Positions 1 through 64,000 of a stretch of DNA of 64,000 bases are shown one piece after another. The translations under genes and the position numbers were made by a program. Source of the stretch: an uncultured Oscillospiraceae bacterium (GTDB lineage: Bacteria; Bacillota; Clostridia; Oscillospirales; Oscillospiraceae); NCBI GenBank assembly GCA_910587255.1, contig CAJUKT010000073.1, positions 5,700 to 69,699 on the forward strand, in the 5' to 3' direction. Each line of letters opens with the position of its first letter. The first letter of the stretch is position 1. The notes below the pieces were generated by a model. The model ran no database searches and was not told where the DNA came from. It saw only the letters and a program-made list of their open reading frames with translations.

Positions 1-58
1 TGGTCTTGCCGACACCGCCTTTCTGGTTGGTTAAAGCAATTACTTTGCAGTTTGACAT
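1..58 (-). CDS. ParA/Soj-family ATPase, first 19 codons only (gene runs off the window)
   Basis: The reverse complement reads MSNCKVIALTNQKGGVGKT, which contains the deviant Walker A KGGxGKT. AAGGAGG lies at 68-74, 9 nt upstream of the ATG. Confidence 0.7.
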   Translation of the reverse strand, partial: MSNCKVIALTNQKGGVGKT

Positions 59-176
59 AGGGTGCGTCCTCCTTTCGCATAGATTTAGCCGCTTTGTCAA
101 GGCGGCTATGTAAAATGCTATACTAAACCACACACTTTTGAATCCATCAATGATGTGATTTTATAAATGGCAGGGC

Positions 177-221
177 GCAAAAAAGCCGCTTACTCTTAGT
201 TGAATTAAGAATAAGCGGCTT
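177..221 (-). terminator. Rho-independent terminator after the 59/62-aa ORF
   Basis: A 10-bp stem AAGCCGCTTA (183-192) / TAAGCGGCTT (212-221) is followed on the minus strand by a U-run (A-run 179-184 on plus). Confidence 0.6.
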
Positions 222-235
222 CATAACGATGCGCC

Positions 236-415
236 TTACATATATTCAATTTTTACTTTCTTTATCGGGGCATTGGCTACCTTGAAGATAAGCTCGTCAA
301 CGCAGTCCCCATATTTGCCCTGCTGTATGAGCTGATTTTTCAACTCCACAAGGCTATGTAAAAGTAATGATTTTTCCCTGCTGTCTACATATAAGTGTGT
401 TTTCTTTTCCCTCAT
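236..415 (-). CDS. Small hypothetical protein (59 aa from ATG 415, or 62 aa from GTG 424)
   Basis: ORF-track entry MDGMREKKTHLYVDSREK... It sits in the low-GC block and has its own terminator. No family was recognised. Confidence 0.45.
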   Translation of the reverse strand: MREKKTHLYVDSREKSLLLHSLVELKNQLIQQGKYGDCVDELIFKVANAPIKKVKIEYM

Positions 416-485
416 ACCGTCCACCGTCCTTTCTTGGGTCTATTATAATCAAAGACGGCTTGATATTCAAAGATGCAAACGAGTG

Positions 486-525
486 AAAAAAATAAGCGTA
501 CCACTATTTCTAATGATACGCTTAT
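486..525 (-). terminator. Rho-independent terminator
   Basis: A 9-bp stem ATAAGCGTA (492-500) / TACGCTTAT (517-525) has an A-run at 486-492 on plus, which is a U-run on the minus strand. Confidence 0.55.
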
Positions 526-538
526 CCTAATTCAGTTC

Positions 539-665
539 TTAATCAAGGTCGATATATACCGTTACGGTAGTTTCTCTCCATTGATTTTTCCTTACATACT
601 GTCCGTTAGCCTTTCGGTAAGCTGCTGCCTGCTCGAAAGACAGCGGTAATTCAAAGGAAAGAGAA
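539..665 (-). pseudogene. 3' fragment (about 40 codons) of a truncated gene at the element/chromosome junction
   Basis: The frame ...SLSFELPLSFEQAAAYRKANGQYVRKNQWRETTVTVYIDLD* ends at 539 and has its own terminator. There is no ATG/GTG/TTG start inside the low-GC DNA. The listed 91-aa ORF stays open only by running antisense into ppdK. Confidence 0.35.
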
Positions 666-668
666 CTC

Positions 669-3296
669 CTACCTACTTTTGATAGCCGCCTGAGCGGCGG
701 CCAGCCGGGCGATGGGCACACGGAAGGGGGAGCAGGACACATAGTCCAGCCCAATCTTGTGGCAGAACTCCACGCTGGCGGGATCGCCGCCGTGCTCACC
801 GCAGATACCCACATGGATGTGGGGGTTGGTGGAGCGGCCCCAGCGGGCAGCGTTGGAGATGAGACGGCCTACGCCGTGCTGATCCAGCTTGGCGAAGGGA
901 TCGTTCTCGTAAATCTTCTTGTCGTAGTAGGCGTCCAGGAACTTGCCGGCATCGTCCCGGCTGAAGCCGAACACCAGCTGGGTCAGGTCGTTGGAGCCAA
1001 AGGAGAAGAAGTCGGAGATGGGGGCGATATCATCGGCGGTCATGGCGGCCCGGGGAGTCTCAATCATGTTGCCCACCTTATAGGTCATGCTGGAGCCCGC
1101 CTCCTTCAGCAGCTCATCGGCCACGCTGGTGACAATGCTCTTGACGTAGGAAAATTCCTTCAGTTCGCCCACCAGGGGGATCATAATCTCGGGAACAATC
1201 GTCCACTCAGGATGGCGGGCCTGAACGGCCAGGGCGGCCTTGATGACGGCCTTGGTCTGCATCCTGGCGATCTCAGGGAAGGTGACGCTCAGGCGGCAGC
1301 CGCGATGGCCCATCATGGGGTTGAATTCGTGGAGGCTGGCGATGATGGCCTTGATATCCTCCACGGACTTGCCCATCTCCTTGGCCATGGCGGCGATGTC
1401 GGCCTCCTCGGTGGGGACAAACTCGTGCAGGGGGGGGTCCAGGTAGCGGATGGTGACGGGGCAGCCCTCCATGGCCTCATAGATGCCCTCGAAATCGCTC
1501 TGCTGCATGGGCTCCAGCTTGGCCAGGGCCTTCTCGCGCTGCTCCACGGTGTCGGAGCAGATCATCTCCCGGATGGCCTGGATGCGGTCGTCGTTGAAGA
1601 ACATGTGCTCGGTACGGCACAGGCCGATGCCCTCCGCGCCGAATTTCTTGGCCTGAGCGGCGTCGTGGGGGGTGTCGGCATTGGTCCGAACGCCCAGGCG
1701 GCGGTACTTGTCGGCCCAGGCCATGACCCGGGCAAACTCGCCGCCGATGGTGGCGTCCACGGTGGGGATGGCGCCGTCGTAGATCTTGCCGGTGGAGCCG
1801 TCCAGGCTCAGCCAGTCGCCCTCATGGAAGGTCTTGCCCTTGAGCTCAAAGCGCTTATTCTCCTCGTCCATTTTGATCTCGCCGCAGCCGGAGACGCAGC
1901 AGCGGCCCATGCCGCGGGCCACCACGGCGGCGTGGGAGGTCATGCCGCCGCGCACGGTGAGGATGCCCTGGGCGGCCTTCATGCCCTCGATATCCTCGGG
2001 AGAGGTCTCCAGACGGACCAGCACCACCTTCTCGCCACGGGCGGTCCACTCCTTGGCGTCCTCGGCGGAGAAGACGATCTTGCCGCTGGCGGCGCCGGGG
2101 GAGGCGCCCAGGGCGGAGGCCAGCATGGGGGCTTCCTTCAGGGCCTGGCCGTCGAATTGGGGATGGAGCAGGGTGTCGAGGGACCGGGGCTCGATCATGG
2201 CCACGGCCTTCTTCTCGTCGATCATGCCCTCGTCCACCAGGTCGCAGGCGATTTTCAGCGCGGCGGCGGGGGTGCGCTTGCCGTTGCGGGTCTGGAGCAT
2301 GTAGAGCTTGCCGGCCTCCACGGTGAACTCCATGTCCTGCATGTCACGGTAGTGGTCTTCCAGGGTCTTGCAGACGCCCTCGAACTGGGCGAAGGCCTCG
2401 GGGAACTTATCCGCCATCTCACTGATGGGCATGGGGGTGCGCACGCCGGCCACCACGTCCTCGCCCTGGGCGTTGGTCAAAAACTCACCGAACAGCTTGC
2501 GCTCGCCGGTGGCGGGGTTGCGGGTGAAAGCCACGCCGGTGCCGCAGTCATCGCCCATGTTGCCGAAGGCCATGGACTGCACGTTGACGGCGGTGCCCCA
2601 GGAATAGGGGATGTCGTTGTCCCGGCGGTAGACGTTGGCGCGGGGGTTGTCCCAGGAACGGAACACGGCCTTGATGGCGCCCATCAGCTGCTCCTTGGGG
2701 TCGGAGGGGAAGTCGGCGCCGATTTTGGCCTTGTACTCGGCCTTGAACTGGCCGGCCAGCTCCTTCAGGTCGTCGGCGGTGAGCTCCACGTCCTGGGTGA
2801 CGCCCTTCTTCTCCTTCATCTGGTCGATGAGCTGTTCAAAATACTTCTTGCCCACCTCCATAACCACGTCGGAGTACATCTGGATGAAGCGGCGGTAGCA
2901 GTCCCAGGCCCAGCGGGGATTGCCGGACTTGCGGGAGAGAACCTCCACCACGTCCTCGTTCAAGCCCAGGTTGAGGATGGTGTCCATCATGCCGGGCATA
3001 GAGGCCCGCGCACCGGAGCGGACGGAGACCAGCAGGGGATTTTCCTTGTCGCCGAATTTCTTGCCGGTGATTTCCTCCATTTTGACGATATACTCCATGA
3101 TCTGCGCCTGGATGCCGTCATTGATTTTCTGCCCGTCCTCGTAGTACTGGGTGCACGCCTCGGTGGTGATGGTAAAGCCCTGGGGCACGGGCAGGCCGAT
3201 GTTGGTCATCTCGGCCAGATTGGCGCCCTTGCCGCCCAGGAGCTCGCGCATGTTGGCGTTGCCCTCGGAGAACAGGTAGACATATTTGTGAGCCAT
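669..3296 (-). CDS. ppdK: Pyruvate, phosphate dikinase
   Basis: MAHKYVYLFSEGNANMRELLGGKGANLAEM..., with the phosphohistidine motif GGMTSHAAVVARG and a C-terminal PEP-utilising domain. The start was set at ATG 3296 because GGAGG lies 8 nt upstream. Confidence 0.95.
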   Translation of the reverse strand: MAHKYVYLFSEGNANMRELLGGKGANLAEMTNIGLPVPQGFTITTEACTQYYEDGQKINDGIQAQIMEYIVKMEEITGKKFGDKENPLLVSVRSGARASMPGMMDTILNLGLNEDVVEVLSRKSGNPRWAWDCYRRFIQMYSDVVMEVGKKYFEQLIDQMKEKKGVTQDVELTADDLKELAGQFKAEYKAKIGADFPSDPKEQLMGAIKAVFRSWDNPRANVYRRDNDIPYSWGTAVNVQSMAFGNMGDDCGTGVAFTRNPATGERKLFGEFLTNAQGEDVVAGVRTPMPISEMADKFPEAFAQFEGVCKTLEDHYRDMQDMEFTVEAGKLYMLQTRNGKRTPAAALKIACDLVDEGMIDEKKAVAMIEPRSLDTLLHPQFDGQALKEAPMLASALGASPGAASGKIVFSAEDAKEWTARGEKVVLVRLETSPEDIEGMKAAQGILTVRGGMTSHAAVVARGMGRCCVSGCGEIKMDEENKRFELKGKTFHEGDWLSLDGSTGKIYDGAIPTVDATIGGEFARVMAWADKYRRLGVRTNADTPHDAAQAKKFGAEGIGLCRTEHMFFNDDRIQAIREMICSDTVEQREKALAKLEPMQQSDFEGIYEAMEGCPVTIRYLDPPLHEFVPTEEADIAAMAKEMGKSVEDIKAIIASLHEFNPMMGHRGCRLSVTFPEIARMQTKAVIKAALAVQARHPEWTIVPEIMIPLVGELKEFSYVKSIVTSVADELLKEAGSSMTYKVGNMIETPRAAMTADDIAPISDFFSFGSNDLTQLVFGFSRDDAGKFLDAYYDKKIYENDPFAKLDQHGVGRLISNAARWGRSTNPHIHVGICGEHGGDPASVEFCHKIGLDYVSCSPFRVPIARLAAAQAAIKSR

Positions 3297-3362
3297 TGTA
3301 CATTCCTCCAATTTTGATTCGGATGTGCAGGGTAAGCGCGGGGATAGGGTTTCAATGGCAAT

Positions 3363-3391
3363 ATTTTAGCAGAATACACAAGTACGGTCAA
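3363..3391 (-). promoter_or_regulatory. Sigma-A-type promoter for ppdK
   Basis: On the minus strand, TTGACC (3391-3386), a 17-nt spacer and TAAAAT (3368-3363). Confidence 0.5.
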
Positions 3392-3529
3392 GTAAGACTT
3401 GCCTGTCTTTTCAGATTTTCCCAAGGAAACCGCCGCGGTTTTCGCAATGTGATATTTTACAAAAAGCGGGATTGCTATGCGGTAAAACATGTTTTGTACT
3501 ATGAAATTTTGCGGATAAGGAAAAAGCTG

Positions 3530-3557
3530 TTGACAAAAAGCGGCTTTATGCTATGCT
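3530..3557 (+). promoter_or_regulatory. Sigma-A-type promoter for glnA
   Basis: TTGACA (3530-3535), a 16-nt spacer and TGcTATGCT, an extended -10 (3549-3557). Confidence 0.5.
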
Positions 3558-3634
3558 GAAAGCGGGAAATGAAAAATTTGACGTTTTAAGCGGCGCGGGC
3601 CGGGCCCTCCGCCGCAGGAAAGGGGAAACGAGCC

Positions 3635-4966
3635 ATGGGCTATACCAAAGAGGATATTATCCGCATCGTGCGGGAGGAGGACGTGAAGTTTATCCGCATG
3701 CAGTTTACCGACATATTCGGCCAGCTGAAAAACGTGGCGATCACCGCCTCCCAGATTGAGAAGGCGGTGAATAACCAGATCATGCTGGACGGCTCGTCCA
3801 TTGAGGGCTTTGTGCGCATCAACGAGTCCGACCAGTACCTGTACCCGGATCTGAACAGCTTTGTGGTTTTCCCCTGGGAGCCCGAGGAGGCCAAGGTGGC
3901 CCGGCTCATCTGCGATGTGCACAACCCGGACGGTTCCTCCTTTGTGGGCGATCCCCGGGGCGTGCTGGAGCGGGTGCTGGAGCGGGCCAGGGCCATGGGC
4001 TACGACACCTTTAATGTGGGGCCCGAGGCGGAGTTTTTCCTGTTCCAGACCGACGGGGAGGGCAAGCCCACCACCAAGACCAACGACGAGGCGGGCTATT
4101 TTGACCTGGGGCCGCTGGATCACGGCGAGCCCACCCGGCGGCGCATCTGCCTGGCCCTGGAGCAGATGGGGTATGAGATTGAGGCGTCCCACCACGAGGT
4201 GGCGCCCGGCCAGCACGAGATCGACTTCAAGTATGCCCCCGCTCTGGACTGTGCGGACAAGATCATGACCTTCAAGCTGGCGGTGAAGACCATCGCCCAG
4301 CGGGACGGCCTTCACGCCACCTTTATGCCCAAACCCATCTACGGTCTGGCGGGCAACGGAATGCACACCAACATGTCGCTGTTCCGAGACGGGGAGAACG
4401 TGTTTTTCGACGAAAAGGGGGACAAGGGGCTGTCCAGGGAGTGCTATTCCTTCATCGCGGGCATCCTGCGCCATATGAAGGGGATGGCGGCCGTCACCAA
4501 TCCGCTAGTAAATTCCTATAAGCGGCTGGTGCCCGGCTATGAGGCCCCCTGCTACATGGCCTGGTCCGCCTCCAACCGCTCCACCCTCATCCGCATCCCG
4601 GCCAGCCGGGGCCAGGGCACCCGGGTGGAGCTGCGCTGCCCAGACCCCGCCTGCAACCCCTATCTCTCGCTGGCGGTGTGCCTGGCGGCGGGGCTGGACG
4701 GCATCGCCAAGAATATGACCCCGCCCCCGGAGGTCACTGAGAATATCTTTGCCATGACCCCCGCCGCCCGGAGGCGCCGGGGCATCGAGGCCCTGCCCGG
4801 CTCCCTGGAAGAGGCCCTGGCCGCCATGAAGAAGGATAAGCTGGTCATGGCCACCCTGGGCCAGCACGTCACCAGCCAGTATATCGCCGGCAAGGAGGCG
4901 GAGTGGGACGAGTACCGCACCCGGGTGTCGTCCTGGGAGCGGGATAAGTATATCATTAACTACTGA
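3635..4966 (+). CDS. glnA: Glutamine synthetase, type I
   Basis: 443 aa, [34 protein letters not shown]..., with full-length GS beta-grasp and catalytic domains. Confidence 0.95.
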
Positions 4967-5105
4967 AAGAGGAGATCTTTCATCTGCCGGAAGAATTCAC
5001 GATTCGCACGGAGTTCGAATAGCCCGCCGCCTCTGGGCCGTCCGCGCCTCCGGCCTCATACTGCGCCGGCAAAGCGCATACGCTTTCCCATAAGGAGGGG
5101 AGCGT

Positions 5106-5900
5106 ATGCGCTTTACCAAAATGCACGGCCTGGGGAATGATTACATTTTTATCAACTGCATGGCCGGTACGCCGGACGGCCTGCCCGAGCTGGCCCGCCG
5201 CCTGTCGGACCGGCACTTCGGCGTGGGCGGGGACGGCATCATCTGTGTGTGCCCGTCCCAGCGGGCGGATTTCAAAATGCGGATGTTCAACGCCGACGGC
5301 TCCGAGGGGGCCATGTGCGGCAACGGCATCCGTTGCTTTGGCAAGTACGTGTACGACAAGGGGCTGACAAACAAGCGGCATCTCGCCGTCGAGACCGGGG
5401 CGGGGGAGCGGGAGCTGTCCCTGCTCATCCGGGACGGCGCGGCGGCGGGGGCGGCGGTGGGGATGGGCGTGCCCGTGGTGCAGCCGCCCGTTGCGCTGGC
5501 CATCGGGGACAGGGAGTACGAAGCCGTCCCCGTGTCCATGGGCAATCCCCACGCGGTAATTGAGGCGGACGCTCCCGCCGCCCTGGACTTGACCGCCCTG
5601 GGCCCGCAGGTGGAGCGCCATCCCGCCTTTCCCGGCCGGGTGAACGCGGAGTTTGTCCGGGTGGTGAACCGGCGGGAGCTGGAGATGCGGGTGTGGGAGC
5701 GGGGCAGCGGGGAAACGCTGGCCTGCGGCACCGGGGCGTGCGCGGCGGCGGCGGCCATGGCCGCCCTGGGAAAGCTGGAGCGGGAGGCGGTGGTACACCT
5801 GGCCGGGGGGGATTTGCAGGTGCGCTGGGAGGAAAAATCCGGCCAAATGTTCATGACCGGCCCCGCCGCCGCCGTGTTTGATGGCGAAACTGCCGATTGA
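5106..5900 (+). CDS. dapF: Diaminopimelate epimerase
   Basis: MRFTKMHGLGNDYIFI..., with both catalytic Cys contexts (CGNGIRCF and ACGTGACAAA). Confidence 0.93.
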   Translation: MRFTKMHGLGNDYIFINCMAGTPDGLPELARRLSDRHFGVGGDGIICVCPSQRADFKMRMFNADGSEGAMCGNGIRCFGKYVYDKGLTNKRHLAVETGAGERELSLLIRDGAAAGAAVGMGVPVVQPPVALAIGDREYEAVPVSMGNPHAVIEADAPAALDLTALGPQVERHPAFPGRVNAEFVRVVNRRELEMRVWERGSGETLACGTGACAAAAAMAALGKLEREAVVHLAGGDLQVRWEEKSGQMFMTGPAAAVFDGETAD

Positions 5901-5957
5901 CCGGGACGGGGACTTGTTGTAAAATAGTTTAACTCAATAAAGTAAGGAGTGGTCCCC

Positions 5958-7181
5958 ATGGCCCACATCAATCAGAATTTCCGCAAGCTCCCCGGCGGCT
6001 ACCTGTTCCCGGAGATCGGACGCCGCGTAAGGGCCTTTTCCGCCCAGAACCCGCCCATGCCCCTCATCCGACTGGGGATCGGCGATGTGACCCAGCCCCT
6101 GGCCCCCGTGGTGGTGGAAGCCATGGTGAAGGCGTCCCGTGAGATGGGGGTGAAGGAGACCTTCCGGGGCTACTGCGAGGAGACCTGCTGCGCCTACGAC
6201 TTCCTGCGCTTTGCCATCCGGGATTCCTACCGGGAGCGTGGGGTGGAAATCGCCGACGATGAGATTTTTGTTTCCGACGGGGCCAAGACCGACTGCGGCA
6301 GCATCGGCGATATCTTTTCCTCGGACAACGTGGTGGCGGTGTGCGACCCGGTTTATCCCGTCTATGTGGATACCAGCGCCATGGCGGGTCGTGCCGGGGA
6401 CTTCGACGGGGAGAGGTGGACAAATCTTGTATACCTGCCCTGTACGGCGGAAAACGGCTTTTTCCCCAGCCTGCCTGCGGGGGATCGGGTCCCCGACCTC
6501 ATCTACATCTGCTCCCCCAACAACCCCACCGGGGCGGCGGCCACGAAGGAGCAGCTCCAGGTGTGGGTGGACTACGCCAACGCCCACGGCAGCGTGATTT
6601 TGTTCGACTCCGCCTATGAGGCGTTCATTACCCAGCCGGACGTTCCCCACAGCATTTTTGAGGTGGAGGGAGCCAGGACCTGCGCCATTGAGTTCCGGTC
6701 CTTTTCTAAGTCCGCCGGGTTTACCGGCACCCGCTGCGCCTATACGGTTATCCCCAAGGCGCTGGAGCGGGAGGGGGTGTCCCTCCATGCGCTGTGGAAC
6801 CGCCGCCAGGGGAGCAAGTTCAACGGCGTGCCCTATGTGGTCCAGCGGGCGGCGGAGGCGGCGCTGTCCCCGGAGGGGCGCGTCCAGAACCAAAGCGCCA
6901 TCAGCTATTATTTGAATAACGCCAGGGTCATCCGGGAGGGGCTGAGCGCCGCCGGGCTCACGGTGTACGGCGGGGTGAACGCGCCCTACCTCTGGGTGAA
7001 GACCCCCGGCGGCATGCCGTCCTGGGATTTCTTTGACCTGCTGCTGAAAAGGGCCTGTGTGGTCACCACCCCTGGCGCGGGCTTTGGCCCCAGCGGGGAG
7101 GGCTACATCCGCATTACGGCCTTTGGGGACGCCGCCGCCACGGAAGAGGCGGTCCGCCGCATCGTTTCCGTGCTGGATTAG
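5958..7181 (+). CDS. dapL: LL-diaminopimelate aminotransferase
   Basis: [20 protein letters not shown]... and the PLP-lysine motif [19 protein letters not shown] lies 8 nt before ATG 5958. Confidence 0.9.
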
Positions 7182-7208
7182 CAAGTACCAAATAATATAA
7201 TATAAAAA

Positions 7209-7250
7209 CAAACCCGCCCGCCGGAGCTTCCGGCGGGCGGGTTTTCGCTT
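7209..7250 (+). terminator. Rho-independent terminator after dapL
   Basis: Stem ACCCGCCCGCCGGA / TCCGGCGGGCGGGT followed by TTTCGCTTT. Confidence 0.75.
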
Positions 7251-7266
7251 TGTCCCGGCCATGCTG

Positions 7267-7295
7267 GAATATTGTGGGACACGCCCTCATAGGAT
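7267..7295 (+). promoter_or_regulatory. Sigma-E-like sporulation promoter of the spoIIIA operon
   Basis: GAATATT (7267-7273), a 14-nt spacer and CATAGGAT (7288-7295). The B. subtilis sigma-E consensus is kmATATT-N13-15-CATACAnT. Confidence 0.5.
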
Positions 7296-7320
7296 TGGGG
7301 TAACAAAGGCGGTGAACGGT

Positions 7321-8223
7321 ATGGACGAAAGAAAACCCTGGCGGCAGGCGGCGGCGGTGCTGCCGCCCCATCTGCGGGACGGCCTGCACGCTCTGGGGGA
7401 GGACAGGCTGGACCGGGTGGAGGAATTCCGCCTGCGCCGGGGCTTCCCCATGACGGCGCTTGTGTCGGAGGGGGAGGTGGAGCTGGACACGCCCCCTGTG
7501 GGCGAGGACGGGCTGCGGCAGGTGGTGGAGAACGCCACCCAGTCTTCCGCCCACACGGCGCTGGACCGGGTGCGGCAGGGCTTTGTCACCCTCCGGGGCG
7601 GCCACCGGGTAGGCATGTGCGGATCGGTGGTGCGGAAGGAGGGGCGGATCGTCACCCTTCGGGAGCTGTCGTCCCTGTCAATCCGGGTGGCGCGCACCGT
7701 GCCCGGGCTGGCCGGGCCCCTTCTGCCGGAGCTGACGGAGGAGGGGCGGTTTGTGAGCACCTTGATTGCCGCCCCGCCGGGGGCGGGCAAGACCACCCTG
7801 CTGCGGGATCTGGTGCGGGCGCTGTCCGATGGGGAGGCGGGCGCACCCCTGCGGGTGGCGGTGGCGGACGAGCGGGGGGAGATCGCCGCTTTGTGGCGGG
7901 GGGAGCCCCAGCTCTACGTGGGCCGCCATACCGATGTGCTGGACGGCTGCGCCAAGGCGGAGGGGCTGTCCATCCTCATCCGGGGAATGAATCCCCAGGT
8001 GGCGGCGGTGGACGAGCTGGGCGGCGGTGAGGACGCCCGGGCAGTGGCGGAGGCGGCAGGGTGCGGCGTGGCCGTGGTGGCCACCGTCCACGGGACGGGG
8101 GTGGACGGCCTGCGCCGCCGCCCCGCCTGCCGGGCGCTGCTGGAGCTGGGCCTGTTCCGGCGGCTGGTGGTTCTGGAGCACCGGGGCGGGGTGCGCACGG
8201 CGCGGGCGGAGGCGCTGCCATGA
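7321..8223 (+). CDS. spoIIIAA: Stage III sporulation protein AA (ATPase)
   Basis: Walker A APPGAGKTTLLRDL, and first gene of an eight-gene spoIIIA-type cluster. The start was set at ATG 7321, downstream of the putative promoter. Confidence 0.85.
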   Translation: MDERKPWRQAAAVLPPHLRDGLHALGEDRLDRVEEFRLRRGFPMTALVSEGEVELDTPPVGEDGLRQVVENATQSSAHTALDRVRQGFVTLRGGHRVGMCGSVVRKEGRIVTLRELSSLSIRVARTVPGLAGPLLPELTEEGRFVSTLIAAPPGAGKTTLLRDLVRALSDGEAGAPLRVAVADERGEIAALWRGEPQLYVGRHTDVLDGCAKAEGLSILIRGMNPQVAAVDELGGGEDARAVAEAAGCGVAVVATVHGTGVDGLRRRPACRALLELGLFRRLVVLEHRGGVRTARAEALP

Positions 8224-8732
8224 TGCGGCTGATGGGAGCGGCGCTGGTGGTGGCCGGGTGCGGGGCGCTGGGGCTTCGGGCGGCCGCCCGGCTGGAGGGC
8301 CGGGTAAGGGACCTGGGGGAGCTGGCGGCGGGGCTGGATACCCTGCGCCGGGAGCTGGGCTGGCGTCTGAGCCCCCTGCCCGACGGGCTGGAGGCGGCAG
8401 GCCGGGCGCTCCACGGCCCGGCGGCGGATTTCTTCGCCCAGTGCGCCCGGCGGGCCCGCGCGCCGGACGGACAGGCGTTTCAGGAGGTGTGGCGTGCTGA
8501 GCTGGACGCCGCCCCGCTGCGGCTGAAGCCGGAGGACCGGGCGCTGCTGGAGCGGCTGGGCCCGGTGCTGGGCCGGTATGACGGGGACAGCCAGCGCCTG
8601 GCGCTGGAGGAGGGGGCCGCAGGGCTGCGTGCCCTCCAGGGCGCGGCGGCGGACGAGCGGAACCGCCTGGGCCGTGTGTACGGCGTGCTGGGGGTGACAA
8701 CGGGGCTGCTGGCGGCCATCGTGCTGCTTTGA
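8220..8732 (+). CDS. spoIIIAB: Stage III sporulation protein AB
   Basis: MMRLMGAALVVAGCGALG... The ATGATG start overlaps the spoIIIAA stop. Size and position match SpoIIIAB. Confidence 0.75.
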   Translation: MMRLMGAALVVAGCGALGLRAAARLEGRVRDLGELAAGLDTLRRELGWRLSPLPDGLEAAGRALHGPAADFFAQCARRARAPDGQAFQEVWRAELDAAPLRLKPEDRALLERLGPVLGRYDGDSQRLALEEGAAGLRALQGAAADERNRLGRVYGVLGVTTGLLAAIVLL

Positions 8733-8755
8733 CGGCGCGCCCCGCGGAGTTTTAA

Positions 8756-8915
8756 GAAGCTGTACGAATAGTCGAAGTATTCAGATTCGCGAGCCGAAAT
8801 TGCCGGTGGCAAGGCGAAAAATCGCGGGAATACTTGGTGTATTTCAAGATTTCTCAACGCAGCCGGCGGCAATTTGGGCCGTAAAGCTGGGTGCTGAGGC
8901 TATTGGTATAGCTTC
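8756..8915 (-). repeat. MITE-like palindromic element, family A, full copy (inverted relative to the 33428 copy)
   Basis: Terminal inverted repeats GAAGCTGTACGAATAG... and ...CTATTGGTATAGCTTC, flanked by TAA (8753-8755) and TAA (8916-8918). Roughly nine of ten bases match the reverse complement of 33428-33588 by hand alignment. Confidence 0.8.
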
Positions 8916-8936
8916 TAAATCTACACAGGAGGACGG

Positions 8937-9134
8937 ATGATGGACGTGGACCTTATCTTCAAAATTGCGGCAATTGGTATTTTGGTGTCGGTGCTCAACC
9001 AGGTGCTCACCCGCTCGGGGAGGGATGAGATGGCCACCATGACCACCCTGGTGGCGCTGGTGGTGGTGCTGATGATCGTGGTGCAGCAGATCAACGACCT
9101 GTTCACCCTGGTAAAGGATCTGTTCGGGCTGTGA
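8937..9134 (+). CDS. spoIIIAC: Stage III sporulation protein AC
   Basis: 65 aa with two TM segments, MMDVDLIFKIAAIGILVSVLNQVLTRSGRDE..., a typical SpoIIIAC. Confidence 0.88.
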   Translation: MMDVDLIFKIAAIGILVSVLNQVLTRSGRDEMATMTTLVALVVVLMIVVQQINDLFTLVKDLFGL

Positions 9135-9139
9135 ACGGG

Positions 9140-9517
9140 ATGCTGAAAATCGCGGCGGCGGCGGTGGCGGCGGCGCTGTGCGCCGTGGTGGTGCGCAAGC
9201 AGTCGCCGGAGATCGCCCTGGTGCTGGGGGCAGGAGGGTGCGCCCTCATTGTGCTGTACTGCTCCGGGGCGCTGGCGGCGGCGGTGGAGCTGGCGGACAA
9301 GCTGGCCGAGACCGGGGGGCTGTCCGTGCAGGTGGTGGAGCCGGTGCTCAAGACGGCGGGCATCGCCATCGCCGCCCGGCTGGCCTCCGGGTTCTGCAAG
9401 GACGCACAGGAGGAGGGCCTAGGCGCGGCGGTGGAGCTGGCGGGGACGGCGCTGGCGCTGGCGGCGGCGCTGCCGCTGATGACGGCGGTGCTGGACGTGC
9501 TGGCCCAGCTGCTGTGA
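9140..9517 (+). CDS. spoIIIAD: Stage III sporulation protein AD
   Basis: MLKIAAAAVAAALCAVVVRKQSPEIALVLG..., a multi-TM protein in the expected position after spoIIIAC. GTG 9131 is an alternative start. Confidence 0.8.
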   Translation: MLKIAAAAVAAALCAVVVRKQSPEIALVLGAGGCALIVLYCSGALAAAVELADKLAETGGLSVQVVEPVLKTAGIAIAARLASGFCKDAQEEGLGAAVELAGTALALAAALPLMTAVLDVLAQLL

Positions 9518-9531
9518 GGGAGGGGACGGTA

Positions 9532-10620
9532 ATGAAACGGAAATGGGGGGTTTTGCTGGCTCTGGTGCTGCTGCCCGCCCTGTGCCTTCCCGTCCGGGCG
9601 CTCTACGGCGGGGGGACGGAGGATCTGATCGACGTGGACAGTCTGCGGCGCGCGGCGCAGGAGAGCGGCGGCACGGCGGAATATGGCGCCACGCTGGACG
9701 AGGGGCTGGAGAGCCTGCTGGACACGGGCACCCGGGAGCTGAGAGGGGCGCTGAAAAGGGCGGGCAGGTCGGGGGCGCTGCTGCTGGTGATCCTGCTGTT
9801 CTGCGCCCTGGCGGAGTCGGTGGGGGGGACGCAGCGCGGGAGCGTCAAGGCGGCCTCCCTGGCCGGTACGCTGGCGGTGGCGGCGGTGGCGGCGGCGGAC
9901 GTGAACTCCCTGTTGGGCATGGGGACGGGGAGCATTGAGCGGATGACCTCCTTTGCCAACGTGCTGCTGCCCACGGCGGCGGTGCTGACGGCGGCCACCG
10001 GGGCGGTCACCGGGGCGGCGGCCAGGCAGATGGCGGCGGCGCTGTTCTCCGATGTGCTCATCAGCCTCATCAACGCCCTGTTGGTGCCCCTGCTGTACGG
10101 GTATATCGCCGCCTCGGTGGTCCAGGCGGCGCTGGAGCGGGAGGAGCTGAAACGGATGGCGGATTTGCTGAAGTGGGCGGTGACCACCCTGATCACCATT
10201 GTAATGACGGCATTTGTGGGCTATCTCACCGCCAGCGGGGTGGTGGCAGGGGCGGCGGATGCGGCGGCGGTGAAGGCCGCCCGGTTTGCCATCTCGGGGG
10301 CCATCCCGGTGGTGGGGGGCATTTTGTCCGACGCGGCGGAGACGGTGCTGGCCTCGGCGGGGGTGCTGCGGGGGACGGTGGGTGTGTTCGGCATGGTGAC
10401 GGTGCTGGGGGTGTGCCTTGCGCCGCTGCTTCAGATGGCGGTGCACTACCTGGCCTATAAGCTGGTGGCCGCCCTGTCGTGCGCCTTTGGCGGCGGGCCG
10501 GTGTGCACGCTGGTGGACAGGCTCAGCTCCGCCTTCGGGCTGGTGCTGGGGATGACGGGGGCGTGCTGCCTGCTGCTGCTCATCGCGCTGGTGTCCTGCG
10601 TGTCGGTGGGGGCGGCGTGA
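9532..10620 (+). CDS. spoIIIAE: Stage III sporulation protein AE
   Basis: MKRKWGVLLALVLLPALCLPVRA signal peptide followed by a polytopic membrane domain. Position matches SpoIIIAE. The in-frame start was chosen inside ORF 9178-10620. Confidence 0.8.
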   Translation: MKRKWGVLLALVLLPALCLPVRALYGGGTEDLIDVDSLRRAAQESGGTAEYGATLDEGLESLLDTGTRELRGALKRAGRSGALLLVILLFCALAESVGGTQRGSVKAASLAGTLAVAAVAAADVNSLLGMGTGSIERMTSFANVLLPTAAVLTAATGAVTGAAARQMAAALFSDVLISLINALLVPLLYGYIAASVVQAALEREELKRMADLLKWAVTTLITIVMTAFVGYLTASGVVAGAADAAAVKAARFAISGAIPVVGGILSDAAETVLASAGVLRGTVGVFGMVTVLGVCLAPLLQMAVHYLAYKLVAALSCAFGGGPVCTLVDRLSSAFGLVLGMTGACCLLLLIALVSCVSVGAA

Positions 10621-11111
10621 TGGGGGTGGTGCGCAGCTGGCTGCTGGGGGTGACGGCCGCCGCCCTGGTGGTGGCGCTGGCCGAGACCCTGGCGCCGGAG
10701 GGAAGCGTGAAGAAGGTGTGCCGCCTGGCGGGCGGGCTGGCCCTGCTGCTGGCGGCGCTCAGGCCGCTGGCCGGCATGACCGGCGGGGAGCCGGCCGCCC
10801 AAACCGCCGGGGGCTGGCGGGAGCGGGCACAGCGCTATGAGCAGGAGCTGGCGCAGGAGAGCGGGCAGATGTATCTGGCTATCATAGAGCGGGAGACCGC
10901 CGCATATGTTATGGACAAGGCGAAGGAATTCGGCTTTGAATGTGCGGTGGAGGTGACCTGCGGCTATGACGAGCAGGCCGTACCCTGCCCTTGGGAGGTC
11001 ACCGCCCGGGGGAGTTGGACGCAGGAGCAGCGCTCCCGGCTGGAGCGGCTGCTGGAAGAGGAGCTGGGCGTGCCCGTCCAGCGGCAATATTACGAGGAGA
11101 TACTGCCATGA
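10620..11111 (+). CDS. spoIIIAF: Stage III sporulation protein AF
   Basis: MGVVRSWLLGVTAAALVVALAETLAPEGSVKKV... The ATG overlaps the spoIIIAE TGA. Confidence 0.75.
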   Translation: MGVVRSWLLGVTAAALVVALAETLAPEGSVKKVCRLAGGLALLLAALRPLAGMTGGEPAAQTAGGWRERAQRYEQELAQESGQMYLAIIERETAAYVMDKAKEFGFECAVEVTCGYDEQAVPCPWEVTARGSWTQEQRSRLERLLEEELGVPVQRQYYEEILP

Positions 11112-11629
11112 GGGTGCAATGGAAGCCGGAACAGCTGTGGAAGCTGCTGGACAAGTACAAATACGTGCTGCTTATCCTGGCGGCGGGGGTGCTGCTGTTA
11201 TTGTGGCCTGCGGGAGAGAAGGCGCAGCCTGCCCCGGACGCCTCGCAGGGCGCTGCGGAGGCGTTCGACCTGGCGGCGCTGGAGGAGAAGATCTCCCGCA
11301 CCCTGTCCCAGGTGGAGGGGGCGGGAAAGGTGACGGTGACCCTCACCCTCAAAAACGGCATGGAGCAGGTGCCTGCCACAGACCGGTCCACCTCCGCCGG
11401 AGAGCGGGAGAACCGGGTGGAGGAAAAGACGGTGGTGGTGAGCACCGGCTCAGGCCAGGAAGCGGTGGTGCGTATGCAGCGCTACCCGGTTTTTCAAGGG
11501 GCGCTGGTGGTGTGCGAGGGAGCGGACCAGGCGCAGGTGCGTCTGGCCATGACCCAGGCGGTGTCGGCGCTGACAGGGCTGGGCTCGGATCGGATTACGG
11601 TGTGCAAAGGAAGCGCTGAGCCGTCGTGA
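11108..11629 (+). CDS. spoIIIAG: Stage III sporulation protein AG
   Basis: MRVQWKPEQLWKLLDKYKYVLLILAAGVLLLL... then a secretin/YscJ-like soluble domain (VTVTLTLKNG...VVVS). The start overlaps the spoIIIAF stop. Confidence 0.78.
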   Translation: MRVQWKPEQLWKLLDKYKYVLLILAAGVLLLLWPAGEKAQPAPDASQGAAEAFDLAALEEKISRTLSQVEGAGKVTVTLTLKNGMEQVPATDRSTSAGERENRVEEKTVVVSTGSGQEAVVRMQRYPVFQGALVVCEGADQAQVRLAMTQAVSALTGLGSDRITVCKGSAEPS

Positions 11630-11735
11630 GCAGCGCGGATGGGGCGGAGCGAAGGCGGAAACCCGGCCGCCCCGCAGCGGGGCGGTTTTCGTCCGGGCTA
11701 TAGCCAACAGGCGAAGCGTGGCGGCGGGGCACGAG
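11612..11735 (+). repeat. Intergenic repeat family B, copy 1 (overlaps the last codons of spoIIIAG)
   Basis: AAGCGCTGAGCCGTCGTGAGCAGCGCGGATGGGGCGGAGCGAAGG... matches 60953 onward at about 40 of the first 45 nt. It contains the hairpin CCGCCCC-gcagc-GGGGCGG followed by TTTT. Confidence 0.65.
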
Positions 11736-11785
11736 GTGGAACTGATGTTTCACGTGAAACAAAACATGAACTGGAGGGCGGAACA

Positions 11786-12397
11786 ATGAGTGTGTGGAAA
11801 CGAAACGCGGTTGTGGTGGCCATTGTGCTCTTTGTGGGGGCGGCGGTCTATCTGAACTGGTCCTATGGCAGGGAGGCGGCGGCCAATAACGGCGGCACCG
11901 ACTCGGATGGGAGCGGGAAGCTGCTGGGTCAGGCGGCCCTGGTCAACGGCAAGGAGGACGGCAAGCAGGGGGAGGACGGCCAGACGGGGGCGCAGCCCAG
12001 CGCCGATCCCAGCGCCAAGCCCAGCGCGTCGGGGGAGCAGACAGGGTATTTTGCGTCCGCCCGGCTCAACCGCCAGCAGGCCAGGGACAGCGCCCTGCAG
12101 CTGCTCCAGCAGGCGGCGGCGGACGCGGGGGCCCAGCAAGATATCATTGACGAGGCCAACGCCTCGATTCAGGCCATGGCGGCGCTCACCATGTCGGAGG
12201 CCAATGTGGAGAACCTGATTACCGCCAAGGGCTATGGCGACTGCGTGTGTTTTATCAACGACAACAGCGCCAGCGTGGTGGTGTCCTCCACAGAAAACGG
12301 CCTGAGCGAAAACGATGTGACCAAGATTATGGAGATCGTCAAAAAGGAGACCGGGCTGACGGCGGACAAAATCACGGTGATTGAGAACGAGCCGTAA
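11786..12397 (+). CDS. spoIIIAH: Stage III sporulation protein AH
   Basis: MSVWKRNAVVVAIVLFVGAAVYLNW TM anchor, a low-complexity linker, and a C-terminal YscJ/FliF-like domain. Last gene of the cluster. Confidence 0.78.
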   Translation: MSVWKRNAVVVAIVLFVGAAVYLNWSYGREAAANNGGTDSDGSGKLLGQAALVNGKEDGKQGEDGQTGAQPSADPSAKPSASGEQTGYFASARLNRQQARDSALQLLQQAAADAGAQQDIIDEANASIQAMAALTMSEANVENLITAKGYGDCVCFINDNSASVVVSSTENGLSENDVTKIMEIVKKETGLTADKITVIENEP

Positions 12398-12560
12398 ATA
12401 GAATCGCGGAGGATAGCCGCGCAGGGGAGCTTGGAGCGGAGTGAGGACAAAAGCCCAAGGCCCACGCAGTGGGACTGGTTTTTGTCCGAATCGAAGGGAA
12501 AGCGACCCGGCGGCGCGGCGAATCCGCAGCGTGACAGCGAAGAAGCGCACAGGACAGCCG
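12391..12560 (+). repeat. Intergenic repeat family B, copy 2 (diverged; overlaps the spoIIIAH stop)
   Basis: It begins GAGCCGTAA. The core TGGAGCGGAGTGAGGACAAAAGCCCAAGGCCCACGCAGTGGGACTGGTTTTTGTCC aligns with 60980-61035. The stem bases differ (CCCAC/GTGGG) while the GCAG loop and T-run are kept. Confidence 0.5.
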
Positions 12561-12576
12561 CGGGGCAAAATAGGCA

Positions 12577-12605
12577 TTGTAATTTAGGGGACAGGGTGCT
12601 ATAAT
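12577..12605 (+). promoter_or_regulatory. Sigma-A-type promoter upstream of the Asp23-family gene
   Basis: TTGTAA (12577-12582), a 17-nt spacer and TGcTATAAT (12597-12605). Confidence 0.5.
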
Positions 12606-12638
12606 AGCTTCAGCATGAGTGAAGGAGCGTGAGGCTTT

Positions 12639-13007
12639 ATGGCCGACGGCAAGGAATATATCTCCCGTGAGGGTGAGCTGGGCAGCGTGAGCATTTCTGA
12701 GGAGGTGCTGGCCGTCATCGCCGCCGCCGCGGCGGTGGATGTGGAGGGCGTGAGCTGCCTGGGCAACGGCGTGGGCCGGGATCTGGCCGATCCCGCCAAC
12801 CGCAAGGCGCTGACCAGGGGCGTGCGCCTTTGGGTGGAGGACGAGCGGGTGAGCGTGGATCTGCCCATTTTGGTTCGGTACGGCTATGTGGTCACCGATG
12901 TGGCCCGGGCGGTGCAGGACGCAGTGTTCAGCGCCGTGGAGAACACTAGCGGGCTGGAGGTGGCCCAGGTGAACGTCACGGTGGTGGGCGTGAGCTTCCA
13001 GAAGTGA
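12639..13007 (+). CDS. Asp23/Gls24-family envelope stress protein
   Basis: 122 aa, MADGKEYISREGELGSVSISEEVLAVIAAAAA... Position before nusB matches B. subtilis yqhY. Confidence 0.85.
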   Translation: MADGKEYISREGELGSVSISEEVLAVIAAAAAVDVEGVSCLGNGVGRDLADPANRKALTRGVRLWVEDERVSVDLPILVRYGYVVTDVARAVQDAVFSAVENTSGLEVAQVNVTVVGVSFQK

Positions 13008-13112
13008 GAGGCTGCCGCCAATGGCCGGGGCCCGGCTGCGCTGTCCGCAGCGGCTTTTGCCGTGAGGATGCGTGCCGGGGCGATTGGTACGCTTTGGAAA
13101 GGACATGACCGG

Positions 13113-13143
13113 GAGCCGGGGCTTTGTGCCCCGGCTCTTTTCG
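13113..13143 (+). terminator. Rho-independent terminator
   Basis: GAGCCGGGGC-tttgt-GCCCCGGCTC followed by TTTTCG. Confidence 0.7.
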
Positions 13144-13284
13144 CGTTGGGCGGGGCGGCGGCATAGAAAAAAGGGGTTTCTTTTTTGGAGCAATTCGTGT
13201 ATAATAGGGCGAATATACAAAATGGGCCGGTGTGCCCGTCAGGATACATACCGGCGGAAGCCCCGCCGGGGAAGGAGGAGCCCC

Positions 13285-13740
13285 ATGAACAGAAGTACAG
13301 CCCGGGAGATCGCCGTCCACTTTGCCTTTGAGCTGGCCTTTTCCGACGAGCGGGCAGAGGCGCTTTTGGCGCGGGAGCTTACGCCGGAGGCATTTGCCCT
13401 GCGGGGCAGGGAGGAGCCCATCTATGCCCAGTTCCCCGGCGAGGGGGAGCTGGACTACATCACCCGCCTGGTGCGGGGGGTGGGCGGCCACGGCGCGGAG
13501 CTGGACGGCTATATCGACAAGTACGCCAAGGGCTGGAAGTTCTCCCGCATTGACCGGGTGGCCTCCGCCATCATGCGGGTGGCCATGTACGAGATTTTAT
13601 ATATGCCCGACGTGCCCGACAAGGCGGCCATCAACGAGGCAGTGGAGATTGCCAAAAAGTACGTGGACGACGACGTGGTGAAATTTATCAACGGCATTTT
13701 GGGCTCCTTTGTGCGCACCGAGCTGCCGGAGCAGGGGTGA
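13285..13740 (+). CDS. nusB: Transcription antitermination factor NusB
   Basis: MNRSTAREIAVHFAFEL...KGWKFSRIDRVASAIMRVAMYEILYMPDVPDKAAINEAVEIAKKY. GAAGGAGGAG lies upstream of ATG 13285. Confidence 0.9.
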   Translation: MNRSTAREIAVHFAFELAFSDERAEALLARELTPEAFALRGREEPIYAQFPGEGELDYITRLVRGVGGHGAELDGYIDKYAKGWKFSRIDRVASAIMRVAMYEILYMPDVPDKAAINEAVEIAKKYVDDDVVKFINGILGSFVRTELPEQG

Positions 13741-14690
13741 AAGGAATGGACGCACAGTGCCTGGGCTTTGATACCAGCAATTATACCACCTCCGCCGCGG
13801 TGTTCGGCGGGGGCAGGGCGGAAAACCGGGGAAGGCTGCTCACCGTGCCCGAGGGGGCGCTGGGCCTGCGGCAGAGCGACGCTTTGTTCCAGCATGTGAA
13901 GCGGCTGCATCAGATGGTGGAGCAGCTGCGCGCCGATGGGGTGGTCGGAAGCATTGCCGCCGTGGGGGCGTCAACCCGCCCCAGGGAGGTAGAGGGGTCA
14001 TATATGCCCTGCTTCCTGGTGGGCGAGGGGGAGGGCCGGGCGCTGGCGGCAGCGCTGGGGGTCCCCTTTTATCCCTGCTCCCACCAGCAGGGCCACGTGG
14101 CCGCCGCGGCCTGGTCGGCGGGTCGGGAGGACCTGCTGGACAGGCCCCACCTGGCCTGGCACCTGTCCGGCGGCACCACGGAGCTGCTCCGGGTGGAGCC
14201 GGAGGGCCACAGCGTCCGGGCGGAGGTGGTGGGAGGCACCAGCGACATCGCCGCCGGCCAGCTCATCGACCGCACGGGGGTGCTGCTGGGCCTGCCCTTC
14301 CCGGCGGGCAAGGCGCTGGACGCGCTGTACCCCGAGGCGGACGCGGCGCTGGGCTTCCGCGTGAAGCTCAACGGGCTTTCCTTTTCCCTGTCCGGCATGG
14401 AAAACCAGGTGAAGGCGCTGGCGGAAAAGGGGGAGAAGCCCGCCAATATCGCCCGCTTCGCACTGGACACCATCATCGGCGTGGTGATCCGCGCTACCCA
14501 CGAGGCGCAAAAGCGCTGGCCTGGGCTGCCGGTGCTGTGCTCGGGGGGGGTGGCATCCAATCGGCAGCTGCGCGCCGCCATGGAGCGTGCGTGCGGCGCG
14601 GTGTTTGCCCAGCCCCAATACTCCGTTGACAATGCCCTGGGGGTGGCCATCCTCACCTGCCGGGCGCTGGAGCGGGGGGCAGGGGAGTGA
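13737..14690 (+). CDS. Kae1/TsaD-like (peptidase M22 / ASKHA) family protein
   Basis: LGFDTSNYTTSAAVF... and an SHQQGH metal-site-like motif resembling the TsaD HxxxH. The start overlaps the nusB stop (GTG 13737 or ATG 13746). Confidence 0.65.
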   Translation: MKGMDAQCLGFDTSNYTTSAAVFGGGRAENRGRLLTVPEGALGLRQSDALFQHVKRLHQMVEQLRADGVVGSIAAVGASTRPREVEGSYMPCFLVGEGEGRALAAALGVPFYPCSHQQGHVAAAAWSAGREDLLDRPHLAWHLSGGTTELLRVEPEGHSVRAEVVGGTSDIAAGQLIDRTGVLLGLPFPAGKALDALYPEADAALGFRVKLNGLSFSLSGMENQVKALAEKGEKPANIARFALDTIIGVVIRATHEAQKRWPGLPVLCSGGVASNRQLRAAMERACGAVFAQPQYSVDNALGVAILTCRALERGAGE

Positions 14691-15973
14691 ATACCGCCGG
14701 CGTTCCGGTCTATACTGTATCTCAGGTCAACGGCTACGTGAAGGACCTGATGGACGACGATCCCCTGCTGGCCGGGCTGCTGGTGCGGGGAGAGGTGTCC
14801 AATTACAAGTGTTATCCCTCCGGCCACCACTACTTTTCCCTGAAGGACGAAAACGCCTCCCTGCGGTGCGTCATGTTCCGGGGAGAGGCGGCAAGGCTGC
14901 GCTTCCGCCCCGCCAACGGGATGCGGGTGGTGGCCTTTGGCCGGGTGTCGGCCTTTCCCCGGGACGGGCAGTACCAGCTCTACTGCGCCGAGCTGATGCA
15001 GGACGGACGGGGTGCGCTGGACGAGGCGTTTGAAAAGCTCCGCCGCCGCCTGGAGGCGGAGGGCCTGTTCAGCAGGGAGCATAAACGGCCGCTGCCCCGA
15101 TATCCCCGGAAGATCGCGCTGGTCACATCACCGGCGGGGGCGGCGGTGCGGGACATGCTGCGCATCCTGGGGGCCCGGTGGCCGCTGGCCCAGGTGCTGG
15201 TGGCCCCCGTCCGGGTCCAGGGGACGCAGGCGGCGGGGGAGATCGCCGCGGCCATCCACCGCCTCAACAACCGGGCGGATATCGAGCTCATCATCACCGG
15301 GCGGGGGGGCGGCTCCAGGGAGGACCTGTGGGCGTTTAACGAGGAGGTGGTGGCCCGGGCCATCTACCTGTCCAACATCCCAGTGATCTCCGCTGTGGGG
15401 CATGAGCCGGACGTGACCATTGCGGACTATGTGGCGGATGTGCGCGCGGCCACCCCCTCCAACGGGGCGGAGCTGGCGGCGCCGGACCAGGCGGAGGAGC
15501 GGGGGCGGCTGGCCCAGCTGTCCGCCCGGCTGGCCCGGGCGCTGGCGGGCCGCCTGTCGGCGGCGCGGCGGGAGCTGGCCAGGCTGCAAAGCAGCCGCGC
15601 CCTGCGCAGCCTGAAGGCCCCCATTCAGGACCGGCGGCTGGCGGTGGACGCGCTGCGCCGGCGGCTGGCGCTGGCCCTCCGGGGCGAGGCGGACGGAGGC
15701 CGGGGGGCGCTGGCGGCGTGTCAGGCCCGGCTGCCCATGGCGCTGCGGGCCCAGAGCGTGAAAAAAAGGGCCGCGCTGGGCCGCCTGTCGGCGGGGCTGG
15801 ACGCGCTGAGCCCGCTGAAGGTGCTGGGCCGGGGGTACGCCATCGCCCGGCGGGGGGAGGACGTGGTATCCTCCTGCGCCCAGGTGGAGGCCGGGGACCG
15901 GCTGGACGTGCTGGTGGCCGGCGGCGTGCTGAACTGCGTTGTAAAGGACAAGGAGGAGAGGACATGGCGGTGA
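14687..15973 (+). CDS. xseA: Exodeoxyribonuclease VII large subunit
   Basis: 428 aa, VYTVSQVNGYVKDLMDDDPLL...VRGEVSN OB-fold N-terminus. GTG start overlaps the upstream stop. Confidence 0.92.
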   Translation: MNTAGVPVYTVSQVNGYVKDLMDDDPLLAGLLVRGEVSNYKCYPSGHHYFSLKDENASLRCVMFRGEAARLRFRPANGMRVVAFGRVSAFPRDGQYQLYCAELMQDGRGALDEAFEKLRRRLEAEGLFSREHKRPLPRYPRKIALVTSPAGAAVRDMLRILGARWPLAQVLVAPVRVQGTQAAGEIAAAIHRLNNRADIELIITGRGGGSREDLWAFNEEVVARAIYLSNIPVISAVGHEPDVTIADYVADVRAATPSNGAELAAPDQAEERGRLAQLSARLARALAGRLSAARRELARLQSSRALRSLKAPIQDRRLAVDALRRRLALALRGEADGGRGALAACQARLPMALRAQSVKKRAALGRLSAGLDALSPLKVLGRGYAIARRGEDVVSSCAQVEAGDRLDVLVAGGVLNCVVKDKEERTWR

Positions 15974-16197
15974 AAAAGCAGTCCTTTGAGGAGGCCATGG
16001 GCCGCCTGGAGGCCATCGTGGCCCAGCTGGAAAAGGGCGAGTGCGGCCTGGACCAGTCGCTGAAGCTGTTTGAGGAAGGGGCCAAGCTGGCGGGGCAGTG
16101 CGAGCAGTTGCTGGACCAGGCGGAGCAGAAGGTGAATCTGCTGCTGGCTGACGGCCGGGAGGTTCCCTTCGAGGGGGAGGAAGACGATGGAATTTGA
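15964..16197 (+). CDS. xseB: Exodeoxyribonuclease VII small subunit
   Basis: MAVKKQSFEEAMGRLEAIVAQLEKGECGLDQSLKLFEEGAKL..., 77 aa, overlapping the xseA end. Confidence 0.9.
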   Translation: MAVKKQSFEEAMGRLEAIVAQLEKGECGLDQSLKLFEEGAKLAGQCEQLLDQAEQKVNLLLADGREVPFEGEEDDGI

Positions 16198-17071
16198 CAG
16201 GGAATACCGGGAGGCCCTGGACCTGGCGGAGGGGGAGCTGAAGGGCTGCTTCCGGGAGGACGGGCCCCAGCGGGAGCTGCTGGACGCCATGCGGTACAGC
16301 CTGCTGGCCGGGGGGAAGCGGGTGCGGCCCGTGCTGGCGCTGAAGTTCTGCCAGGCGCTGTGCGGAGAGATGGAGCCGGCGCTGGACTATGCCTGCGGCG
16401 TGGAAATGCTGCACACCTATTCCTTAATCCATGACGACCTGCCCTGCATGGACGACGACGGGCTGCGCCGGGGCAAGCCCACCTGCCACGTGAGGTACGG
16501 CGAATGGCTGGCCCTGCTGGCGGGGGATGCATTGCAGGCGGCGGCCTTTGAGCGGCTGGCCGGCTCCAAGCGGACCAGCTCCGCCGCCAACGGCAGGGCC
16601 TGCGCCATTTTGGCCAGGGCGGCGGGCTGCGCGGGCATGTGCGCCGGACAGTACCTGGATATCGTCAATGAGGGCCGGGAGCTGGACGGGGAGGCGCTTG
16701 ATCAAATCCATGGGTGGAAGACCTCCGCGCTGCTGGAGGCGGCCTGCCTGCTGGGGCTGACGGCCTCCCCGGTGGAGCCGTCCCCGCAGCAGTGGGCAGC
16801 GGCGGAGCGATACGCCCGCCGGCTGGGGCTGGCCTTCCAGATCCGGGACGACATGCTGGACGTGGAATCCACCGAGGAGGAGCTGGGCAAGCCCATCGGG
16901 TCGGACGCGGAGAACGGGAAAACGACTTTTGCCGCGCTGTACGGCCTGGACAAGTGCCGGGAGCTGGTGGAGACGCTGACGGAGGAGGCCAAACAGAGCG
17001 TGCGGGGGGCTTTTCCGCGCCCGGCGTTTTTGTGCGGCCTGGCCGACTTGATGGCACAGAGAAAAAATTAA
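16187..17071 (+). CDS. ispA: Farnesyl-diphosphate synthase (polyprenyl synthetase)
   Basis: Two Asp-rich motifs, LIHDDLPCMDDD and FQIRDDMLD. Confidence 0.9.
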   Translation: MEFDREYREALDLAEGELKGCFREDGPQRELLDAMRYSLLAGGKRVRPVLALKFCQALCGEMEPALDYACGVEMLHTYSLIHDDLPCMDDDGLRRGKPTCHVRYGEWLALLAGDALQAAAFERLAGSKRTSSAANGRACAILARAAGCAGMCAGQYLDIVNEGRELDGEALDQIHGWKTSALLEAACLLGLTASPVEPSPQQWAAAERYARRLGLAFQIRDDMLDVESTEEELGKPIGSDAENGKTTFAALYGLDKCRELVETLTEEAKQSVRGAFPRPAFLCGLADLMAQRKN

Positions 17072-17122
17072 GGGGGGAACGGCGGACGCCCGCAGCTCCC
17101 TGCGACCAAGGAGAAATGTGTG

Positions 17123-17563
17123 ATGTTCCCGATCTTGTTGATTGCCATATCCGCCTGGGCGGTGGCCCAGGGGCTGAAGCTGCTCATTACCACTGCGGTC
17201 TACCGAAAGTTTGATATCAGCTATCTCACCAGCGGAGGCGGTATGCCCAGCTCCCACTCGGCGCTGGTGTGCGGCGCCGCCGTGTCGTGCGGCATGAGCG
17301 CCGGGTTTGACTCGGCGGTGTTCGCCATATCGGTCGTGATGGCTTTTATCGTCATGTACGACGCCGCCCACGTCCGCCGGGAGACGGGGGAGCAGGCCAA
17401 GGTGCTCAACTATATTCTGCACAACTGGGAGCAGTTCAAGCCGGAGAACTTTGAACGGGACCTGAAGGAGCTGATCGGCCACACTCCCCTCCAGGTGGCG
17501 GTGGGCTCGGTGCTGGGCATCGTGGTGGGGCTGGTGGGCAGCCTGATTGCCTTTGGGCCGTGA
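17123..17563 (+). CDS. Divergent PAP2 / DUF212-family membrane protein
   Basis: MFPILLIAISAWAVAQGLKLL...GGMPSSHSALV... AAGGAG lies upstream. GTG 17120 is an alternative start. Confidence 0.75.
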   Translation: MFPILLIAISAWAVAQGLKLLITTAVYRKFDISYLTSGGGMPSSHSALVCGAAVSCGMSAGFDSAVFAISVVMAFIVMYDAAHVRRETGEQAKVLNYILHNWEQFKPENFERDLKELIGHTPLQVAVGSVLGIVVGLVGSLIAFGP

Positions 17564-17597
17564 GGACAGACGAACCGACAGGAGAGGAGGGGCGGCC

Positions 17598-19433
17598 ATG
17601 GGTCCCGAACAGCTGAATACCCTCACCGACATTCAGGCAAAGCTGCTGTGCGACCAGCTGCGGGGGCAGATCATCTCCAGCGTGTCCCGCACCGGGGGGC
17701 ATCTGGCCTCCAGCCTGGGGGTGGTGGAGGCCACGGTGGCGGTCCACCGGGTATTCAATCTGGAGACAGACCGGCTGGTGTTCGACGTGGGCCACCAGTG
17801 CTATGCCCACAAGATTTTGACCCAGCGGGGGGATCAGATGGGCACCCTGCGCAAGCTGGGGGGGCTGTCCGGATTCCCCAAGCCCCGGGAGCACCGCGCG
17901 GACGCCTTTATCGCCGGACATGCCTCCAACGCGGTGTCGGTGGCCCTGGGGATGGCCCGGGCCAGGACGCTGAGCGGGGAGGATTATTCCGTGCTGGCCA
18001 TGCTGGGGGACGGGGCCATGACCGGCGGGCTCGCCTATGAGGGGCTGTCCGACGCCGGGCAGAGCAGGGAGCAGCTGGTGGTCATCCTCAACGACAACGG
18101 GATGTCCATCACCAAAAATGTGGGCGGGGTGGCGCAGCACCTGGCCCAGCAGCGGCTCAAGCCCCAGTACCTGCAATTCAAAAAGTTCTATCGCAGGGTC
18201 ACGGGCGCCACGGCGGTGGGCCGGGGCCTGTACCGCTTTACCCACAGGGCCAAGCAGGCGGTGAAAAACGCCGTGCTCCATTGCAGTATGTTCGAGGACA
18301 TGGGCTTTACTTACCTGGGGCCGGTGGACGGACATGATGTGAACTACCTCACCCGGCTGCTGCGGTACGCCAAGGAGCTGAACAGCCCGGTGCTGCTCCA
18401 CATCAAGACCATCAAGGGGAAGGGGTATGCCCCGGCGGAGAGGGAGCCGGACCGTTTCCACGGGGTTGGGCCCTTCCGGGTGGAGGACGGCGCGCCCCTG
18501 AGCCCCGGCGGGGAGAGCTTCTCCTGCGTGTTTGGGGACGCCCTGTGCCGGCTGGCCCGGGAGCGGGACGATGTGGCCGCCATCACCGCCGCCATGCCCG
18601 ACGGCACGGGGCTGACGGGCTTTGCCAGGGAGTTTCCCAGCCGCTTTTTTGATGTGGGTATCGCCGAAGGGCACGCGGTTTCCATGGCCGCGGGGATGGC
18701 CAAGCAACGCATGATCCCGGTGGCGGCCATCTACTCCACCTTTTTGCAGCGCGCCTACGATATGCTGATTCATGACGTGGCCATTCAAAACCTCCATGTG
18801 GTTTTCGGCGTGGACCGGGCCGGGCTGTCCGGCGAGGACGGGGAGACCCACCACGGCGTATTCGACATAGCCTACCTGAGCTCCGTGCCCGGAATGAAGA
18901 TCTACTGCCCCGCCAGCTTTGAGGAGCTGCGCGCCATGCTGCGCTACGCGGTGGAGAAGGTGCGGGGCCCGGTGGCGGTGCGCTATCCCAGGGGGGGCGA
19001 GGGGAAGTTCCGCGCCCTGTGCGGTATTGAGGGGGCCAGCGTCATCCGCCCGGGCACGGACGTGACCATCGCCGCCTATGGGACGATGGTGAACGAGGCG
19101 GTGGAGGCCGCCCGGCTTCTGGAGGAAAAGGGGAGGTCCGCCCAGGTGGTGAAGCTCAACAGCATTTCCCCCCTGGACGTGGACACCGTGGCCGCCTGTG
19201 CGAAAAAGACCGGGCGGCTGGTGGTAGCGGAAGAATGCGTGGACGCGGGATGCGTGGGGCGGCGGCTGGCCGCCGAGTTGGCGCTCCGGGGCGTGGCTGG
19301 GCTCAAACTGGCCTTGGTGAACCTGGGGGACCGTTTTGTCCGGCAGGGTACCGTGGCGGAGCTGCGTGCCCTGTGCGGTATTGACGGGGCGTCCATCGCC
19401 CGGCGGGCGGCGGAGGTGATGGACGGTGGCTAA
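17598..19433 (+). CDS. dxs: 1-deoxy-D-xylulose-5-phosphate synthase
   Basis: TGGHLASSLGVVE and the TPP motif GDGAMTGGLAYEG. The start is at ATG 17598, after GGAGAGGAGG. Confidence 0.93.
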   Translation: MGPEQLNTLTDIQAKLLCDQLRGQIISSVSRTGGHLASSLGVVEATVAVHRVFNLETDRLVFDVGHQCYAHKILTQRGDQMGTLRKLGGLSGFPKPREHRADAFIAGHASNAVSVALGMARARTLSGEDYSVLAMLGDGAMTGGLAYEGLSDAGQSREQLVVILNDNGMSITKNVGGVAQHLAQQRLKPQYLQFKKFYRRVTGATAVGRGLYRFTHRAKQAVKNAVLHCSMFEDMGFTYLGPVDGHDVNYLTRLLRYAKELNSPVLLHIKTIKGKGYAPAEREPDRFHGVGPFRVEDGAPLSPGGESFSCVFGDALCRLARERDDVAAITAAMPDGTGLTGFAREFPSRFFDVGIAEGHAVSMAAGMAKQRMIPVAAIYSTFLQRAYDMLIHDVAIQNLHVVFGVDRAGLSGEDGETHHGVFDIAYLSSVPGMKIYCPASFEELRAMLRYAVEKVRGPVAVRYPRGGEGKFRALCGIEGASVIRPGTDVTIAAYGTMVNEAVEAARLLEEKGRSAQVVKLNSISPLDVDTVAACAKKTGRLVVAEECVDAGCVGRRLAAELALRGVAGLKLALVNLGDRFVRQGTVAELRALCGIDGASIARRAAEVMDGG

Positions 19434-20223
19434 AAAGCGCGTGGATCTGCTTCTGGTGGAGCGGGGACTGGCGGACACTCGCCAGAAGGCCCAGGCCGTC
19501 ATCATGGCTGGACAGGTGTACACCGGGGAGCGCCGCTGCGACAAGCCGGGCCTCACCTTGGAGGAGGACGCCCCCCTGGAGGTTCGGGGAGGGCTGCGCT
19601 ATGTCAGCCGGGGTGGGCTGAAGCTGGAAAAGGCCATGGAGGTTTTTCCCATCACCCTGACCGGCTGTACCGCCGCCGACATCGGTGCGTCCACCGGCGG
19701 CTTTACAGACTGTATGCTGCAAAACGGGGCGAACCGGGTATACGCCGTGGACGTGGGCTATGGCCAGCTGGCCTGGTCCATCCGAAACGACCCCAGGGTG
19801 GTGTGCCTGGAGCGCACCAACGCCCGGTATTTGACCCGTGAGCAGATCCCCGAGCCGCTGGGCTTTGCCTCCATTGACGTGTCCTTCATCTCTTTAGGGC
19901 TGATTCTCCCTGCCCTGCGGCCGCTGATGGCCCAGGGCGGACAGGTGGCCGCCCTGGTGAAGCCCCAGTTTGAGGCCGGCAGGGAGAAGGTGGGTAAAAA
20001 GGGGGTGGTCCGGGACCAGGCCGTCCATTTAGAGGTGCTGGAGCACTTTCTGGACCACGCGGCCCAGGCGGATTTTGCGGTGCTGGGGCTGGACTTCTCG
20101 CCCATTCGGGGGCCGGAAGGGAATATTGAGTACCTGGGCTTCCTCCAGGCGGGGGCGGGGGAGCGGGCCGCGCTGGACCTGAGGGAATTGGTGGAACGCT
20201 CACACCAGGCGCTGAAAGGGTGA
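19426..20223 (+). CDS. tlyA: TlyA-family rRNA 2'-O-methyltransferase
   Basis: S4-like N-terminus KKRVDLLLVERGL and the SAM motif DIGASTGGFTD. GTG start overlaps the dxs end. Confidence 0.88.
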   Translation: MAKKRVDLLLVERGLADTRQKAQAVIMAGQVYTGERRCDKPGLTLEEDAPLEVRGGLRYVSRGGLKLEKAMEVFPITLTGCTAADIGASTGGFTDCMLQNGANRVYAVDVGYGQLAWSIRNDPRVVCLERTNARYLTREQIPEPLGFASIDVSFISLGLILPALRPLMAQGGQVAALVKPQFEAGREKVGKKGVVRDQAVHLEVLEHFLDHAAQADFAVLGLDFSPIRGPEGNIEYLGFLQAGAGERAALDLRELVERSHQALKG

Positions 20224-20230
20224 GGGAAGC

Positions 20231-21097
20231 ATGAAAATCGTACTCAGTCCCAATCCCTTCCGGGACCGGGGGCTCCGGGCCGCCCAAGCCGCCCAGCGCA
20301 TTTTGGAGAACGCCGGGGCGTCCACCGCCATCTGCCTGCCCTTTGAGGTGGAGCAGGGGGGACGGCTGGAACTGCCCTCCAATGTGGCCTTGGGCAATTT
20401 GGAGGCGGAGCTGTCCGACGCGGACATTTTGACATGCTTCGGCGGGGACGGCACCATCCTCCACGCCGCCCATGAGGCCAACGCCAGAGGCATCCCGGTG
20501 CTGGGCATCAATCTGGGCAGCATCGGCTTCATGGCGGAGCTGGAGCACAACGAGCTGTCCCTGCTGACCCGGCTGGCCGGGGGGCGGTTCAGCATTGAGC
20601 GCAGAATGATGCTGGACGTATCCGTACGCAGGGAGGGGCACAGCGTTTTTACCGAGCAGGCGCTCAACGACGCAGTGGTTACCAAGGGCGCGGTGGCCAG
20701 GGTGCTGGATCTGGAGGTGACGGGGGACCGGGCGGTTATCTCGTCCTTTGCCGGGGACGGGCTGGTGGTGTCCACCCCCACCGGCTCCACCGCCTACTCC
20801 ATGGCGGCTGGGGGGCCCATCGTGGAGCCCACGGCGGAGAACATCATCATCACGCCCATCTGCGGCCATTCCCTGCACGCCAAGCCCTTTGTGCTGGGTG
20901 CGGGCCGGTCGGTGGGCGTACGGCTGACGCCGGGGGGCAAAAAGACGGCTTACCTGTCGGTGGACGGGGGAAGGGCCTTCCGCATTCAGCCCGGGGACTG
21001 GGTGGAGTGCCGGCGCTCCAAGCAGGCCACCCAGCTGGTGAAGCTCACCGGGCGCAGCTTTTACGAGCGGATCAATCAAAAACTGGGAAAGGCGTGA
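20231..21097 (+). CDS. nadK: NAD kinase
   Basis: GGDGT motif (CFGGDGTILHAA) and NDAVV...STPTGSTAYS. Confidence 0.92.
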   Translation: MKIVLSPNPFRDRGLRAAQAAQRILENAGASTAICLPFEVEQGGRLELPSNVALGNLEAELSDADILTCFGGDGTILHAAHEANARGIPVLGINLGSIGFMAELEHNELSLLTRLAGGRFSIERRMMLDVSVRREGHSVFTEQALNDAVVTKGAVARVLDLEVTGDRAVISSFAGDGLVVSTPTGSTAYSMAAGGPIVEPTAENIIITPICGHSLHAKPFVLGAGRSVGVRLTPGGKKTAYLSVDGGRAFRIQPGDWVECRRSKQATQLVKLTGRSFYERINQKLGKA

Positions 21098-21561
21098 GGG
21101 ATTTGAAGGGCAGGCGTCAGGCGGAGATCCTGCGGATCATCCGGGAGCAGGATGTGGAAACCCAGGAACAGATGCTGAACCAGCTGGGCCGGCGGGGAAT
21201 CCGGGCCACCCAGGCCACCATTTCCCGGGACATCAAGGAGCTCAATCTGGTCAAGCAGCCGGGGAGGGACGGGAACTACCGCTACGTGTGCCCTGCCCCC
21301 AAGCCGGCGGAGCACAGCTTTGCCGGGCGGCTGAAAAACATCTTTAAAGAGGGGGTGGCCTCCTGCGAGGCGGCCCAGAACATTGTGGTGGTCAAGACCA
21401 TGCCCGGGCTGGCCCCCGCGGCGGCGGCGGCTCTGGACGGCATGGAGCTGGAGGGCTTTGTGGGCTCGCTGGCGGGGGACGACACCGCCATTCTCATCAT
21501 GCGCACCAGCCGGGTGGCGGAGGAGCTGACCCGGGAAATCGAATCCATGCTGGAGGGGTGA
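21094..21561 (+). CDS. argR: Arginine repressor
   Basis: RRQAEILRIIREQDVETQEQMLNQL...ATISRDIKEL winged helix and a C-terminal GSLAGDDTAILIM. Start is GTG 21094 or TTG 21103. Confidence 0.88.
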   Translation: MRDLKGRRQAEILRIIREQDVETQEQMLNQLGRRGIRATQATISRDIKELNLVKQPGRDGNYRYVCPAPKPAEHSFAGRLKNIFKEGVASCEAAQNIVVVKTMPGLAPAAAAALDGMELEGFVGSLAGDDTAILIMRTSRVAEELTREIESMLEG

Positions 21562-21567
21562 GGTTAC

Positions 21568-23268
21568 GTGCTCAGTTTGCTGCATATTGAGAATATCGCG
21601 GTGATCTCCCAGGCGGACATCACCTTTGACCAGGGGTTTAACGTCCTCACCGGCGAGACCGGCGCGGGCAAATCCATCGTCATCGACTCCATCGGCGCCA
21701 TCATGGGGGAGCGCACCAGCCGGGATCTGATCCGAACGGGGGCGAAATCCGCCCGGGTGTCCGCCCTGTTCCGGGATCTGCCTGCCCTGCCCTGGTTTGA
21801 GGAGCAGGGGATGGGTCCGGACAAAAACGGGGAGCTGCTCATTGAGCGGTCCATCCAGGCGGACGGGAAAAACGCCTGCCGGGTGAACGGCCGGCCCCTG
21901 CTGGTTACACAGCTGCGGGAGCTGGGCCAGCAGCTGGTGAACGTCCATGGGCAGCATGACGGCCAGCAGCTGCTGGACGAGGAGTGCCACCTGGGCTACC
22001 TGGACAGCTTCGGGGGGACACAGGACGTTCTGGAGGCATTTTCCACAGCCTATGCCCAGGTGCGGGAGCTGCGCCGGGAGCGGGATAAGCTCCAGATGGA
22101 CGATGGGGAGAAGGCCCGGCGGATGGACACCCTTACCTACCAGATTGAGGAGCTGGAAAAGGCGGAGCTGCGGGAGGGAGAGGACGAGGAGCTCTCCCAG
22201 CGCAGGGAGGTGCTGCGCAACGCCGAGCGGCTCACCGATGCGGTGGACGGGGCCTGGCAGGCCCTCACCGGCGGGGAGGACGGCGAGGGGGCGGTGTCGC
22301 TGCTGATGGAGGCGGGGAACCGCCTGGCCCAGGGGGGGCGGTACAGCGAAGGGCTGCGGGAGCTCTCGGAAAAAGCGGAGCAGCTGCGCTGCGATGCCGA
22401 CGACCTGGCGGAGCTGGTGCGGGATCTGCGGGGAACGCTGGACTTCTACCCCGGTGAGCTGGACGAGATTGAGGAGCGGCTGGACCGGCTGTACCGGCTG
22501 AAAAAGAAGTATGGTGGCACGGTGGCGGAGATGCTGGCCTACCTGGATAGGTGCCGGGAGGAGCTGGACGCCATCCAGTTTTCCGAGGATCGGATAAACC
22601 GGCTGGACAAGGAGCTGGAAAAAGCGCTGGCCTGGGCGGTCAAGGCGGGGGGGGAGCTGTCCGCCCGGCGGCATAAGGCGGCACAGGAGCTGGCAAAGCG
22701 CATCCAGTCGGAGCTGACCCAGCTGGACATGCCCAAGGTGCGCTTCCAGGTGGAGTTTGCCCCCAAGGACGCTCCCGACGGCATGGACGCCACCGGCATG
22801 GACACGGTGCGCTTCCTCATGTCCGCCAACCTGGGAGAGGCGCTCAAGCCCATCAACAGGATTGCCTCGGGCGGCGAGCTGTCCCGGATCATGCTGGCGC
22901 TGAAAAATGTGCTGGCGGAGACGGAGCAGGTGAGCACCCTCATTTTCGACGAGGTGGATACCGGCGTGTCCGGCCGGGCGGCGGTGAAGGTGGCCCGGAA
23001 GCTGTTCGAGGTGTCCAAGGGCCGGCAGGTGCTGTGCGTCACCCACCTGCCCCAGATTGCCGCCATGGGGGACGTGCACTTCTCCGTGGAGAAGGGGGAG
23101 GCCGACGGGCGCACCTTCACCCGGGTGGAGCGGCTGGACCGCCCCCGGCGCAGGGAGGAGCTGGCACGGCTCAGCGGCGGCCAGGCCACGGCGGTGATGC
23201 TGGAGGGGGCCGAGGAGCTGCTGGCCACAGCCCAAGATTACAAGACGGGAGCCAAGAAGAAACGATGA
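21568..23268 (+). CDS. recN: DNA repair protein RecN
   Basis: LLHIENIAVI...GETGAGKS Walker A, a long coiled coil, and C-terminal ASGGELSRIMLA...FDEVDTG. Confidence 0.93.
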   Translation: MLSLLHIENIAVISQADITFDQGFNVLTGETGAGKSIVIDSIGAIMGERTSRDLIRTGAKSARVSALFRDLPALPWFEEQGMGPDKNGELLIERSIQADGKNACRVNGRPLLVTQLRELGQQLVNVHGQHDGQQLLDEECHLGYLDSFGGTQDVLEAFSTAYAQVRELRRERDKLQMDDGEKARRMDTLTYQIEELEKAELREGEDEELSQRREVLRNAERLTDAVDGAWQALTGGEDGEGAVSLLMEAGNRLAQGGRYSEGLRELSEKAEQLRCDADDLAELVRDLRGTLDFYPGELDEIEERLDRLYRLKKKYGGTVAEMLAYLDRCREELDAIQFSEDRINRLDKELEKALAWAVKAGGELSARRHKAAQELAKRIQSELTQLDMPKVRFQVEFAPKDAPDGMDATGMDTVRFLMSANLGEALKPINRIASGGELSRIMLALKNVLAETEQVSTLIFDEVDTGVSGRAAVKVARKLFEVSKGRQVLCVTHLPQIAAMGDVHFSVEKGEADGRTFTRVERLDRPRRREELARLSGGQATAVMLEGAEELLATAQDYKTGAKKKR

Positions 23269-24056
23269 TCAAAGCGGTATTTTTCGATATAGACGGGACG
23301 CTGGTGTCCTTTGCCCAGAAGTTTCTGCCCGACGGGCTGATGGCAGACCTGAACGCCCTGCGGGAACGGGGAATCAAAACCTTCCTCAGCACAGGCCGGG
23401 CGTTGCAGGATTTGGAGACCACCGGGATGCTCCGGGGGGCGCGGTTTGACGGCTATGTGACCATCAACGGGCAGTTCTGCTGCGACGGAGAGGGCGTTCC
23501 CTTCCGGGATCGGCCCATTGACCTGGCGGACATGCGGGGCGCCTATCAGGTGCTGCGCAGCAACCCTGAGATTCCCGCTCTGCTGGAGGGGAACGGGGAG
23601 AGCTATCTCACCCAGATTAACGACCGGGTGCGGGATATCTATCGATTTCTCCATACCACGCTCTACCCGGTGTGTCCGCTGGAGTGGATGCTGGAGGGGA
23701 AGGTATACCAGTTTGTCCCCTTCGTCCCGCCAAACGAAGAGGGGGCGTTTCTGGATGCCATGCCGGGCTGCACCTATACCCGCTGGCACCCCCTGGGCAT
23801 CGACGTGATCCCCAGGGACGGCGGCAAGGACGTGGGCATCCGGGCGGCCATGGAGCGCTATGGCTTGGCCCCGGAGGAGGTCATGGCTTTCGGCGACGGG
23901 GAGAACGACATGACCATGCTGGCGCTGGCCGGGACTGGAGTGGCCATGGGCAATGGAGACGAGGCGGTAAAGGCCATGGCGGATTATGTCACCGACACGG
24001 TGGACAACGGCGGCGTGTCCAAGGCGCTGCGGCACTTCGGGCTGCTGCCGGAATAA
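23265..24056 (+). CDS. Cof-type HAD-IIB hydrolase
   Basis: MIKAVFFDIDGTLV... and a C-terminal GDGENDMTML. The ATG overlaps the recN stop. Confidence 0.85.
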   Translation: MIKAVFFDIDGTLVSFAQKFLPDGLMADLNALRERGIKTFLSTGRALQDLETTGMLRGARFDGYVTINGQFCCDGEGVPFRDRPIDLADMRGAYQVLRSNPEIPALLEGNGESYLTQINDRVRDIYRFLHTTLYPVCPLEWMLEGKVYQFVPFVPPNEEGAFLDAMPGCTYTRWHPLGIDVIPRDGGKDVGIRAAMERYGLAPEEVMAFGDGENDMTMLALAGTGVAMGNGDEAVKAMADYVTDTVDNGGVSKALRHFGLLPE

Positions 24057-24061
24057 ATAAT

Positions 24062-24090
24062 TTGACAAAGCGTGTTTGCTGTGATATGAT
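24062..24090 (+). promoter_or_regulatory. Sigma-A promoter of the T-box leader
   Basis: TTGACA (24062-24067), a 17-nt spacer and TGaTATGAT, an extended -10 (24082-24090). Confidence 0.7.
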
Positions 24091-24094
24091 CCTA

Positions 24095-24362
24095 ATCAAC
24101 GTAAGGATGAGGACCAGTAGCCAACAGGTTTTCTGCCCAGAGAGCCCCCGTTTTGGTGGAAGGGGGACAGAAACGGTTGGCGAATACCCCTCGGAGCGGC
24201 CGCCTGAACGGGAGTTTCCCCAGTAGGGCCGGACGGGTGCGCCCGGTACAGCGCCGGGGTCCTGCTGGGGACTCCCTGAGGCCGTCTCTGCGAGGGGACG
24301 GCAAAACAGAGGTGGTACCGCGAGCTTTCGCCCTCTGTCCCAAAGGGACAGGGGGTGATTTT
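24095..24362 (+). promoter_or_regulatory. T-box leader (tRNA-Tyr specifier UAC) with terminator
   Basis: Stem I elements are GATGAG, AGTA, AGAGAG and the distal GGTGGAAG. The specifier context is GAA-TAC-C near 24183-24189. The T-box sequence is AGAGGTGGTACCGCGAG (24307-24323). The terminator is CCCTCTGTCCC-aaa-GGGACAGGGGG followed by TGATTTTGATT (24331-24365). Confidence 0.9.
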
Positions 24363-24831
24363 GATTAAGGGCGAAATACAATTGAAAAAGGTTCCGCTGG
24401 AAGAGGCGCAGCAGTTTTGGCAGATGCAGAGGCTGGCTTTTTCGGAGCTGCTGGAAAGGTATCAAGATACGCAGACCAACCCGGCCTGTGAAACGCTGGA
24501 ACGCGTGCGAAGCAAAATGGCGCAGCCGGGCTCCTTCTTTTACTGGATCAAATGGGGAGAAGAACCAGTTGGAGGTATTCGAATCGTTGCTCGAGAGAAT
24601 GAAAGCAAACGAATTTCTCCGCTGTTCGTTCTGCCGGAATACCGCAACCGGGGGATGGCTCAGCAGGCGATCAGGCTGGCAGAGGAGCTGTACGGGGGCG
24701 AAAACTGGGAGCTGGATACGATCCAGCAAGAAAAGGGGAACTGCCATCTGTATGAAAAGGCGGGCTACCGCCCAACTGGGGAGACGCGAGAGATCAATCA
24801 TAAAATGACATTGATATATTATAAAAAATAA
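24355..24831 (+). CDS. GNAT-family N-acetyltransferase
   Basis: 158-aa ORF with ...VGGIRIVARENESKRISPLFVLPEYRNRGMAQQAIRLAEE (GNAT motif A). The start is uncertain (GTG 24355 or TTG 24361). G+C is noticeably lower than in the flanks (28/60 in the first 60 nt). Confidence 0.75.
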   Translation: MILIKGEIQLKKVPLEEAQQFWQMQRLAFSELLERYQDTQTNPACETLERVRSKMAQPGSFFYWIKWGEEPVGGIRIVARENESKRISPLFVLPEYRNRGMAQQAIRLAEELYGGENWELDTIQQEKGNCHLYEKAGYRPTGETREINHKMTLIYYKK

Positions 24832-24844
24832 AGGAGAACTGATC

Positions 24845-26077
24845 ATGACGCTTTACGACGAACTTGTGGCCCGGGGCCTGGTGGCCCAGGTCACCAGCGA
24901 GGACGAGGTGAAAAACCTCATCAACAACGGCAAGGCCACCTTTTATATCGGCTACGACTGCACGGCGGACAGCCTGACGGCGGGGCATTTTGTGACCCTG
25001 ACGCTGATGAAGCGGCTCCAGCAGGCGGGAAATAAGCCCATCGCCCTCATCGGCGGGGGCACCACCACCATCGGCGACCCCTCCGGCCGCACCGACATGC
25101 GCAAGATGCTCTCCCGGGAGGACATCGACCACAACGCCCAGTGCTTCAAGCGCCAGATGGAGCGGTTTATCGACTTTGGCGACGGCCCCGGACAGGCCAT
25201 GATGCTCAATAACGCCGACTGGCTGCTCAGCCTCAACTATGTGGACCTGCTGCGGGAGGTGGGGGCCTGCTTCTCGGTGAACAACATGCTCCGGGCGGAC
25301 TGCTACAAGCAGCGCATGGAAAAGGGGCTGTCCTTCCTGGAGTTCAACTATATGATCATGCAGTCCTACGACTTTTACCACATGTTCCAGACGGTGGGTT
25401 GCAACCTCCAGTGCGGCGGCAACGACCAGTGGAGCAATATGCTGGGAGGGACCGAGCTCATCCGGCGCAAGCTGGGGAAGGATTCCCACTGTATGACCAT
25501 CAACCTGCTCACCGATTCCCAGGGGAACAAGATGGGCAAGACGGCAGGCAACGCGGTGTGGCTGGACCCCAACAGGACCAGCCCCTATGACTTCTACCAG
25601 TACTGGCGCAACGTGGGGGACGCGGACGTGATGAAGTGCGTGCGCTGGCTCACCTTCCTCCCCCTGGAGCAGATCGATGAGATGGATCAGTGGAAGGACG
25701 CCCAGCTCAACCAGGCTAAGGAGATCCTCGCCTGGGAGCTGACCAGCATGGTTCACGGCAGGGAGGAGGCGGATAAGGCCCAGGCCGCCGCCCGGGCGCT
25801 CTTCTCCAGCGGCGGGGACGCGGCCGATATGCCGTCCACCGCGCTGTCCGGGGATGATTTCACCGGCGGCTCCATCGGTGCGCTGACACTGCTGGTAAAG
25901 TGTGGTCTGGCGGGCTCCAACGGTGAGGCCCGGCGACTGGTGCAGCAGGGGGGCGTGATGGTGGCGGATGAGAAGGTGTCCGACCCCGCCGCCCAGTTCC
26001 CGAAGGAGCGCTTTGCCGGGGAGGGCGTCATCATCAAAAAGGGCAAAAAGGTATTTCACCGGGCGGTGCTGGCGTAA
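24845..26077 (+). CDS. tyrS: Tyrosine--tRNA ligase
   Basis: MTLYDELVARGLVAQVT..., a HIGH-type motif (LTAGHF), a KMSKS-type motif (KMGKT) and a C-terminal S4 domain. Confidence 0.95.
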   Translation: MTLYDELVARGLVAQVTSEDEVKNLINNGKATFYIGYDCTADSLTAGHFVTLTLMKRLQQAGNKPIALIGGGTTTIGDPSGRTDMRKMLSREDIDHNAQCFKRQMERFIDFGDGPGQAMMLNNADWLLSLNYVDLLREVGACFSVNNMLRADCYKQRMEKGLSFLEFNYMIMQSYDFYHMFQTVGCNLQCGGNDQWSNMLGGTELIRRKLGKDSHCMTINLLTDSQGNKMGKTAGNAVWLDPNRTSPYDFYQYWRNVGDADVMKCVRWLTFLPLEQIDEMDQWKDAQLNQAKEILAWELTSMVHGREEADKAQAAARALFSSGGDAADMPSTALSGDDFTGGSIGALTLLVKCGLAGSNGEARRLVQQGGVMVADEKVSDPAAQFPKERFAGEGVIIKKGKKVFHRAVLA

Positions 26078-26165
26078 GAAGCTGTACCAATAGCCTCAGC
26101 ACCCAGCTTTGCGTCCAAAATTGCCGCCGGCCGCGTTGAAAAATCTTGAAATACACTTGGAATCC
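26078..26165 (+). repeat. MITE-like family A, truncated half copy
   Basis: GAAGCTGTACCAATAGCCTCAGCACCCAGCTTTGCGTCCAAAATTGCCGCCGGCCGCGTTGAAAAATCTTGAAATACAC matches the left half of 33428-33588. It starts immediately after the tyrS TAA. Confidence 0.75.
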
Positions 26166-26198
26166 TTATTCCGCAAAGGACCAGGGGAGGAATGGCAC

Positions 26199-27728
26199 AT
26201 GACGGCATATGAGAGATTTCAGGCGCTGGAGCTGGATCGATCCTGGCTGGGGCTGGAGCGGGGAGATACGCGCGGGGACTACTTCTGCACCCCGCTGGGG
26301 GCGCAGGTCATCGGCTGGGCGGGGGTGGACGGCATCCACTTTTGCTTTGTGGAGGGCTTTGGAGAGATGGTGTTTGCCGTCAGCCCCGCCAACCTGCCGG
26401 GGGACTATGTGCAGCCGCTGGCCGGGAGCTTTGCGGATTTTATCCGCCTGGTGCTGGCCTGCGGCGGCATAGACGCGGCGGAGCAGGCCCACGGCTGGAG
26501 CCGGGTGCAGTTTGACGAATACCTGGCGCAGTACCCGCCGGACGGGGAGCGCCGGGCGGCCCTGGACGCGCTGGGGGACGGGATGGGGCTGGCTCCTATG
26601 GACGACCCCTACGGGTATATCAAGGGAATACAGTCCTCCTTTGACTACGGCGCGTTACGCTTCGGGGAGGACTACTGGGACTTTGTGGGCAGACCGTCTC
26701 CGCCGCCTCAGGCCCCGGCATGGCGGGTGACGTACGGCGGAGGCGGGGGCCGGGAGAGGCCGGGGCAGGAGATCCCGGTGGACAAAACCTTTGAGTGGGG
26801 CGGCAGCGTCTGGCATGTCCCGGCGGTGTACCTCTGCGGAAAGGGACTGGTGGCGGATCTTTGCATGGAGATTGAGCCGGAGCGGATGCGGGAGTTCTGG
26901 GAGAAGTGGCGGCCATGGATGGAGGAGGGCCGGGCCCTCACCCCGGAGGAGAGTGACCGGCAGGAGGCGGACAACCCCATGGGCGTGAGCTTTGACATCG
27001 AGGCGTGTGTCAACGGCAGGGCGCTGCGGCAGGAAAGCGGCTCCGGCTTTGGCTGGACGCCGCCGGACTGCCGCCCGGACTGGGAAGGGCAGGGGGAACG
27101 GAACCAGCAGAACTATGAGGGGCTGTGGGTGCTGGAGCACTATGGTCTGAATCAGGAAAAGTGCTGGCTGTTCTGGCGGGCGTGCTTTCCCTGGGCGACA
27201 AAAACAAAGCCCAAGCTGAAAAGCCTGACGCTTACCCTATCCCAGTCCCCCGCCGCGCAGCCAGGGCCCCGGTTTGCTGTGTCCGGGGTGGGGGAGGAGT
27301 TCCCGTTTACCCATCCGATCACAGGGCGGGAGCACATTTTACACGTGGAGGAGTACGAGCAGCGGGTATTGGATACGAGCTTTGACGATGACGAGTGGGA
27401 ATATCCCACCCACTTCACCGCCATGACCTACGCCGTGTGGCCGGAGCTACCCCAGGGGGCGGTGGACATCCGGGATTGCGGGGAGGGCGACCGGCCCCGC
27501 AGAAAAACGCCCCCGAACCCTATGGGGCCGACGGCGTTCAACGCGGTGGCCTTGGGGGTGATCGGGGGCGCGGACGGCCCTGCGGCGGTGGTGCTGGCCA
27601 ATGGGGGGAGCGCCCGGCGGCAGGCTGCCTGCTCCGCCCTGCGCTTCCAGCCAGGAGGGCCGGCGGAGTGGCGGATGGTGTTTTATGAAAAGAGCGTGGA
27701 GGACACGCAGGTGTATATGATACCTTGA
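26199..27728 (+). CDS. Hypothetical protein, 509 aa, Trp-rich, no recognised family
   Basis: GGGGAGG lies 8 nt before ATG 26199. The frame has GC3-rich codon usage throughout. The N-terminal ~110 aa (DYFCTPLGAQVIGWAGVDGIHFCFVEGFGEMVFAV) vaguely resemble SMI1/KNR4 (SUKH) domains, a recollection only. Confidence 0.6.
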   Translation: MTAYERFQALELDRSWLGLERGDTRGDYFCTPLGAQVIGWAGVDGIHFCFVEGFGEMVFAVSPANLPGDYVQPLAGSFADFIRLVLACGGIDAAEQAHGWSRVQFDEYLAQYPPDGERRAALDALGDGMGLAPMDDPYGYIKGIQSSFDYGALRFGEDYWDFVGRPSPPPQAPAWRVTYGGGGGRERPGQEIPVDKTFEWGGSVWHVPAVYLCGKGLVADLCMEIEPERMREFWEKWRPWMEEGRALTPEESDRQEADNPMGVSFDIEACVNGRALRQESGSGFGWTPPDCRPDWEGQGERNQQNYEGLWVLEHYGLNQEKCWLFWRACFPWATKTKPKLKSLTLTLSQSPAAQPGPRFAVSGVGEEFPFTHPITGREHILHVEEYEQRVLDTSFDDDEWEYPTHFTAMTYAVWPELPQGAVDIRDCGEGDRPRRKTPPNPMGPTAFNAVALGVIGGADGPAAVVLANGGSARRQAACSALRFQPGGPAEWRMVFYEKSVEDTQVYMIP

Positions 27729-27737
27729 AAGGACGGC

Positions 27738-27778
27738 GGGCCGCAGGGCTGTGAGCATCTCTCACGGCCCTGCGGCCC
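27738..27778. terminator. Bidirectional GC-rich hairpin between convergent genes
   Basis: GGGCCGCAGGGCTGTGAG-catct-CTCACGGCCCTGCGGCCC, with 17 of 18 positions paired. Confidence 0.55.
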
Positions 27779-27790
27779 GGCCTGCCTATT

Positions 27791-28858
27791 TTATTCCAGA
27801 GTGACCTCAATAATCACCGGGTTGTGGTCGGTGTATTGAAATTGGTGATCCAGCGTTTCCACCCGGTCAAGCCTGACGTTGGGAGAGAGGATAAAGCCGT
27901 CGATGATGTAGAATTGATTGCCTGCGGGGTTTGGGTCATAGGGGTGGTTGAGCAGGCGGCAGCTGGGGGTGGACAGGTCGCAGGCAAACTGCCAGCCCTC
28001 GGGGAGAATGGCGTTTTCCAGCACGCCGGGGGTCCACAGGGACGGGTCCTGGATGGGGTAGGCGTCCAGCGCGCCGGGGAAGGTTTGGTTGAAGTCGCCG
28101 CCTGCAATGACGTAATTGCCCTTCGCGTACTCGCCGGTGAGGAAATCCATAAGCATTTTTGTCTGGGCGGCCTTGCCCTCGCCGTCGTCGTAGGCCTCAA
28201 GATGGAGGTTGACCAGCACCAGCTGTTTGTCCGAGCCCTCCAGCGGCACATAGTTCACCAACAGGCACCGCTTCAGGTTGGCGGCGGACACCGGCCAGGA
28301 AAAGGGGCAGGGCAGGGCGATGCGCTCCGCCTTGTCCACATTGAACCGGCTGAGGGTTTGGAGGCCGCTGTGAACCTTGCCCAGCGGGGGCCAGGGGAAG
28401 GGGACGAAATCACAGGAGTAATTCAGGGCATAGGAAGAGGAATAGCACCGTTCGGAGGATTCGTTGAGGGTGTGGAGGTAGCTCTGATTCACGCCGTAGG
28501 TGCGGGAGGAGCCGGTGTCCACCTCCTGGAGGAAATACACGTCGGCCTGCTGCCCGGCCAGCTGGCCGGAGAGGCCCGCCAGGTTGGCCTCCATCTGCTC
28601 CCGGGTGGGGGCTACGTCCGCTCCGCCGTCCATGAAGAAGTCGGAATCCGCACCCAGGCCGGCGTAGCCGGTGTTTTGGGTGGATACGGTGAAGCTGTCC
28701 CCCGGGGCGATGGCCTGATTGGCAAAGGCGGCGATCTCCACACCCTCCACCGCATCCGGCTTGTATTCCCGTATGGTGAGCCAAGCCACCAGGACAACGG
28801 CGGCCAGCACCACCGCGCCCAGGGCAAGCCCCACCAACTTTAGTATCTTCTTGGCCAT
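27791..28858 (-). CDS. Membrane-anchored endonuclease/exonuclease/phosphatase (EEP) family protein
   Basis: MAKKILKLVGLALGAVVLAAVVLVAWL TM anchor, then EEP hallmarks (VYFLQEVD...; C-terminal YTDHNPVI). The start was set at ATG 28858. Confidence 0.8.
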   Translation of the reverse strand: MAKKILKLVGLALGAVVLAAVVLVAWLTIREYKPDAVEGVEIAAFANQAIAPGDSFTVSTQNTGYAGLGADSDFFMDGGADVAPTREQMEANLAGLSGQLAGQQADVYFLQEVDTGSSRTYGVNQSYLHTLNESSERCYSSSYALNYSCDFVPFPWPPLGKVHSGLQTLSRFNVDKAERIALPCPFSWPVSAANLKRCLLVNYVPLEGSDKQLVLVNLHLEAYDDGEGKAAQTKMLMDFLTGEYAKGNYVIAGGDFNQTFPGALDAYPIQDPSLWTPGVLENAILPEGWQFACDLSTPSCRLLNHPYDPNPAGNQFYIIDGFILSPNVRLDRVETLDHQFQYTDHNPVIIEVTLE

Positions 28859-29052
28859 GACGATCCAACCTTTCCAAATTCTTTCTGTGCCCAGCATAAC
28901 ACAAAGGCGGGGAGTTATCAAGCCTCATCCAGTGGGAACTCGATGGCGCCGGGCTTGTTATGATTTGCTGCCTGATGCATGCAGCAAGCCTTTACGGCCT
29001 GTACCGCGCCTTTCCACACTTGCATTCCCCCGTTTTTTATGCTATAAATAAT

Positions 29053-29069
29053 TTGATAACATATGTAAC
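29053..29069. promoter_or_regulatory. Operator-like box TTGATAACATATGTAAC upstream of the SorC-family gene
   Basis: 16 of 17 bases are identical to 30026-30042. The shared core TGTAAC also occurs at 30152-30157 and 30184-30189. Confidence 0.4.
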
Positions 29070-29072
29070 GGC

Positions 29073-30029
29073 ATGTCGGGCATAAGGAGCGTTTTTGTGG
29101 AATCTAGTCTGGAAAAGCAAAAGAAGCTGGCCTATGTGGCCAGGCGGTATTACCTGGAGGATCAGAAGCAGAGCGATATCGCCCAGGAACTGGGGGTGTC
29201 CCGTCCGCTGGTGAGCAGGATGCTGTCTGAGGCCCGGGAACTGGGGATTGTGGAGATCACAGTTCATGAGCCGGGGGCGCAGACCACCCGGCTGATGGAC
29301 CGGCTGCGTCTGTCCGGATCCATCCGGGGCGGCGTGCTGGTGGAGGACGGCGAGGACAACGACGCCACAAACCGGCTGCTCTCCCAGGGTGCGGTGGAGC
29401 TGCTGGGCCAGCTGGGCACCCGGCGGCTGGGGGTGGGCTGGGGTTATCTCATCGGCCAGCTGGTGACCTGGCTGGAGGAAAACCCCCGGCCGGACAGCGC
29501 CGTTACCGACATATGCCCACTGGTGGGCAATGCCAGCATCCCCGCCCGAAACTACCAATCCAACGAGAATGTCCGGCTGATGGCCCAGCAGCTGGGGGCT
29601 ACGCCCCATTTTCTCTATCTTCCCGCCCTGCCCGACAGCCTGGAGGAAAAACAGGTGCTGTGCTCCACCGAGGTCTACCGCCAAATTTACCAGCAGTGGG
29701 AGGGGCTGGACACGGCGCTGGTCAACATCGGCGACTACCCCTCCAGCCCCGATTTCGCCTCCCTGGTGCGGTACGGCAGCCTGCTCCAGCGCCAGCGGGC
29801 CTGCGGACGGATGCTGGTCTATTACTTTAACGAGGCAGGCACGGTCATTCAATCCGAGCAGGATTTTGCCATTCAGATTCCCATCGAAACCCTGCGGCAA
29901 TGTCCCAATATCATCGGGGTGTGCTCTGCCAACACCAGCGTCAAGGCGCTGGAGGGCGCCCTGAGAACCGGGATATTCACACACCTGGCCGCCCGGTCAA
30001 AGCTGGTGAAGGCCCTGCTGGACAATTGA
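29073..30029 (+). CDS. SorC/DeoR-family sugar-binding transcriptional regulator
   Basis: LAYVARRYYLEDQKQSDIAQELGVSRPLVSRMLSEARELGIVEI HTH plus a C-terminal sugar-phosphate-binding domain. GTG 29097 is an alternative start. Confidence 0.85.
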   Translation: MSGIRSVFVESSLEKQKKLAYVARRYYLEDQKQSDIAQELGVSRPLVSRMLSEARELGIVEITVHEPGAQTTRLMDRLRLSGSIRGGVLVEDGEDNDATNRLLSQGAVELLGQLGTRRLGVGWGYLIGQLVTWLEENPRPDSAVTDICPLVGNASIPARNYQSNENVRLMAQQLGATPHFLYLPALPDSLEEKQVLCSTEVYRQIYQQWEGLDTALVNIGDYPSSPDFASLVRYGSLLQRQRACGRMLVYYFNEAGTVIQSEQDFAIQIPIETLRQCPNIIGVCSANTSVKALEGALRTGIFTHLAARSKLVKALLDN

Positions 30030-30042
30030 TAACATTTGTAAC
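30026..30042. promoter_or_regulatory. Second operator-like box TTGATAACATTTGTAAC
   Basis: Near-identical to 29053-29069. It overlaps the regulator stop codon. Confidence 0.4.
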
Positions 30043-30078
30043 TCCCCAAATTGGCCCTCCAATTTGGGGAGCCTTTTT
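30042..30078 (+). terminator. Rho-independent terminator after the SorC-family gene
   Basis: CTCCCCAAATTGG-ccct-CCAATTTGGGGAG followed by CCTTTTT. Confidence 0.75.
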
Positions 30079-30143
30079 CTGTGCATTTCACACAATTTTA
30101 AGATGCAGATTCTGTATAATTCAGGGAAAAGCGATTTACTATG

Positions 30144-30190
30144 TTGACTTATGTAACATGATATGGTATTGTGTTTTTGCGAATGTAACA
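30144..30190 (+). promoter_or_regulatory. Putative promoter of the dhaL operon with two ATGTAACA boxes
   Basis: TTGACT (30144-30149), a 17-nt spacer containing ATGTAACA (30151-30158), and TATTGT (30167-30172). A second ATGTAACA lies at 30183-30190. Confidence 0.4.
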
Positions 30191-30218
30191 AATGTGAATG
30201 CGGAGGAGGTGAAACAGG

Positions 30219-30827
30219 ATGACAAAGACCGAATTCGCCGCGAGGCTGAAAAACGCCTGCGGGGCGGTGCTGTCGGCGGAGGAAGAGCTGACGGAAATTG
30301 ATTCCCGGTTTGGTGACGCCGACCACGGCTTAACCATGGCCAAGATCGCCGGGGCCATTGGCCGCGCGGTGGAGCAGCCGGGAGGCGGCATCCAGTCCAT
30401 GCTGGACGATGCGGCCATGGCCGTTATGACGCTGAACGGCGGCAGTGCGGTCCCCCTGTGGAACACTTGGCTGGACGGGATGCAGGAGGGGGCCCCGGAG
30501 GGGGACGAGATCGACGTGGCGGGCCTGCAGGCCATGTTTGCCCGGGCGCTGGAGGAGCTGAACGATATGTCCGGCGCAAAGGTGGGGGACAAAACCATGA
30601 TGGATGCTCTTATCCCCGCTAGCGAGGCCATCGCGGCCTACGAAGGGGCCGATGAGAGCGGCCTGTTTGAGGCTGCTGCCCGGGCTGCCGCCCAGGGGGC
30701 GGAGGACAGCAAGCAGTTTGTGTCCAAATTTGGCCGGGCCAAGAGCTACGGTGAGAAGACCATCGGCACCCCGGACGCCGGAGCGGTGTCTATGTCTTAT
30801 TTCTTCCAGGGCCTGGCGCGGGCCTGA
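30219..30827 (+). CDS. dhaL: Dihydroxyacetone-kinase-family subunit L (DAK2 domain)
   Basis: EIDSRFGDADHGLTMAKI..., a typical DhaL nucleotide-binding subunit. Confidence 0.85.
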   Translation: MTKTEFAARLKNACGAVLSAEEELTEIDSRFGDADHGLTMAKIAGAIGRAVEQPGGGIQSMLDDAAMAVMTLNGGSAVPLWNTWLDGMQEGAPEGDEIDVAGLQAMFARALEELNDMSGAKVGDKTMMDALIPASEAIAAYEGADESGLFEAAARAAAQGAEDSKQFVSKFGRAKSYGEKTIGTPDAGAVSMSYFFQGLARA

Positions 30828-30852
30828 AATACTGTAAGGAGATGGATTCCAT

Positions 30853-31851
30853 ATGAAAATGAAGAAGTTTATCAACGCCCCCGAGACCATCACCGACGAA
30901 GAGCTGATTGGCCTGGGGCTGGCCTATCCCGACATTCTGGATGTGGACGGCCATCTGGTCATCAGCAAGGATCTGGCCGGCGCGGACCGGGTTACCATCG
31001 TTACCTACGGCGGCTCCGGCCACGAGCCCGCCCAAGCCGGGTTTGTGGGCAGGGGGATGCTGGACATCCAGGCGGTGGGCGATATCTTTGCCGCCCCCAA
31101 TGGCCAGCTGGTGTTCGACGCCATGAAGCTGGCCGATAAAGGCCATGGCGTGCTGCTGCTCACCCTGAACTATGCGGGCGACCAGCTGGCGGGCAAGCAG
31201 GCCATGAAGCTGGCGCAGAAGGCCGGTCTGAACGTGCGTCAGGTAGTCACCGGCGAGGAGATCCAGTACGATCCCAACGGCGAGGACAATAAGCGGGGCC
31301 TGGCCGGGGCGGTGGCCCTGTATCACATCGCGGCGGCAGCGGCCAAGGAGGGCAAGAGCCTGGATGAGGTGGCCGCCATCGCCCAGCGCTATGCCGACAG
31401 CATGGCCTCCGTTACCGTCAAGTCCACCGACGCCACCCACCCCCAGAACGGCATGTCCTTCGGCGACCTGGGCGATACCGACCTGATGGAGATCGGCGCG
31501 GGCCAGCACGGCGAAGGCGGCGGCGTGCGGGTGCCTATGATGTCCTCCAAGGATACCGTGTCCACGGTGGCGGACGCCCTGTGCAAAAAGCTGGAGCTGA
31601 AGGCCGGAGATAAGGCGTTTGTCATGATCAATGGCTGCGGCGCTACCACCATGATGGAAATGCTGGTGCTGTTCAAGGACACGGTGGAATTCCTGAAGGC
31701 CAGGGGCGTGGAGGTCGTGGCCAGCATGGTGGGCGAGATCCTCACCGTCCAGGAGGCGGGCGGCTTCCAGATGAACATCGCCAAGTGGGACGAGGAATTT
31801 ATCCGCCTGTGGGGCGCTCCCTGCCACACCCCCGCCTACAGCAAGGAGTGA
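30853..31851 (+). CDS. dhaK: Dihydroxyacetone-kinase-family subunit K (DAK1 domain)
   Basis: KKFINAPETITDEELIGL...GGSGHEPAQAGFVG. Confidence 0.88.
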   Translation: MKMKKFINAPETITDEELIGLGLAYPDILDVDGHLVISKDLAGADRVTIVTYGGSGHEPAQAGFVGRGMLDIQAVGDIFAAPNGQLVFDAMKLADKGHGVLLLTLNYAGDQLAGKQAMKLAQKAGLNVRQVVTGEEIQYDPNGEDNKRGLAGAVALYHIAAAAAKEGKSLDEVAAIAQRYADSMASVTVKSTDATHPQNGMSFGDLGDTDLMEIGAGQHGEGGGVRVPMMSSKDTVSTVADALCKKLELKAGDKAFVMINGCGATTMMEMLVLFKDTVEFLKARGVEVVASMVGEILTVQEAGGFQMNIAKWDEEFIRLWGAPCHTPAYSKE

Positions 31852-31854
31852 GCC

Positions 31855-32739
31855 ATGGCTGACAACATCGGCAACAAGGCGGCCCACGACTACCATTTGG
31901 ACGTGCCCGCCGCGCAGGAGGGCTTTTACGTCAAGGGGAACGCCCACTGCGCCTGGGGCATGAAAAACCGGCTGGCCCGGATGTTCCGCCCCCAGTCCGG
32001 CAACACCGTCATGCTGGCGTTTGACCACGGCTACATCATGGGGCCCACCGCCGGGCTGGAGCGAATCGACCTGGTAATCCCGCCCCTCATCCCCTATGTG
32101 GACGTGCTCATGGGTACCAGAGGGACTATCCGCTCCTGCGTTTCCCCGGCCGCCCCGGCGGCAAAGTGTATCCGTGTGACCTATGATTCCACTGTTCTCT
32201 ATGACGACATGTCCAACGGCGGCGGCATCGCCTGCGACATCAACAGCGCCATTGAGATGAATGCCGACTGCATGGCGGTGCAGACCTTTATCGGCGCCCC
32301 CGGCGAGAGCCGGTCCCTGGAACTGCTGGCCCGCACCGCCGACGCGGGGAGCCGGTACGGCATCCCCACCCTGGGGGTGGTGGCCGTGGGCAAGGAGATG
32401 GCGCGCACGGAAAAGTTTTTCCTGCTGGCCACCCGGGTGCTGGCGGAGAACGGGGCCAATGTGGTGAAGAGCTACTACTGCGAGGGCTTTGAGCGGGTGG
32501 CTGCCGCCTGTCCCGTCCCCATTGTCATCGCAGGCGGCAAGAAGCTGCCGGAGCTGGAGGCGCTGGAGATGGCGTATAAGGCCATTCAGGAGGGGGCGCA
32601 TGGGGTGGATATGGGCCGCAACATTTTCCAGTCCGATTCCCCCGCCGGCATGGCCCAGGCCATCGGCAGGGTGGTGCACGAGGGCTTTACCCCCGCCCAG
32701 GCATATGAGGTCTATCAGGAAGTGAAAAATCAGCGGTAA
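31855..32739 (+). CDS. Class I aldolase of the DhnA/FbaB/LsrF family
   Basis: GMKNRLARMFRPQSGNTVMLAFDHGYIMGPTAGLERID...GGKK..., resembling LsrF/FbaB-type TIM-barrel aldolases. Confidence 0.7.
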   Translation: MADNIGNKAAHDYHLDVPAAQEGFYVKGNAHCAWGMKNRLARMFRPQSGNTVMLAFDHGYIMGPTAGLERIDLVIPPLIPYVDVLMGTRGTIRSCVSPAAPAAKCIRVTYDSTVLYDDMSNGGGIACDINSAIEMNADCMAVQTFIGAPGESRSLELLARTADAGSRYGIPTLGVVAVGKEMARTEKFFLLATRVLAENGANVVKSYYCEGFERVAAACPVPIVIAGGKKLPELEALEMAYKAIQEGAHGVDMGRNIFQSDSPAGMAQAIGRVVHEGFTPAQAYEVYQEVKNQR

Positions 32740-32908
32740 CTACATAAATAGGGAGGGCCCGAAGGGCCCTCCCCGCAGCGCGAAAGACCAACGCCGCTCC
32801 CATCGGGCGAGGATGGGAGCGAAGTCCCTCGCGGCAGTTATTATACACCATCGGCTCCAAAATTGCAACGCGGGGGACCCATTTTATTTTGAGAAAGGGG
32901 TCCGTCCC

Positions 32909-33427
32909 ATGAACGCAAAAAAATACCTGCCCATCGCTCTTTTTATCGGCCTCCAGGCATTTGCCCTTCAGGCCCTCGATCAGGCAATCTGCGCCAACAT
33001 CCCGCCCCTTGCCGCCGGAGGCGGCTGGATCTCCTTCCAGGCCTGGGCCATGTATTTCCTGGGCGGCTGTACGCCCAAGGGGGGCGCGCGGGCGCTGATC
33101 GGCTATGGGATCGGTATGGCCGCGTCCATCGCCATCATGGTGGGCGGCGGCGCGCTGGGGGCGCTGGGCTTCTGGGCCATGCCCGTCATCCTGCTGATCC
33201 TGGTGCCCATCATCCTATATCTGGATATCGCGCCTGAGATGGTCAATTTTGTTCCCGCCGTGTTTGTGGGGGCGGGCGTGTACTTCGGCGTGATGAGCTA
33301 TATTCCCGGCGCTGATTTTGTCAACGCATTTATCTCCGAGGGAGTGTACTGCGTGATCGGCCTGCTGTTCGGCTTTATCACCATCACCTTCCGGGGCTGG
33401 TACGAGAAAAAGTACGTCAATCAGTAA
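32909..33427 (+). CDS. DUF1097-like polytopic membrane protein
   Basis: MNAKKYLPIALFIGLQAFALQ... with five or six TM segments. The start is inside ORF 32813-33427. The family assignment is from memory. Confidence 0.6.
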   Translation: MNAKKYLPIALFIGLQAFALQALDQAICANIPPLAAGGGWISFQAWAMYFLGGCTPKGGARALIGYGIGMAASIAIMVGGGALGALGFWAMPVILLILVPIILYLDIAPEMVNFVPAVFVGAGVYFGVMSYIPGADFVNAFISEGVYCVIGLLFGFITITFRGWYEKKYVNQ

Positions 33428-33588
33428 GAAACTGTACCAATAGCCTCAGCACCCAGCTTTACGGCCCAAATTGCCCACCGGCTGCGTTGAAAAATCTTGA
33501 AATACACCAAGTATTCCCACGATTTTTCGTCTTGCCACCGGCAATTTTGGCTCGCCAATCTGAATACTTCGGCTATTGGTACAGCTTC
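33428..33588 (+). repeat. MITE-like palindromic element, family A, full copy
   Basis: The 18-bp terminal inverted repeats are GAAACTGTACCAATAGCC and GGCTATTGGTACAGCTTC. The element is flanked by TAA (33425-33427, the stop of the upstream gene) and TAA (33589-33591). The interior is an imperfect palindrome. Confidence 0.85.
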
Positions 33589-33627
33589 TAATTCACAGGC
33601 TCTGCCTGTTATTAAGGAGGAAAAACC

Positions 33628-33951
33628 ATGTCCGCTGAGTATATGCACATCGGAATCCCCATCACCAACCGCAAGCCCAACATGGTCTACAACGAGGGGG
33701 CCAAGTTCTGGGTGAGCAATGTGGACGACTACGACTACAAAATCGAGTACCTGAAATTTGAGGAGGGCACCCCTTTTCCCGAGGAAATCCACCGCCACCC
33801 CCATGTAGCCTATAAGGTGGACGACCTGGAGAAGTACATCGCCGATGCGGACAGCGTGATCTGCGGCCCCATGGAGGCCAACGAGAAGGGCGACCGGCTG
33901 GCTTTCGTTTGGAAGGATGGAGCCATTCTGGAGCTGTATCAGGAGGCGTAA
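33628..33951 (+). CDS. Small glyoxalase/VOC-like protein (tentative)
   Basis: 107 aa, MSAEYMHIGIPITN...HPHVAYKVDDLEKYI... AAGGAGG lies upstream. Confidence 0.55.
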   Translation: MSAEYMHIGIPITNRKPNMVYNEGAKFWVSNVDDYDYKIEYLKFEEGTPFPEEIHRHPHVAYKVDDLEKYIADADSVICGPMEANEKGDRLAFVWKDGAILELYQEA

Positions 33952-33980
33952 GCCGGTATTGTAAAACTGCATATGCAGGG

Positions 33981-34018
33981 GCAAGGGTGTGCGATCCCGC
34001 ATACCCTTGCTTTGTTTT
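33981..34018 (+). terminator. Rho-independent terminator
   Basis: GCAAGGGTGTGCG-atcc-CGCATACCCTTGC followed by TTTGTTTT. Confidence 0.75.
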
Positions 34019-34079
34019 CCGGCACTTCAAACACGGCGTTTCCCAGGCTGGTATCCCGCGCCTTCGGGCAGTACCGGCG

Positions 34080-34418
34080 TTAAAGCCTCCTGGCGCCGGG
34101 GGTTTCCAGCAGGCACAGCTCACAGAGCGTTTCTAGCTCCTGCATGTGATCCTCCTTTGGGTCGTCGTATTCCAGACAGGCCGCCGTTTGGAGAACAAAA
34201 GCGTCCTGGCCATATTGTGTCCAAAGGGCTTGCAGCCGTTTATTGGGGCAGCTCCCCGCAGAGAGCTGAAAGCGGATACGGTTGAATTTTGCGGGGATAT
34301 CTGCGGCAGGCATTAAAAATATCTCACCGGCAGGGCGGCAGTGGAAGGAGATCACCCCCATCTCCGGGCGGCGGTCCTTGTAGGCATTCAAAAGCTCTTT
34401 TTTTCTTTCTGTGACCAT
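34080..34418 (-). CDS. GIY-YIG-like small protein (LuxR-associated type, tentative)
   Basis: MVTERKKELLNAYKDRRPEMGVISFHC...RFQLSAGSCPNKRLQALW... GAGGTGA lies 4 nt before ATG 34418. Confidence 0.5.
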   Translation of the reverse strand: MVTERKKELLNAYKDRRPEMGVISFHCRPAGEIFLMPAADIPAKFNRIRFQLSAGSCPNKRLQALWTQYGQDAFVLQTAACLEYDDPKEDHMQELETLCELCLLETPGARRL

Positions 34419-34522
34419 ATTTCTCACCTCGCAAGACATTTTACCCCATTCAGCCCGCAAAAACAATCTACGATGCGTTGATTTTTGCCGCTGAGGACTT
34501 GCCAACAGCCATTACGAAATTC

Positions 34523-34551
34523 TTGATATATAGAAAAAAATGAGCTATACT
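34523..34551 (+). promoter_or_regulatory. Sigma-A-type promoter for the MCP gene
   Basis: TTGATA (34523-34528), a 17-nt spacer and TATACT (34546-34551). Confidence 0.5.
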
Positions 34552-34647
34552 ACCCGTTGGAGATGGGGCTGGATTCGCTGCGCGGCTTTGGCCCCGGGAA
34601 TTTGGAGGGCGCCGTGCCCAAAACCTTTTCCGATGGAGGAAGTTTTC

Positions 34648-36675
34648 ATGGGATTTATAGAAAACAAAAAACTTGCTGCGCGAATTGGGATTGCTACAAC
34701 CGTTATCACTCTGGTGGGGATGGCGCTGCTCTGGCTGGTCGTATCCACCAACGCCGCTTCTGTGGTCAAAAACGATATCACCAACCAAATGACTGACGCC
34801 GTGGAATCCAGAGCCGCTATCATTGACGCATACGTGCTCTCCGCGGAAGAATATATGGCCGCCTTTGCCCTGGGCAGCGAGGTTCGTGACCTGCTTCTAA
34901 ACCCGGACGACCCGGCCCTGCTTGCAAAGGCACAAAAGTATACGGAGGATTTTGCGGCAACCAAAGGGGTGTTTGAAGGGCTGTACATCGCCACCCCGGT
35001 CACCCATGTCCTGACCCACACCTCACAGGGGGCTATCGGGATGACCACCCGTACGGGGGATTCCCTGAAAACCTTTCAAGACACCATTCTGGCCCAGCAG
35101 CGGCTGACCAATCTGGGCATTATGCAGTCCCCGGGCACAGGCAGTATGATTTTATCCATGTACTACCCCATTTTTGAGGGAGAGCGGTGCATCGGCTACG
35201 TGGGGGCGGGTGTCTATGCCAGTCACCTGATGGACTCGCTGCTGAATCTGGATATCAAGGGCCTGCCCGACAGCGAATATGTATTCCTGAATGTGGATAC
35301 GGGCGTGTATCTGTACCATGAGGACGATTCGCTTTTGAATACTGAAACCACCGACGCCGGATACCGGGAGATTATCAAGCGCATTCAGGCGGACGGCAGC
35401 ACCCAGGCCAATACATATTCCTACCGGGGTGAGGATGGGGTCCAACAGCTGGTGGTGTATAAGTTTCTGAAGGACCGAGGCTGGGTGTTTATGGTTCGAG
35501 ACAACGCAACCGAGGTCTACGGCACTGTGACCAACGTACGCATTTTGGTGGGTGTGCTGTGCGCGGTGACTGCCGTGGCCGTCATCCTGCTCACCCTGCT
35601 GCTCCTGCGCCGGGAGGGCAGGGAGCTCATGGTGGTGGAGCGCGCCATTGGGCGCCTGGGGGATCTGAACCTATCCGCAGACCAGGAGCTGGAGCCATTC
35701 TATGGCCGGTCGGATGAGATCGGCATGATCGCCCAGACCACTCACCGGGTCTGCGGCTGTCTGAGGCAGACCATTGACGATGTGGGACGCATCCTGGGTG
35801 AGATGGCTGATGGTAATTTTGCCGTCGATGTTACCGAGAACGAGTCCTATTATATTGGGGACTTCAAGGTTTTGTCCACCAGCCTGCAGTCCATCCACGC
35901 CAATCTGGTGAACGTGATCCGTGATATTTCCCAGGTGGCCGGCGAAGTGGGCGCCAGCGCGGTTCGGGTTTCTACGGACGCGCAGGCCCTGGCCCAGGGT
36001 ACAACGGAGCAGGCCGCCTCGGTTGACGGCGTCGTGACAAATGTGAGCGCCATCACGGCCCAGATCCAGACCAGCACCGTGCGATGCGGCAGCGCCAGCG
36101 CGCTGGTGGATCAGGCCACTGGCTACGCGGCTGAGGCGGACACAAAAATGGAGCAGCTGACTGCGGCCACCAGGAACATCGACCAGTCCTCCGCCCAGAT
36201 CGGAACGATTATCAAGACCATCGAGGACATCGCGTTTCAGACCAATATTCTGGCGCTGAACGCCGCAGTAGAGGCCGCCCGTGCCGGAAGTGCGGGAAAG
36301 GGCTTTTCTGTGGTGGCGGATGAGGTTCGCAATTTGGCCGCTAAATCCGCTTCAGCCGCGCAGAATACCAATGAGCTGATCAGCCGGTCCATCCAGAGCG
36401 CCAAATCTGGAACAGAATCTACAGATCTGGAAGTTTCTGCCATGCAGGATATCGATAGCTGCATTCAGTCTATCAAAACCTTGATGGATGAGATTGCCGC
36501 CGCCAGTGTTCAGCAGTCGGAGATGATCTCGCTGGTGGAAACAGGAATTAAGGAGATCTCGGCGGTGGTGCAGGATAACTCTACCGCCGCGGAAAAAAGC
36601 GCCGCAGTCTCCAAGGAGCTGTCCCAGCAGGCACGGACCCTGAACAGTCTCATCAGCCGGTTCCGAATTCAATAA
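34648..36675 (+). CDS. Methyl-accepting chemotaxis protein (Cache-like sensor, HAMP, MA domain)
   Basis: N-terminal TM, a ~280-aa periplasmic domain, a second TM, then [43 protein letters not shown]. Confidence 0.9.
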
Positions 36676-36681
36676 GTGAAA

Positions 36682-36736
36682 ACCGGCCTGCCGTCCCCAC
36701 CCTCTGAAGGTGGGGACGGCAGGCCGGTATCTTTTC
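36682..36736. terminator. Bidirectional terminator between the MCP gene and nifU
   Basis: A 20-bp stem ACCGGCCTGCCGTCCCCACC / GGTGGGGACGGCAGGCCGGT has T-runs on both strands. Confidence 0.8.
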
Positions 36737-36815
36737 GCGTAAAAAACGAAGATATCGCCTCAAAGTTGAGAACAGCTAAAAAGTCAGTTCCGCCCTAAAC
36801 GCCAGGATCTTTTGC

Positions 36816-37259
36816 TCATTCGCCGTGATGGTCGTGTTCGTGACAACAGGAGCAGTCGCCACTGCAGAACTGTTCAGGCTCGTAGGCAATGCCGTTCTTA
36901 TCGTAATAGTCCTTGATGGCGGCGCGCACCGCTTCCTCAGCCAGGACGGAACAGTGGATCTTATGGGCGGGCAGGCCGTCCAGCGCCTCCACCACGGCCT
37001 GGTTGGTGAGGGACAGGGCCTCGTCCACCTGCTTGCCTTTGATGAGCTCGGTGGCCATGGAGCTGGTGGCAATGGCACTGCCGCAGCCAAAGGTCTCGAA
37101 CTTCACGTCCACGATGATTCCGTCCTCGATTTTGAGGTACATTTTCATGATATCGCCGCACTTGGCGTTACCCACCTCTCCTACGCCGTCGGCATCGGCG
37201 ATCTCGCCTACGTTGCGGGGATTACGAAAATGATCCATCACCTTTTCACTGTATAACAT
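36816..37259 (-). CDS. nifU: IscU/NifU-type Fe-S scaffold with a Cys/His-rich C-terminal tail
   Basis: MLYSEKVMDHFRNPRNVG...NAKCGD...FGCGSAIA...HCS and the tail CSGDCSCCHEHDHHGE. The start overlaps the nifS stop by 14 nt. Confidence 0.9.
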   Translation of the reverse strand: MLYSEKVMDHFRNPRNVGEIADADGVGEVGNAKCGDIMKMYLKIEDGIIVDVKFETFGCGSAIATSSMATELIKGKQVDEALSLTNQAVVEALDGLPAHKIHCSVLAEEAVRAAIKDYYDKNGIAYEPEQFCSGDCSCCHEHDHHGE

Positions 37260-38445
37260 AGCTGCGCTCTCCTCTCTGTAAAGATTTCCAAACGGGAGAC
37301 ATATCCCGCAGATAATTGACCACCTCAGCGGTGGCTTGGGCGATAGACTCCACATCCTCCATGGTGTTGTCCCGGTCCAAGGAGAGGCGAAGGGAGCCGT
37401 GGGCCACCTCATGGGGGCGGCCGATGGCCAGCAGCACGTGGCTGGGGTCCAGCGAGCCGGAGGTGCAGGCCGACCCGGAGGAGGCGGCAACCCCCTTATC
37501 GTCCAGCAGCAGCAACAGGGATTCGCCCTCAATGCCCTCAAAACAGAAGCTTACATTGCCGGGCAGCCGCCGTTCCCTGTCGCCGTTCAGGGCGGCATGG
37601 GGGATGGCGGACAGCTTTTCGATGAGGGTGTCCCGCAGGGAGGACACATAGACATTGTTTTCTGCCATGTGGGTTACGGCATCGTCCAGCGCGGCGGCCA
37701 TGCCCAGAATGGCGGGCAGGTTTTCCGTGCCGGCCCGGAGACCCCGCTCCTGGGCCCCGCCGTGGATGAGGGGGAACAGGGGGGCGCCCCGGCGCACGTA
37801 CAGCGCACCCACGCCCCGGGGGCCGTGGAACTTGTGGCCGGACAGGGAAAGCATGTCGATATTTTGTGCTGTCACGTCGATGGGCAGATGGCCTACCGCC
37901 TGAACGGCGTCCGTATGGAAGGGGACGCCCTTTTCCCGGCACAGTGCGCCAATCTCGGCCACGGGCTGGATGGTGCCGATCTCATTGTTGGCGTACATGA
38001 CGGACACCAGAGCGGTATCCTCCCGGATGGCGGCGGCCACGTCCTCCACCTTGACGATGCCGCTCCCGTCCACCGGGAGGAGGTTGATGTCATAGCCCTC
38101 CTTGGACAGCTGCTCCATGGTATGGAGGACGGCATGGTGTTCAATGGCGGTGGTGATGAGGTGCTTTTTACCCTTGCGCGCCCCAATTTTGGCGGCGCTG
38201 GCAATGGCCTGATTATCCGCCTCGCTGCCGCCGGAGGTGAAATAGATGTCCCCCGGCTGGGCGCCGATGGCCCTGGCCACCGTTTCCCGGGCGGTCTGGA
38301 GGGCCTCCCTGGCCTGCTGCCCCGGGGAGTGGAGGCTGGAGGGATTGCCCCAGAAGCGCTCCATGCCGTCCAGCATGGCCTGCTGGGCGGCGGGACAGGC
38401 TTTGGTGGTGGCGGCGTTGTCCGCGTATATCATGATGTGTTCCAT
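37246..38445 (-). CDS. nifS: Cysteine desulfurase
   Basis: IYADNAATT..., the PLP-Lys motif SGHKFHGPRG and the active-site SSGSACTS. ATG 38433 is an alternative start. Confidence 0.92.
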   Translation of the reverse strand: MEHIMIYADNAATTKACPAAQQAMLDGMERFWGNPSSLHSPGQQAREALQTARETVARAIGAQPGDIYFTSGGSEADNQAIASAAKIGARKGKKHLITTAIEHHAVLHTMEQLSKEGYDINLLPVDGSGIVKVEDVAAAIREDTALVSVMYANNEIGTIQPVAEIGALCREKGVPFHTDAVQAVGHLPIDVTAQNIDMLSLSGHKFHGPRGVGALYVRRGAPLFPLIHGGAQERGLRAGTENLPAILGMAAALDDAVTHMAENNVYVSSLRDTLIEKLSAIPHAALNGDRERRLPGNVSFCFEGIEGESLLLLLDDKGVAASSGSACTSGSLDPSHVLLAIGRPHEVAHGSLRLSLDRDNTMEDVESIAQATAEVVNYLRDMSPVWKSLQRGERSYVIQ

Positions 38446-38519
38446 CTCCTTATATTTGAGCGTCCGCGCCGTTGCGGGCGGCGCGGGGCGTGATAGCCTT
38501 ACATCCGCTTACCGCCCAA

Positions 38520-38548
38520 ATCATACCGTAAAAAGCATACCTTGTCAA
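38520..38548 (-). promoter_or_regulatory. Sigma-A promoter for nifS-nifU
   Basis: On the minus strand, TTGACA (38548-38543), a 17-nt spacer and TATGAT (38525-38520). Confidence 0.6.
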
Positions 38549-38696
38549 TAGGAATTGTGGAAATTCTTATGAGACACCCCCATAGCATTCCCAGGAGGCG
38601 GAAAATTACAACCAGGATGGCGCAGCAGCGCCAGAGAGGGCTTTTCTTTTACGATTGGGTGTGATATACTGGGCGCAGATAAAGGAGGGAAGCGCC

Positions 38697-39419
38697 ATGA
38701 CGCCTCTGGAACAATTGCAGCAATGGATCAAGGAGAGCCGGAACATCGTCTTTTTCGGCGGGGCAGGCGTGTCCACCGAGAGCGGTATCCCGGATTTCCG
38801 CAGCGTGGACGGGCTGTACAATCAGAGGTACCGGCAGCCGCCGGAGACGATCCTCAGCCACACCTATTTCGAGGGGCATACCGGGGATTTTTACCGCTTT
38901 TACCGGGACAAGATGATCTGCCTTGACGCAAAACCCAACGCCGCCCACCTAAAGCTGGCGGAATTGGAGCGGGCGGGCAAGCTCCGGGCGGTGGTCACCC
39001 AGAACATCGACGGACTGCATCAGCTGGCGGGCAGCCAAGCGGTGTATGAGCTCCACGGCTCGGTCCACCGCAACTACTGCACAAAATGCCGTGCGTTTTA
39101 CGGTGTAGACTTCATTCAAGCGGGGGAAGGCGTACCCCTGTGCCCGGTGTGCGGCGGCGTGGTGAAGCCGGATGTGGTGCTGTACGAGGAGGGGCTGGAT
39201 CAGGATACGGTGGAGGGCGCTGTGCGGGCCATCGCCGGGGCGGATGTGCTCATCGTGGGTGGGACCTCCCTGGTGGTCTACCCCGCGGCGGGGCTCATCA
39301 ATTATTACCGGGGGAACCGGCTGGTGCTCATCAACCGGGACCCAACTCCATGCGATGGGCAGGCGGATCTGGTGATTCACGACTCCATCGGCAAGGTGCT
39401 GGGAGGGATTGCGGTATGA
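38697..39419 (+). CDS. cobB: NAD-dependent protein deacylase (Sir2 family)
   Basis: FFGGAGVSTESGIPDFRS, the Zn ribbon CTKC...CPVCGG, and VGGTSLVVYPAA. AAGGAGGGA lies upstream of ATG 38697. Confidence 0.9.
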   Translation: MTPLEQLQQWIKESRNIVFFGGAGVSTESGIPDFRSVDGLYNQRYRQPPETILSHTYFEGHTGDFYRFYRDKMICLDAKPNAAHLKLAELERAGKLRAVVTQNIDGLHQLAGSQAVYELHGSVHRNYCTKCRAFYGVDFIQAGEGVPLCPVCGGVVKPDVVLYEEGLDQDTVEGAVRAIAGADVLIVGGTSLVVYPAAGLINYYRGNRLVLINRDPTPCDGQADLVIHDSIGKVLGGIAV

Positions 39420-40315
39420 AGCAGAGCGCAGGCGGACGGGCGGTTCAGGTGCTGATCGCCCTGGGCAAGAGCGTGTGTTATCTGGCGCTGTTTTTGGGCG
39501 CCCAGGTGCTGGTGATGCTGCCGGTGGTGGTGGCTGCCGCTGTGCAGTCGGCGCTGGAGAATTGGGAGGCGGCGGAGCAGCTGTACGGCGTGCTGTATGA
39601 AAGCGCCATGCTATTCACCGCGGTGTCGGGGCTGCTCGCCATTGGGGTGATCCTTCTGTTCTACCGCATCCGGCGGAAAAAGCTGGGGGACGCTTTGTGG
39701 CTGCGGCGGGTGGAGGGCCCGGGGCTGCTGTCCGGGGCGGCGCTGGCCCCGGCGCTGTATTTGGCGGTTACTGTGGCGATGATGGCTCTTCCCGAGGCAT
39801 GGCTGGACAGCTATGCCGAGGCGTCCTCCGGCGTGAGCGGCGGCGGGGTGATTGGCATTGTGGCGGTGGTGCTGGTGGCTCCGGTGGTGGAGGAGTTTAT
39901 CTTCCGGGGGCTCATCATGACCCGGCTGGCGCAGGCCATGCCCGGCTGGCTGGCCGCAGCGCTGTCCGCCGCCATTTTTGGGCTGTGCCACGGCCACCCG
40001 GTCTGGTTTGCCTACACCTTTGTGCTGGGCGTGCTGTTTGGGCTGATGGATCTGCGGCTGGGGTCCATCTGGCCGTCCATCCTGGCCCACATGGTCTTCA
40101 ACGGTGTGGGCCAGGTACTGGATCTGCTGCCGGAGGATGACGTGGTAATCATGGGGGCGTACCTTGTCCTGGTGGCGGCGGCCGTTGTGCTCCCGGTTCT
40201 GGCCCGGAGAGAGGTGAAAGCCCTGTTCCGGCCCAAACCCCAGGCGCTCCCGGCCCAGGAGGGGGAGCCTCCCGCCCAGCCTGGAGGCTGCGAGTGGAAC
40301 CCCTGGGATGAGTAA
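39416..40315 (+). CDS. CPBP-family intramembrane glutamic endopeptidase
   Basis: EEFIFRGLIM, FGLCHG and AHMVFN motifs. The ATG overlaps the cobB stop. Confidence 0.85.
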   Translation: MKQSAGGRAVQVLIALGKSVCYLALFLGAQVLVMLPVVVAAAVQSALENWEAAEQLYGVLYESAMLFTAVSGLLAIGVILLFYRIRRKKLGDALWLRRVEGPGLLSGAALAPALYLAVTVAMMALPEAWLDSYAEASSGVSGGGVIGIVAVVLVAPVVEEFIFRGLIMTRLAQAMPGWLAAALSAAIFGLCHGHPVWFAYTFVLGVLFGLMDLRLGSIWPSILAHMVFNGVGQVLDLLPEDDVVIMGAYLVLVAAAVVLPVLARREVKALFRPKPQALPAQEGEPPAQPGGCEWNPWDE

Positions 40316-40319
40316 AGGT

Positions 40320-40353
40320 AAACCCTGCGGCGTCCTGCCGCAGGGTTTGTTCT
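40320..40353 (+). terminator. Terminator hairpin after the CPBP gene
   Basis: AAACCCTGCGGC-gtcct-GCCGCAGGGTTT followed by GTTCTC (weak U-run). Confidence 0.55.
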
Positions 40354-40386
40354 CACTTTGATTTATTGAAAAACAATAAAAAATAC

Positions 40387-40415
40387 TTGACAAACGATAT
40401 AGCGCGTGATAAGCT
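40387..40415 (+). promoter_or_regulatory. Sigma-A-type promoter
   Basis: TTGACA (40387-40392), a 17-nt spacer and TGaTAAGCT (40407-40415). Confidence 0.5.
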
Positions 40416-40436
40416 CTGGGACAAGAGGTGGTGGAT

Positions 40437-41027
40437 ATGGAACAAACTTCCGTGCAGAAGCTGGCCCGTGTGCTGCGGGTCATGGTGCTGGCAGTCTTTG
40501 TGTGCAATATCATTGTGCTGTTCTTTGTGCCCGCCCTGGCGGCCATGCTGGCGGAGAACCGATGGGACGGGCAGACCATGGAACGGCTTTTGAGCGGGGA
40601 GAGCGTGGGGTTCTGGCTGAATTTCACCCTCCATATGTGGAATCCCTTCATCTGGATGATGGCTGCGGTGGGGGAGGAGCAGTATTGGCTGGTGCTGACG
40701 GCGTTTTTGCTCTTTTGCGGTGTGTGCACCGCCGTTATCCTGTGGCAGGGCAGGCGGGTGCTGGACACCATCCTGAAGGGGAACCCCTTCGTTATGGACA
40801 ACGCGAAAAGCCTGAAGACGGCGGCAATGTGCTGCTTTCTCATCTCCGGGGCGGCGCTGGCGCGGCTGGTCTGGGGGTTTGCCTATTATCGGAGCATCAT
40901 GCCGATGCTCACCTACAACGCCCTGTTTGTGCCCATCTTTTTGATGGGCGGGCTGCTGTTCATGGTCATGTCTGCCCTGTTCCGCCAGGCGGTGGAGCTC
41001 AAGGCGGAAAACGACCTGACCATCTAG
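40437..41027 (+). CDS. DUF2975-family membrane protein
   Basis: MEQTSVQKLARVLRVMVLAVFVCNIIVLFF... with four TM segments. It is followed by a YozG-type HTH gene, the usual partner as far as I recall. Confidence 0.7.
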   Translation: MEQTSVQKLARVLRVMVLAVFVCNIIVLFFVPALAAMLAENRWDGQTMERLLSGESVGFWLNFTLHMWNPFIWMMAAVGEEQYWLVLTAFLLFCGVCTAVILWQGRRVLDTILKGNPFVMDNAKSLKTAAMCCFLISGAALARLVWGFAYYRSIMPMLTYNALFVPIFLMGGLLFMVMSALFRQAVELKAENDLTI

Positions 41028-41037
41028 GGGGCGGCGT

Positions 41038-41253
41038 ATGGCGATTGTGGTGAATCTGGATGTGATGATGGCAAAGCGGAAAATGTCCCTGGGAGAGCTG
41101 TCCCAGAAGGTGGACGTGACTATGGCCAACCTGTCCATTTTGAAAAACAACAAGGCCAAGGCGGTGCGCTTTTCCACGCTGGAGGCCATTTGCAAAGCGC
41201 TGGACTGCCAGCCGGGGGATATCCTGGAGTACGTGCCCGACGAGGCGGACTGA
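41038..41253 (+). CDS. YozG-like XRE-family HTH regulator
   Basis: 71 aa, AKRKMSLGELSQKVDVTMANLSILKNNKAKAVRFSTLEAICKALDCQPGDILEY. Confidence 0.85.
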   Translation: MAIVVNLDVMMAKRKMSLGELSQKVDVTMANLSILKNNKAKAVRFSTLEAICKALDCQPGDILEYVPDEAD

Positions 41254-41335
41254 CAACCCCATAACCCGAACCGCATGACCGCCCCGGCCATGGGGCGGTC
41301 TTTTTGCGGCCCAATTTGGAAAGGAGATACTTGAA

Positions 41336-41737
41336 ATGAAACGCTTTTTGACCCGTTGCTTGATCGTGCCCGCGCTGCTGCTCGCCCTGTGCAGCTGCGG
41401 CGGGGAAGAAAAAATCGACTATGACCTGGTGTTCGTCAACGGCTCGGACGCGAAAATCGTGGAGGTGGTGGTGGACTTCCAGGATCGGAACGGAGGGAGC
41501 CGGAACGCCGACAGCTCCCCCCTGAAGCGGGGGGATAGCTTCGGCTTTGAGGCGGGGGAGTACCCGGTGACGGTGTATGTGTACGACAAAGTCGCTAACG
41601 ATGTGGTGGCGGGGGCGGTGGCCCAGATCACCGTCCCCAAGGCCCCGCCCGAGGGGGAGCGCTGGTATGTCACGGCCTGGGACGGGGCGGGTGGCCTCGC
41701 CCTGACCGTGGAAAACCAGTGGCCCGAGGGGGTGTGA
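41336..41737 (+). CDS. Lipoprotein, hypothetical
   Basis: MKRFLTRCLIVPALLLALCSCGG signal peptide with a lipobox. GGAAAGGAG lies upstream. Confidence 0.7.
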   Translation: MKRFLTRCLIVPALLLALCSCGGEEKIDYDLVFVNGSDAKIVEVVVDFQDRNGGSRNADSSPLKRGDSFGFEAGEYPVTVYVYDKVANDVVAGAVAQITVPKAPPEGERWYVTAWDGAGGLALTVENQWPEGV

Positions 41738-41739
41738 AA

Positions 41740-42303
41740 ATGGAGGACTTCCTGCTGTCCCCGGCGGCGGGGGTGCTGATCCGGGTTTTCCTTCTGTGGG
41801 GGCCGCTGCTGGTGCTGGCGGCGGTGTGTGTGCTCACCTTGAGCAAGCTGGAGCCTCAGCGGAGGCGGGGCCTGCTCCCGCTGCTGGCGGCGATGCTGGT
41901 TCTTGCCGCTGTGCTGTTCGGCGGAGCTTGGCTGCTGGCCCGGCTGGGGCTGGCGTGGCGCACCTGGGCGCAGGAGGGGCTGGCCGCCCTGCTGTGGCTG
42001 GCGGGCCTGTCCACCGGGATTTTGACGGTGGTTTACGCCAGACGCTGGCTGGACGGCGCGAAGGGTCCGGCGACGTGGCTGTGCGGGTTCTGCCTGGCGG
42101 GGGCCATGTTCTCGTGCAGCGTGCTGGGCCTGCTGTGGTCCCTTGGCCCCGGCGAGACGGTGGGCGATTACCAGGGCCGGAAGGTGGTTCAGGGCAGGTG
42201 GGTGTGGCTGGATACCTCCTACGCCCTCTACGAGTACCGCGGCCCCCTGGTGCGGGGCGCGGAACCCATCGCCCAGGGACTGGAGCCGCTGATTGACGGC
42301 TGA
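41740..42303 (+). CDS. Hypothetical membrane protein
   Basis: MEDFLLSPAAGVLIRVFLLWGPLLVLAAVCVL... with four TM segments. It starts 3 nt after the lipoprotein stop. Confidence 0.6.
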   Translation: MEDFLLSPAAGVLIRVFLLWGPLLVLAAVCVLTLSKLEPQRRRGLLPLLAAMLVLAAVLFGGAWLLARLGLAWRTWAQEGLAALLWLAGLSTGILTVVYARRWLDGAKGPATWLCGFCLAGAMFSCSVLGLLWSLGPGETVGDYQGRKVVQGRWVWLDTSYALYEYRGPLVRGAEPIAQGLEPLIDG

Positions 42304-42306
42304 GCC

Positions 42307-42335
42307 TTGCAATTTCCGCGGTTTGGCGGTATAAT
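42307..42335 (+). promoter_or_regulatory. Sigma-A promoter for udp
   Basis: TTGCAA (42307-42312), a 17-nt spacer and TATAAT (42330-42335). Confidence 0.6.
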
Positions 42336-42365
42336 GGAGCCAAATCAAGGAAATGAGGTGCGGCC

Positions 42366-43139
42366 ATGATCGGTTCGGAACGGCAATTTCACATCAACTG
42401 CAAGCAGGGCGACGTGGGACGGTACTGCCTGCTCCCCGGCGACCCGGGGCGGTGCGAGAAGATCGCCCGGTATTTTGAAAACCCCGTCCACGTGATGACC
42501 AACCGGGAGTATGTTACCTATACCGGCACGCTGCTGGGGGAGAAGGTGAGCGTCACCTCCACCGGCATCGGCGGGCCCTCCGCTTCCATCGCCATGGAGG
42601 AGCTGGCCAATCTCGGTGCGGACACCTTTGTGCGGGTGGGCACCTGCGGGGGCATCAAGCTGGAGGTGACCAGCGGCGATATCGTGGTGGCCACCGGCGC
42701 GGTGCGCATGGAGGGCGCCAGCCGGGAGTACGCCCCCATCGAGTTCCCAGCCGTGGCGGATTTTGAGGTGCTTACCGCCCTGGTGGATGCGGCAAAGGCG
42801 TCGGGCCGCCGCTGGCACGCCGGGGTGGTGCAGTGCAAAGACTCCTTCTACGGCCAGCACTCGCCGGATCGGATGCCGGTGTCTTACGAGCTGCAAAGCA
42901 AGTGGGAGGCGTGGAAGCGGCTGGGGGTGCTGGCCTCGGAGATGGAGAGCGCGGCACTGTTCACCGTGGCGGCCCACCGGGGGGTGCGCTGCGGCTCCGC
43001 TTTCCACGTCATCTGGAACCAGGAGCGCAACGCCGCCGGGCTGGACCAGACCCGGGATGAGGACACCGAATCCGCTATCCGGGTGGGGATCGAGGCGGTG
43101 AAGCTGCTTATTCAAAGAGACCGGGCGTCGGGCCGATAA
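42366..43139 (+). CDS. udp: Uridine phosphorylase (PNP/UDP family)
   Basis: [20 protein letters not shown]...[32 protein letters not shown], close to E. coli Udp motifs. Confidence 0.8.
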
Positions 43140-43404
43140 GGGTATCGTAAAATTCGGCCCTGGCCTCGGCCTGGGCGGGGGTGCGCTGCTGTCCGGGCCG
43201 GGTGTCGTCGCTCACCGTATTGAGCGCCATCAAGGCCAGGTTGCTGCGCATCAGGTCGAACAGGGAGGCCAGTATGGCCAGCTCGTCCGCCGTTTTGCCC
43301 TGGCCGATGTAGACGGAGAGGGCGGCGGCTATGGCAACGAGATTGGCGCCCTGGCCCTGAGAGTGGTTGAAATTACAGCATGGCACACCGAAGCCCCCCT
43401 TCAT
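43108..43404 (-). CDS. Small hypothetical protein (98 aa) with a CC motif
   Basis: [61 protein letters not shown]... Codon usage is GC3-rich, but there is no clear RBS. It overlaps the udp 3' end by 32 nt in convergent orientation. Confidence 0.45.
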
Positions 43405-43438
43405 CCCAGTGTATGCGGGGAATGGGAAAGTGGCAGTC

Positions 43439-43474
43439 AAAACCGCCGGGAATTTTATATTCCCGGCGGTTTTT
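43439..43474. terminator. Bidirectional terminator
   Basis: AAAACCGCCGGGAAT-tttat-ATTCCCGGCGGTTTT with T-runs on both strands. It lies directly after the GNAT stop (43481). Confidence 0.8.
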
Positions 43475-43480
43475 CGTTTT

Positions 43481-44041
43481 TTACAGCTTTTTCACATACC
43501 GCAGGTCGTGGCAGGGCGGACTGTTGGGAAAGGGGATGTCGGCGCTGGTGCCGTCCCAGGCGAAGCCGTGGGCGGCGTAGAACCGCCGGGCGCCTTCGTT
43601 TTCCTGAAGGACAAACACGAAAGCGCTTGGAAAACCCTCCAGCTTCATCCGGCGGCAGGCCTCCTCAAACAACAGCCCGCCGTAGCCGTGCCCGCGCTGG
43701 GCCGGGTGGGTGTAGAAGGAGGCGATCTCTCCCCAGTCGGCGTAGGACTCGTTGTCGAATTTACAGATGTCGCCGGGGTTGTAGTTCACCGTCCGGGCCT
43801 TGCAGTAGTTCAGGCAGGACACCGGCTCGTCTCCCCGGTATAGCAAAAGGCCGCGCACGCCGCTTTGGGTCTCGTAATTCCGGCGGAAGATCTCCACCCA
43901 CCGGTCATCGGTGATCTCCCGGGCCATATAGTCGGCGGGCACCGCGTTTACATAGGTATCCCGCCAGCCCAGGGCGTGTATGAGGGACATGGCTCTGAAA
44001 TGCTCCTCGGTGCAGGCATCCACAAAGCGCAATTCTTCCAT
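43481..44041 (-). CDS. GNAT-family N-acetyltransferase
   Basis: MEELRFVDACTEEHFRAMSLIHALGWRDTY...HPAQRGHGYGGLLFEEACRRM (motif A). AGGAGGA lies 5 nt before ATG 44041. Confidence 0.85.
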   Translation of the reverse strand: MEELRFVDACTEEHFRAMSLIHALGWRDTYVNAVPADYMAREITDDRWVEIFRRNYETQSGVRGLLLYRGDEPVSCLNYCKARTVNYNPGDICKFDNESYADWGEIASFYTHPAQRGHGYGGLLFEEACRRMKLEGFPSAFVFVLQENEGARRFYAAHGFAWDGTSADIPFPNSPPCHDLRYVKKL

Positions 44042-44093
44042 GGCAATCCTCCTAAATGAGCGGCCCCGCCCCGGCCGGGCAGGGCCGTGAATC

Positions 44094-44310
44094 GGCGGCA
44101 GTTCCCCAAGCCCGCCCTCACTCTCGGTCAACGCATTGGTAGTACGGTGTGAATGCGGGCCGAAGCCCTGTCACAATACGGTTGTGCGCGGTCTGGGCAT
44201 ACGGTGTGATGTGAGGATTCGAACCCCTGCGCCAGCCCATAGGCGCGCCATGACCGGCTCATTCTCAGCCGGGAGAGATACGTTCGCCCCAAGAGCTACC
44301 TGCTGCCGCC
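44094..44310 (-). ncRNA. Candidate structured RNA with a tRNA-like T-arm (unclassified)
   Basis: The closing helix is GGCGGCAG (44310-44303) / CTGCCGCC (44101-44094). Inside are hairpins at 44272-44254 and 44246-44229, the T-arm mimic GGGG-TTCGAAT-CCTC at 44227-44213, and a UUCG hairpin at 44168-44157. There is no credible ORF. Confidence 0.5.
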
Positions 44311-44314
44311 TTGG

Positions 44315-44348
44315 TTTCGGTTTCTTTCAAGAAAAAGAAACCGAAAAA
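44315..44348 (-). terminator. AU-rich hairpin after the DIP1984-family gene
   Basis: TTTCGGTTTCTTT-caaga-AAAGAAACCGAAA. There is no separate U-run after the stem on the minus strand. Confidence 0.35.
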
Positions 44349-44413
44349 GAGCATTGATTCGCTGACGGAACGGATGCCGGCCCACAAGTGGGCGTCACGG
44401 CAACGCAGGTGGT

Positions 44414-44866
44414 TTAAATGAGCTCCGTTGTCCAGTTGGCCGCCTGGATGGAGTTGTCCAGCAGGCGCAGCTCCTTGGCCAGGTTGTCCGCCTGCTTCTG
44501 CACGTCCTTCACGCTGACGGAGCTGAGCACCTTGATCTCCGTGCGGGTGGCGCGGCGGGCCAGCTGGCTGGCGTTGTAGGCCAGATCCCGGTAGATGCTG
44601 AGCTTCAGCTTCAGCGCGTCCCGCCTGGCCAGCAGGGCGGTGAGGCTTTCGCCGCCCACCTGGGTTTGGCAGTTGGTCAGGTTGATCCGGGTGATGAGCG
44701 TCTCCAGGCTGGCGGCGCAGCCGTCCAGCTCCGCCAGCAGCCCGGCGGGGTCCTCGGCGGGCTGCTCCCCCTCCTGCACGATGGCGTTGCTGTTCAGCCG
44801 CTGCTGGAGCTGCTGGATGCGGCGGTTCAGATCCGCCCGCTCCTGTAATGCTTCCGCCAATTTCAT
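44414..44866 (-). CDS. DIP1984-family (septicolysin-like) protein
   Basis: 150 aa, MKLAEALQERADLNRRIQQLQQRL... The coiled-coil-like N-terminus is typical of that family (from memory). AAGGAGGG lies upstream, 12 nt after the preceding stop. Confidence 0.55.
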   Translation of the reverse strand: MKLAEALQERADLNRRIQQLQQRLNSNAIVQEGEQPAEDPAGLLAELDGCAASLETLITRINLTNCQTQVGGESLTALLARRDALKLKLSIYRDLAYNASQLARRATRTEIKVLSSVSVKDVQKQADNLAKELRLLDNSIQAANWTTELI

Positions 44867-44878
44867 GATACGCCCTCC

Positions 44879-46177
44879 TTACGCGCCCGCGCCCGCGGGC
44901 TCTTTCATGGCCTCCTGCCTGGCCAGCGCCTTGGCGTTGGCCAGCATCAGCTTAATGCGGTTTTCCTGGTTGATTTTTGTTGCGCCCGGATCATAGTCGA
45001 TAGCCACAATGTTGGAGCAGGGGTAGTCGTCCTTCAGTTTGCGGATCATACCCTTGCCGACGATGTGGTTGGGCAGGCAGCCGAAGGGCTGGGTACACAC
45101 GATGTTGGGCACCCCTTGGTGAATGAGCTCCAGCATCTCGCCGGTGAGCAGCCAGCCCTCGCCCATTTTGTTGCCGTCCCCCAGGTAGCCCCGGACCAGC
45201 TTGTGCATGTCCTCAAAGGAGCCGGGGGCGCGGAAGCGGGTCTTTTGAAGCGCCTCGATCATATCCCTCTGACACGCCTCGATGTAACCCTTGAACAGCT
45301 GGCAGAACTTTTTTTTGACCCACGGCCCGCCATAGATGTTCACATCCACTTCCCGGTTGAAGATCTTGAAGATCATAAAGTCGGTGAGGCCGGGCACCAC
45401 CGGCTCCGCTCCCTCGGACAAGAGGAAGTCTTCCAAATTGTTGTTGCCCAAGGGGGAGAACTTCACGTAGATCTCGCCCACCACCCCCACCTTGACCTTC
45501 TCCTCGCCGGATACGGGGATGGCGGCAAAATCCGCCAGGATGGCGTCGAAATTGGCCCGCATCTGCTTGCGGTCCATGCCCTTTCCGGCCTGGAATTCCT
45601 GGATGAGGGTGCTTTGCCATTGATCCAGCGTCTTGTCGGTGCCGCCGGGGGTGAGCTCATAGGGCCGGACCTGGTTGGCGGCGTTCACCAGCAGGTCGCC
45701 GTACAGCATGGCGTAGATGAGCTTGCGCACCAGGGGCAGGGTGAGGGAAAAGCCGGGGTTTTTCTCCAGCCCGGACAGGTTCACCGAGATGACGGGGACG
45801 AATTCCAGACCCGCCTTTTCCAGGGCCTTGCGCAGCAGGTGGATATAATTGGATGCCCGGCAGCCGCCCCCCGTCTGGGTGATGAACAGCGCCACCTTAT
45901 GGGGGTCGTAGCCGCCGTGCTTGATGGCGTCGATGAGCTGGCCGATGACCAGCAGGGCGGGATAGCAGGTGTCATTGTGGACATATTTCAGGCCCTCGTC
46001 CACGATGCCCCGGTGGTTGGTGGTGAGCATATCCACCTTGTAGCCCTCCAGAATGAGCAGCTGGCGGAACATCCCGAAGTGGACGGGGAGCATCTGGGGC
46101 ATGAGGATGGTGTATTCCTGCTTCATCTCTTTGGTGAAGAGGAGGCGCCCGTCCTTGTCGTATTTCAATTCAGCCAT
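44879..46177 (-). CDS. 2-hydroxyacyl-CoA-dehydratase-related protein (C-terminal module of activase-related proteins)
   Basis: MAELKYDKDGRLLFTKEMKQEYTILMPQMLPVHFGMF...HNDTCYPALLVIGQLIDA...QTGGGCRASNY. AAGGAG lies before ATG 46177. Confidence 0.7.
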   Translation of the reverse strand: MAELKYDKDGRLLFTKEMKQEYTILMPQMLPVHFGMFRQLLILEGYKVDMLTTNHRGIVDEGLKYVHNDTCYPALLVIGQLIDAIKHGGYDPHKVALFITQTGGGCRASNYIHLLRKALEKAGLEFVPVISVNLSGLEKNPGFSLTLPLVRKLIYAMLYGDLLVNAANQVRPYELTPGGTDKTLDQWQSTLIQEFQAGKGMDRKQMRANFDAILADFAAIPVSGEEKVKVGVVGEIYVKFSPLGNNNLEDFLLSEGAEPVVPGLTDFMIFKIFNREVDVNIYGGPWVKKKFCQLFKGYIEACQRDMIEALQKTRFRAPGSFEDMHKLVRGYLGDGNKMGEGWLLTGEMLELIHQGVPNIVCTQPFGCLPNHIVGKGMIRKLKDDYPCSNIVAIDYDPGATKINQENRIKLMLANAKALARQEAMKEPAGAGA

Positions 46178-46199
46178 GGAAAAACTCCTTTCGCGGGGG

Positions 46200-46934
46200 T
46201 CAATCGTCCCGAACGGCCCAATAGAGGCGTCCAATGGAGCGGGTCATGCCCAGGGACCGTTGAAGGGCCAGGGACGGGTCGTTTCCGTCGAACACCTGCC
46301 CATAGGGGACGTGCCCACGGGACAGCTCCAACCCGATCATGTAGGACTGGAGCAGGGTGGCCAGCCCCCGGCGGCGGTAGGGGGGCAGCACCTCCAAAAG
46401 CCCTACGGAGCCCTCTGCGTGCCGGCCGATAAAGGCCATAAGAGTGCCGCCGTCAAAGGCGCCGTACAGCTCGCCGCGTGCGATGAGCCAGGACAGGTAC
46501 TCCTGGTCGGTGAGGGTGTAGTTAGCCAGCACGGTGGGCAGGTGGGATTGGTCCAGCTGCCGTATGTCCGCCGCCGCGTCCGGCAGGGGCGGAGGTGTGG
46601 TGCGAAGCCAGCCCAGCTGCCAGCAGGGATTCAGCCGGGTGAAGCCAAAGCGCTTTTCCAGCTCGTCCCGGTAGAGCGCCTCGTGGACGGTGATGAAGGT
46701 GGGCTTGGGCGGGATCAGGGCCAGCAGGGCTTGAGCGGTTTCCAGATCGTCTGCGAACATGGTGAAGCCCAGATCCTGCCCGTCCTTTTCGTAGTTATGA
46801 AAGGCGGCCAGCGCGCCTCGGGGCGTGGCGGCGAGGAGCCTGCCCTCCCCCCGGCGGACGGCCTCCGTCAGGTCCAGGTAGAGCACCGGGTCTCGGTTCA
46901 GCGCCTCCTGGCAGATGCTCAGATCAATGCTCAC
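46200..46934 (-). CDS. GNAT-family acetyltransferase (two-lobed, 244 aa)
   Basis: C-terminal LLEVLPPYRRRGLATLLQSYMI motif A. GTG start with GGAGGAGA 9 nt upstream. It overlaps the upstream gene end by 11 nt. Confidence 0.7.
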   Translation of the reverse strand: MSIDLSICQEALNRDPVLYLDLTEAVRRGEGRLLAATPRGALAAFHNYEKDGQDLGFTMFADDLETAQALLALIPPKPTFITVHEALYRDELEKRFGFTRLNPCWQLGWLRTTPPPLPDAAADIRQLDQSHLPTVLANYTLTDQEYLSWLIARGELYGAFDGGTLMAFIGRHAEGSVGLLEVLPPYRRRGLATLLQSYMIGLELSRGHVPYGQVFDGNDPSLALQRSLGMTRSIGRLYWAVRDD

Positions 46935-49863
46935 GGCGTTTTCTCTCCTCCATGGCGGCTATCAGGGAGCGCACCCGGATCTTCACCGCTCCCAGGTTGC
47001 TGATGTCGTCGATTTTCAACTGTGTGTACAGCCTGCCGCCCTCCTCCAGGATGGAGCGCATCTCGTCCCCGGTGATGGCGTCGGTGCCGCAGCCGAAGCT
47101 CACCAGCTGCACCAGCTCCATGTCCGGCTGCTGGCAGACATACCGTGCGGCATTGTACATCCGGGCCTGGAAGGTCCACTGGTTGAGCACCTTCCGGGGG
47201 GCGTATTCCTCGTGAAAGGAGACCGCGTCCTCGCTCACCACCACGAAGCCGAAGGAGGTGATGAGCTCGTTGATGCCGTGGTTGATCTCCGGGTCGATGT
47301 GGTAAGGCCGCCCTGCCAGCACGATGATGGGCAGGCCCTGGGCGCGGGCCTGGTCGATGTACTGCTGGCCGGTGCGGTGCAGATCCTCCTTATAGCGGTC
47401 GTAGGCTTGGTAGGCGGCCCGGATGGCGTGGAGCGCCTCCCGCCGGGGGATGCCGAAGGTGTCGGCAAACCACTGCGAGCCGATGCGCTCATAGTCCTTT
47501 GGCCGGTGAAGTCCGGCATAGGGATTGAGGAAGCGGGTCTTTTTGAGGTCGGGCATATTGGCCGCCAGCAGCTCGGGGTAGTAGGCCACCACCGGGCAGT
47601 TATAGTTGTTGTCCGACGCCTTTTCGTCAAAATTGTAGGACATGCAGGGATAGAAGATGGCGTCCACCCCCGCCTCCACCAGGGCCTCCACATGGCCGTG
47701 GAGCAGCTTGGCGGGGTAGCACACCGTATCCGACGGGATGGTGCGCTGGCCCTTGATATATAGCTTCCGGGTGGACTCGGGGGAGAGGACTACCTCAAAA
47801 TTAAGCCGGGTGAACAGCTCGAACCAGAAGGGCAGGTTTTCGTACATATTGAGGCCGAAGGGCAGGCCGATCCGTCCCCGGGAGCCGTCCCCGAAGCCCC
47901 TGCCCTCCATGGCGCGCAGCTTCTGGTACTTGAAGCGGTACAGGTCGGGCAGCTCCGCCTTCTCCTTGCCCAGGGGGCGGGAGCAGCGGTTGCCTGAGAT
48001 GAACCGCCGCCCGCCGTCAAAGCTGTTGACGGTGAGGGAGCAGTGGTTGGTACACAGATTGCAGGTGACGGGCTTGGCGGTGTGGGCAAAGCCCTCCAGC
48101 GCCCCGGCGTCCAGCAGGGAGGAGTGCTCCAGGCGGAGATCCCGTGCGGCCAGGGCCGCGCCGAAGGCCCCCATGATGCCCGCGATGGTGGGCCGGGTGA
48201 CCTCCCGGCCCAGCTCCTGCTCGAAGGCCCGGAGCACTGCGTCGTTGTGGAAGGTGCCGCCCTGCACCACGATATGCCGGCCCAAATCATCGGCGCTGGC
48301 GGCGCGGATCACCTTATAGATGGCGTTTTTCACGATGGAAATGGAGAGCCCCGCGCTGATGTCCTCCACGCTGGCGCCGTCCTTCTGGGCCTGCTTCACC
48401 GAGGAGTTCATGAACACGGTGCACCGGGAGCCCAGGTTCACCGGCTTCTGGGTGAACAGGCCCAGGCGCGCGAAGCCGGCGATATCGTAGCCCAGGGCCT
48501 TGGCAAAGGTCTCGATGAACGAGCCGCAGCCAGAGGAGCACGCCTCGTTGAGCATGATGGAGTCCACCGCGCCGCTGCGGATTTTAAAGCACTTCATGTC
48601 CTGGCCGCCGATGTCGATGATAAAGTCCACGTCGGGGTTGAAGTGGGCGGCGGCACGGTAATGGGCTACCGTCTCCACCAGCCCCAGGTCGCAGGAGAAG
48701 GCGTTTTTGATCAGATCCTCCCCGTAGCCGGTGACGGCGGAGCCCTTGATTTTGATCCGCTTCCCGCACAGCCTGTAGATCTCCCGGAGCTGTTCCAGGG
48801 CGATGGCCACAGGATTGCCCTGGTTGGAGTGGTAATAGGTGTAGAGCAGCCCGCCGTCCGGGGCGATGAGGACGATTTTTGTGGTGGTGGAGCCTGCGTC
48901 AATGCCTAAATACGCGTCGCCCTCGTAAGTATGGATATCCAGCTTGGGCGGGGTGGAGGCGTTGTGCCGGGCGGTGAAGGCGTCGTAATCCGCCTGGCTT
49001 TGAAACAGCGGCGGCATAGTGTCCACCACGGAGGTGGCGGCGCGGCTCTCCTCCAGCAGGCGCAGCAGCTGCGCGAAGGGGCGGGCCTCATAGTCGGAGG
49101 CGCACAGGGCTGCCCCCATGGCGGCAAAGCAGTCGCCGTCCTCGGGGAAGACGGCGTGATCGCCGTCTAATTGCAGGGTGTCCACAAACCGTTCCCGCAG
49201 GCCCATGAGGAAGTGCAGGGGGCCGCCCAGAAATACGATTTTGCCCTTCAGTTCCCGGCCCTGGGTGAGGCCGGCCACCGTCTGGTCCACCACCGCCTGG
49301 AAAATGGAGGCGGCCACGTCCTCCTTCCGCCCGCCCTGGTTGAGGATGGGCTGGATGTCGCTTTTGGCGAACACGCCGCAGCGGCTGGCGATGGGGTAAA
49401 TTTTCTGGTGGCGCAGGGAGAGCTCGTCCAGCTCGTTCACGGTGACGTTCATGAGGGTGGCCATCTGGTCGATAAAGGCCCCGGTGCCCCCGGCGCAGGA
49501 GCCGTTCATGCGCTCCTCCAGGGCGCCGCCGAAGAAGATGATTTTGGCGTCCTCGCCCCCCAGTTCGATCACCGCGTCAGTGTCCGGGATGTAGGCGTTT
49601 ACCGCCGCGGCGGTGGCGTACACCTCCTGCACGAAGTCCAGCCCCGCGGCCTTGGCCACCCCCAGCCCGGCGGAGCCGGTGACCACCAGGCGCACGTCCT
49701 TGCCCTGGAGCATGCTTTCGATGGAGCGCAGGGTCTCGCAGGCCCGTTCCCGGGCTTTGGAATAGTGCCGCTCGTAGGAGCGGAACAGCAGCTTGTCATC
49801 CTCGTCCAGCACCACCACCTTGACGGTGGTGGAACCGATATCAATGCCTACGCGCAGGATCAT
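46924..49863 (-). CDS. Acyl-CoA dehydratase activase-related protein (two BcrAD/BadFG ATPase domains plus DUF2229-like region)
   Basis: MILRVGIDIGSTTVKVVVL... and a second ...YLGIDAGSTTTKIVLI... ASKHA module. The Cys cluster is CNLCTNHCSL. The start is at ATG 49863, after CAGGAGGA. Confidence 0.8.
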   Translation of the reverse strand: MILRVGIDIGSTTVKVVVLDEDDKLLFRSYERHYSKARERACETLRSIESMLQGKDVRLVVTGSAGLGVAKAAGLDFVQEVYATAAAVNAYIPDTDAVIELGGEDAKIIFFGGALEERMNGSCAGGTGAFIDQMATLMNVTVNELDELSLRHQKIYPIASRCGVFAKSDIQPILNQGGRKEDVAASIFQAVVDQTVAGLTQGRELKGKIVFLGGPLHFLMGLRERFVDTLQLDGDHAVFPEDGDCFAAMGAALCASDYEARPFAQLLRLLEESRAATSVVDTMPPLFQSQADYDAFTARHNASTPPKLDIHTYEGDAYLGIDAGSTTTKIVLIAPDGGLLYTYYHSNQGNPVAIALEQLREIYRLCGKRIKIKGSAVTGYGEDLIKNAFSCDLGLVETVAHYRAAAHFNPDVDFIIDIGGQDMKCFKIRSGAVDSIMLNEACSSGCGSFIETFAKALGYDIAGFARLGLFTQKPVNLGSRCTVFMNSSVKQAQKDGASVEDISAGLSISIVKNAIYKVIRAASADDLGRHIVVQGGTFHNDAVLRAFEQELGREVTRPTIAGIMGAFGAALAARDLRLEHSSLLDAGALEGFAHTAKPVTCNLCTNHCSLTVNSFDGGRRFISGNRCSRPLGKEKAELPDLYRFKYQKLRAMEGRGFGDGSRGRIGLPFGLNMYENLPFWFELFTRLNFEVVLSPESTRKLYIKGQRTIPSDTVCYPAKLLHGHVEALVEAGVDAIFYPCMSYNFDEKASDNNYNCPVVAYYPELLAANMPDLKKTRFLNPYAGLHRPKDYERIGSQWFADTFGIPRREALHAIRAAYQAYDRYKEDLHRTGQQYIDQARAQGLPIIVLAGRPYHIDPEINHGINELITSFGFVVVSEDAVSFHEEYAPRKVLNQWTFQARMYNAARYVCQQPDMELVQLVSFGCGTDAITGDEMRSILEEGGRLYTQLKIDDISNLGAVKIRVRSLIAAMEERKRREH

Positions 49864-49913
49864 AGTTATCCTCCTGATCTTGAGATCCATAATCCAGATA
49901 AAGTCCAGAGGAT

Positions 49914-49942
49914 ATTATATAGAAATGATAGGCTTTTTTCAA
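49914..49942 (-). promoter_or_regulatory. Sigma-A promoter of the activase-related operon
   Basis: On the minus strand, TTGAAA (49942-49937), a 17-nt spacer and TATAAT (49919-49914). Confidence 0.65.
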
Positions 49943-49990
49943 TAGTATAGTTTGACGGTTTTTCCGCAAAGCGACAAAAAAGCCAAAGCG

Positions 49991-50027
49991 TAAAATGCGA
50001 CGGGGCGGATAGCATCCGCCCCGTCGC
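49991..50027 (-). terminator. Rho-independent terminator after asnB
   Basis: GCGACGGGGCGGAT-agc-ATCCGCCCCGTCGC, then ATTTTAC on the minus strand. Confidence 0.7.
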
Positions 50028-50058
50028 AGGGTTCGCGGCAGCGGCCCGGGCCGCCTTG

Positions 50059-51921
50059 TCATTTGCCGGGGGTAAAGGGCTGTACGCCGCATTTTTCGGG
50101 GAAATACACCTGATACCAGATGAGGAAGGACAGCACGGTGTACAGCTTGCGGTGGGTGCGCTCCTTGCCGGCGTAGTGCTGTTCCAGCAGGTCCAGCAGG
50201 TACGTCTGGTCGAAAAATTCCGCCACATAGCGCTGGGAGATCAGGTCTTTGGCCCAGCGGTAATACTTCTCCTCCCGCAGCCAGGCGATGAAGGGGACGG
50301 GGAAGCCCTTCTTGTCCCGCTTCACCCAATCGTCGGGGAGCAGCGGAACCGCCGCCATGCGCAGGGGGTATTTGGTCATGGTCTTGCCCCGCATCTTCTG
50401 GGCGCTGGGGATGGCCCGGGCCACTGCCCACACCTCCCGGTCCAGATAGGGTACCCGCAGCTCCAGCGAGTGGGCCATGGTCATGCGGTCGGCCTTGCGG
50501 AGGATGTCCAGCGGCTGCCACAGGTGGAGGTCCAGGTACTGCATTTTGGTCAGGTCGTCTGCCCCCTGGATGGCCTCGAAGTAGGGCCCGGTGACATCGT
50601 GCCAGGTGAGGGCAGAGCGGTAGGCGGGGGTGAGCACCCGCTCCGCCTCGTCATCGCCGAAGATAAACGCTTGGCCCACGAAGGTCTGGCTGACGGGCTT
50701 GGCGGCCTTGGTGAGGAAGCCCTGGCCGTGGAACCGGGGCAGCCCGGCCACGCATTTGGCCACGGCTTTCCGCAGGGCCAGGGGGGTCTTTCGGTATAAC
50801 CGGTAAGGCTTTGTGGTGTGGTAGGTAATATAGCCGCCGAACAGCTCGTCCGCCCCCTCGCCGGACAGCACCACCTTCACGTCCTTGGCCGCCAGCTGGG
50901 ACAGGAAATACAGCGGCACGGTGGACAGGTTGGCGTTAGGCTCGTCGGCGTAGTATTGGACGGCGGGAAGGGCGCTGAAAAACTCCTCTGCCGAGATGGT
51001 TTTGGAGATGTTGCGCAGGCCCAGCTCCCGGCACAGCGCCTTAGCCTCCCCGGTCTCGTCGAAGTCGCGGTTTTCAAAGCCCACGGAGTAGGTTTTGTCG
51101 GGCCGGGAGAGGGCGGCGATGACGCTGGAGTCGATGCCGCCGGACAGGAAGGAGCCAACCTCCACGTCGCTGATCTCGTGGGCCTTGACGGACTCGGCGA
51201 CCGCCTCCCGGATCTGCTTGGCCCGCTGCTCCAAGGGCATGTTTTCCGGGGCAAAGGAGAAAGCGTGATAGGAGGCGAACTCGGTATGCCCCTCCCGGTG
51301 GAGAAAATAGTGGCCGGGAAGCAGGCGGTACACCCCCTTGAAGAAGGATTCGTTCAGGGCGGAGTACTGGAAGGTGAGATAGAGCTTCAGCGCGTTGGGG
51401 TTGAGCTCCTTTTTGAACTCCGGGTGGGGGAGGAAGCTCTTGCACTCCGAGCCGAAGAAGAACAGATCCCCCATCTGGGCATAGTAGAAGGGCTTGATGC
51501 CAAAGGGGTCCCGGGCGCCGAACAGCTCCTGCTTTTCCCTGTCCCAGATGACGAAGGCGAACATGCCCCGCAGCTTTTGGAGCACCTGCGGCCCCCACTC
51601 CATGTAGCCGTGGAGCACCACCTCGGTGTCGCAGTCGGTCAGGAAGCTGTGCCCCTCGGCGGCCAGCTCCTCCCGCAGCGTCTGAAAGTTATAGGTCTCG
51701 CCGTTGTAGGCGATGATATAGCGCCCATCGGGGCTGACGATGGGCTGCCGGCCCTTTTCCAGGTCGATGATGGACAGCCGGCGGTGGGCGATGCCGCAGT
51801 GCTCGTCGGTATAGTGGCCCTCGCCGTCAGGGCCCCGGTGGCGGATGGCCTCCCCCATGGCATGGAGCGCCTTTTCATCAGGGGGAGCGGAACGGGTCAC
51901 AAAGCCGGTAAAACCGCACAT
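50059..51921 (-). CDS. asnB: Asparagine synthase (glutamine-hydrolysing)
   Basis: MCGFTGFV... N-terminal Cys nucleophile, HRGPDG, and the SGGIDSS PP-loop. GGAGGA lies before ATG 51921. Confidence 0.92.
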   Translation of the reverse strand: MCGFTGFVTRSAPPDEKALHAMGEAIRHRGPDGEGHYTDEHCGIAHRRLSIIDLEKGRQPIVSPDGRYIIAYNGETYNFQTLREELAAEGHSFLTDCDTEVVLHGYMEWGPQVLQKLRGMFAFVIWDREKQELFGARDPFGIKPFYYAQMGDLFFFGSECKSFLPHPEFKKELNPNALKLYLTFQYSALNESFFKGVYRLLPGHYFLHREGHTEFASYHAFSFAPENMPLEQRAKQIREAVAESVKAHEISDVEVGSFLSGGIDSSVIAALSRPDKTYSVGFENRDFDETGEAKALCRELGLRNISKTISAEEFFSALPAVQYYADEPNANLSTVPLYFLSQLAAKDVKVVLSGEGADELFGGYITYHTTKPYRLYRKTPLALRKAVAKCVAGLPRFHGQGFLTKAAKPVSQTFVGQAFIFGDDEAERVLTPAYRSALTWHDVTGPYFEAIQGADDLTKMQYLDLHLWQPLDILRKADRMTMAHSLELRVPYLDREVWAVARAIPSAQKMRGKTMTKYPLRMAAVPLLPDDWVKRDKKGFPVPFIAWLREEKYYRWAKDLISQRYVAEFFDQTYLLDLLEQHYAGKERTHRKLYTVLSFLIWYQVYFPEKCGVQPFTPGK

Positions 51922-52082
51922 ATTAAAATCCTCCAGTTCTGGGATCAGGTGGTTAGTTTTCATTAGAATAAAGCCTATTGGTGAAAATGTCAACCGCTGG
52001 GAAAGAATCGGGGTGGAAAAAAGTCTGCGGCTGTGGTATGATACCAAACGGCTGTGATCTAAAACAGACGGCGGAGGTTTCC

Positions 52083-53444
52083 ATGGACAAGGATTGGGAA
52101 AAATATCTGCCCCCAACAACATGCGCCGCGCTGGGGCTGGCGCTGACGCTGGGGGCGGCGTGGGTGTGCCTTGGGCTGGATCGGGGCACGGCGGCGGACG
52201 GCGTGTGCGTTGCGTGCCTGCTGGTGCTGCTGGCCTTGGGAGCGCTGGCCCTGCTGCGCCTGGAGGGATATGGGCGGGATACGCTGGGCGTCATGCTGTT
52301 CCCCCTGGGGGCGGCCATGCTGGCCCGGGCGCTGTGCCTGGATTATGCCAGCGGGGACTACAACAGTTTTCTGAGCGGCTGGTATCAATATTTTCGTCTC
52401 AACGGCGGCTTTGCCGCCATCGCGGGCAGCGTGGGGGATTATAACGCCCCCTACCTCTACTTTATGGCGGCCATCTCCTATCTGGACGTACCCGACCTGT
52501 ACCTTATCAAGCTGTTTTCCATCCTGTGGGACGTGCTGCTGGCCTGGGGCTGCCTGCGGCTGGTGCGTTCCCTGGTCAGGGAACGGCAGGGGAGCGCCGC
52601 TCCCCTGATTGTCTTTGGGGCCGCCCTGCTGCTGCCCACGGTGGTGCTCAACGGGGCATACTGGGGCCAGTGCGACGCCATCTACGGCGCGTTGGCGGTC
52701 CATGCCGCCGCCCTGGCGCTGGAGGGGCGGAGCAAGTCCTCGGTGGCGCTGATGGGGGTGGCCTTTGCCTTCAAGCTTCAGAGCATTTTTGTGCTTCCCC
52801 TGTGGGGGGTGCTGTGGCTGGCAGGGCGGGTAAAATTCCGGGAGCTGTGGGTATTCCCGCTGGCCTACCTGGCTATGATCGCCCCGGCGGCGGCCTTGGG
52901 CAAGCCCCTGGGGGAGATTGTGGGGGTGTACTTCAGGCAGATGGGGGAGTATCCCCGCCTGACCCTCAACGCCCCCTCGGTCTATCAGTTCATCCCGTAT
53001 AAAATGGCGCTGGACGAGCAGCTGGCCTCCCGCCTTGGGATTTTGGCTGCGGGGGCGCTGGTGCTGGCCCTGCTGGCGCTGGGCTTCTGGCTGCGGGGAC
53101 GGCTGGACCGGACGGCGGCAATGGCTGCCGCAGTGGTTTTATGTATCGGCGTACCCTTTTTCCTGCCCCACATGCACGAGCGCTATTTTTTCCTGGCGGA
53201 TATGTTTACCCTGTGCTGGGCCTGCGCGGACCGGCGGCGGGCCCCGGCGGCTGTGCTGGTGTGCGGCTCGTCCCTGGCCAGCTACTGCGTATACCTGCGG
53301 CTGAAGTATAATTGCGTGGTGCGCCTGGGCGGGGGCGTGTTTGTGATGGGGCTGGAGGCGCTTGCCATGCTGGCGGCCCTGGCTCTGGCCCTGCTGGCGC
53401 TGGCGGAGCGGGTACGGAATATGACGAAGGAGGAGCGCGCGTGA
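52083..53444 (+). CDS. GT-C-fold integral membrane glycosyltransferase-like protein
   Basis: About 12 TM segments. DYNAPYLYFMAAISYL...LIKLFSILWDVLLAW resembles mannosyltransferase/ArnT-type proteins. GGAGG lies before ATG 52083. Confidence 0.6.
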   Translation: MDKDWEKYLPPTTCAALGLALTLGAAWVCLGLDRGTAADGVCVACLLVLLALGALALLRLEGYGRDTLGVMLFPLGAAMLARALCLDYASGDYNSFLSGWYQYFRLNGGFAAIAGSVGDYNAPYLYFMAAISYLDVPDLYLIKLFSILWDVLLAWGCLRLVRSLVRERQGSAAPLIVFGAALLLPTVVLNGAYWGQCDAIYGALAVHAAALALEGRSKSSVALMGVAFAFKLQSIFVLPLWGVLWLAGRVKFRELWVFPLAYLAMIAPAAALGKPLGEIVGVYFRQMGEYPRLTLNAPSVYQFIPYKMALDEQLASRLGILAAGALVLALLALGFWLRGRLDRTAAMAAAVVLCIGVPFFLPHMHERYFFLADMFTLCWACADRRRAPAAVLVCGSSLASYCVYLRLKYNCVVRLGGGVFVMGLEALAMLAALALALLALAERVRNMTKEERA

Positions 53445-54193
53445 AATTTGTATCCTGGAATGTGAACGGCCTGCGGGCCTGTCTGAAAAAGGGGTTTGCG
53501 GAGTCCATGCTGGGGCTGGACGCCGACTTCATCTGCCTCCAGGAGACCAAGATGGAGCGGGGCCAGGCGGAGGCGGGCCTGCCCGGCTACCATGAATTCT
53601 GGAATTCGGCGGACAAGAAGGGCTATTCCGGCACCGCTGTTTTTGCCCGGACCGAGCCCCTGTCCGTGTCCTACGGCATGGATCTGGACAAGCACGACCA
53701 CGAGGGGCGGCTCATCACCCTGGAGTACCCCGAATTCTGGCTGGTGGACTGCTACACCCCCAACGCACAAAGCGAGCTGGCCCGCATCGGCTACCGCATG
53801 GAGTGGGAGGACGACCTGCTGGAGTATCTCCAGAGCCTGGACAAGACCAAGCCGGTGGTGTACTGCGGCGACCTGAACGTGGCCCACCAGGAGATCGACC
53901 TGAAAAATCCCAAGACCAACCGGGGGAACGCGGGCTTCTCCGATGAGGAGCGCGCCGCCATGACCCGCCTGCTTTCCTCCGGCTTCACCGATACCTTCCG
54001 TCTGCTCCACCCGGAGGCGGAGGGGGCCTATTCCTGGTGGAGCTACCGCTTTAAGGCCCGGGAGAAGAATGCCGGATGGCGCATCGACTATTTCATCGTC
54101 TCCCAGCGGCTGGGCGGGCGGGTGGCCCAGGCGTCCATCCACCCGGATATCCAGGGCAGCGACCACTGTCCGGTATCGCTGGTTTTGAAATAG
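53441..54193 (+). CDS. xth: Exodeoxyribonuclease III
   Basis: VKFVSWNVNGLRA..., LQETK, and C-terminal SDHCPV. GTG start overlaps the upstream TGA. GAAGGAGGAG lies upstream. Confidence 0.92.
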   Translation: MKFVSWNVNGLRACLKKGFAESMLGLDADFICLQETKMERGQAEAGLPGYHEFWNSADKKGYSGTAVFARTEPLSVSYGMDLDKHDHEGRLITLEYPEFWLVDCYTPNAQSELARIGYRMEWEDDLLEYLQSLDKTKPVVYCGDLNVAHQEIDLKNPKTNRGNAGFSDEERAAMTRLLSSGFTDTFRLLHPEAEGAYSWWSYRFKAREKNAGWRIDYFIVSQRLGGRVAQASIHPDIQGSDHCPVSLVLK

Positions 54194-54262
54194 TTTCCAG
54201 TTGAAAATTTTGCTCTTTCGCAAAAAATCGGGCAAGCTAACGGGGCGAAGGAGTGATGAGTT

Positions 54263-54442
54263 ATGAGAATGGACAAAAGGGCTGTGCTGCCCATCGCCGG
54301 GGCCACCATGGCGGCGGGAGCGGCCATTGGGCTGATGATGATGCCCAAGAAGAAAAAGCACTCCGCCCAAAAGGCGGCGGGCCGGGCCATCAAGGCTGTG
54401 GGCGAGGTAGTGGAGCACTTCAACGGTTCGCTGAAAATGTGA
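54263..54442 (+). CDS. Unlisted 59-aa small protein (below the ORF-track cutoff)
   Basis: ATG 54263 follows AAGGAG by 9 nt. Translation is MRMDKRAVLPIAGATMAAGAAIGLMMMPKKKKHSAQKAAGRAIKAVGEVVEHFNGSLKM. The frame is GC3-rich and is followed by a strong hairpin. Confidence 0.5.
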   Translation: MRMDKRAVLPIAGATMAAGAAIGLMMMPKKKKHSAQKAAGRAIKAVGEVVEHFNGSLKM

Positions 54443-54444
54443 GT

Positions 54445-54479
54445 GAAACGCCCCGCCGGATAGCCCGGCGGGGCGTTTC
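54445..54479. terminator. Bidirectional terminator
   Basis: GAAACGCCCCGCCGG-atagc-CCGGCGGGGCGTTTC. Confidence 0.75.
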
Positions 54480-55032
54480 ACATGGTAAACCGAACAGCGG
54501 CGGCCTCCGGCCGGGCGGGGTCCAGCAGAAGGATTTCCCGTTTTTGGCCCATGGCGTAGTTCAGGGTGTATTGGGTGCCCCCGGGCGTGCCGTCGAACAC
54601 CGCCAGCACCGCTGCAGAACGGTCCACCATGTAGCGGTCCCTGCGGAGCATACAGTATCGGTTATAGCTTTGCTGTACCACGCTCTCCAGGTCGCAGGCA
54701 TCCAGAATGGAGCGCCAGCGGCGGCGCAGCTTCTGCGGCCACTTCTGCGCCTGGGTGGGGCAGGGAACCGCCCCCTCCACCGTCACGCCGGGACACTGCT
54801 CCCGCAGTTCCAGCGCCGCCTGGGCAAAGTATAGGTCACAGCCCATGGCCATGCCGGAGATGAAGTGGCGGAAGCCCCGGCGGTACAGGCCGTCCAGCTC
54901 CCGGGAGAGGCTGGCCTTCAGCGCGGTGCAGCGGGGGTCGGCCTCGTCCAGCCCCCAGGGCAGCTTGTCCGGCCTGTGGCCGGTGAAACAGCAGGTGTGG
55001 TTTTTATCGGGCGGCACGGCGTTCCCTCCCAT
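54478..55032 (-). CDS. SLOG-fold DUF1273 (YpsA-like) protein
   Basis: CCFTGHRPDKLPWG...FISGMAMGCDLYFAQAAL... hallmarks of the DUF1273 family. Confidence 0.8.
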   Translation of the reverse strand: MGGNAVPPDKNHTCCFTGHRPDKLPWGLDEADPRCTALKASLSRELDGLYRRGFRHFISGMAMGCDLYFAQAALELREQCPGVTVEGAVPCPTQAQKWPQKLRRRWRSILDACDLESVVQQSYNRYCMLRRDRYMVDRSAAVLAVFDGTPGGTQYTLNYAMGQKREILLLDPARPEAAAVRFTM

Positions 55033-55130
55033 ACAGTTTTTAATACAATTGTACTACACAAAAAGGGCGCTGTCAAGGGGATGTGGAACGTCAGTTTTAA
55101 ACATGGCGGCAAAGCCGGGCAAAAAAAGAC

Positions 55131-55159
55131 TTGCAATTTTGTTTGGGCTGGAATATAAT
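55131..55159 (+). promoter_or_regulatory. Sigma-A promoter of the FMN-riboswitch transcript
   Basis: TTGCAA (55131-55136), a 17-nt spacer and TATAAT (55154-55159). Confidence 0.65.
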
Positions 55160-55179
55160 AACGCAAGAAACAATTGAAT

Positions 55180-55355
55180 GAATGTCTTCAGGGCGGGGTG
55201 AAATTCCCCACTGGCGGTATAGTCCGCGACCCGCGAAAGCGGTTGACCCGGTGAAACTCCGGGACCAACGGTAAAAGTCCGGATGGAAGAAGACGCGTGA
55301 CCCCTCTTGAGGTAGTGTCGCGCCTGGAAGACAGTCTTTTCAGGCGTTTCATACT
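55180..55355 (+). promoter_or_regulatory. FMN riboswitch (RFN element) with expression platform
   Basis: CAGGGCGGGGTGAAATTCCCCACTGGCGGTATAGTCCGCGACCCGCGAAAGCGG...CCGGTGAAACTCCGGGACCAACGGTAAAAGTCCGGATGGAAGAAG matches the conserved RFN core. It is followed by the hairpin CGCCTG...CAGGCG and a T-rich tract. Confidence 0.9.
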
Positions 55356-55374
55356 ATTTTGGGAGGTCTTTTTT

Positions 55375-56097
55375 ATGTTGGAAAATTTGGCAAAGCTCTG
55401 GGCGGCGGTGCAGGATAACGTGGTGTTTCTGCTGATGTGCCTGGGGATATTTGCGGGCATTTTCGCGGCGGCCCTGGCCGTTGAAAAGCTGTGGCTCAAG
55501 CCGGAAAAGCAGTCCCCGGCCCGCCGGGCGGCCTATGTGGGCATTTTTGCGGCCATCGCCGCGCTGCTCATGTACATTGAGTTTCCCCTTCCCTTTGCCC
55601 CCGTCTTTTACGAGCTGGATTTCAGCGAGATCCCGGTGCTCATCTGCTCCTTCTCCCTGGGCCCGGTGGCCGGGGTGGTGTGCGAGTTCATCAAGGAGCT
55701 TCTGAAGCTGTTCCTCAAGGGAACCTCCACCGCCTTTGTGGGAGACCTGGCTAATTTTGTGGTGGGGTGCTCCTTCATTCTCCCCGCCTCGGTGGTGTAT
55801 TTTGCCCAGAAGACCAAGACCGGCGCCATCATCGGCATGGGGGTTGGCACTGCCGTGATGACTGTGTTTGGCAGCCTGTTCAACGCCGTCTATCTGATCC
55901 CCGCCTTTTCCGTGCTGTTTGATATGCCGCTGGAGGTTATCATCGGCATGGGCACCGATATCAATCCCGCCATTGTCAGTGTGAATACCCTGGTGCTGTT
56001 TGCCGTGGTTCCCTTTAACCTGCTGAAGGGTGTGCTGGTGTCGGTGGTCACATTCTTCCTCTATAAGCATATCGAGCGTCTGCTGCGCATGAGATAA
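55375..56097 (+). CDS. ribU: ECF-type riboflavin transporter S component (RibU-like)
   Basis: It lies downstream of the FMN riboswitch. The sequence ...AIAALLMYIEFPLPFAPVFYELDFSEIPVLI... with six TM segments is typical of ECF S components. Confidence 0.8.
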   Translation: MLENLAKLWAAVQDNVVFLLMCLGIFAGIFAAALAVEKLWLKPEKQSPARRAAYVGIFAAIAALLMYIEFPLPFAPVFYELDFSEIPVLICSFSLGPVAGVVCEFIKELLKLFLKGTSTAFVGDLANFVVGCSFILPASVVYFAQKTKTGAIIGMGVGTAVMTVFGSLFNAVYLIPAFSVLFDMPLEVIIGMGTDINPAIVSVNTLVLFAVVPFNLLKGVLVSVVTFFLYKHIERLLRMR

Positions 56098-56210
56098 CCC
56101 GGTCTGCCGCCTCCCGTGCGAACGAGAAATGCCCAAGCGCATACAATGGGAGTGGAAGGGGATCGCCATACCGGCTCCCCCTCTATCAACCATGATCGGG
56201 AGGTACGAAA

Positions 56211-57041
56211 ATGGCCGAATTCATTGAGCCGGGCCCCATCTGTGATACCGCCGGTATTCGCGAGGCCGTGTGCATCCACACCCGAAAAATTTTTGACAGC
56301 TGCCGCGATAAGGACTGCGTGGAGGATCTGCGGCTGTATCCCACCGTCAGCTCTCAGGCCGTCATCGACCGGGCCATCAGCCTGAAGGCCGGGCAGGCTG
56401 AGTTGCTGTACGCTTACATCGACGTGGAGCCCGTGGGCTTCAACCGGGGGTATTTCACGGTGGACGTGCGATACTTCTACCGGGTGACCGCCGACGCTTT
56501 TGTGGGCGCCGCCCGGCCGGTGTCCATCTGCGGCCTAGCGGTGTTTGACAAGCGGGCCATCCTGTTCGGCAGCGAGGGCAGCGCCAAGGTGTTCTCCTCC
56601 AACAGCCGTGTGGACGACCTGGATGAGCAGAACCTGATGAGCACCAACCTGCCCGTGGCGGTGGTGAACTCCGTGGACCCCATCATCCTGAGCATGCGTC
56701 TGTCCGACCCCTGCGAGGCACCGGCGTGTGCCTGCGGCGACGGGGCGGAGGTGCCCGCGGGCATCGCAGGGTGCTTCCCCGGCGAGCTGAACATGGGCGG
56801 CGAGGGCCGGAGGGTGTACGTCACCCTGGGGCAGTTCTCCATCATCCGCCTGGAGCGGGACAGCCAGCTGCTCATCCCCGCTTACGACTACTGCATGCCC
56901 AGCAAGGAGTGCTCCGCCGGGGGCGGCGAGGAGGATCCCTGCGCCATCTTCCGCCAGGTGCAGTTCCCCGTGGAGGAGTTCTTCCCCCCCAACACCATTG
57001 CCCCGCCGGACAACTGCCAGGACAAAAACTGCTGTCTGTAA
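56211..57041 (+). CDS. Cys-rich hypothetical protein (276 aa)
   Basis: MAEFIEPGPICDTAGIREAVCIHTRKIFDSCRDKDCVEDL...ends DNCQDKNCCL. No family was recognised. The coding frame is clearly GC3-rich. Confidence 0.65.
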   Translation: MAEFIEPGPICDTAGIREAVCIHTRKIFDSCRDKDCVEDLRLYPTVSSQAVIDRAISLKAGQAELLYAYIDVEPVGFNRGYFTVDVRYFYRVTADAFVGAARPVSICGLAVFDKRAILFGSEGSAKVFSSNSRVDDLDEQNLMSTNLPVAVVNSVDPIILSMRLSDPCEAPACACGDGAEVPAGIAGCFPGELNMGGEGRRVYVTLGQFSIIRLERDSQLLIPAYDYCMPSKECSAGGGEEDPCAIFRQVQFPVEEFFPPNTIAPPDNCQDKNCCL

Positions 57042-57067
57042 GACCGCAAAAGGGGGCGCGGCCCCTG

Positions 57068-57105
57068 GAGCGGCGCGGCTGATGCCGCGCCGCTCTTTAA
57101 TTTTT
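57068..57105 (+). terminator. Rho-independent terminator
   Basis: GAGCGGCGCGGC-tgat-GCCGCGCCGCTC followed by TTTAATTTTT. Confidence 0.8.
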
Positions 57106-57187
57106 CATGAACGCTATTCTCTTTTCCGGCAAAACGTGGTAAAATAACAAAACCAATGTCCGGCGCTTTGCGCCTGAAGGAGGCCCC

Positions 57188-58162
57188 ATGATGAATTGGA
57201 ACGCCCTGTATGACCGCTTGAGAGCCGGCATCCCCGCCCTGGAGCTGCGCCGGGACGAGCCTATGGCCCGCCACACTACCTTCCAGGTGGGCGGGCCGGT
57301 GCCTGTCATGGCCCTGCCTAAAGATGAGGGCGAGGCTCAAACCGTGCTGCATATCGCCGCCATGGAATTTGGCGTCAGGCCCTTTTTTATGGGGAAGGGC
57401 AGTAATCTGCTGGTGTCTGATGCAGGGGCCGACCTGCTGGTGGTCAAGGCGTATGACGGCCTCGGCCGCCTGGAGCTGCTGCCCGGGGGGGAGTGGCCCG
57501 GATATCAGACCATCCTGGCGGGCAGCGGCGTGTCCCTGGCGCGGCTTTCTAATTTCGCCCTGGAGCACGGCCTCACCGGCCTGGAGTTTGCCCATGGCAT
57601 CCCCGGCAGCGTGGGGGGCGGCGTGTACATGAACGCCGGGGCCTACGGCGGGGAGCTGGGCCAGGTGGTGTCCAGCGTGTCCGCCGTGGGCCTGCCCTGC
57701 GAGGAAGATGTGCGGCGGTATGTGAATCCCCAGTTCTCCTACCGCCACAGCCGGTTCCAGGAGCAGGACGAGTTCATCCTCCGCGCCTGCTTCACCCTGA
57801 AGCCGGGGAACCCTGCCGAAATCAGGGCGAAGATGGACGACTTTGCCCAGCGCCGCCGAGAAAAGCAGCCGCTGGAGTACCCCAGCGCTGGCTCCACCTT
57901 CAAGCGGCCCGCCCCGGCGGACGGCCGGCCGGTGTACGCCGCCGCCCTCATCGACCAGTGCGGCCTGAAGGGGCTGGCTGTGGGCGGGGCCCAGGTGTCG
58001 GAGAAGCACGCAGGCTTTGTCATCAACCGGGGCGGAGCCTCCTGCAGGGATATTTTAGAGCTGATCGCCCAGGTGCGGGAACGGGTGTTCCGTGAGACCG
58101 GCATAACCCTGGAGCCCGAGGTGCGCTGCCTGGGAAGGGAGGGAGAAGGATGGAATTTCTAA
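57188..58162 (+). CDS. murB: UDP-N-acetylenolpyruvoylglucosamine reductase
   Basis: EPMARHTTFQVGGPV...GKGSNLLV...GGGVYMNAGAYGGE...GSTFKRP. Confidence 0.92.
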   Translation: MMNWNALYDRLRAGIPALELRRDEPMARHTTFQVGGPVPVMALPKDEGEAQTVLHIAAMEFGVRPFFMGKGSNLLVSDAGADLLVVKAYDGLGRLELLPGGEWPGYQTILAGSGVSLARLSNFALEHGLTGLEFAHGIPGSVGGGVYMNAGAYGGELGQVVSSVSAVGLPCEEDVRRYVNPQFSYRHSRFQEQDEFILRACFTLKPGNPAEIRAKMDDFAQRRREKQPLEYPSAGSTFKRPAPADGRPVYAAALIDQCGLKGLAVGGAQVSEKHAGFVINRGGASCRDILELIAQVRERVFRETGITLEPEVRCLGREGEGWNF

Positions 58163-59013
58163 TCGTGTCCGGCCTGTCCGGGGCGGGGAAGTCCACCGTC
58201 ATGTCCATTTTGGAGGACAGCGGTTTTTTCTGCGTGGACAATCTGCCCCCGGTGCTCATCCCCAAATTTGCCGAGGTATGCCTTGCGGGGGCGGGGAGCT
58301 ATGAGCGGGTGGCCATGGTGTGCGATATTCGGGGCGGGGAGAACTTTGAGGGGCTTTTCGAGTCCATGGACGCTCTGGCCGCCATGGAATTCCACTACAA
58401 GGTGCTGTTTGTGGACGCGGAGGACGCTGTAATCATCAAGCGGTACAAGGAAACCCGCCGCAGCCATCCCCTGATGGAGGAGCTGGGCAGCCTGACCCGG
58501 GCGGTGGAGCACGAGCGGCAGGTGATGGCTGCGGTGCGTGCCCGGGCGGACTACATCATCAACACCACCACCCTGCCGGTGCGTAAGCTCAGGGGGCAGG
58601 TGCTGGATATGTTCGCCCCCAACCGCAAGAGTGTCAGCGAGATGAGCGTGACGGTCACCTCCTTCGGCTTCAAGTACGGCCTGCCCCTGGAGGCGGACCT
58701 GGTGTTCGATGTGCGTTTTCTGCCCAACCCCTTCTATGTGGAGGAGCTGCGCGGCCAGACCGGACTGGACCAGGGGGTGGCGGATTATGTGTTTAAAAGT
58801 CCCACCGCCCAGGAGCTGCTGGAAAAGCTGCAAAGGCTGATGGACTTCCTGCTGCCCCATTTTGTGGAGGAGGGGAAAAGCGCTTTGGTCATCGCTGTGG
58901 GCTGCACCGGGGGGAGGCACCGCTCGGTGGCGGTGACCCACGCGCTGACGGAGTACATCCAGTCCCTGGGCTACGCCGCCGGCGAGACCCACCGGGACAT
59001 GACGAGGGCATGA
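58150..59013 (+). CDS. rapZ: RNase adapter / nucleotide-binding protein RapZ (YvcJ)
   Basis: MEFLIVSGLSGAGKSTV...DNLP...VGCTGGRHRSV. Confidence 0.92.
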   Translation: MEFLIVSGLSGAGKSTVMSILEDSGFFCVDNLPPVLIPKFAEVCLAGAGSYERVAMVCDIRGGENFEGLFESMDALAAMEFHYKVLFVDAEDAVIIKRYKETRRSHPLMEELGSLTRAVEHERQVMAAVRARADYIINTTTLPVRKLRGQVLDMFAPNRKSVSEMSVTVTSFGFKYGLPLEADLVFDVRFLPNPFYVEELRGQTGLDQGVADYVFKSPTAQELLEKLQRLMDFLLPHFVEEGKSALVIAVGCTGGRHRSVAVTHALTEYIQSLGYAAGETHRDMTRA

Positions 59014-60014
59014 ATATGACGGCGAACAAACGGCGCAAGGGCCCCGCCATTGTGGCCCTGGGGGGCGGGCATGGCCTGTCCGCAATTTTGAGGGGTTTGA
59101 AGCTATATACCGATGACCTGACCGCCATCGTCACCGTGGCCGACGACGGGGGCGGTTCGGGGGTGCTGCGGGAGGATTTGGGGATGCCCCCGCCCGGCGA
59201 CATCCGCAGCTGCATGGAGGCGCTGGCGGAGACGGAATCCCTGATGCAGAGGCTGCTAGCCTACCGCTTTTCCGACGGGCGGCTGGCGGGACAGGCGTTT
59301 GGAAATCTGCTGCTGGCGGCGCTGGACGGCATCTCCGATTCCTTTGACCAGGCGGTGGCCCGGATGAGCCAGGTCCTGGCCATCACCGGGCGCATTCTGC
59401 CGGTGACCAACGCCGACGTGCAGCTGGAGGCCATTTTTGACAACGGCTCCAGTGTCCGGGGGGAGTCCAAGATCTTCGCCGCCAAAAAGGAGCAGAACTG
59501 CCGGATCCACCACGTCCGCCTGCTGCCCGAGCACACCCCCGCCCTGCCCGCCGCCCTGGAGGCCATCTCTCAGGCGGAGGTGATTCTGCTGGGGCCGGGG
59601 AGCCTGTACACCAGCGTCATTCCAAATTTGCTGGTGGACGGCATCTCCGAGGCCATTATGGAAAGCCCGGCCTTGAAAATCTACGTCTGCAATATCATGA
59701 CCCAGGACGGGGAGACCGAGGGCATGACCGCCCAGGACCATGTGGCGGCGCTTTTGGAGCATGGCGGGCCGGGGCTGGTAAACCTGTGTCTTTGCAACTC
59801 CGACCCGGTGGGCCGGGAGCTGCTGGAGCGTTACTCCGCCGAGGACGCGGAGCCCATGGCGGTGGATCGGAGGGAGATTGAGCTGCTGGGGGCGGAGGTG
59901 GTATTCCGGCCCTTGATGGATATGGAGTGCGGCTATGCCCGGCATTCCGGGGTGAAGGTGGCCCAGGCGGTGGTGGAGCTCTATCAGCAAAGGGCGGACA
60001 CCAAGATATTTTGA
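59010..60014 (+). CDS. yvcK: YvcK/GlmR-family gluconeogenesis factor (UPF0052)
   Basis: IVALGGGHGLSAILRGLK...TAIVTVADDGGSSG-like (DDGGGSG)...LGPGSLYTS. Confidence 0.9.
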   Translation: MNMTANKRRKGPAIVALGGGHGLSAILRGLKLYTDDLTAIVTVADDGGGSGVLREDLGMPPPGDIRSCMEALAETESLMQRLLAYRFSDGRLAGQAFGNLLLAALDGISDSFDQAVARMSQVLAITGRILPVTNADVQLEAIFDNGSSVRGESKIFAAKKEQNCRIHHVRLLPEHTPALPAALEAISQAEVILLGPGSLYTSVIPNLLVDGISEAIMESPALKIYVCNIMTQDGETEGMTAQDHVAALLEHGGPGLVNLCLCNSDPVGRELLERYSAEDAEPMAVDRREIELLGAEVVFRPLMDMECGYARHSGVKVAQAVVELYQQRADTKIF

Positions 60015-60064
60015 AGCGTCCGCCTGCCGGGGCGGGAGCGCAAACAGAGTGAGGAGGGATTGCC

Positions 60065-60970
60065 GTGGCGTTTTCCGCCGACGTAAAGGGGGAGCTGTGC
60101 CGCCCCAGCATCAGCCGGAAATGCTGCGCCCAGGCGGAGGCCTACGGTGTGCTGCTGTTCTGCGGGGCGTTCCATCCCCGTCAAGCCCGGATCGTCACCG
60201 AATGCGGGGCGCTGAAGGAGCGGCTGCCCCTGCTGTTTCGAAAGGCGTTTAAGACGGCCTTCGACCAGACCCCAGAGCCGGGGGAGGGGAAGGGGGCCTT
60301 CCTCATTGAGGAGCCCGCCAAATTAAAGGTGATCTTTGAGACCTTTGATTTGGAGCGGGACGCCTCGGTGTCCCTTCATATCAATTTGGCGCAGCTGGAG
60401 GAGGACCATTGCCGGGCGGCCTTCCTCCGGGGGGCGTTTCTGGCGGGGGGATCGGTGACCGACCCCATGAAGGGCTACCATCTGGAGTTGGTGACCTCCC
60501 ACTACCATGTGGGCCGGGAGCTGCCAGCCCTGCTGCGGGAGGCGGGCTTTGAGCCCAAGGAGGCGGAGCGGAAGGGCAGCCGGGTGGTCTACTTCAAGCA
60601 GTCCGACCACATTGAGGATTTTTTGACCTACCTGGGGGCCCCGGTGTCCGCCATGGCGGTAATGAACGCCAAGCTGGAGCGGGACCTTCAGGGCCGGGTG
60701 AACCGCCAGGTGAACTGCGACAGCGCAAATCTGGACAAGACGGTGGCGGCGGCCAGGGAGCAGCTGGCGGCCATCGGACGGCTGGAGGAATCCGGGCGGC
60801 TGGATTTTCTGCCGGACAAGCTCCGGGAGGCGGCCCGGCTGCGGGTGGAGCACCCCGAGCTGAATCTGGGCCAGCTGGGGGCGTTATGCGAACCAGGCGT
60901 GAGCAAATCGGCGTTTAACCATCGGATGAGGAAGCTGATGGAGCTGGCGGAAAGCGCGGAGCCGTCGTGA
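60065..60970 (+). CDS. whiA: DNA-binding protein WhiA
   Basis: FSADVKGELCR..., LAGLIDADG-like repeats and a C-terminal HTH (GVSKSAFNHRMRKL). GTG start. The last codons ...SAEPS* lie inside repeat family B. Confidence 0.9.
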   Translation: MAFSADVKGELCRPSISRKCCAQAEAYGVLLFCGAFHPRQARIVTECGALKERLPLLFRKAFKTAFDQTPEPGEGKGAFLIEEPAKLKVIFETFDLERDASVSLHINLAQLEEDHCRAAFLRGAFLAGGSVTDPMKGYHLELVTSHYHVGRELPALLREAGFEPKEAERKGSRVVYFKQSDHIEDFLTYLGAPVSAMAVMNAKLERDLQGRVNRQVNCDSANLDKTVAAAREQLAAIGRLEESGRLDFLPDKLREAARLRVEHPELNLGQLGALCEPGVSKSAFNHRMRKLMELAESAEPS

Positions 60971-61070
60971 GCAGCACGGATGGAGTGGAGCGAGGGGAAA
61001 AGCCTAGCCGCCGCAGAGCGGGGCGGGTTTTGCCCAAGCCGGAGCGAAGCCGTTGTGCTGTATTGGCGTT
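60953..61070 (+). repeat. Intergenic repeat family B, copy 3 (overlaps the last codons of whiA)
   Basis: AAGCGCGGAGCCGTCGTGAGCAGCACGGATGGAGTGGAGCGAGGGGAAAAGCC...GCAGAGCGGGGCGGGTTTTGCCC aligns with 11612 onward. Confidence 0.65.
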
Positions 61071-61128
61071 TATTGAGGAAAATTTGCTGAAGTGAGCGTT
61101 ATACTTTAGAAAGATAGAGGTGACCACA

Positions 61129-64000
61129 ATGGCCTTCACCCACTTACATTTACACACAGAATACTCCCTGCTGGACGGCGCCTGCCGCATTGAGCAGCTG
61201 GTCCGGCGGGTGAAGGAGCTGGGCCAGACCGCCGTGGCCATCACCGACCACGGGGTTATGTTCGGCGTGATCGACTTCTACCGGGCCTGTAAGGCGGCGG
61301 GGATCAAGCCTGTCATCGGCTGCGAGGTTTATGTGGCTCCCCGCACCCGGTTTGACCGGGTGCATGAGCTGGATTCCTCTGCCCGGCATCTGGTTTTGCT
61401 GTGCCGCAATGAGGAGGGCTACCGCAATTTAAGCTATATGGTGTCCATGGCCTTCACCGAGGGGTTCTACATCAAGCCCCGGATTGACATGGAGCTGCTG
61501 CGCGCCCACAGCGGCGGCCTCATCGCGCTGTCCGCCTGTCTGGGGGGGGAGATCCCCCGGCGGCTGCGCAACGGCGACTACGAGGGGGCCCGCGCCCACG
61601 CCCTGGAGATGCGGGAACTGTTCGGCGAGGACGGCTATTATCTGGAAATCCAGGACCACCACCTTCCCGAGCAGCAGGCGGTCAATGCGGGCATCCTGCG
61701 ATTGAGCAAGGAGACAGGCATTCCCCTGGCTGCCACCAACGACTGCCACTATCTCACCCGGGAGGACGCCGCCATGCAGGACGTGCTCATGTGCGTCCAG
61801 ACGGGCAAGCTGGTGGAGGACCGGGACCGGATGCGGTTTGAGACCCAGGAGTTCTATGTTAAGAGCGAGGAGGAGATGCGCGCCCTCTTCCCCAACTGCC
61901 CAGAGGCGGTGGACAACACCCAGAAAATCGCGGAGCTTTGCAGCGTGGAGTTTCAGTTCGGCACCTACCATCTGCCTGAGTTCAAGCTCCCCCGGGGGGA
62001 GGCGGACGGCGACGCCTACTTTGAGAAGCTGTGCTGGCAGGGTTTTGAGCGGCGCTACCCGGGGGGCGGCGAGGAGCTGCGCGGCCGGCTTCGCATGGAG
62101 ATGGGGGTCATCCGGCAGATGGGGTTTGTGGACTACTTCCTCATCGTGTCCGATTTCATCGGCTATGCCAAGGAGAACGGCATCCCGGTGGGACCGGGCC
62201 GCGGGTCCGGGGCAGGGTCTATGGTGGCCTACTGCCTGAGGATTACGGATGTAGACCCCATCAAGTACGGCCTGATCTTCGAACGGTTTCTCAACCCCGA
62301 GCGGGTGACTATGCCCGATATTGATATTGATTTCTGCATCCGGCGGCGGCAGGAGGTCATCGACTACGTATCCCGGAAGTACGGCGAGGACCATGTGGTG
62401 CAGATCGTCACCTTCGGCACCATGAAGGCCAAGGCCGCCATCCGCGACGTGGGGCGGGTGCTCAACTTCCCCTATGCCGAGGTGGACAATATCGCCAAGC
62501 AGGTGCCCTTTGATATTAAGATGACCCTGGACAAGGCGCTGGTGCTGTCCTCGGGCCTGCGGGACCTCTACAACGGGGACGAGCGGGTCAAGGAGCTGGT
62601 GGACATGGCCCGGAAGATCGAGGGGATGCCCCGCAACGCCTCCACCCACGCCGCCGGGGTGGTGATCACCAAGCGCCCGGTGTATGAGTACGTCCCCCTG
62701 GCCACCAACGACGGCCAGCCGGTCACCCAGTACACCATGACCACCATTGAGGAGCTGGGCCTGCTGAAAATGGACTTTTTGGGCCTGCGCAACCTGACGG
62801 TGCTGGACGACGCGGTCAAGATGGTTCAAAAGCGGCAGCCCGGTTTCCGGCTGGAAGATATCCCGGATGACGATATGCCGGTTTATCAGATGCTGTCCGA
62901 GGGGAAGACCTCCGGGGTGTTCCAGATGGAATCGGCGGGGATGACAGGGGTGTGCGTGGGCCTCAAGCCCAAGAGCATTGAGGATATCTGCGCCATTATC
63001 GCCCTGTACCGTCCCGGCCCCATGGACTCCATCCCCAAATTTTTGGCCTGCGCCCAGAATCCGGCCCTGGTCACCTACAAGCACCCGGCGCTGGAGCCGA
63101 TTTTGTCCAACACCTATGGCTGTATTGTCTACCAGGAGCAGGTCATTGAGATCTTCCGCAAGCTGGCGGGCTATTCCCTGGGGCAGGCGGACATGGTGCG
63201 CCGGGCCATGAGCAAGAAGAAGGAGAAGGACGTGCAGCGGGAGCGGGAGTCCTTCATCCATGGCGACCCCGTCCGGGGCATCGCCGGATGCCTGGCCGGC
63301 GGCATCCCCGAGGCGGTGGCCCAGTCCATCTACGATGAGATTAACGACTTTGCCCACTACGCCTTCAATAAGTCCCACTCCCTGGCCTATGCCATCGTCG
63401 CCTACCAGACGGCTTGGTTCAAATACCGCCATCCCCGGGAGTATATGGCGGCCCTGCTCACCTCGGTGCTGGACTCCCAGGGCAAGGTGGCGGAGTATAT
63501 CGCCGAGTGCAAGGACGGCGGCATCGCCCTGCTCCCCCCGGATATCAACGAGTCCGGCGCGGCCTTCACGGTGTCGGGGGAGAACATCCGCTTCGGGTTG
63601 GCGGCGCTGAAGGGGGTGGGGGTGGGTTTCACCAGCGCGGTGCTTGCCGAACGGGAGAAGGGAGGGCCCTTTGCGTCCTTCCCCGAGTTCTGCGCCCGGA
63701 TGTTTGACAGCGATCTCAATAAGCGTGTGCTGGACAGCCTGATTCGCTCGGGCTGCTTCGACAGCCTGGGCTGCCGGCGATCCCAGCTGATGAGGGTGTA
63801 TGAATCAGTGGTGGATTCCATCTCCCGCGACCGCAGGAAGAACCTGGAGGGTCAGTTCGACCTGTTCGGCGGGGGCGGAGAGGGGCTGTCCATCCCCACC
63901 GTCATTCTGCCGGATATCCCGGAGTTTTCCCCGGCGGAGCTGATGGCCATGGAGAAGGAGACCACAGGGCTTTACCTGTCCGGCCACCCCATGGACGAGT
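61129..64000 (+). CDS. dnaE: DNA polymerase III alpha subunit, 5' part (runs off the right edge; absent from the ORF track because no stop is reached)
   Basis: MAFTHLHLHTEYSLLDGACRIEQLVRRVKELGQTAVAITDHGVMFG PHP domain. The frame stays open to 64000. AGAGGTGA lies upstream of ATG 61129. Confidence 0.9.
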   Translation, partial: MAFTHLHLHTEYSLLDGACRIEQLVRRVKELGQTAVAITDHGVMFGVIDFYRACKAAGIKPVIGCEVYVAPRTRFDRVHELDSSARHLVLLCRNEEGYRNLSYMVSMAFTEGFYIKPRIDMELLRAHSGGLIALSACLGGEIPRRLRNGDYEGARAHALEMRELFGEDGYYLEIQDHHLPEQQAVNAGILRLSKETGIPLAATNDCHYLTREDAAMQDVLMCVQTGKLVEDRDRMRFETQEFYVKSEEEMRALFPNCPEAVDNTQKIAELCSVEFQFGTYHLPEFKLPRGEADGDAYFEKLCWQGFERRYPGGGEELRGRLRMEMGVIRQMGFVDYFLIVSDFIGYAKENGIPVGPGRGSGAGSMVAYCLRITDVDPIKYGLIFERFLNPERVTMPDIDIDFCIRRRQEVIDYVSRKYGEDHVVQIVTFGTMKAKAAIRDVGRVLNFPYAEVDNIAKQVPFDIKMTLDKALVLSSGLRDLYNGDERVKELVDMARKIEGMPRNASTHAAGVVITKRPVYEYVPLATNDGQPVTQYTMTTIEELGLLKMDFLGLRNLTVLDDAVKMVQKRQPGFRLEDIPDDDMPVYQMLSEGKTSGVFQMESAGMTGVCVGLKPKSIEDICAIIALYRPGPMDSIPKFLACAQNPALVTYKHPALEPILSNTYGCIVYQEQVIEIFRKLAGYSLGQADMVRRAMSKKKEKDVQRERESFIHGDPVRGIAGCLAGGIPEAVAQSIYDEINDFAHYAFNKSHSLAYAIVAYQTAWFKYRHPREYMAALLTSVLDSQGKVAEYIAECKDGGIALLPPDINESGAAFTVSGENIRFGLAALKGVGVGFTSAVLAEREKGGPFASFPEFCARMFDSDLNKRVLDSLIRSGCFDSLGCRRSQLMRVYESVVDSISRDRRKNLEGQFDLFGGGGEGLSIPTVILPDIPEFSPAELMAMEKETTGLYLSGHPMDE

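Follow-up and report, generated by a model that had tools for sequence, protein, structure and literature searches.

A tyrosine T-box leader precedes an acquired GNAT acetyltransferase gene and tyrS in an uncultured Oscillospiraceae bacterium

In the DNA of an uncultured Oscillospiraceae bacterium analysed here (a stretch of 64,000 nucleotides, referred to as the window), a tyrosine-specific T-box leader precedes a gene for a GNAT acetyltransferase and tyrS, which encodes the tyrosine--tRNA ligase. Both genes are proposed to form an operon under the control of this leader, and the acquired GNAT is most likely an acetyl-CoA-dependent N-acetyltransferase, whose substrate we infer to be a tyrosine-related small amine or amino acid; the probability of this reading is put at roughly 0.55. 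It is textbook knowledge that T-box leaders switch genes for synthetases, biosynthesis and transporters. Full-text literature searches yielded no report of a T-box-controlled GNAT adjoining tyrS.

All features described in the following are located on the + strand. A sigma-70-type promoter is present at positions 24062-24090, where the sequence-only reading had placed it. It has the sequence TTGACA-17-TATGAT with an upstream TG (extended -10), matches the hexamers at 11 of 12 positions and is the only promoter-like site between 23800 and 26400. The T-box leader RNA (24095-24338) matches the Rfam model RF00230 over its full length (model positions 1-219) with 108.9 bits and an E-value of 3.9e-23, the gathering score being 93 bits. 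In the covariance-model alignment, the specifier codon is UAC for tyrosine (24185-24187), and the GAA of the specifier loop lies just 5' of it (24182-24184), as had been read from the letters. Orthologous T-box leaders are present in relatives, and the GAA-UAC context is seen in relatives as well. The genome contains two genes for tRNA-Tyr(GUA), both with an A73-CCA end, and the anticodon matches the UAC specifier. The antiterminator helix (24306-24338; -13.2 kcal/mol when folded alone) has a 7-nt bulge, which holds the T-box sequence GGUGGUACCGCG; the T-box sequence GGTGGTACCGCG is located at 24311-24322, in agreement with its earlier placement, and the bulge carries UGGU, the complement of the A73-CCA terminus of tRNA-Tyr. 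The intrinsic terminator (24328-24368) consists of a hairpin of 14 base pairs, nine of which are G-C (24328-24358; -29.8 kcal/mol), and a U-rich tail, TTTTGATTAA (24359-24368). A terminator had been proposed at 24331-24365, which deviates slightly from the extent found here. The segment 24326-24400 has a folding z of -4.2. The antiterminator 3' strand and the terminator 5' strand overlap, with positions 24328-24338 being common to both helices. The leader thus combines an above-threshold score, a tRNA-matched specifier, a UGGN bulge and competing helices, as is characteristic of a T-box.

Uncharged tRNA-Tyr(GUA) is expected to pair with the UAC specifier, while the ACCA end, left free on this tRNA, would pair with the UGGU bulge. 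This would stabilise the antiterminator, thereby allowing RNA polymerase to pass the terminator hairpin into both genes. The leader resembles the tyrS T-box of Bacillus subtilis (RF00230, class I transcriptional) with respect to the full-length model match, the UAC specifier, the UGGU bulge, the mutually exclusive antiterminator and terminator structures and the regulation of tyrS. In contrast to the B. subtilis locus, terminator and tyrS are separated by a foreign gene, with its Shine-Dalgarno sequence and first start codon in the 3' strand of the terminator. The order of T-box, enzyme gene and aminoacyl-tRNA synthetase gene in a single operon is also found in the gltX-cysE-cysS transcript of B. 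subtilis, in which a Cys T-box precedes cysE, encoding a serine acetyltransferase, followed by cysS. PMC2494555 cites work on this transcript (its ref. B17). However, cysE is a conserved member of its operon and supplies the precursor for the cognate amino acid, whereas the GNAT gene is recently acquired, interchangeable cargo.

The longest open reading frame of the GNAT gene (24355-24831) starts at GTG 24355 and contains an in-frame TTG at 24361, which results in a product of 155 to 158 amino acids. tyrS (24845-26077) begins 13 nt after the GNAT stop codon, and its product matches TIGR00234 with 378.8 bits as well as the Pfam families tRNA-synt_1b and SYY C-terminal domain. The earlier assignment of a 158-aa GNAT followed by tyrS after 13 nt is confirmed. 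The Shine-Dalgarno-like sequence of the GNAT gene, GGGGGUGA (24351-24358), falls within the terminator stem, in its 3' strand, as had been pointed out before, and every relative in which GNAT directly follows the T-box shows the identical arrangement. tyrS is preceded by the Shine-Dalgarno sequence AAGGAG (24831-24836), which overlaps the GNAT stop codon TAA (24829-24831) and is retained in every cargo variant of the leader-tyrS gap. The ribosome binding site and first start codon of GNAT form the 3' strand of the terminator, and tyrS has a strong Shine-Dalgarno sequence of its own. Translation of GNAT should therefore also need an open stem, and the terminator stem is predicted to gate GNAT at the translational level as well. 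Five relatives share this junction, and their annotated GNAT start is an ATG equivalent to positions 24364-24366. This canonical ATG has been lost in the present genome, a point that had escaped the sequence-only reading; the codon is ATT, so that translation has to begin at TTG 24361, at GTG 24355 or at the weak ATT itself. Neither a promoter nor a terminator that would separate the GNAT gene from its surroundings was found on the + strand between 24358 and 26323, and the GNAT reading frame is uninterrupted over its full length, neither a frameshift nor a stop codon being present. From this layout, we infer that GNAT and tyrS are co-transcribed as a two-gene operon. The flanking genes are recN, a HAD gene and one gene of unknown family, and no integrase is found among them.

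The GNAT gene is less GC-rich than its neighbours, as stated earlier. It has a GC content of 0.505 and a GC3 of 0.597, compared to a GC3 of 0.883 for tyrS and 0.814 for the upstream HAD gene, and its composition falls into the 2nd percentile of 477-nt windows; its first 60 nt contain 27 G+C and not 28, as had been counted. A survey of related T-box-tyrS loci revealed that species with a 92-96% identical tyrS differ in what lies between leader and tyrS: some carry GNAT, some GNAT together with an unknown gene, some a Nudix gene, and some nothing. One Nudix-bearing and one GNAT-bearing species are sister taxa with 100/100 support in the tyrS tree; this tree of the 13 closest species is poorly resolved apart from this one firm sister pair, and gains and losses are not countable from it. 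Furthermore, the dS of GNAT is decoupled from that of tyrS. The presence of Nudix or nothing at the same place in close species, together with the foreign composition, identifies the GNAT gene as an insertion, as had been suspected, and sequence comparison indicates that it is acquired and not ancestral at this site. It probably entered between the terminator and the tyrS Shine-Dalgarno sequence in one subclade of the genus.

The variability of this gap extends across the bacterial family, which goes beyond the sequence-only reading. A T-box motif was found upstream of tyrS in 28 of 40 other genera of the family. In 12 of these 28 genera, tyrS follows directly, 8 carry EamA genes in the slot, and others have genes of the MBL-fold, zinc-ribbon, RibD_C or C_GCAxxG kind. 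The slot is occupied by no fewer than eight unrelated gene families across the bacterial family, and, judged by this gene content, the leader-tyrS gap acts as a replaceable cargo slot. The MBL-fold and Nudix genes of the slot were considered as orthologues of the MBL-fold and Nudix genes in the genome's own aro cluster; this was rejected, since the superfamily alone is common to them. Three relatives possess an extra gene upstream of GNAT, which encodes a protein of 156 amino acids with no Pfam, NCBIfam or PADLOC match and is absent from most carriers. It is flanked by an imperfect 13-14-nt repeat, GGGGYGWTTTTGAT, in G007-type loci; with respect to integron-cassette features, its junctions show this repeat only. 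The GNAT, the MBL-fold protein and EamA likewise have no PADLOC match, and one weak candidate match was obtained for the Nudix protein of the slot.

The GNAT protein matches PF00583 Acetyltransf_1 (44 bits, with a cut-off of 20.7 bits), PF13673 Acetyltransf_10 (42.9 bits) and PF13508 Acetyltransf_7 (38.3 bits), all above the gathering cut-off, and its AF2 model (pLDDT 94.7) has the GNAT topology. The acetyl-CoA motif R-x-x-G-x-A is present as RNRGMA, in which G98 is invariant and A100 near-invariant. The family alignment contains 30 invariant columns, and the window copy keeps all of these residues, among them the family's own motifs YQDxxTNP and QEKGNCHLYEK (including N127-C128-H129). The median dN/dS among GNAT orthologues is 0.18, and the comparison of the window copy with its two nearest relatives gives 0.36-0.37; overall, the substitution pattern points to a working gene under purifying selection. 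The nearest solved relatives, based on 26 PDB profile matches and Foldseek, are PaiA, 4E2A, LcGNAT (8OSP) and SpeG. The spermidine/spermine N-acetyltransferases PaiA (PDB 1TIQ) and SpeG are the top matches (TM 0.77-0.80, E 3.7e-8) at only 14-18% identity. In contrast to them, the family studied here has its own invariant motifs and no polyamine gene context, and the NCBIfam profile search yielded no equivalog-level match. The score for the RimI equivalog (TIGR01575) is only 16.6 bits and thus below the cut-off of 86.4. The model matches hundreds of GNAT structures in Foldseek, and fold similarity within the GNATs does not identify the substrate. Fusion proteins with PqqD-like or STAS-like N-termini also occur in the family; they offer no clear clue to a function and might be run-ons from gene calling.

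A tyrosine-linked function, which had been considered suggestive before, gains comparative support from the neighbourhoods of the best 80 of at least 580 genomic loci of the GNAT family. Besides that of the window, no fewer than four gene orders of tyrosine operons include a member of the family. The order T-box[UAC]-aminotransferase-GNAT-tyrS-yigZ is present at loci L076, L201, L210 and L211, and T-box[UAC]-aminotransferase-tyrS-yigZ-GNAT at L071 and L073. The tyrS-yigZ-GNAT core also occurs at L064 and, with a cut upstream gene, at L058 and L198; the upstream end is not covered at these three loci. GNAT is further found in the orders aroE-aroK-DAHPS-GNAT-tyrA-aroB-aroA (L074), DAHPS-GNAT-tyrA (L063) and tyrA-GNAT-DAHPS (L204). 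The tyrS genes of the other Tyr-linked lineages are only about 50% identical, and every tyrS-linked GNAT falls within one 26-row subtree of the GNAT tree. A rough estimate puts the number of such adjacencies that chance would produce in about 50 independent contexts below 0.5. These data suggest that a conserved Clostridia family of about 155 amino acids has joined tyrosine operons on several separate occasions and is probably not an arbitrary passenger, and the recurrence in tyrosine operons of other gut Clostridia suggests an undescribed tyrosine-related role. Non-tyrosine contexts account for 63 of the best 80 loci, and the usual setting of the family is an island with other GNAT, Nudix, MBL, HIT and MATE genes. 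In samples with one genome per species, the family is rare, with 9 of 201 genomes in the bacterial family and 19 of 399 in the class. None of 18 copies in the unbiased class-wide sample is Tyr-linked, and the 8 further carriers of the family sample likewise yielded no such copy, with the tyrS position not listed or absent for three of them. The tyrosine link is thus limited to one subfamily, which is found among the closest homologues.

The chemical diversity of the slot cargo speaks against the preferred reading, as it is expected for a permissive insertion site. GNAT could be a neutral hitch-hiker, i.e., a small mobile accessory gene in an insertion-tolerant junction, which is expressed as a by-product and has no tie to tyrosine. 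This explanation is possible, if doubtful: it would account for the unrelated families in the slot, the difference between sister species, the foreign composition and sporadic occurrence of GNAT, its usual island setting and the repeat around the extra gene; however, the recurrence in other tyrosine operons of lineages with a distant tyrS, the low chance expectation, the purifying selection and the start region, which is tightly fused to the terminator in all carriers, argue against it. An action on the tyrosine supply, by acetylation of L-tyrosine or a pathway intermediate or of lysines of TyrRS, TyrA or DAHP synthase, seems unlikely. Small single-domain GNATs can be protein acetyltransferases, and the gene is found between those for DAHP synthase and prephenate dehydrogenase as well as beside tyrS and the aminotransferase gene; yet it would be counter-productive to use up tyrosine while tRNA-Tyr is uncharged, the nearest structures are small-molecule amine acetyltransferases, and the GNAT has no regulatory or partner domain.

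The lost start codon raises the question of whether the window copy is losing its function and persists merely as an operon spacer. The change from ATG to ATT and the dN/dS, which is raised above the median, would be in line with such a decay, but the raised value stems from small distances (dS of about 0.2), the in-frame TTG and GTG 3 and 9 nt upstream lie behind the same Shine-Dalgarno sequence, and both the intact reading frame and the full set of invariant residues make this explanation very unlikely. The sequence-only reading had also drawn an analogy to toxins of the TacT/AtaT type, and a TacT/AtaT/ItaT-like toxin that acetylates Tyr-tRNA-Tyr would share the GNAT fold, the size of about 160 amino acids and a conceptual link to tRNA, here provided by the tRNA-sensing leader. 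This analogy does not hold up, and a toxin is hardly credible. The genes of these toxins have an adjacent, usually overlapping upstream antitoxin gene of the RHH/DUF1778 type, whereas here no antitoxin gene is present, the leader lies directly upstream and the essential tyrS 13 nt downstream, and the extra gene of three relatives has no family match and is absent from most carriers. Moreover, no TacT/AtaT chain is among the 26 PDB profile matches or the top 50 Foldseek matches, PADLOC gave no match, and the family is found within biosynthetic aro operons.

For the preferred N-acetyltransferase, the best guess for the substrate is a compound resembling tyrosine and competing at TyrRS, such as tyramine, D-Tyr, m-Tyr, L-DOPA or a mimic of tyrosyl-adenylate; the enzyme would then be induced exactly as tRNA-Tyr charging drops. 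No report of a bacterial tyramine N-acetyltransferase was found in the full-text literature searches. The detoxification of D-Tyr in place of Dtd was considered and rejected: dtd (PF02580) is present in the genome and in nearly all relatives regardless of the slot, and no complementary pattern is seen. MccE and RimL, which belong to a different GNAT subfamily (Acetyltransf_3), offer an analogy of logic only, in that a GNAT shields an aminoacyl-tRNA synthetase by N-acetylating an inhibitor that mimics an aminoacyl-adenylate (processed microcin C). MccE is found at Foldseek rank 26 (TM 0.74) and gave no profile match at E 0.01 or better, and RimL is absent by name among those matches. The canavanine-selective N-acetyltransferase LcGNAT from Lactobacillus curiae (PDB 8OSP), which a guanidine-IV riboswitch controls (PMC10416765, PMC9788692), is the second-best profile match (E 3.8e-7) and ranks fifth in Foldseek. 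Like the GNAT of the window, it is small, consists of a single domain, belongs to the polyamine-acetyltransferase-like GNAT subclass and stands under an RNA switch. The substrate of LcGNAT is an amino-acid antimetabolite, an arginine analogue; however, the two proteins are only about 14% identical, and the RNA switch and the amino acid differ.

In a narrower form of this idea, which we regard as rather unlikely, the GNAT family would be a dedicated antidote for a tyrosine look-alike that blocks TyrRS or is mischarged by it, e.g., tyramine, tyrosinol-like amines, plant or microbial tyrosine analogues or tyrosyl-adenylate mimics, and Nudix, the MBL-fold hydrolase and the EamA transporter, which occur in the slot elsewhere, would be alternative antidotes. 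The charging block itself would then induce more TyrRS and the inhibitor-acetylating enzyme via the tyrosine T-box, and the leader-tyrS gap would be a small exchangeable 'synthetase protection' locus.

An uncharacterised conserved acetyltransferase in Tyr T-box and aro operons would add a new activity to the tyrosine regulon of gut Clostridia, which are abundant, and the recurrent tyrosine contexts provide a concrete, testable route to the GNAT substrate. Should GNAT act on an antimetabolite of tyrosine or on an inhibitor of TyrRS, the operon would constitute a self-inducing protection circuit for an essential synthetase, for which the riboswitch-controlled canavanine acetyltransferase is a precedent. 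With regard to the evolution of riboswitch operons, the gap between T-box terminator and synthetase gene behaves as an exchangeable cargo slot, in which a cargo gene can put its ribosome binding site inside the terminator stem.

The GNAT gene is preceded by a Tyr T-box leader which has every part required for tRNA-dependent antitermination. A consensus-like promoter (TTGACA, 17 nt, TG-TATGAT; 24062-24090, + strand) is the only promoter-like site on the + strand between 23800 and 26400. It is followed by a full-length match to the Rfam T-box model RF00230 at 24095-24338 (+ strand; 108.9 bits, with a gathering score of 93), within which the specifier loop can be read as GAA-UAC (24182-24187) and the T-box sequence GGUGGUACCGCG occupies 24311-24322. 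The 33-nt antiterminator with its 7-nt bulge (24306-24338; -13.2 kcal/mol) and the 14-bp terminator, which runs into UUUUGAUUAA (24328-24358; -29.8 kcal/mol), form mutually competing helices. Both tRNA-Tyr(GUA) genes of the genome end in A73-CCA, and the genome thus encodes the partner required by the UAC specifier and the bulge UGGU. As a T-box, the leader belongs to the ordinary class I; another RNA element of the window is an FMN riboswitch (RF00050, 115.5 bits) at 55180-55298 on the + strand. The GNAT ORF (24355-24831, + strand) passes three Pfam GNAT models, and its stop codon TAA (24829-24831) overlaps the AAGGAG of tyrS, which starts 13 nt behind it (24845-26077, + strand; equivalog-level match to TIGR00234). 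No terminator-like site was found on the + strand between 24358 and 26323. The sequence-only reading, which had described the promoter, T-box, specifier, T-box sequence, terminator, GNAT ORF and tyrS, is thereby confirmed, and no separate + strand promoter or terminator around the GNAT gene was found. Directly 3' of tyrS lies a 509-aa ORF (26199-27728) without a Pfam match.

The GNAT gene is intact, conserved and fused to the T-box terminator. Five relatives share this junction, all of which read GGGGGUGAUUUUG-AUG-AAG after the terminator, and their GNAT is called from that AUG with 155 aa. The window has AUU instead at 24364-24366, which leaves the in-frame codons UUG (24361) and GUG (24355). 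These are present in all carriers; however, since both belong to the U-tract and stem, their conservation is uninformative on their use. The sole purine-rich Shine-Dalgarno (SD) candidate of the GNAT gene, GGGGGUGA (24351-24358), makes up the 3' side of the terminator stem. Where the slot holds the Nudix gene or the unknown gene, these have their own SD downstream of the terminator.

The gap between terminator and tyrS acts as a slot with variable cargo. tyrS was located in 24 congeneric genomes and its upstream DNA read; among these, a close set of 13 species has TyrRS proteins 92-96% identical to that of the window. Here, the slot contains the GNAT in the window, G024, L037 and L038 (likewise in L039, where the contig ends within tyrS). 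In G007 (L014, the same as L040), L041 and L042, the GNAT comes second, behind an unknown gene of 156 aa. G022, G019, G015, G023 and G020 instead have a Nudix hydrolase of 154-157 aa, the stop codon of which overlaps the AUG of tyrS, and in G004 the slot is empty, with 81 nt between the T-box motif and tyrS. In remoter species of the genus, the slot is empty or filled by an EamA transporter or an MBL-fold (Lactamase_B_3) protein. The tyrS DNA tree leaves the 13 close species unsorted, and the Nudix species L012 and the GNAT species L038 are sisters with 100/100 support. Synonymous divergence between the window and L009 is 1.04 for the GNAT and 0.40 for tyrS, and between the window and L037 0.19 and 0.41, respectively. 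This decoupling from the adjacent tyrS, together with the sister pair, indicates that the cargo has its own exchange history. The composition of the GNAT gene is clearly foreign (GC 0.505 and GC3 0.597; genome GC 0.601; GC3 of tyrS 0.883 and of the upstream HAD gene 0.814). The earlier suggestion of a lower-GC, inserted gene therefore holds on both counts, since close species have a Nudix gene or nothing in the same slot: the GNAT was acquired by insertion.

In a survey of 40 further genera of the family, tyrS is preceded by the T-box core motif in 28, with the motif directly upstream (71-154 nt) in 12 of the 28 and an EamA gene in between in eight. Related zinc-ribbon proteins are found in the slot of two genera, and an MBL-fold protein, a C_GCAxxG_C_C protein, a RibD_C/DHFR-like protein and a membrane-anchored unknown in one genus each. 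In the Nudix variants L008, L011, L012 and L015, the stop overlaps the tyrS start as ATGA, which suggests translational coupling of the two genes; the Nudix protein weakly matches the PADLOC candidate PDC-S07 (E 3.9e-6). The extra gene of three relatives (L002 1971-2441, - strand, the same locus as L014/L040; L041; L042) encodes an acidic 156-aa protein, P0121, which has no match in Pfam, NCBIfam or PADLOC, and it overlaps the upstream GTG codon of the GNAT by 4 nt. In these loci, the GNAT retains the leader piece GGGGUGAUUUUGAUG and the terminator ends in GGGGGCGUUUUGAU, so that an imperfect 13-14-nt direct repeat (GGGGYGWTTTTGAT) flanks the extra gene.

As the slot plainly takes in unrelated genes, a serious rival explanation is that the GNAT is a pure hitch-hiker without any tie to tyrosine, which we consider unlikely. 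The result that alters the reading of the window GNAT is the recurrence of its family in tyrosine operons. Among the best 80 genomic loci of the family, seven of which are the window's own clade, 10 further loci have tyrosine genes within 3 kb, and eight exact-protein look-ups gave additional cases. The order T-box - aminotransferase - GNAT - tyrS - yigZ is found in L076, L201 (P0115) and L210/L211 (P0067, present on 24 contigs); the L076 leader matches RF00230 with 82.6 bits and has the specifier loop GAA-G-UAC-A, and promoter, UAC specifier, T-box motif and terminator are directly readable in L201 and L210. In L071 and L073, the GNAT follows T-box - aminotransferase - tyrS - yigZ, and their leaders, just beyond the ends of the initial loci, score 78.3 and 76.6 bits, both with UAC. 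The core tyrS-yigZ-GNAT is also present in the stretch covered in L064, L058 and L198, with the upstream gene cut in the latter two. The TyrRS proteins of both arrangements are only 47-52% identical to that of the window (65-84% within its own family) and thus represent separate lineages. In L074, the order is aroE - aroK - DAHP synthase - GNAT - prephenate dehydrogenase - aroB - aroA, and in L063 (Pseudoruminococcus massiliensis) DAHP synthase - GNAT - tyrA, with all neighbours NCBIfam-confirmed; L204 shows EPSP synthase - prephenate dehydrogenase - GNAT - DAHP synthase. One 26-row subtree of the GNAT tree holds all tyrS-linked copies and the aro-operon copies of L063 and L074, and the remaining 55 rows hold none. 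By a rough estimate without formal test, immediate adjacency to one of about 10 tyrosine-pathway genes has a chance below 1% per independent context, so that fewer than 0.5 adjacencies are expected among about 50 contexts, whereas at least four distinct gene orders were seen.

The tyrosine link is a property of a subfamily. In an even sample of the window's family, 9 of 201 genomes carry the GNAT family, and none of the eight other carriers was shown to be tyrS-linked (tyrS on a different contig in five; place unlisted or gene absent in three). In the class sample (19 of 399 genomes), the other 18 carriers have no tyrosine gene within 4 kb. Outside tyrosine operons, the gene is usually part of a small island of accessory enzymes. 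These include other GNATs and a Nudix (L202), an MBL-fold protein and GNATs (L206; also L067 and similar Lachnospiraceae loci), a HIT hydrolase placed between two GNATs (L205), or a MATE exporter and a MIF-family tautomerase (L208). Such surroundings suit an enzyme for detoxification or small-molecule house-cleaning, but not a core biosynthetic one. MIF proteins include phenylpyruvate/4-hydroxyphenylpyruvate tautomerases, and the family member at L208/L209 (P0074), situated between the MATE exporter and the MIF-family gene, provides a weak further aromatic link.

Two further clusters lie outside the window, on contig C102 of the same genome. The genome's own aromatic cluster (L213, 81938-85263) reads DAHP synthase - MBL-fold (Lactamase_B) - prephenate dehydrogenase - Nudix hydrolase, with the MBL gene in the position of the GNAT in L074 and L063. 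The MBL-fold and Nudix superfamilies also occupy the slot of relatives; orthology to these slot proteins was rejected, as only the superfamily is shared. The second T-box operon to include a GNAT (L212, about 73.3-76.3 kb, - strand) consists of a leader with a CUG (Leu) specifier (65.9 bits, E 5e-13), a 566-aa ORF, by reading a candidate leuA, and an unrelated 165-aa GNAT. A repeat starting at the tyrS stop codon (window 26075-26165, TAAGAAGCTGTACCAATAGCCTCAGCACCCAGCTTTGCG...) has a near-identical copy right after the stop of this GNAT.

Hundreds of homologues of the window GNAT (152-160 aa, 50-60% identity) occur in Oscillospiraceae, Lachnospiraceae, Ruminococcus and Christensenellaceae. An alignment of 23 sequences has 30 invariant columns, including the acetyl-CoA motif R-N-R-G-M-A, YQDxxTNP and QEKGNCHLYEK, and the slot orthologues are under purifying selection (median dN/dS 0.18; tyrS 0.10). 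A profile search of PDB sequences returned PaiA (1TIQ, E 3.7e-8), 8OSP (E 3.8e-7) and then SpeG enzymes, and with the confident AlphaFold model (pLDDT 94.7) Foldseek was led by PaiA, 4E2A, 8OSP, CBU0801 and SpeG, with MccE at rank 26. RimI identity was ruled out (16.6 bits; cut-off 86.4). The proposed analogy to TacT/AtaT toxins did not survive: no such chain is among the Foldseek top 50, PADLOC gave no match, and a toxin is effectively excluded. 8OSP is LcGNAT, an N-acetyltransferase which is selective for canavanine and belongs to the polyamine-acetyltransferase subclass; a guanidine-IV riboswitch controls its gene (PMC10416765, PMC9788692). Among the characterised relatives under RNA control it is the nearest, and it removes an amino-acid antimetabolite.

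Uncharged tRNA-Tyr would lead to joint transcription of GNAT and tyrS. Since the 3' strand of the terminator doubles as the GNAT SD candidate, translation would also require an open stem, and the tRNA-stabilised antiterminator may gate the gene twice. The substrate of the enzyme is probably a small amine or amino acid, which it would N-acetylate. With modest confidence, we favour a tyrosine look-alike which competes at TyrRS, because using up tyrosine at the very time when the operon is switched on would do harm, and because of the antimetabolite-removing activity of LcGNAT.

An earlier example of the order T-box, enzyme gene, synthetase is cysE-cysS in B. subtilis. In the searchable literature, we found no GNAT family that has repeatedly joined Tyr T-box, tyrS and aro/tyrA operons, no gap between leader and synthetase that serves as a slot for exchangeable cargo within a single bacterial family, and no cargo gene whose SD is the terminator 3' strand. 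The mechanism itself is not new; the finding is a solid comparative-genomics lead toward a new tyrosine-related enzyme.

Follow-up and report, generated by a model that had tools for sequence, protein, structure and literature searches.

The bacterial Y RNAs YrlA and Yrn1 are structured noncoding RNAs encoded next to a protein partner, and lie beside the gene for Ro60 (Rsr) in the rsr-yrlBA-rtcBA operons; in Salmonella, Ro60 and YrlA occupy the niche of the rtcR-controlled RtcB/RtcA operon. Another set of RNAs, comprising the raiA motif, OLE, ROOL and GOLLD, was identified by covariation and displays complex pseudoknotted folds in which many junction nucleotides are invariant, and is widely distributed, with no biochemical function known for any of them. 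The RNA we describe here, found in a 64,000-nucleotide stretch of DNA from an uncultured Oscillospiraceae bacterium (hereafter the window), has traits of both. Like the YrlA and Yrn1 RNAs, it sits beside a likely protein partner, in this case a gene of the DIP1984 family (DUF6847), and like the bacterial Y RNAs it has a helix closing its 5' and 3' ends and a T-arm-like hairpin. With raiA, OLE, ROOL and GOLLD it shares the kind of fold, the spread and the mode of identification, as well as the lack of a known biochemical function, but it matches none of their Rfam models. Unlike raiA, it almost always neighbours one particular protein-coding gene and begins at the stop codon of that gene; we know of no such fixed gene placement for raiA RNA. 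We consider it probable that the window element is a copy of a widespread, previously uncatalogued RNA that is the partner of DIP1984.

The sequence-only reading of this locus had set the element outside several known RNA families, and the Rfam search that it named bears this out: cmscan with Rfam 15 (4227 families) gave no match at gathering score on the element or on 20 diverse homologous loci. At E<=10, the only match on the element within positions 43950-44480 was a partial one to the variable and T arms of tRNA-Sec (13.9 bits, E=8.4). Its suggestion of raiA or another large ncRNA class finds no support, since neither the raiA motif nor the other orphan ncRNA models of Rfam match the window element or the 20 homologues. 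The T-box model (RF00230) is matched in the window only at 24095-24338 on the plus strand, with nothing at the element, and the FMN riboswitch of the window lies away from it, at 55180-55298. ARAGORN calls no tRNA or tmRNA gene in the whole window, in agreement with the earlier statement that this is not a tRNA gene. A tmRNA, which combines a tRNA-like domain with a tag-peptide reading frame, was rejected as a candidate, as neither ARAGORN nor the Rfam tmRNA models reported one. The element is not listed in the 2024 survey of 50 genomes, and searches of the open-access literature turned up no paper that ties the DIP1984/DUF6847/septicolysin/3KDQ protein to an RNA.

All features of the locus are on the minus strand. 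The DIP1984-family gene (44414-44866, 150 aa; Pfam PF20935, E=1e-52; NCBIfam NF038048, E=1.6e-54) ends at position 44414, and the RNA follows on the same strand. The conserved core spans 44092-44313, in a match of 224.8 bits to a covariance model (R1) built from 26 sequences, a score that is partly circular because the window copy is among these sources. Independently of this score, all helices and the pseudoknot are found in the window at the coordinates given below, and the similarity that BLAST detects between relatives extends from near 44312 to near 44090. The spacer of about 100 nt that separates the RNA from the DIP1984 stop codon is lineage-specific. From its sequence and MFE fold, it contains a predicted A+T-rich hairpin (44314-44347), which is not terminator-like since there is no U-run on either strand.

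The element is closed by an eight-pair helix, P1, between GGCGGCAG (44303-44310) and CUGCCGCC (44094-44101), which the sequence-only reading had described in DNA form as GGCGGCAG (44310-44303) and CTGCCGCC (44101-44094). Among 94 diverse homologues, compensatory changes are seen in all eight pairs, in two helix segments, and whole compensated P1 helices can be exemplified. RNAalifold offered an alternative register for P1 (columns 7-9/230-232 plus GGCGG/CUGCC), which we dropped because the register first proposed covaries on the broad set. Within P1 are two long-range helices. P2 pairs GCUCUUGG (44289-44296) with CCGAGAGU (44120-44127); three of its positions covary among 26 close homologues (as UA, CG, UG, GC and AU pairs) and every pair shows double changes in the broad set. 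The segment GGTAGCTCTTGG, tried as a D-arm, was rejected because it is the 5' strand of this helix. P2b pairs AACGU (44280-44284), just preceded by a conserved GGCGA, with GCGUU (44130-44134); in the broad set 98.5% of its cells are paired and double changes occur in 5/5 pairs.

These helices enclose three hairpins, each of which had been picked out from the single sequence. P3 (CCGGCU-GAGAAUG-AGCCGG, 44254-44272) is near-invariant in the close clade, with three G-U changes and one unpaired cell only; in the broader set its stem covaries, and its 7-nt loop differs in distant members. P4 (GCGCC/GGCGC, 44229-44246) has double changes in 6/6 pairs, and its loop is engaged in the pseudoknot. The stem of P5, the T-arm-like hairpin (GGGG-UUCGAAU-CCUC, 44213-44227), also covaries, and its loop is conserved as GUUCRANYC. 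A fourth hairpin of the original description, GGGC-TTCG-GCCC (44157-44168), is present but is not a fixed part of the fold: this UUCG-capped insertion is variable. Of the 26 close relatives, 4 have it deleted and others show compensatory changes in it, and its columns hold no residues in about 60% of the 94 broad-set sequences. Two conserved boxes complete the picture. The GGUAG junction (44296-44300), the last G of which opens P2, is invariant in 26/26 close homologues, and GGUA is retained in protein-first samples from five phyla; GGUAG:CUACC consists of three constant base pairs without covariation and is a candidate GGU:ACC contact, both sides being invariant. The G-rich strand GAGGGCGGGCUUGGGGAA (44102-44119) reads GAGGGYGGGnnnGGGGA almost throughout the family, and does so in most of the copies that a protein search turned up.

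Folded as a single sequence, the element reaches a z-score of -2.3 only. The comparative evidence is decisive for a real folded RNA. Among the 26 close homologues, the paired fraction of cells is 95.5% and 11 pairs have double changes; among the 94 diverse homologues, this fraction is 93.8%, with double changes in 38 of 41 pairs and 979 compensatory cells. None of 500 shuffles equalled the covariation of the 94 sequences, and slid registers left 37-52% of their cells paired. The region had been rightly described as densely structured and devoid of a credible ORF (we found none), and the compensatory changes that were to be looked for in homologous loci are there. The pseudoknot joins GGGC in the P4 loop (44235-44238) to GCCC 3' of P5 (44195-44198) and was tested sequence by sequence. 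Where the 3' tetramer is other than GCCC (24 sequences), 20 carry its exact complement in their own loop; 1000 cross-pairing trials averaged 1.07 such cases and never exceeded 6. Compensated variants include GGAC/GUCC and GAGC/GCUC. An all-against-all scan of column covariation for further pseudoknots returned mostly purine/pyrimidine noise, and helices of the ACAGU/ACUGU type between the pseudoknot and P2b were found in soil lineages and are not general. We propose a new family, the DIP1984/DUF6847-associated RNA, of about 210-230 nt, defined by a P1-P2-P2b stack that encloses P3, P4 and P5 (P5 being absent in some lineages), by the P4-loop pseudoknot, by the boxes GGUA, GCGAGCACA and GAGGGYGGGnnnGGGGA, and by a location immediately 3' of, and in the same orientation as, a DUF6847 gene. 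The window copy belongs to this family.

The RNA is a near-obligate 3' neighbour of DIP1984-family genes, and the pair is spread across several phyla. A survey covered GNAT loci from 80 species, chosen for the acetyltransferase gene that follows the RNA in the window. A DIP1984 gene is present in 29 of them, and 28 of these have the RNA; in L018, the one without it, only a 51-aa remnant of the gene is left. The other 51 loci lack DIP1984, and 50 of them also lack the RNA, L027 keeping a partial remnant of 39.7 bits. In these 28 species, all from an Oscillospiraceae clade, the module occupies one conserved chromosomal place. A pattern scan of metagenomes yielded at least 120 loci (GC 0.33-0.71), although conservation of GGTAG, the T-loop and the G-rich box is overstated in this sample because the pattern required all three. 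A DIP1984 homologue ends a few nucleotides before the RNA in 112 of 120 pattern-found loci, and the negative ones that we checked (L136, L141 and L168) are truncated by the end of their contig. In 103 loci there is an upstream ORF of 90 aa or more that terminates on the same strand, most often 7-8 nt before GGUAG. The stop codon overlaps the P1 5' strand in 33 of these 103. Outside the window clade, with its spacer of about 100 nt, most lineages have the stop codon only 6-10 nt before GGUAG. The RNA is always on the strand of DIP1984.

Searching from the protein side gave the same association. DIP1984 genes from five phyla carry the RNA, which is present in Streptomyces, Paracoccus, Mycobacterium and Picosynechococcus plasmids. 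The covariance model matches 7 of 8 diverse DIP1984 contigs and the eighth, from Alkanindiges, has the RNA by alignment. In Acinetobacter baumannii, weak matches (16 bits, E=8e-6) lie at the expected place; the divergent Moraxellaceae copies were assigned from weak R1 matches together with alignment. At least 7,800 protein clusters came out of a DUF6847 search, and almost all of the DUF6847 genes sampled carry the RNA. If confirmed, this would be a large class of pseudoknotted RNA, probably with thousands of members, joining the few widespread bacterial ncRNAs of unknown function.

How might such an RNA work? From its position, it would be made as the 3' portion of the DIP1984 transcript, which would end at the 11-bp GC hairpin at 44061-44087. 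The sequence of this hairpin is variable in relatives and the hairpin is always present; it is followed there by a U-run (for example in L021, L013, L026 and L029) and then by the GNAT Shine-Dalgarno sequence, and terminators also stand 3' of the RNA in unrelated Firmicutes loci. The hairpin had been correctly located by the sequence-only reading, which saw in it a possible expression platform; judged from sequence, it behaves instead as a probable intrinsic terminator of the DIP1984+RNA unit. We favour a model in which the RNA works with the DIP1984 protein, either in a ribonucleoprotein or as a cis element on the DIP1984 mRNA. Where the stop codon is inside the P1 5' strand, as in many genomes, a terminating ribosome would have to melt P1. 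The T-arm-like hairpin P5 would be an accessory handle for tRNA-recognising factors, outside the functional core. The protein is homologous to PDB 3kdq, an uncharacterised protein. Its predicted fold is a plain four-helix bundle, for which Foldseek returns 3kdq and generic helical bundles only, and structure prediction with Foldseek shows no recognisable RNA-binding module. A crystal structure of this family has been available since 2009, with no known role attached to it; the RNA, if confirmed, would provide the first functional handle on the family.

The genomic context points to RNA damage, repair or quality control as the likeliest field of action, because the pair recurs next to RtcB and in an A. 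baumannii operon. In four lineages, RtcB is immediately followed by DIP1984 and the RNA (L207, the A. baumannii operon; L106 and L195; L211), and the order in the rtcR-controlled A. baumannii operon is rtcR-RNaseZ-RtcB-x-DIP1984-RNA-RtcA. The function is possibly RNA repair, and such a role may be lineage-specific since RtcB contexts make up only about 4 of roughly 80 independent contexts (about 5%). A bolder and rather unlikely reading would make DIP1984/DUF6847 and its RNA a ribonucleoprotein of RtcB-type repair or quality control across phyla, an analogue of Ro60-Y RNA built from unrelated parts; in a variant of it, the P1-clamped RNA itself would be excised, then joined or circularised by RtcB. 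The RtcB neighbourhood turns the analogy with Ro-Y RNA into a testable hypothesis.

Could the element instead act purely in cis, as a 3'-UTR structure of the DIP1984 mRNA with no function as a free RNA? With P1 lying across the stop codon, it could control termination, ribosome release or mRNA decay, and DIP1984 might bind it to regulate itself. The position of the stop codon, overlapping the P1 5' strand in 33 of 103 loci and shortly before GGUAG in most, the constant strand and the terminator after the RNA all fit this idea. However, the window and its clade separate stop codon and P1 by about 100 nt. In L216, other ORFs intervene between the gene and two RNA copies, which lie 0.5 and 1.3 kb away from it, and L059 has a tandem pair; that the RNA can stand apart from its gene speaks for a trans-acting product. 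Known stability elements are also less elaborate than this pseudoknotted fold of 210 nt, in which many junction bases are invariant. For these reasons we hold a purely cis-acting role to be unlikely.

Less likely still, the RNA would mimic tRNA in the manner of Y RNA/YrlA and serve as a decoy or scaffold, its tRNA-like elbow recruiting tRNA enzymes or RNA-repair and decay factors and DIP1984 taking the place of Ro60. The resemblance is at its best in P5, which like the T arm of tRNA, the tRNA-like domain of tmRNA and viral tRNA-like structures has a 7-nt GUUCRANYC loop on a 4-5-bp stem, with the variable-arm-like P4 before it. In two copies it goes further, the Rfam tRNA model scoring 31.8 bits inside L100 and ARAGORN calling a tRNA inside L162. 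The A. baumannii copy also sits in an rtcR-controlled RtcB/RtcA operon, the niche of Ro60 and Y RNA, and copies lie beside RtcB in three other lineages. However, the element has no D-arm, the look-alike being the P2 5' strand; the partner of the acceptor-like strand is about 200 nt downstream, in P1; the loop of P3 has no U33 and is not anticodon-like; and acceptor-like stems are found in L100 and L162 only, where they are weak. P5 itself is dispensable, being absent from the Paracoccus, Picosynechococcus and Moraxellaceae copies, even the one in the Acinetobacter operon. The class II tRNA mimicry noted earlier is superficial, and what remains of it is the T-arm-like hairpin, absent in some lineages. 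Membership in the YrlA family, also suggested then, fails on two counts. The Y_RNA and YrlA models have no match at E<=10 in 43950-44480, nor at gathering score on the 20 homologous loci, and TROVE is absent from the five genes that neighbour the element in the window (GNAT, DUF6847, a weak sub-threshold DUF2229 match, PNP_UDP_1 and a second GNAT) and from the 25 commonest families in either neighbour set. Unlike Ro60, the DIP1984 partner is a 150-aa helical bundle and not a TROVE ring, and unlike the Y RNAs about 95% of copies lie away from rtc genes.

It is very unlikely that the pair serves as a plasmid-addiction or toxin-antitoxin-like module, with the RNA neutralising DIP1984 or the reverse. 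The module is compact and two-part, its contexts are highly variable, genes for PIN, HipA or BrnA toxin-antitoxin proteins often adjoin it, and 341 of the 360 plasmid records that carry it are from Acinetobacter (the phage link is weak, with 5 phage records and 5 full-length IMG/VR loci). Against this, no PADLOC defence model is matched, the predicted DIP1984 fold is not nuclease-like, and the pair holds a single chromosomal place in the 28 species of the window clade. Type III antitoxin RNAs are tandem short repeats upstream of an endoribonuclease toxin gene; a type III system was rejected here, as we see a single fold of about 210 nt downstream of a gene for a helical-bundle protein.

The sequence-only reading had proposed, among other possibilities, a 5' cis-regulatory leader for the GNAT gene (43481-44041; Pfam PF00583; Shine-Dalgarno AGGAGG at 44053-44048), which would be a riboswitch or a protein- or tRNA-binding attenuator acting through the 44087-44061 hairpin. 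In the window clade, the locus does look like a riboswitch or T-box leader, with a structured domain, a terminator-like hairpin and a Shine-Dalgarno sequence contiguous on one strand, and in the window 7 bp are possible between the G-rich box and the hairpin's 5' arm. An anti-terminator role for this box was dropped, since its conservation extends to loci that have no terminator after the RNA. Unlike such leaders, the RNA is tied to the upstream gene, and GNAT is its neighbour in this clade only: outside it, the downstream neighbours of 104 loci belong to 90 Pfam families, none found in more than 2 loci, and the downstream gene is on the opposite strand in 59. There is no tie between the RNA and any particular downstream gene. 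Given these neighbour surveys and the presence/absence pattern of the RNA among GNAT loci, we reject the leader model, which is already refuted as a general function and highly improbable for the window; GNAT would be a bystander here, perhaps reached by read-through of a weak terminator. Finally, a decayed tRNA gene or att-site remnant, for which only the T-arm look-alike and the 13.9-bit tRNA-Sec match speak, has next to no chance of being correct, since covariation across phyla is seen in the helices that flank and enclose the tRNA-like part, no homologue resolves into a complete tRNA, and no integrase context was found. Within 2 kb of the RNA, tRNA genes are not enriched (4 of 120 loci).

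Annotation pipelines leave an 'empty' gap of roughly 240-400 nt 3' of every DUF6847 gene. The DIP1984+RNA pair is also carried by small plasmids of clinical A. baumannii, whose copies of the protein gene are routinely mis-reported as a cytolysin virulence factor under the mis-name 'septicolysin'.

On the minus strand, the gap between a DIP1984-family gene (DUF6847; 44866-44414) and a GNAT gene (start codon ATG 44041) contains no credible ORF, as the sequence-only reading had stated, and all the helices which that reading placed there were recovered to the nucleotide. Its judgement that this is not a tRNA gene agrees with ARAGORN, which calls neither tRNA nor tmRNA across the whole window. At gathering score, just two features of the window matched Rfam 15, both unrelated to the element: an FMN riboswitch (55180-55298 (+), 115.5 bits) and a T-box leader (24095-24338 (+), 108.9 bits). 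The Rfam check of the region that the reading had proposed returned no known family and only noise at E<=10, including a partial match to tRNA-Sec (13.9 bits, over the GCGCC hairpin and the T-arm look-alike). As the single-sequence fold also beats shuffles only by a small margin (z=-2.3), the case rests on comparison with relatives.

We gathered 80 loci through the GNAT protein, on contigs from one genome per species. BLAST revealed a sharply bounded conserved block 5' of the GNAT gene in about 29 of them, spanning ~44312 to ~44090 in the window and followed by a variable hairpin, then a Shine-Dalgarno sequence. Twenty-six copies were aligned and folded with RNAalifold, which revealed two long-range helices (P2 and P2b). 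A structure that combines these with the closing helix of the sequence-only reading (P1) and the four hairpins has 95.5% of cells paired and 11 doubly changed pairs on this alignment. In P2, GCUCUUGG pairs with CCGAGAGU ~170 nt downstream, showing UA/CG/UG and GC/AU/GU covariation; in P2b, AACGU pairs with GCGUU. This pairing rules out GGTAGCTCTTGG as a D-arm.

A covariance model, R1, was built from these 26 copies and 94 diverse homologues were fitted to it, which biases the alignment toward the structure; in it 93.8% of cells are paired, against 37-52% in slid controls, and none of 500 shuffles reached the observed pairing support. The compensatory changes that the reading had suggested looking for are abundant, with both sides changed in 38 of 41 pairs and 979 compensatory cells. 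Despite the fitting, the effect size and the large number of different pair types at single positions leave no doubt that the predicted structure is genuine. The UUCG-capped hairpin does occur where the reading had put it, but both alignments show it to be a variable insertion. In addition, the loop of the GCGCC hairpin (P4), which reads GGGC in the window, forms a pseudoknot with GCCC, 12 nt 3' of the T-arm-like hairpin (P5). Where the 3' tetramer is GUCC, GCUC, ACCC or UCCC, it is matched by a loop GGAC, GAGC, GGGU or GGGA, complementarity being kept in 20 of the 24 sequences with such variants; in 1000 trials of cross-pairing between sequences, the mean was 1.07 and the maximum 6.

Metagenome contigs scanned with the pattern GGTAG...GGTTCRANNCC...AGGGYGGGNNNGGGG yielded at least 120 loci from soil, peat, freshwater and gut, forming 88 clusters at 88% identity with a GC content of 0.33-0.71. 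R1 matched 78 of the first 80 (E<1e-4), and Rfam recognised none of 20 homologues tested. In 103 of the 120 listed loci the RNA is preceded on its own strand by an ORF of 90 aa or more, whose stop codon lies most often 7-8 nt before GGUAG; in 33 of these 103 loci that codon overlaps P1 on its 5' strand. When the flanking ORFs were clustered all against all, a single family dominated, a ~150-aa protein on the same strand ending just before the RNA, in 100 of the 120. By tblastn, DIP1984 is present in 112, and the DIP1984-less loci that were checked (L136, L141, L168) are cut off at the contig end. The neighbours on either side of this module are otherwise unrelated: 69 upstream ones are spread over 46 Pfam families and 104 downstream ones over 90, none in more than two loci, with 59 of the 104 on the opposite strand.

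The reverse search, with DIP1984 proteins as the starting point, placed the RNA 3' of all the plasmid-borne DIP1984 genes of Streptomyces, Paracoccus, Mycobacterium and Picosynechococcus. R1 matched right at the stop codon in seven of eight diverse DIP1984 contigs, in which gene callers leave a gap of ~240-400 nt at the RNA position; in the eighth, from Alkanindiges, the RNA is seen by alignment and P5 is missing. Acinetobacter baumannii copies match weakly, at the expected place. Conserved features of the protein-first alignment are GGUA, GCGAGCACA, the pseudoknot, ACNACC and GAGGGYGGGnnnGGGGA. Among the 80 GNAT loci, R1 finds the RNA 5' of GNAT in about 30 species, a pattern explained by the presence of the DIP1984 gene: tblastn detects that gene in 29 loci, 28 of them with the RNA, and the 51 others lack the RNA except for a truncated remnant in L027. 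The exception among the 29, L018, retains a 51-aa remnant of DIP1984 and no RNA.

The best-supported reading of these comparisons is that the RNA represents a new structured family, functionally coupled to DIP1984/DUF6847 genes; we found no description of it in Rfam 15 or in the literature searchable outside subscription-only papers. It would form the 3' portion of the DIP1984 transcript, ending in the window at the 44087-44061 hairpin. We favour a ribonucleoprotein that may take part in the response to RNA damage or in RNA repair; the RNA may instead, or in addition, act at the stop codon of its own mRNA. Two arrangements suggest that it can act as a free molecule. A phage-like IMG/VR contig of 178 kb (L216 3001-5000; the module is rare in phages) carries one DIP1984 gene and RNA copies at 3984-4190 and 4785-4994, the gene and both copies being parted by small ORFs, two short and Cys-rich and one of 182 aa, Cys/His-rich. 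In L059, divergent tandem copies (3542-3754 and 3759-3986; 111 and 224 bits) follow one DIP1984 gene.

DIP1984 itself (PF20935/NF038048) has a homologue in the PDB, entry 3kdq, listed there as an uncharacterised protein; the predicted DIP1984 structure is a four-helix bundle (pLDDT 83) with uninformative structural matches, and no PADLOC defence model matches. The family is large: of 8,000 candidates scored, at least 7,802 clusters reach E<=1e-10, and 341 Acinetobacter plasmid records match the protein. Older annotation names it 'septicolysin', and papers on A. baumannii plasmids, PMC5559437 among them, report the gene under that name as a thiol-activated putative cytolysin virulence factor, a label for which the fold (3kdq, four-helix bundle) and current family names provide no support.

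The one recurrent extra neighbour is RtcB, directly 5' of DIP1984 in L106, L195 and L211. In A. baumannii NZ_CP098797.1 (L207 2165-8765), an rtcR-controlled operon runs from divergent rtcR through RNase Z, RtcB, a 216-aa protein without Pfam match and DIP1984 to a 260-nt gap with a weak RNA match, then RtcA. This record is labelled a plasmid, yet carries the housekeeping genes pheA and a bifunctional prephenate dehydrogenase/3-phosphoshikimate 1-carboxyvinyltransferase. RtcB thus accompanies the module in 4 of ~80 independent contexts, by our informal estimate far more often than chance would give for a gene of roughly single copy. In Salmonella, the matching position of the rtc operon is occupied by Ro60 and the tRNA-like YrlA/YrlB RNAs. 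Membership of the Y-RNA/YrlA type, raised by the sequence-only reading, failed its tests; a functional analogy of the module with the Y-RNA system may hold. In an apparent trend, tRNA or translation genes recur beside the module (L120, L212, L209, L213, L097/L160/L176, L214), namely GlyQ (38 nt downstream), SerRS (68 nt downstream), HisRS/AspRS, RF1/PrmC, IleRS (upstream) and a MiaB-like enzyme; tRNA genes within 2 kb of the module are not enriched. L195 (522-7030) has 16 tRNA genes in ~2.2 kb (522-2685), then small ORFs, RtcB, DIP1984, the RNA and two HipA-like kinase genes.

Is the RNA a mimic of a class II tRNA? The T-arm-like hairpin stands, but there is no D-arm, and likeness to tRNA is peripheral because the protein-first alignment lacks that hairpin in Paracoccus, Picosynechococcus and Moraxellaceae. 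A 31.8-bit match to the Rfam tRNA model within the L100 copy and a tRNA called by ARAGORN within the L162 copy both depend on weak acceptor-like stems that are not general. A 5' leader of GNAT, as the reading had proposed, is refuted as a general function: within GNAT loci the RNA follows DIP1984, and elsewhere the downstream genes are unrelated. A decayed tRNA gene or att-site remnant is refuted by the covariation.

Several GNAT loci encode an N-terminally extended GNAT (L005, L007, L048 and L063, with matches of ~800 nt, and the 262-aa protein P0001). In L018 (1121-2037), which has lost the RNA, the first 51 DIP1984 codons lead directly into the GNAT region; this suggests a deletion fusing the two genes. 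The L027 copy (3856-3957, 39.7 bits), the 3' part of the RNA alone without a DIP1984 gene, looks like a decaying remnant. In the window, the ~100-nt spacer from the DIP1984 stop codon to the RNA, of a kind missing from most other lineages, holds an A+T-rich 10-bp hairpin (CGGUUUCUUU/AAGAAACCG, 44314-44347, minus strand) with no U-run beside it on either strand. A further R1 match in the window, at 18958-19016 (+) (15.5 bits, E=0.0009), is only a GC-rich P1-like hairpin and almost certainly spurious. A second GNAT/FR47-like acetyltransferase gene (46200-46934, minus strand) is found 2 kb upstream of the element in the same orientation, past a 451-aa protein whose match to DUF2229 (CoA-enzyme-activase) is weak and sub-threshold, and a 988-aa neighbour.
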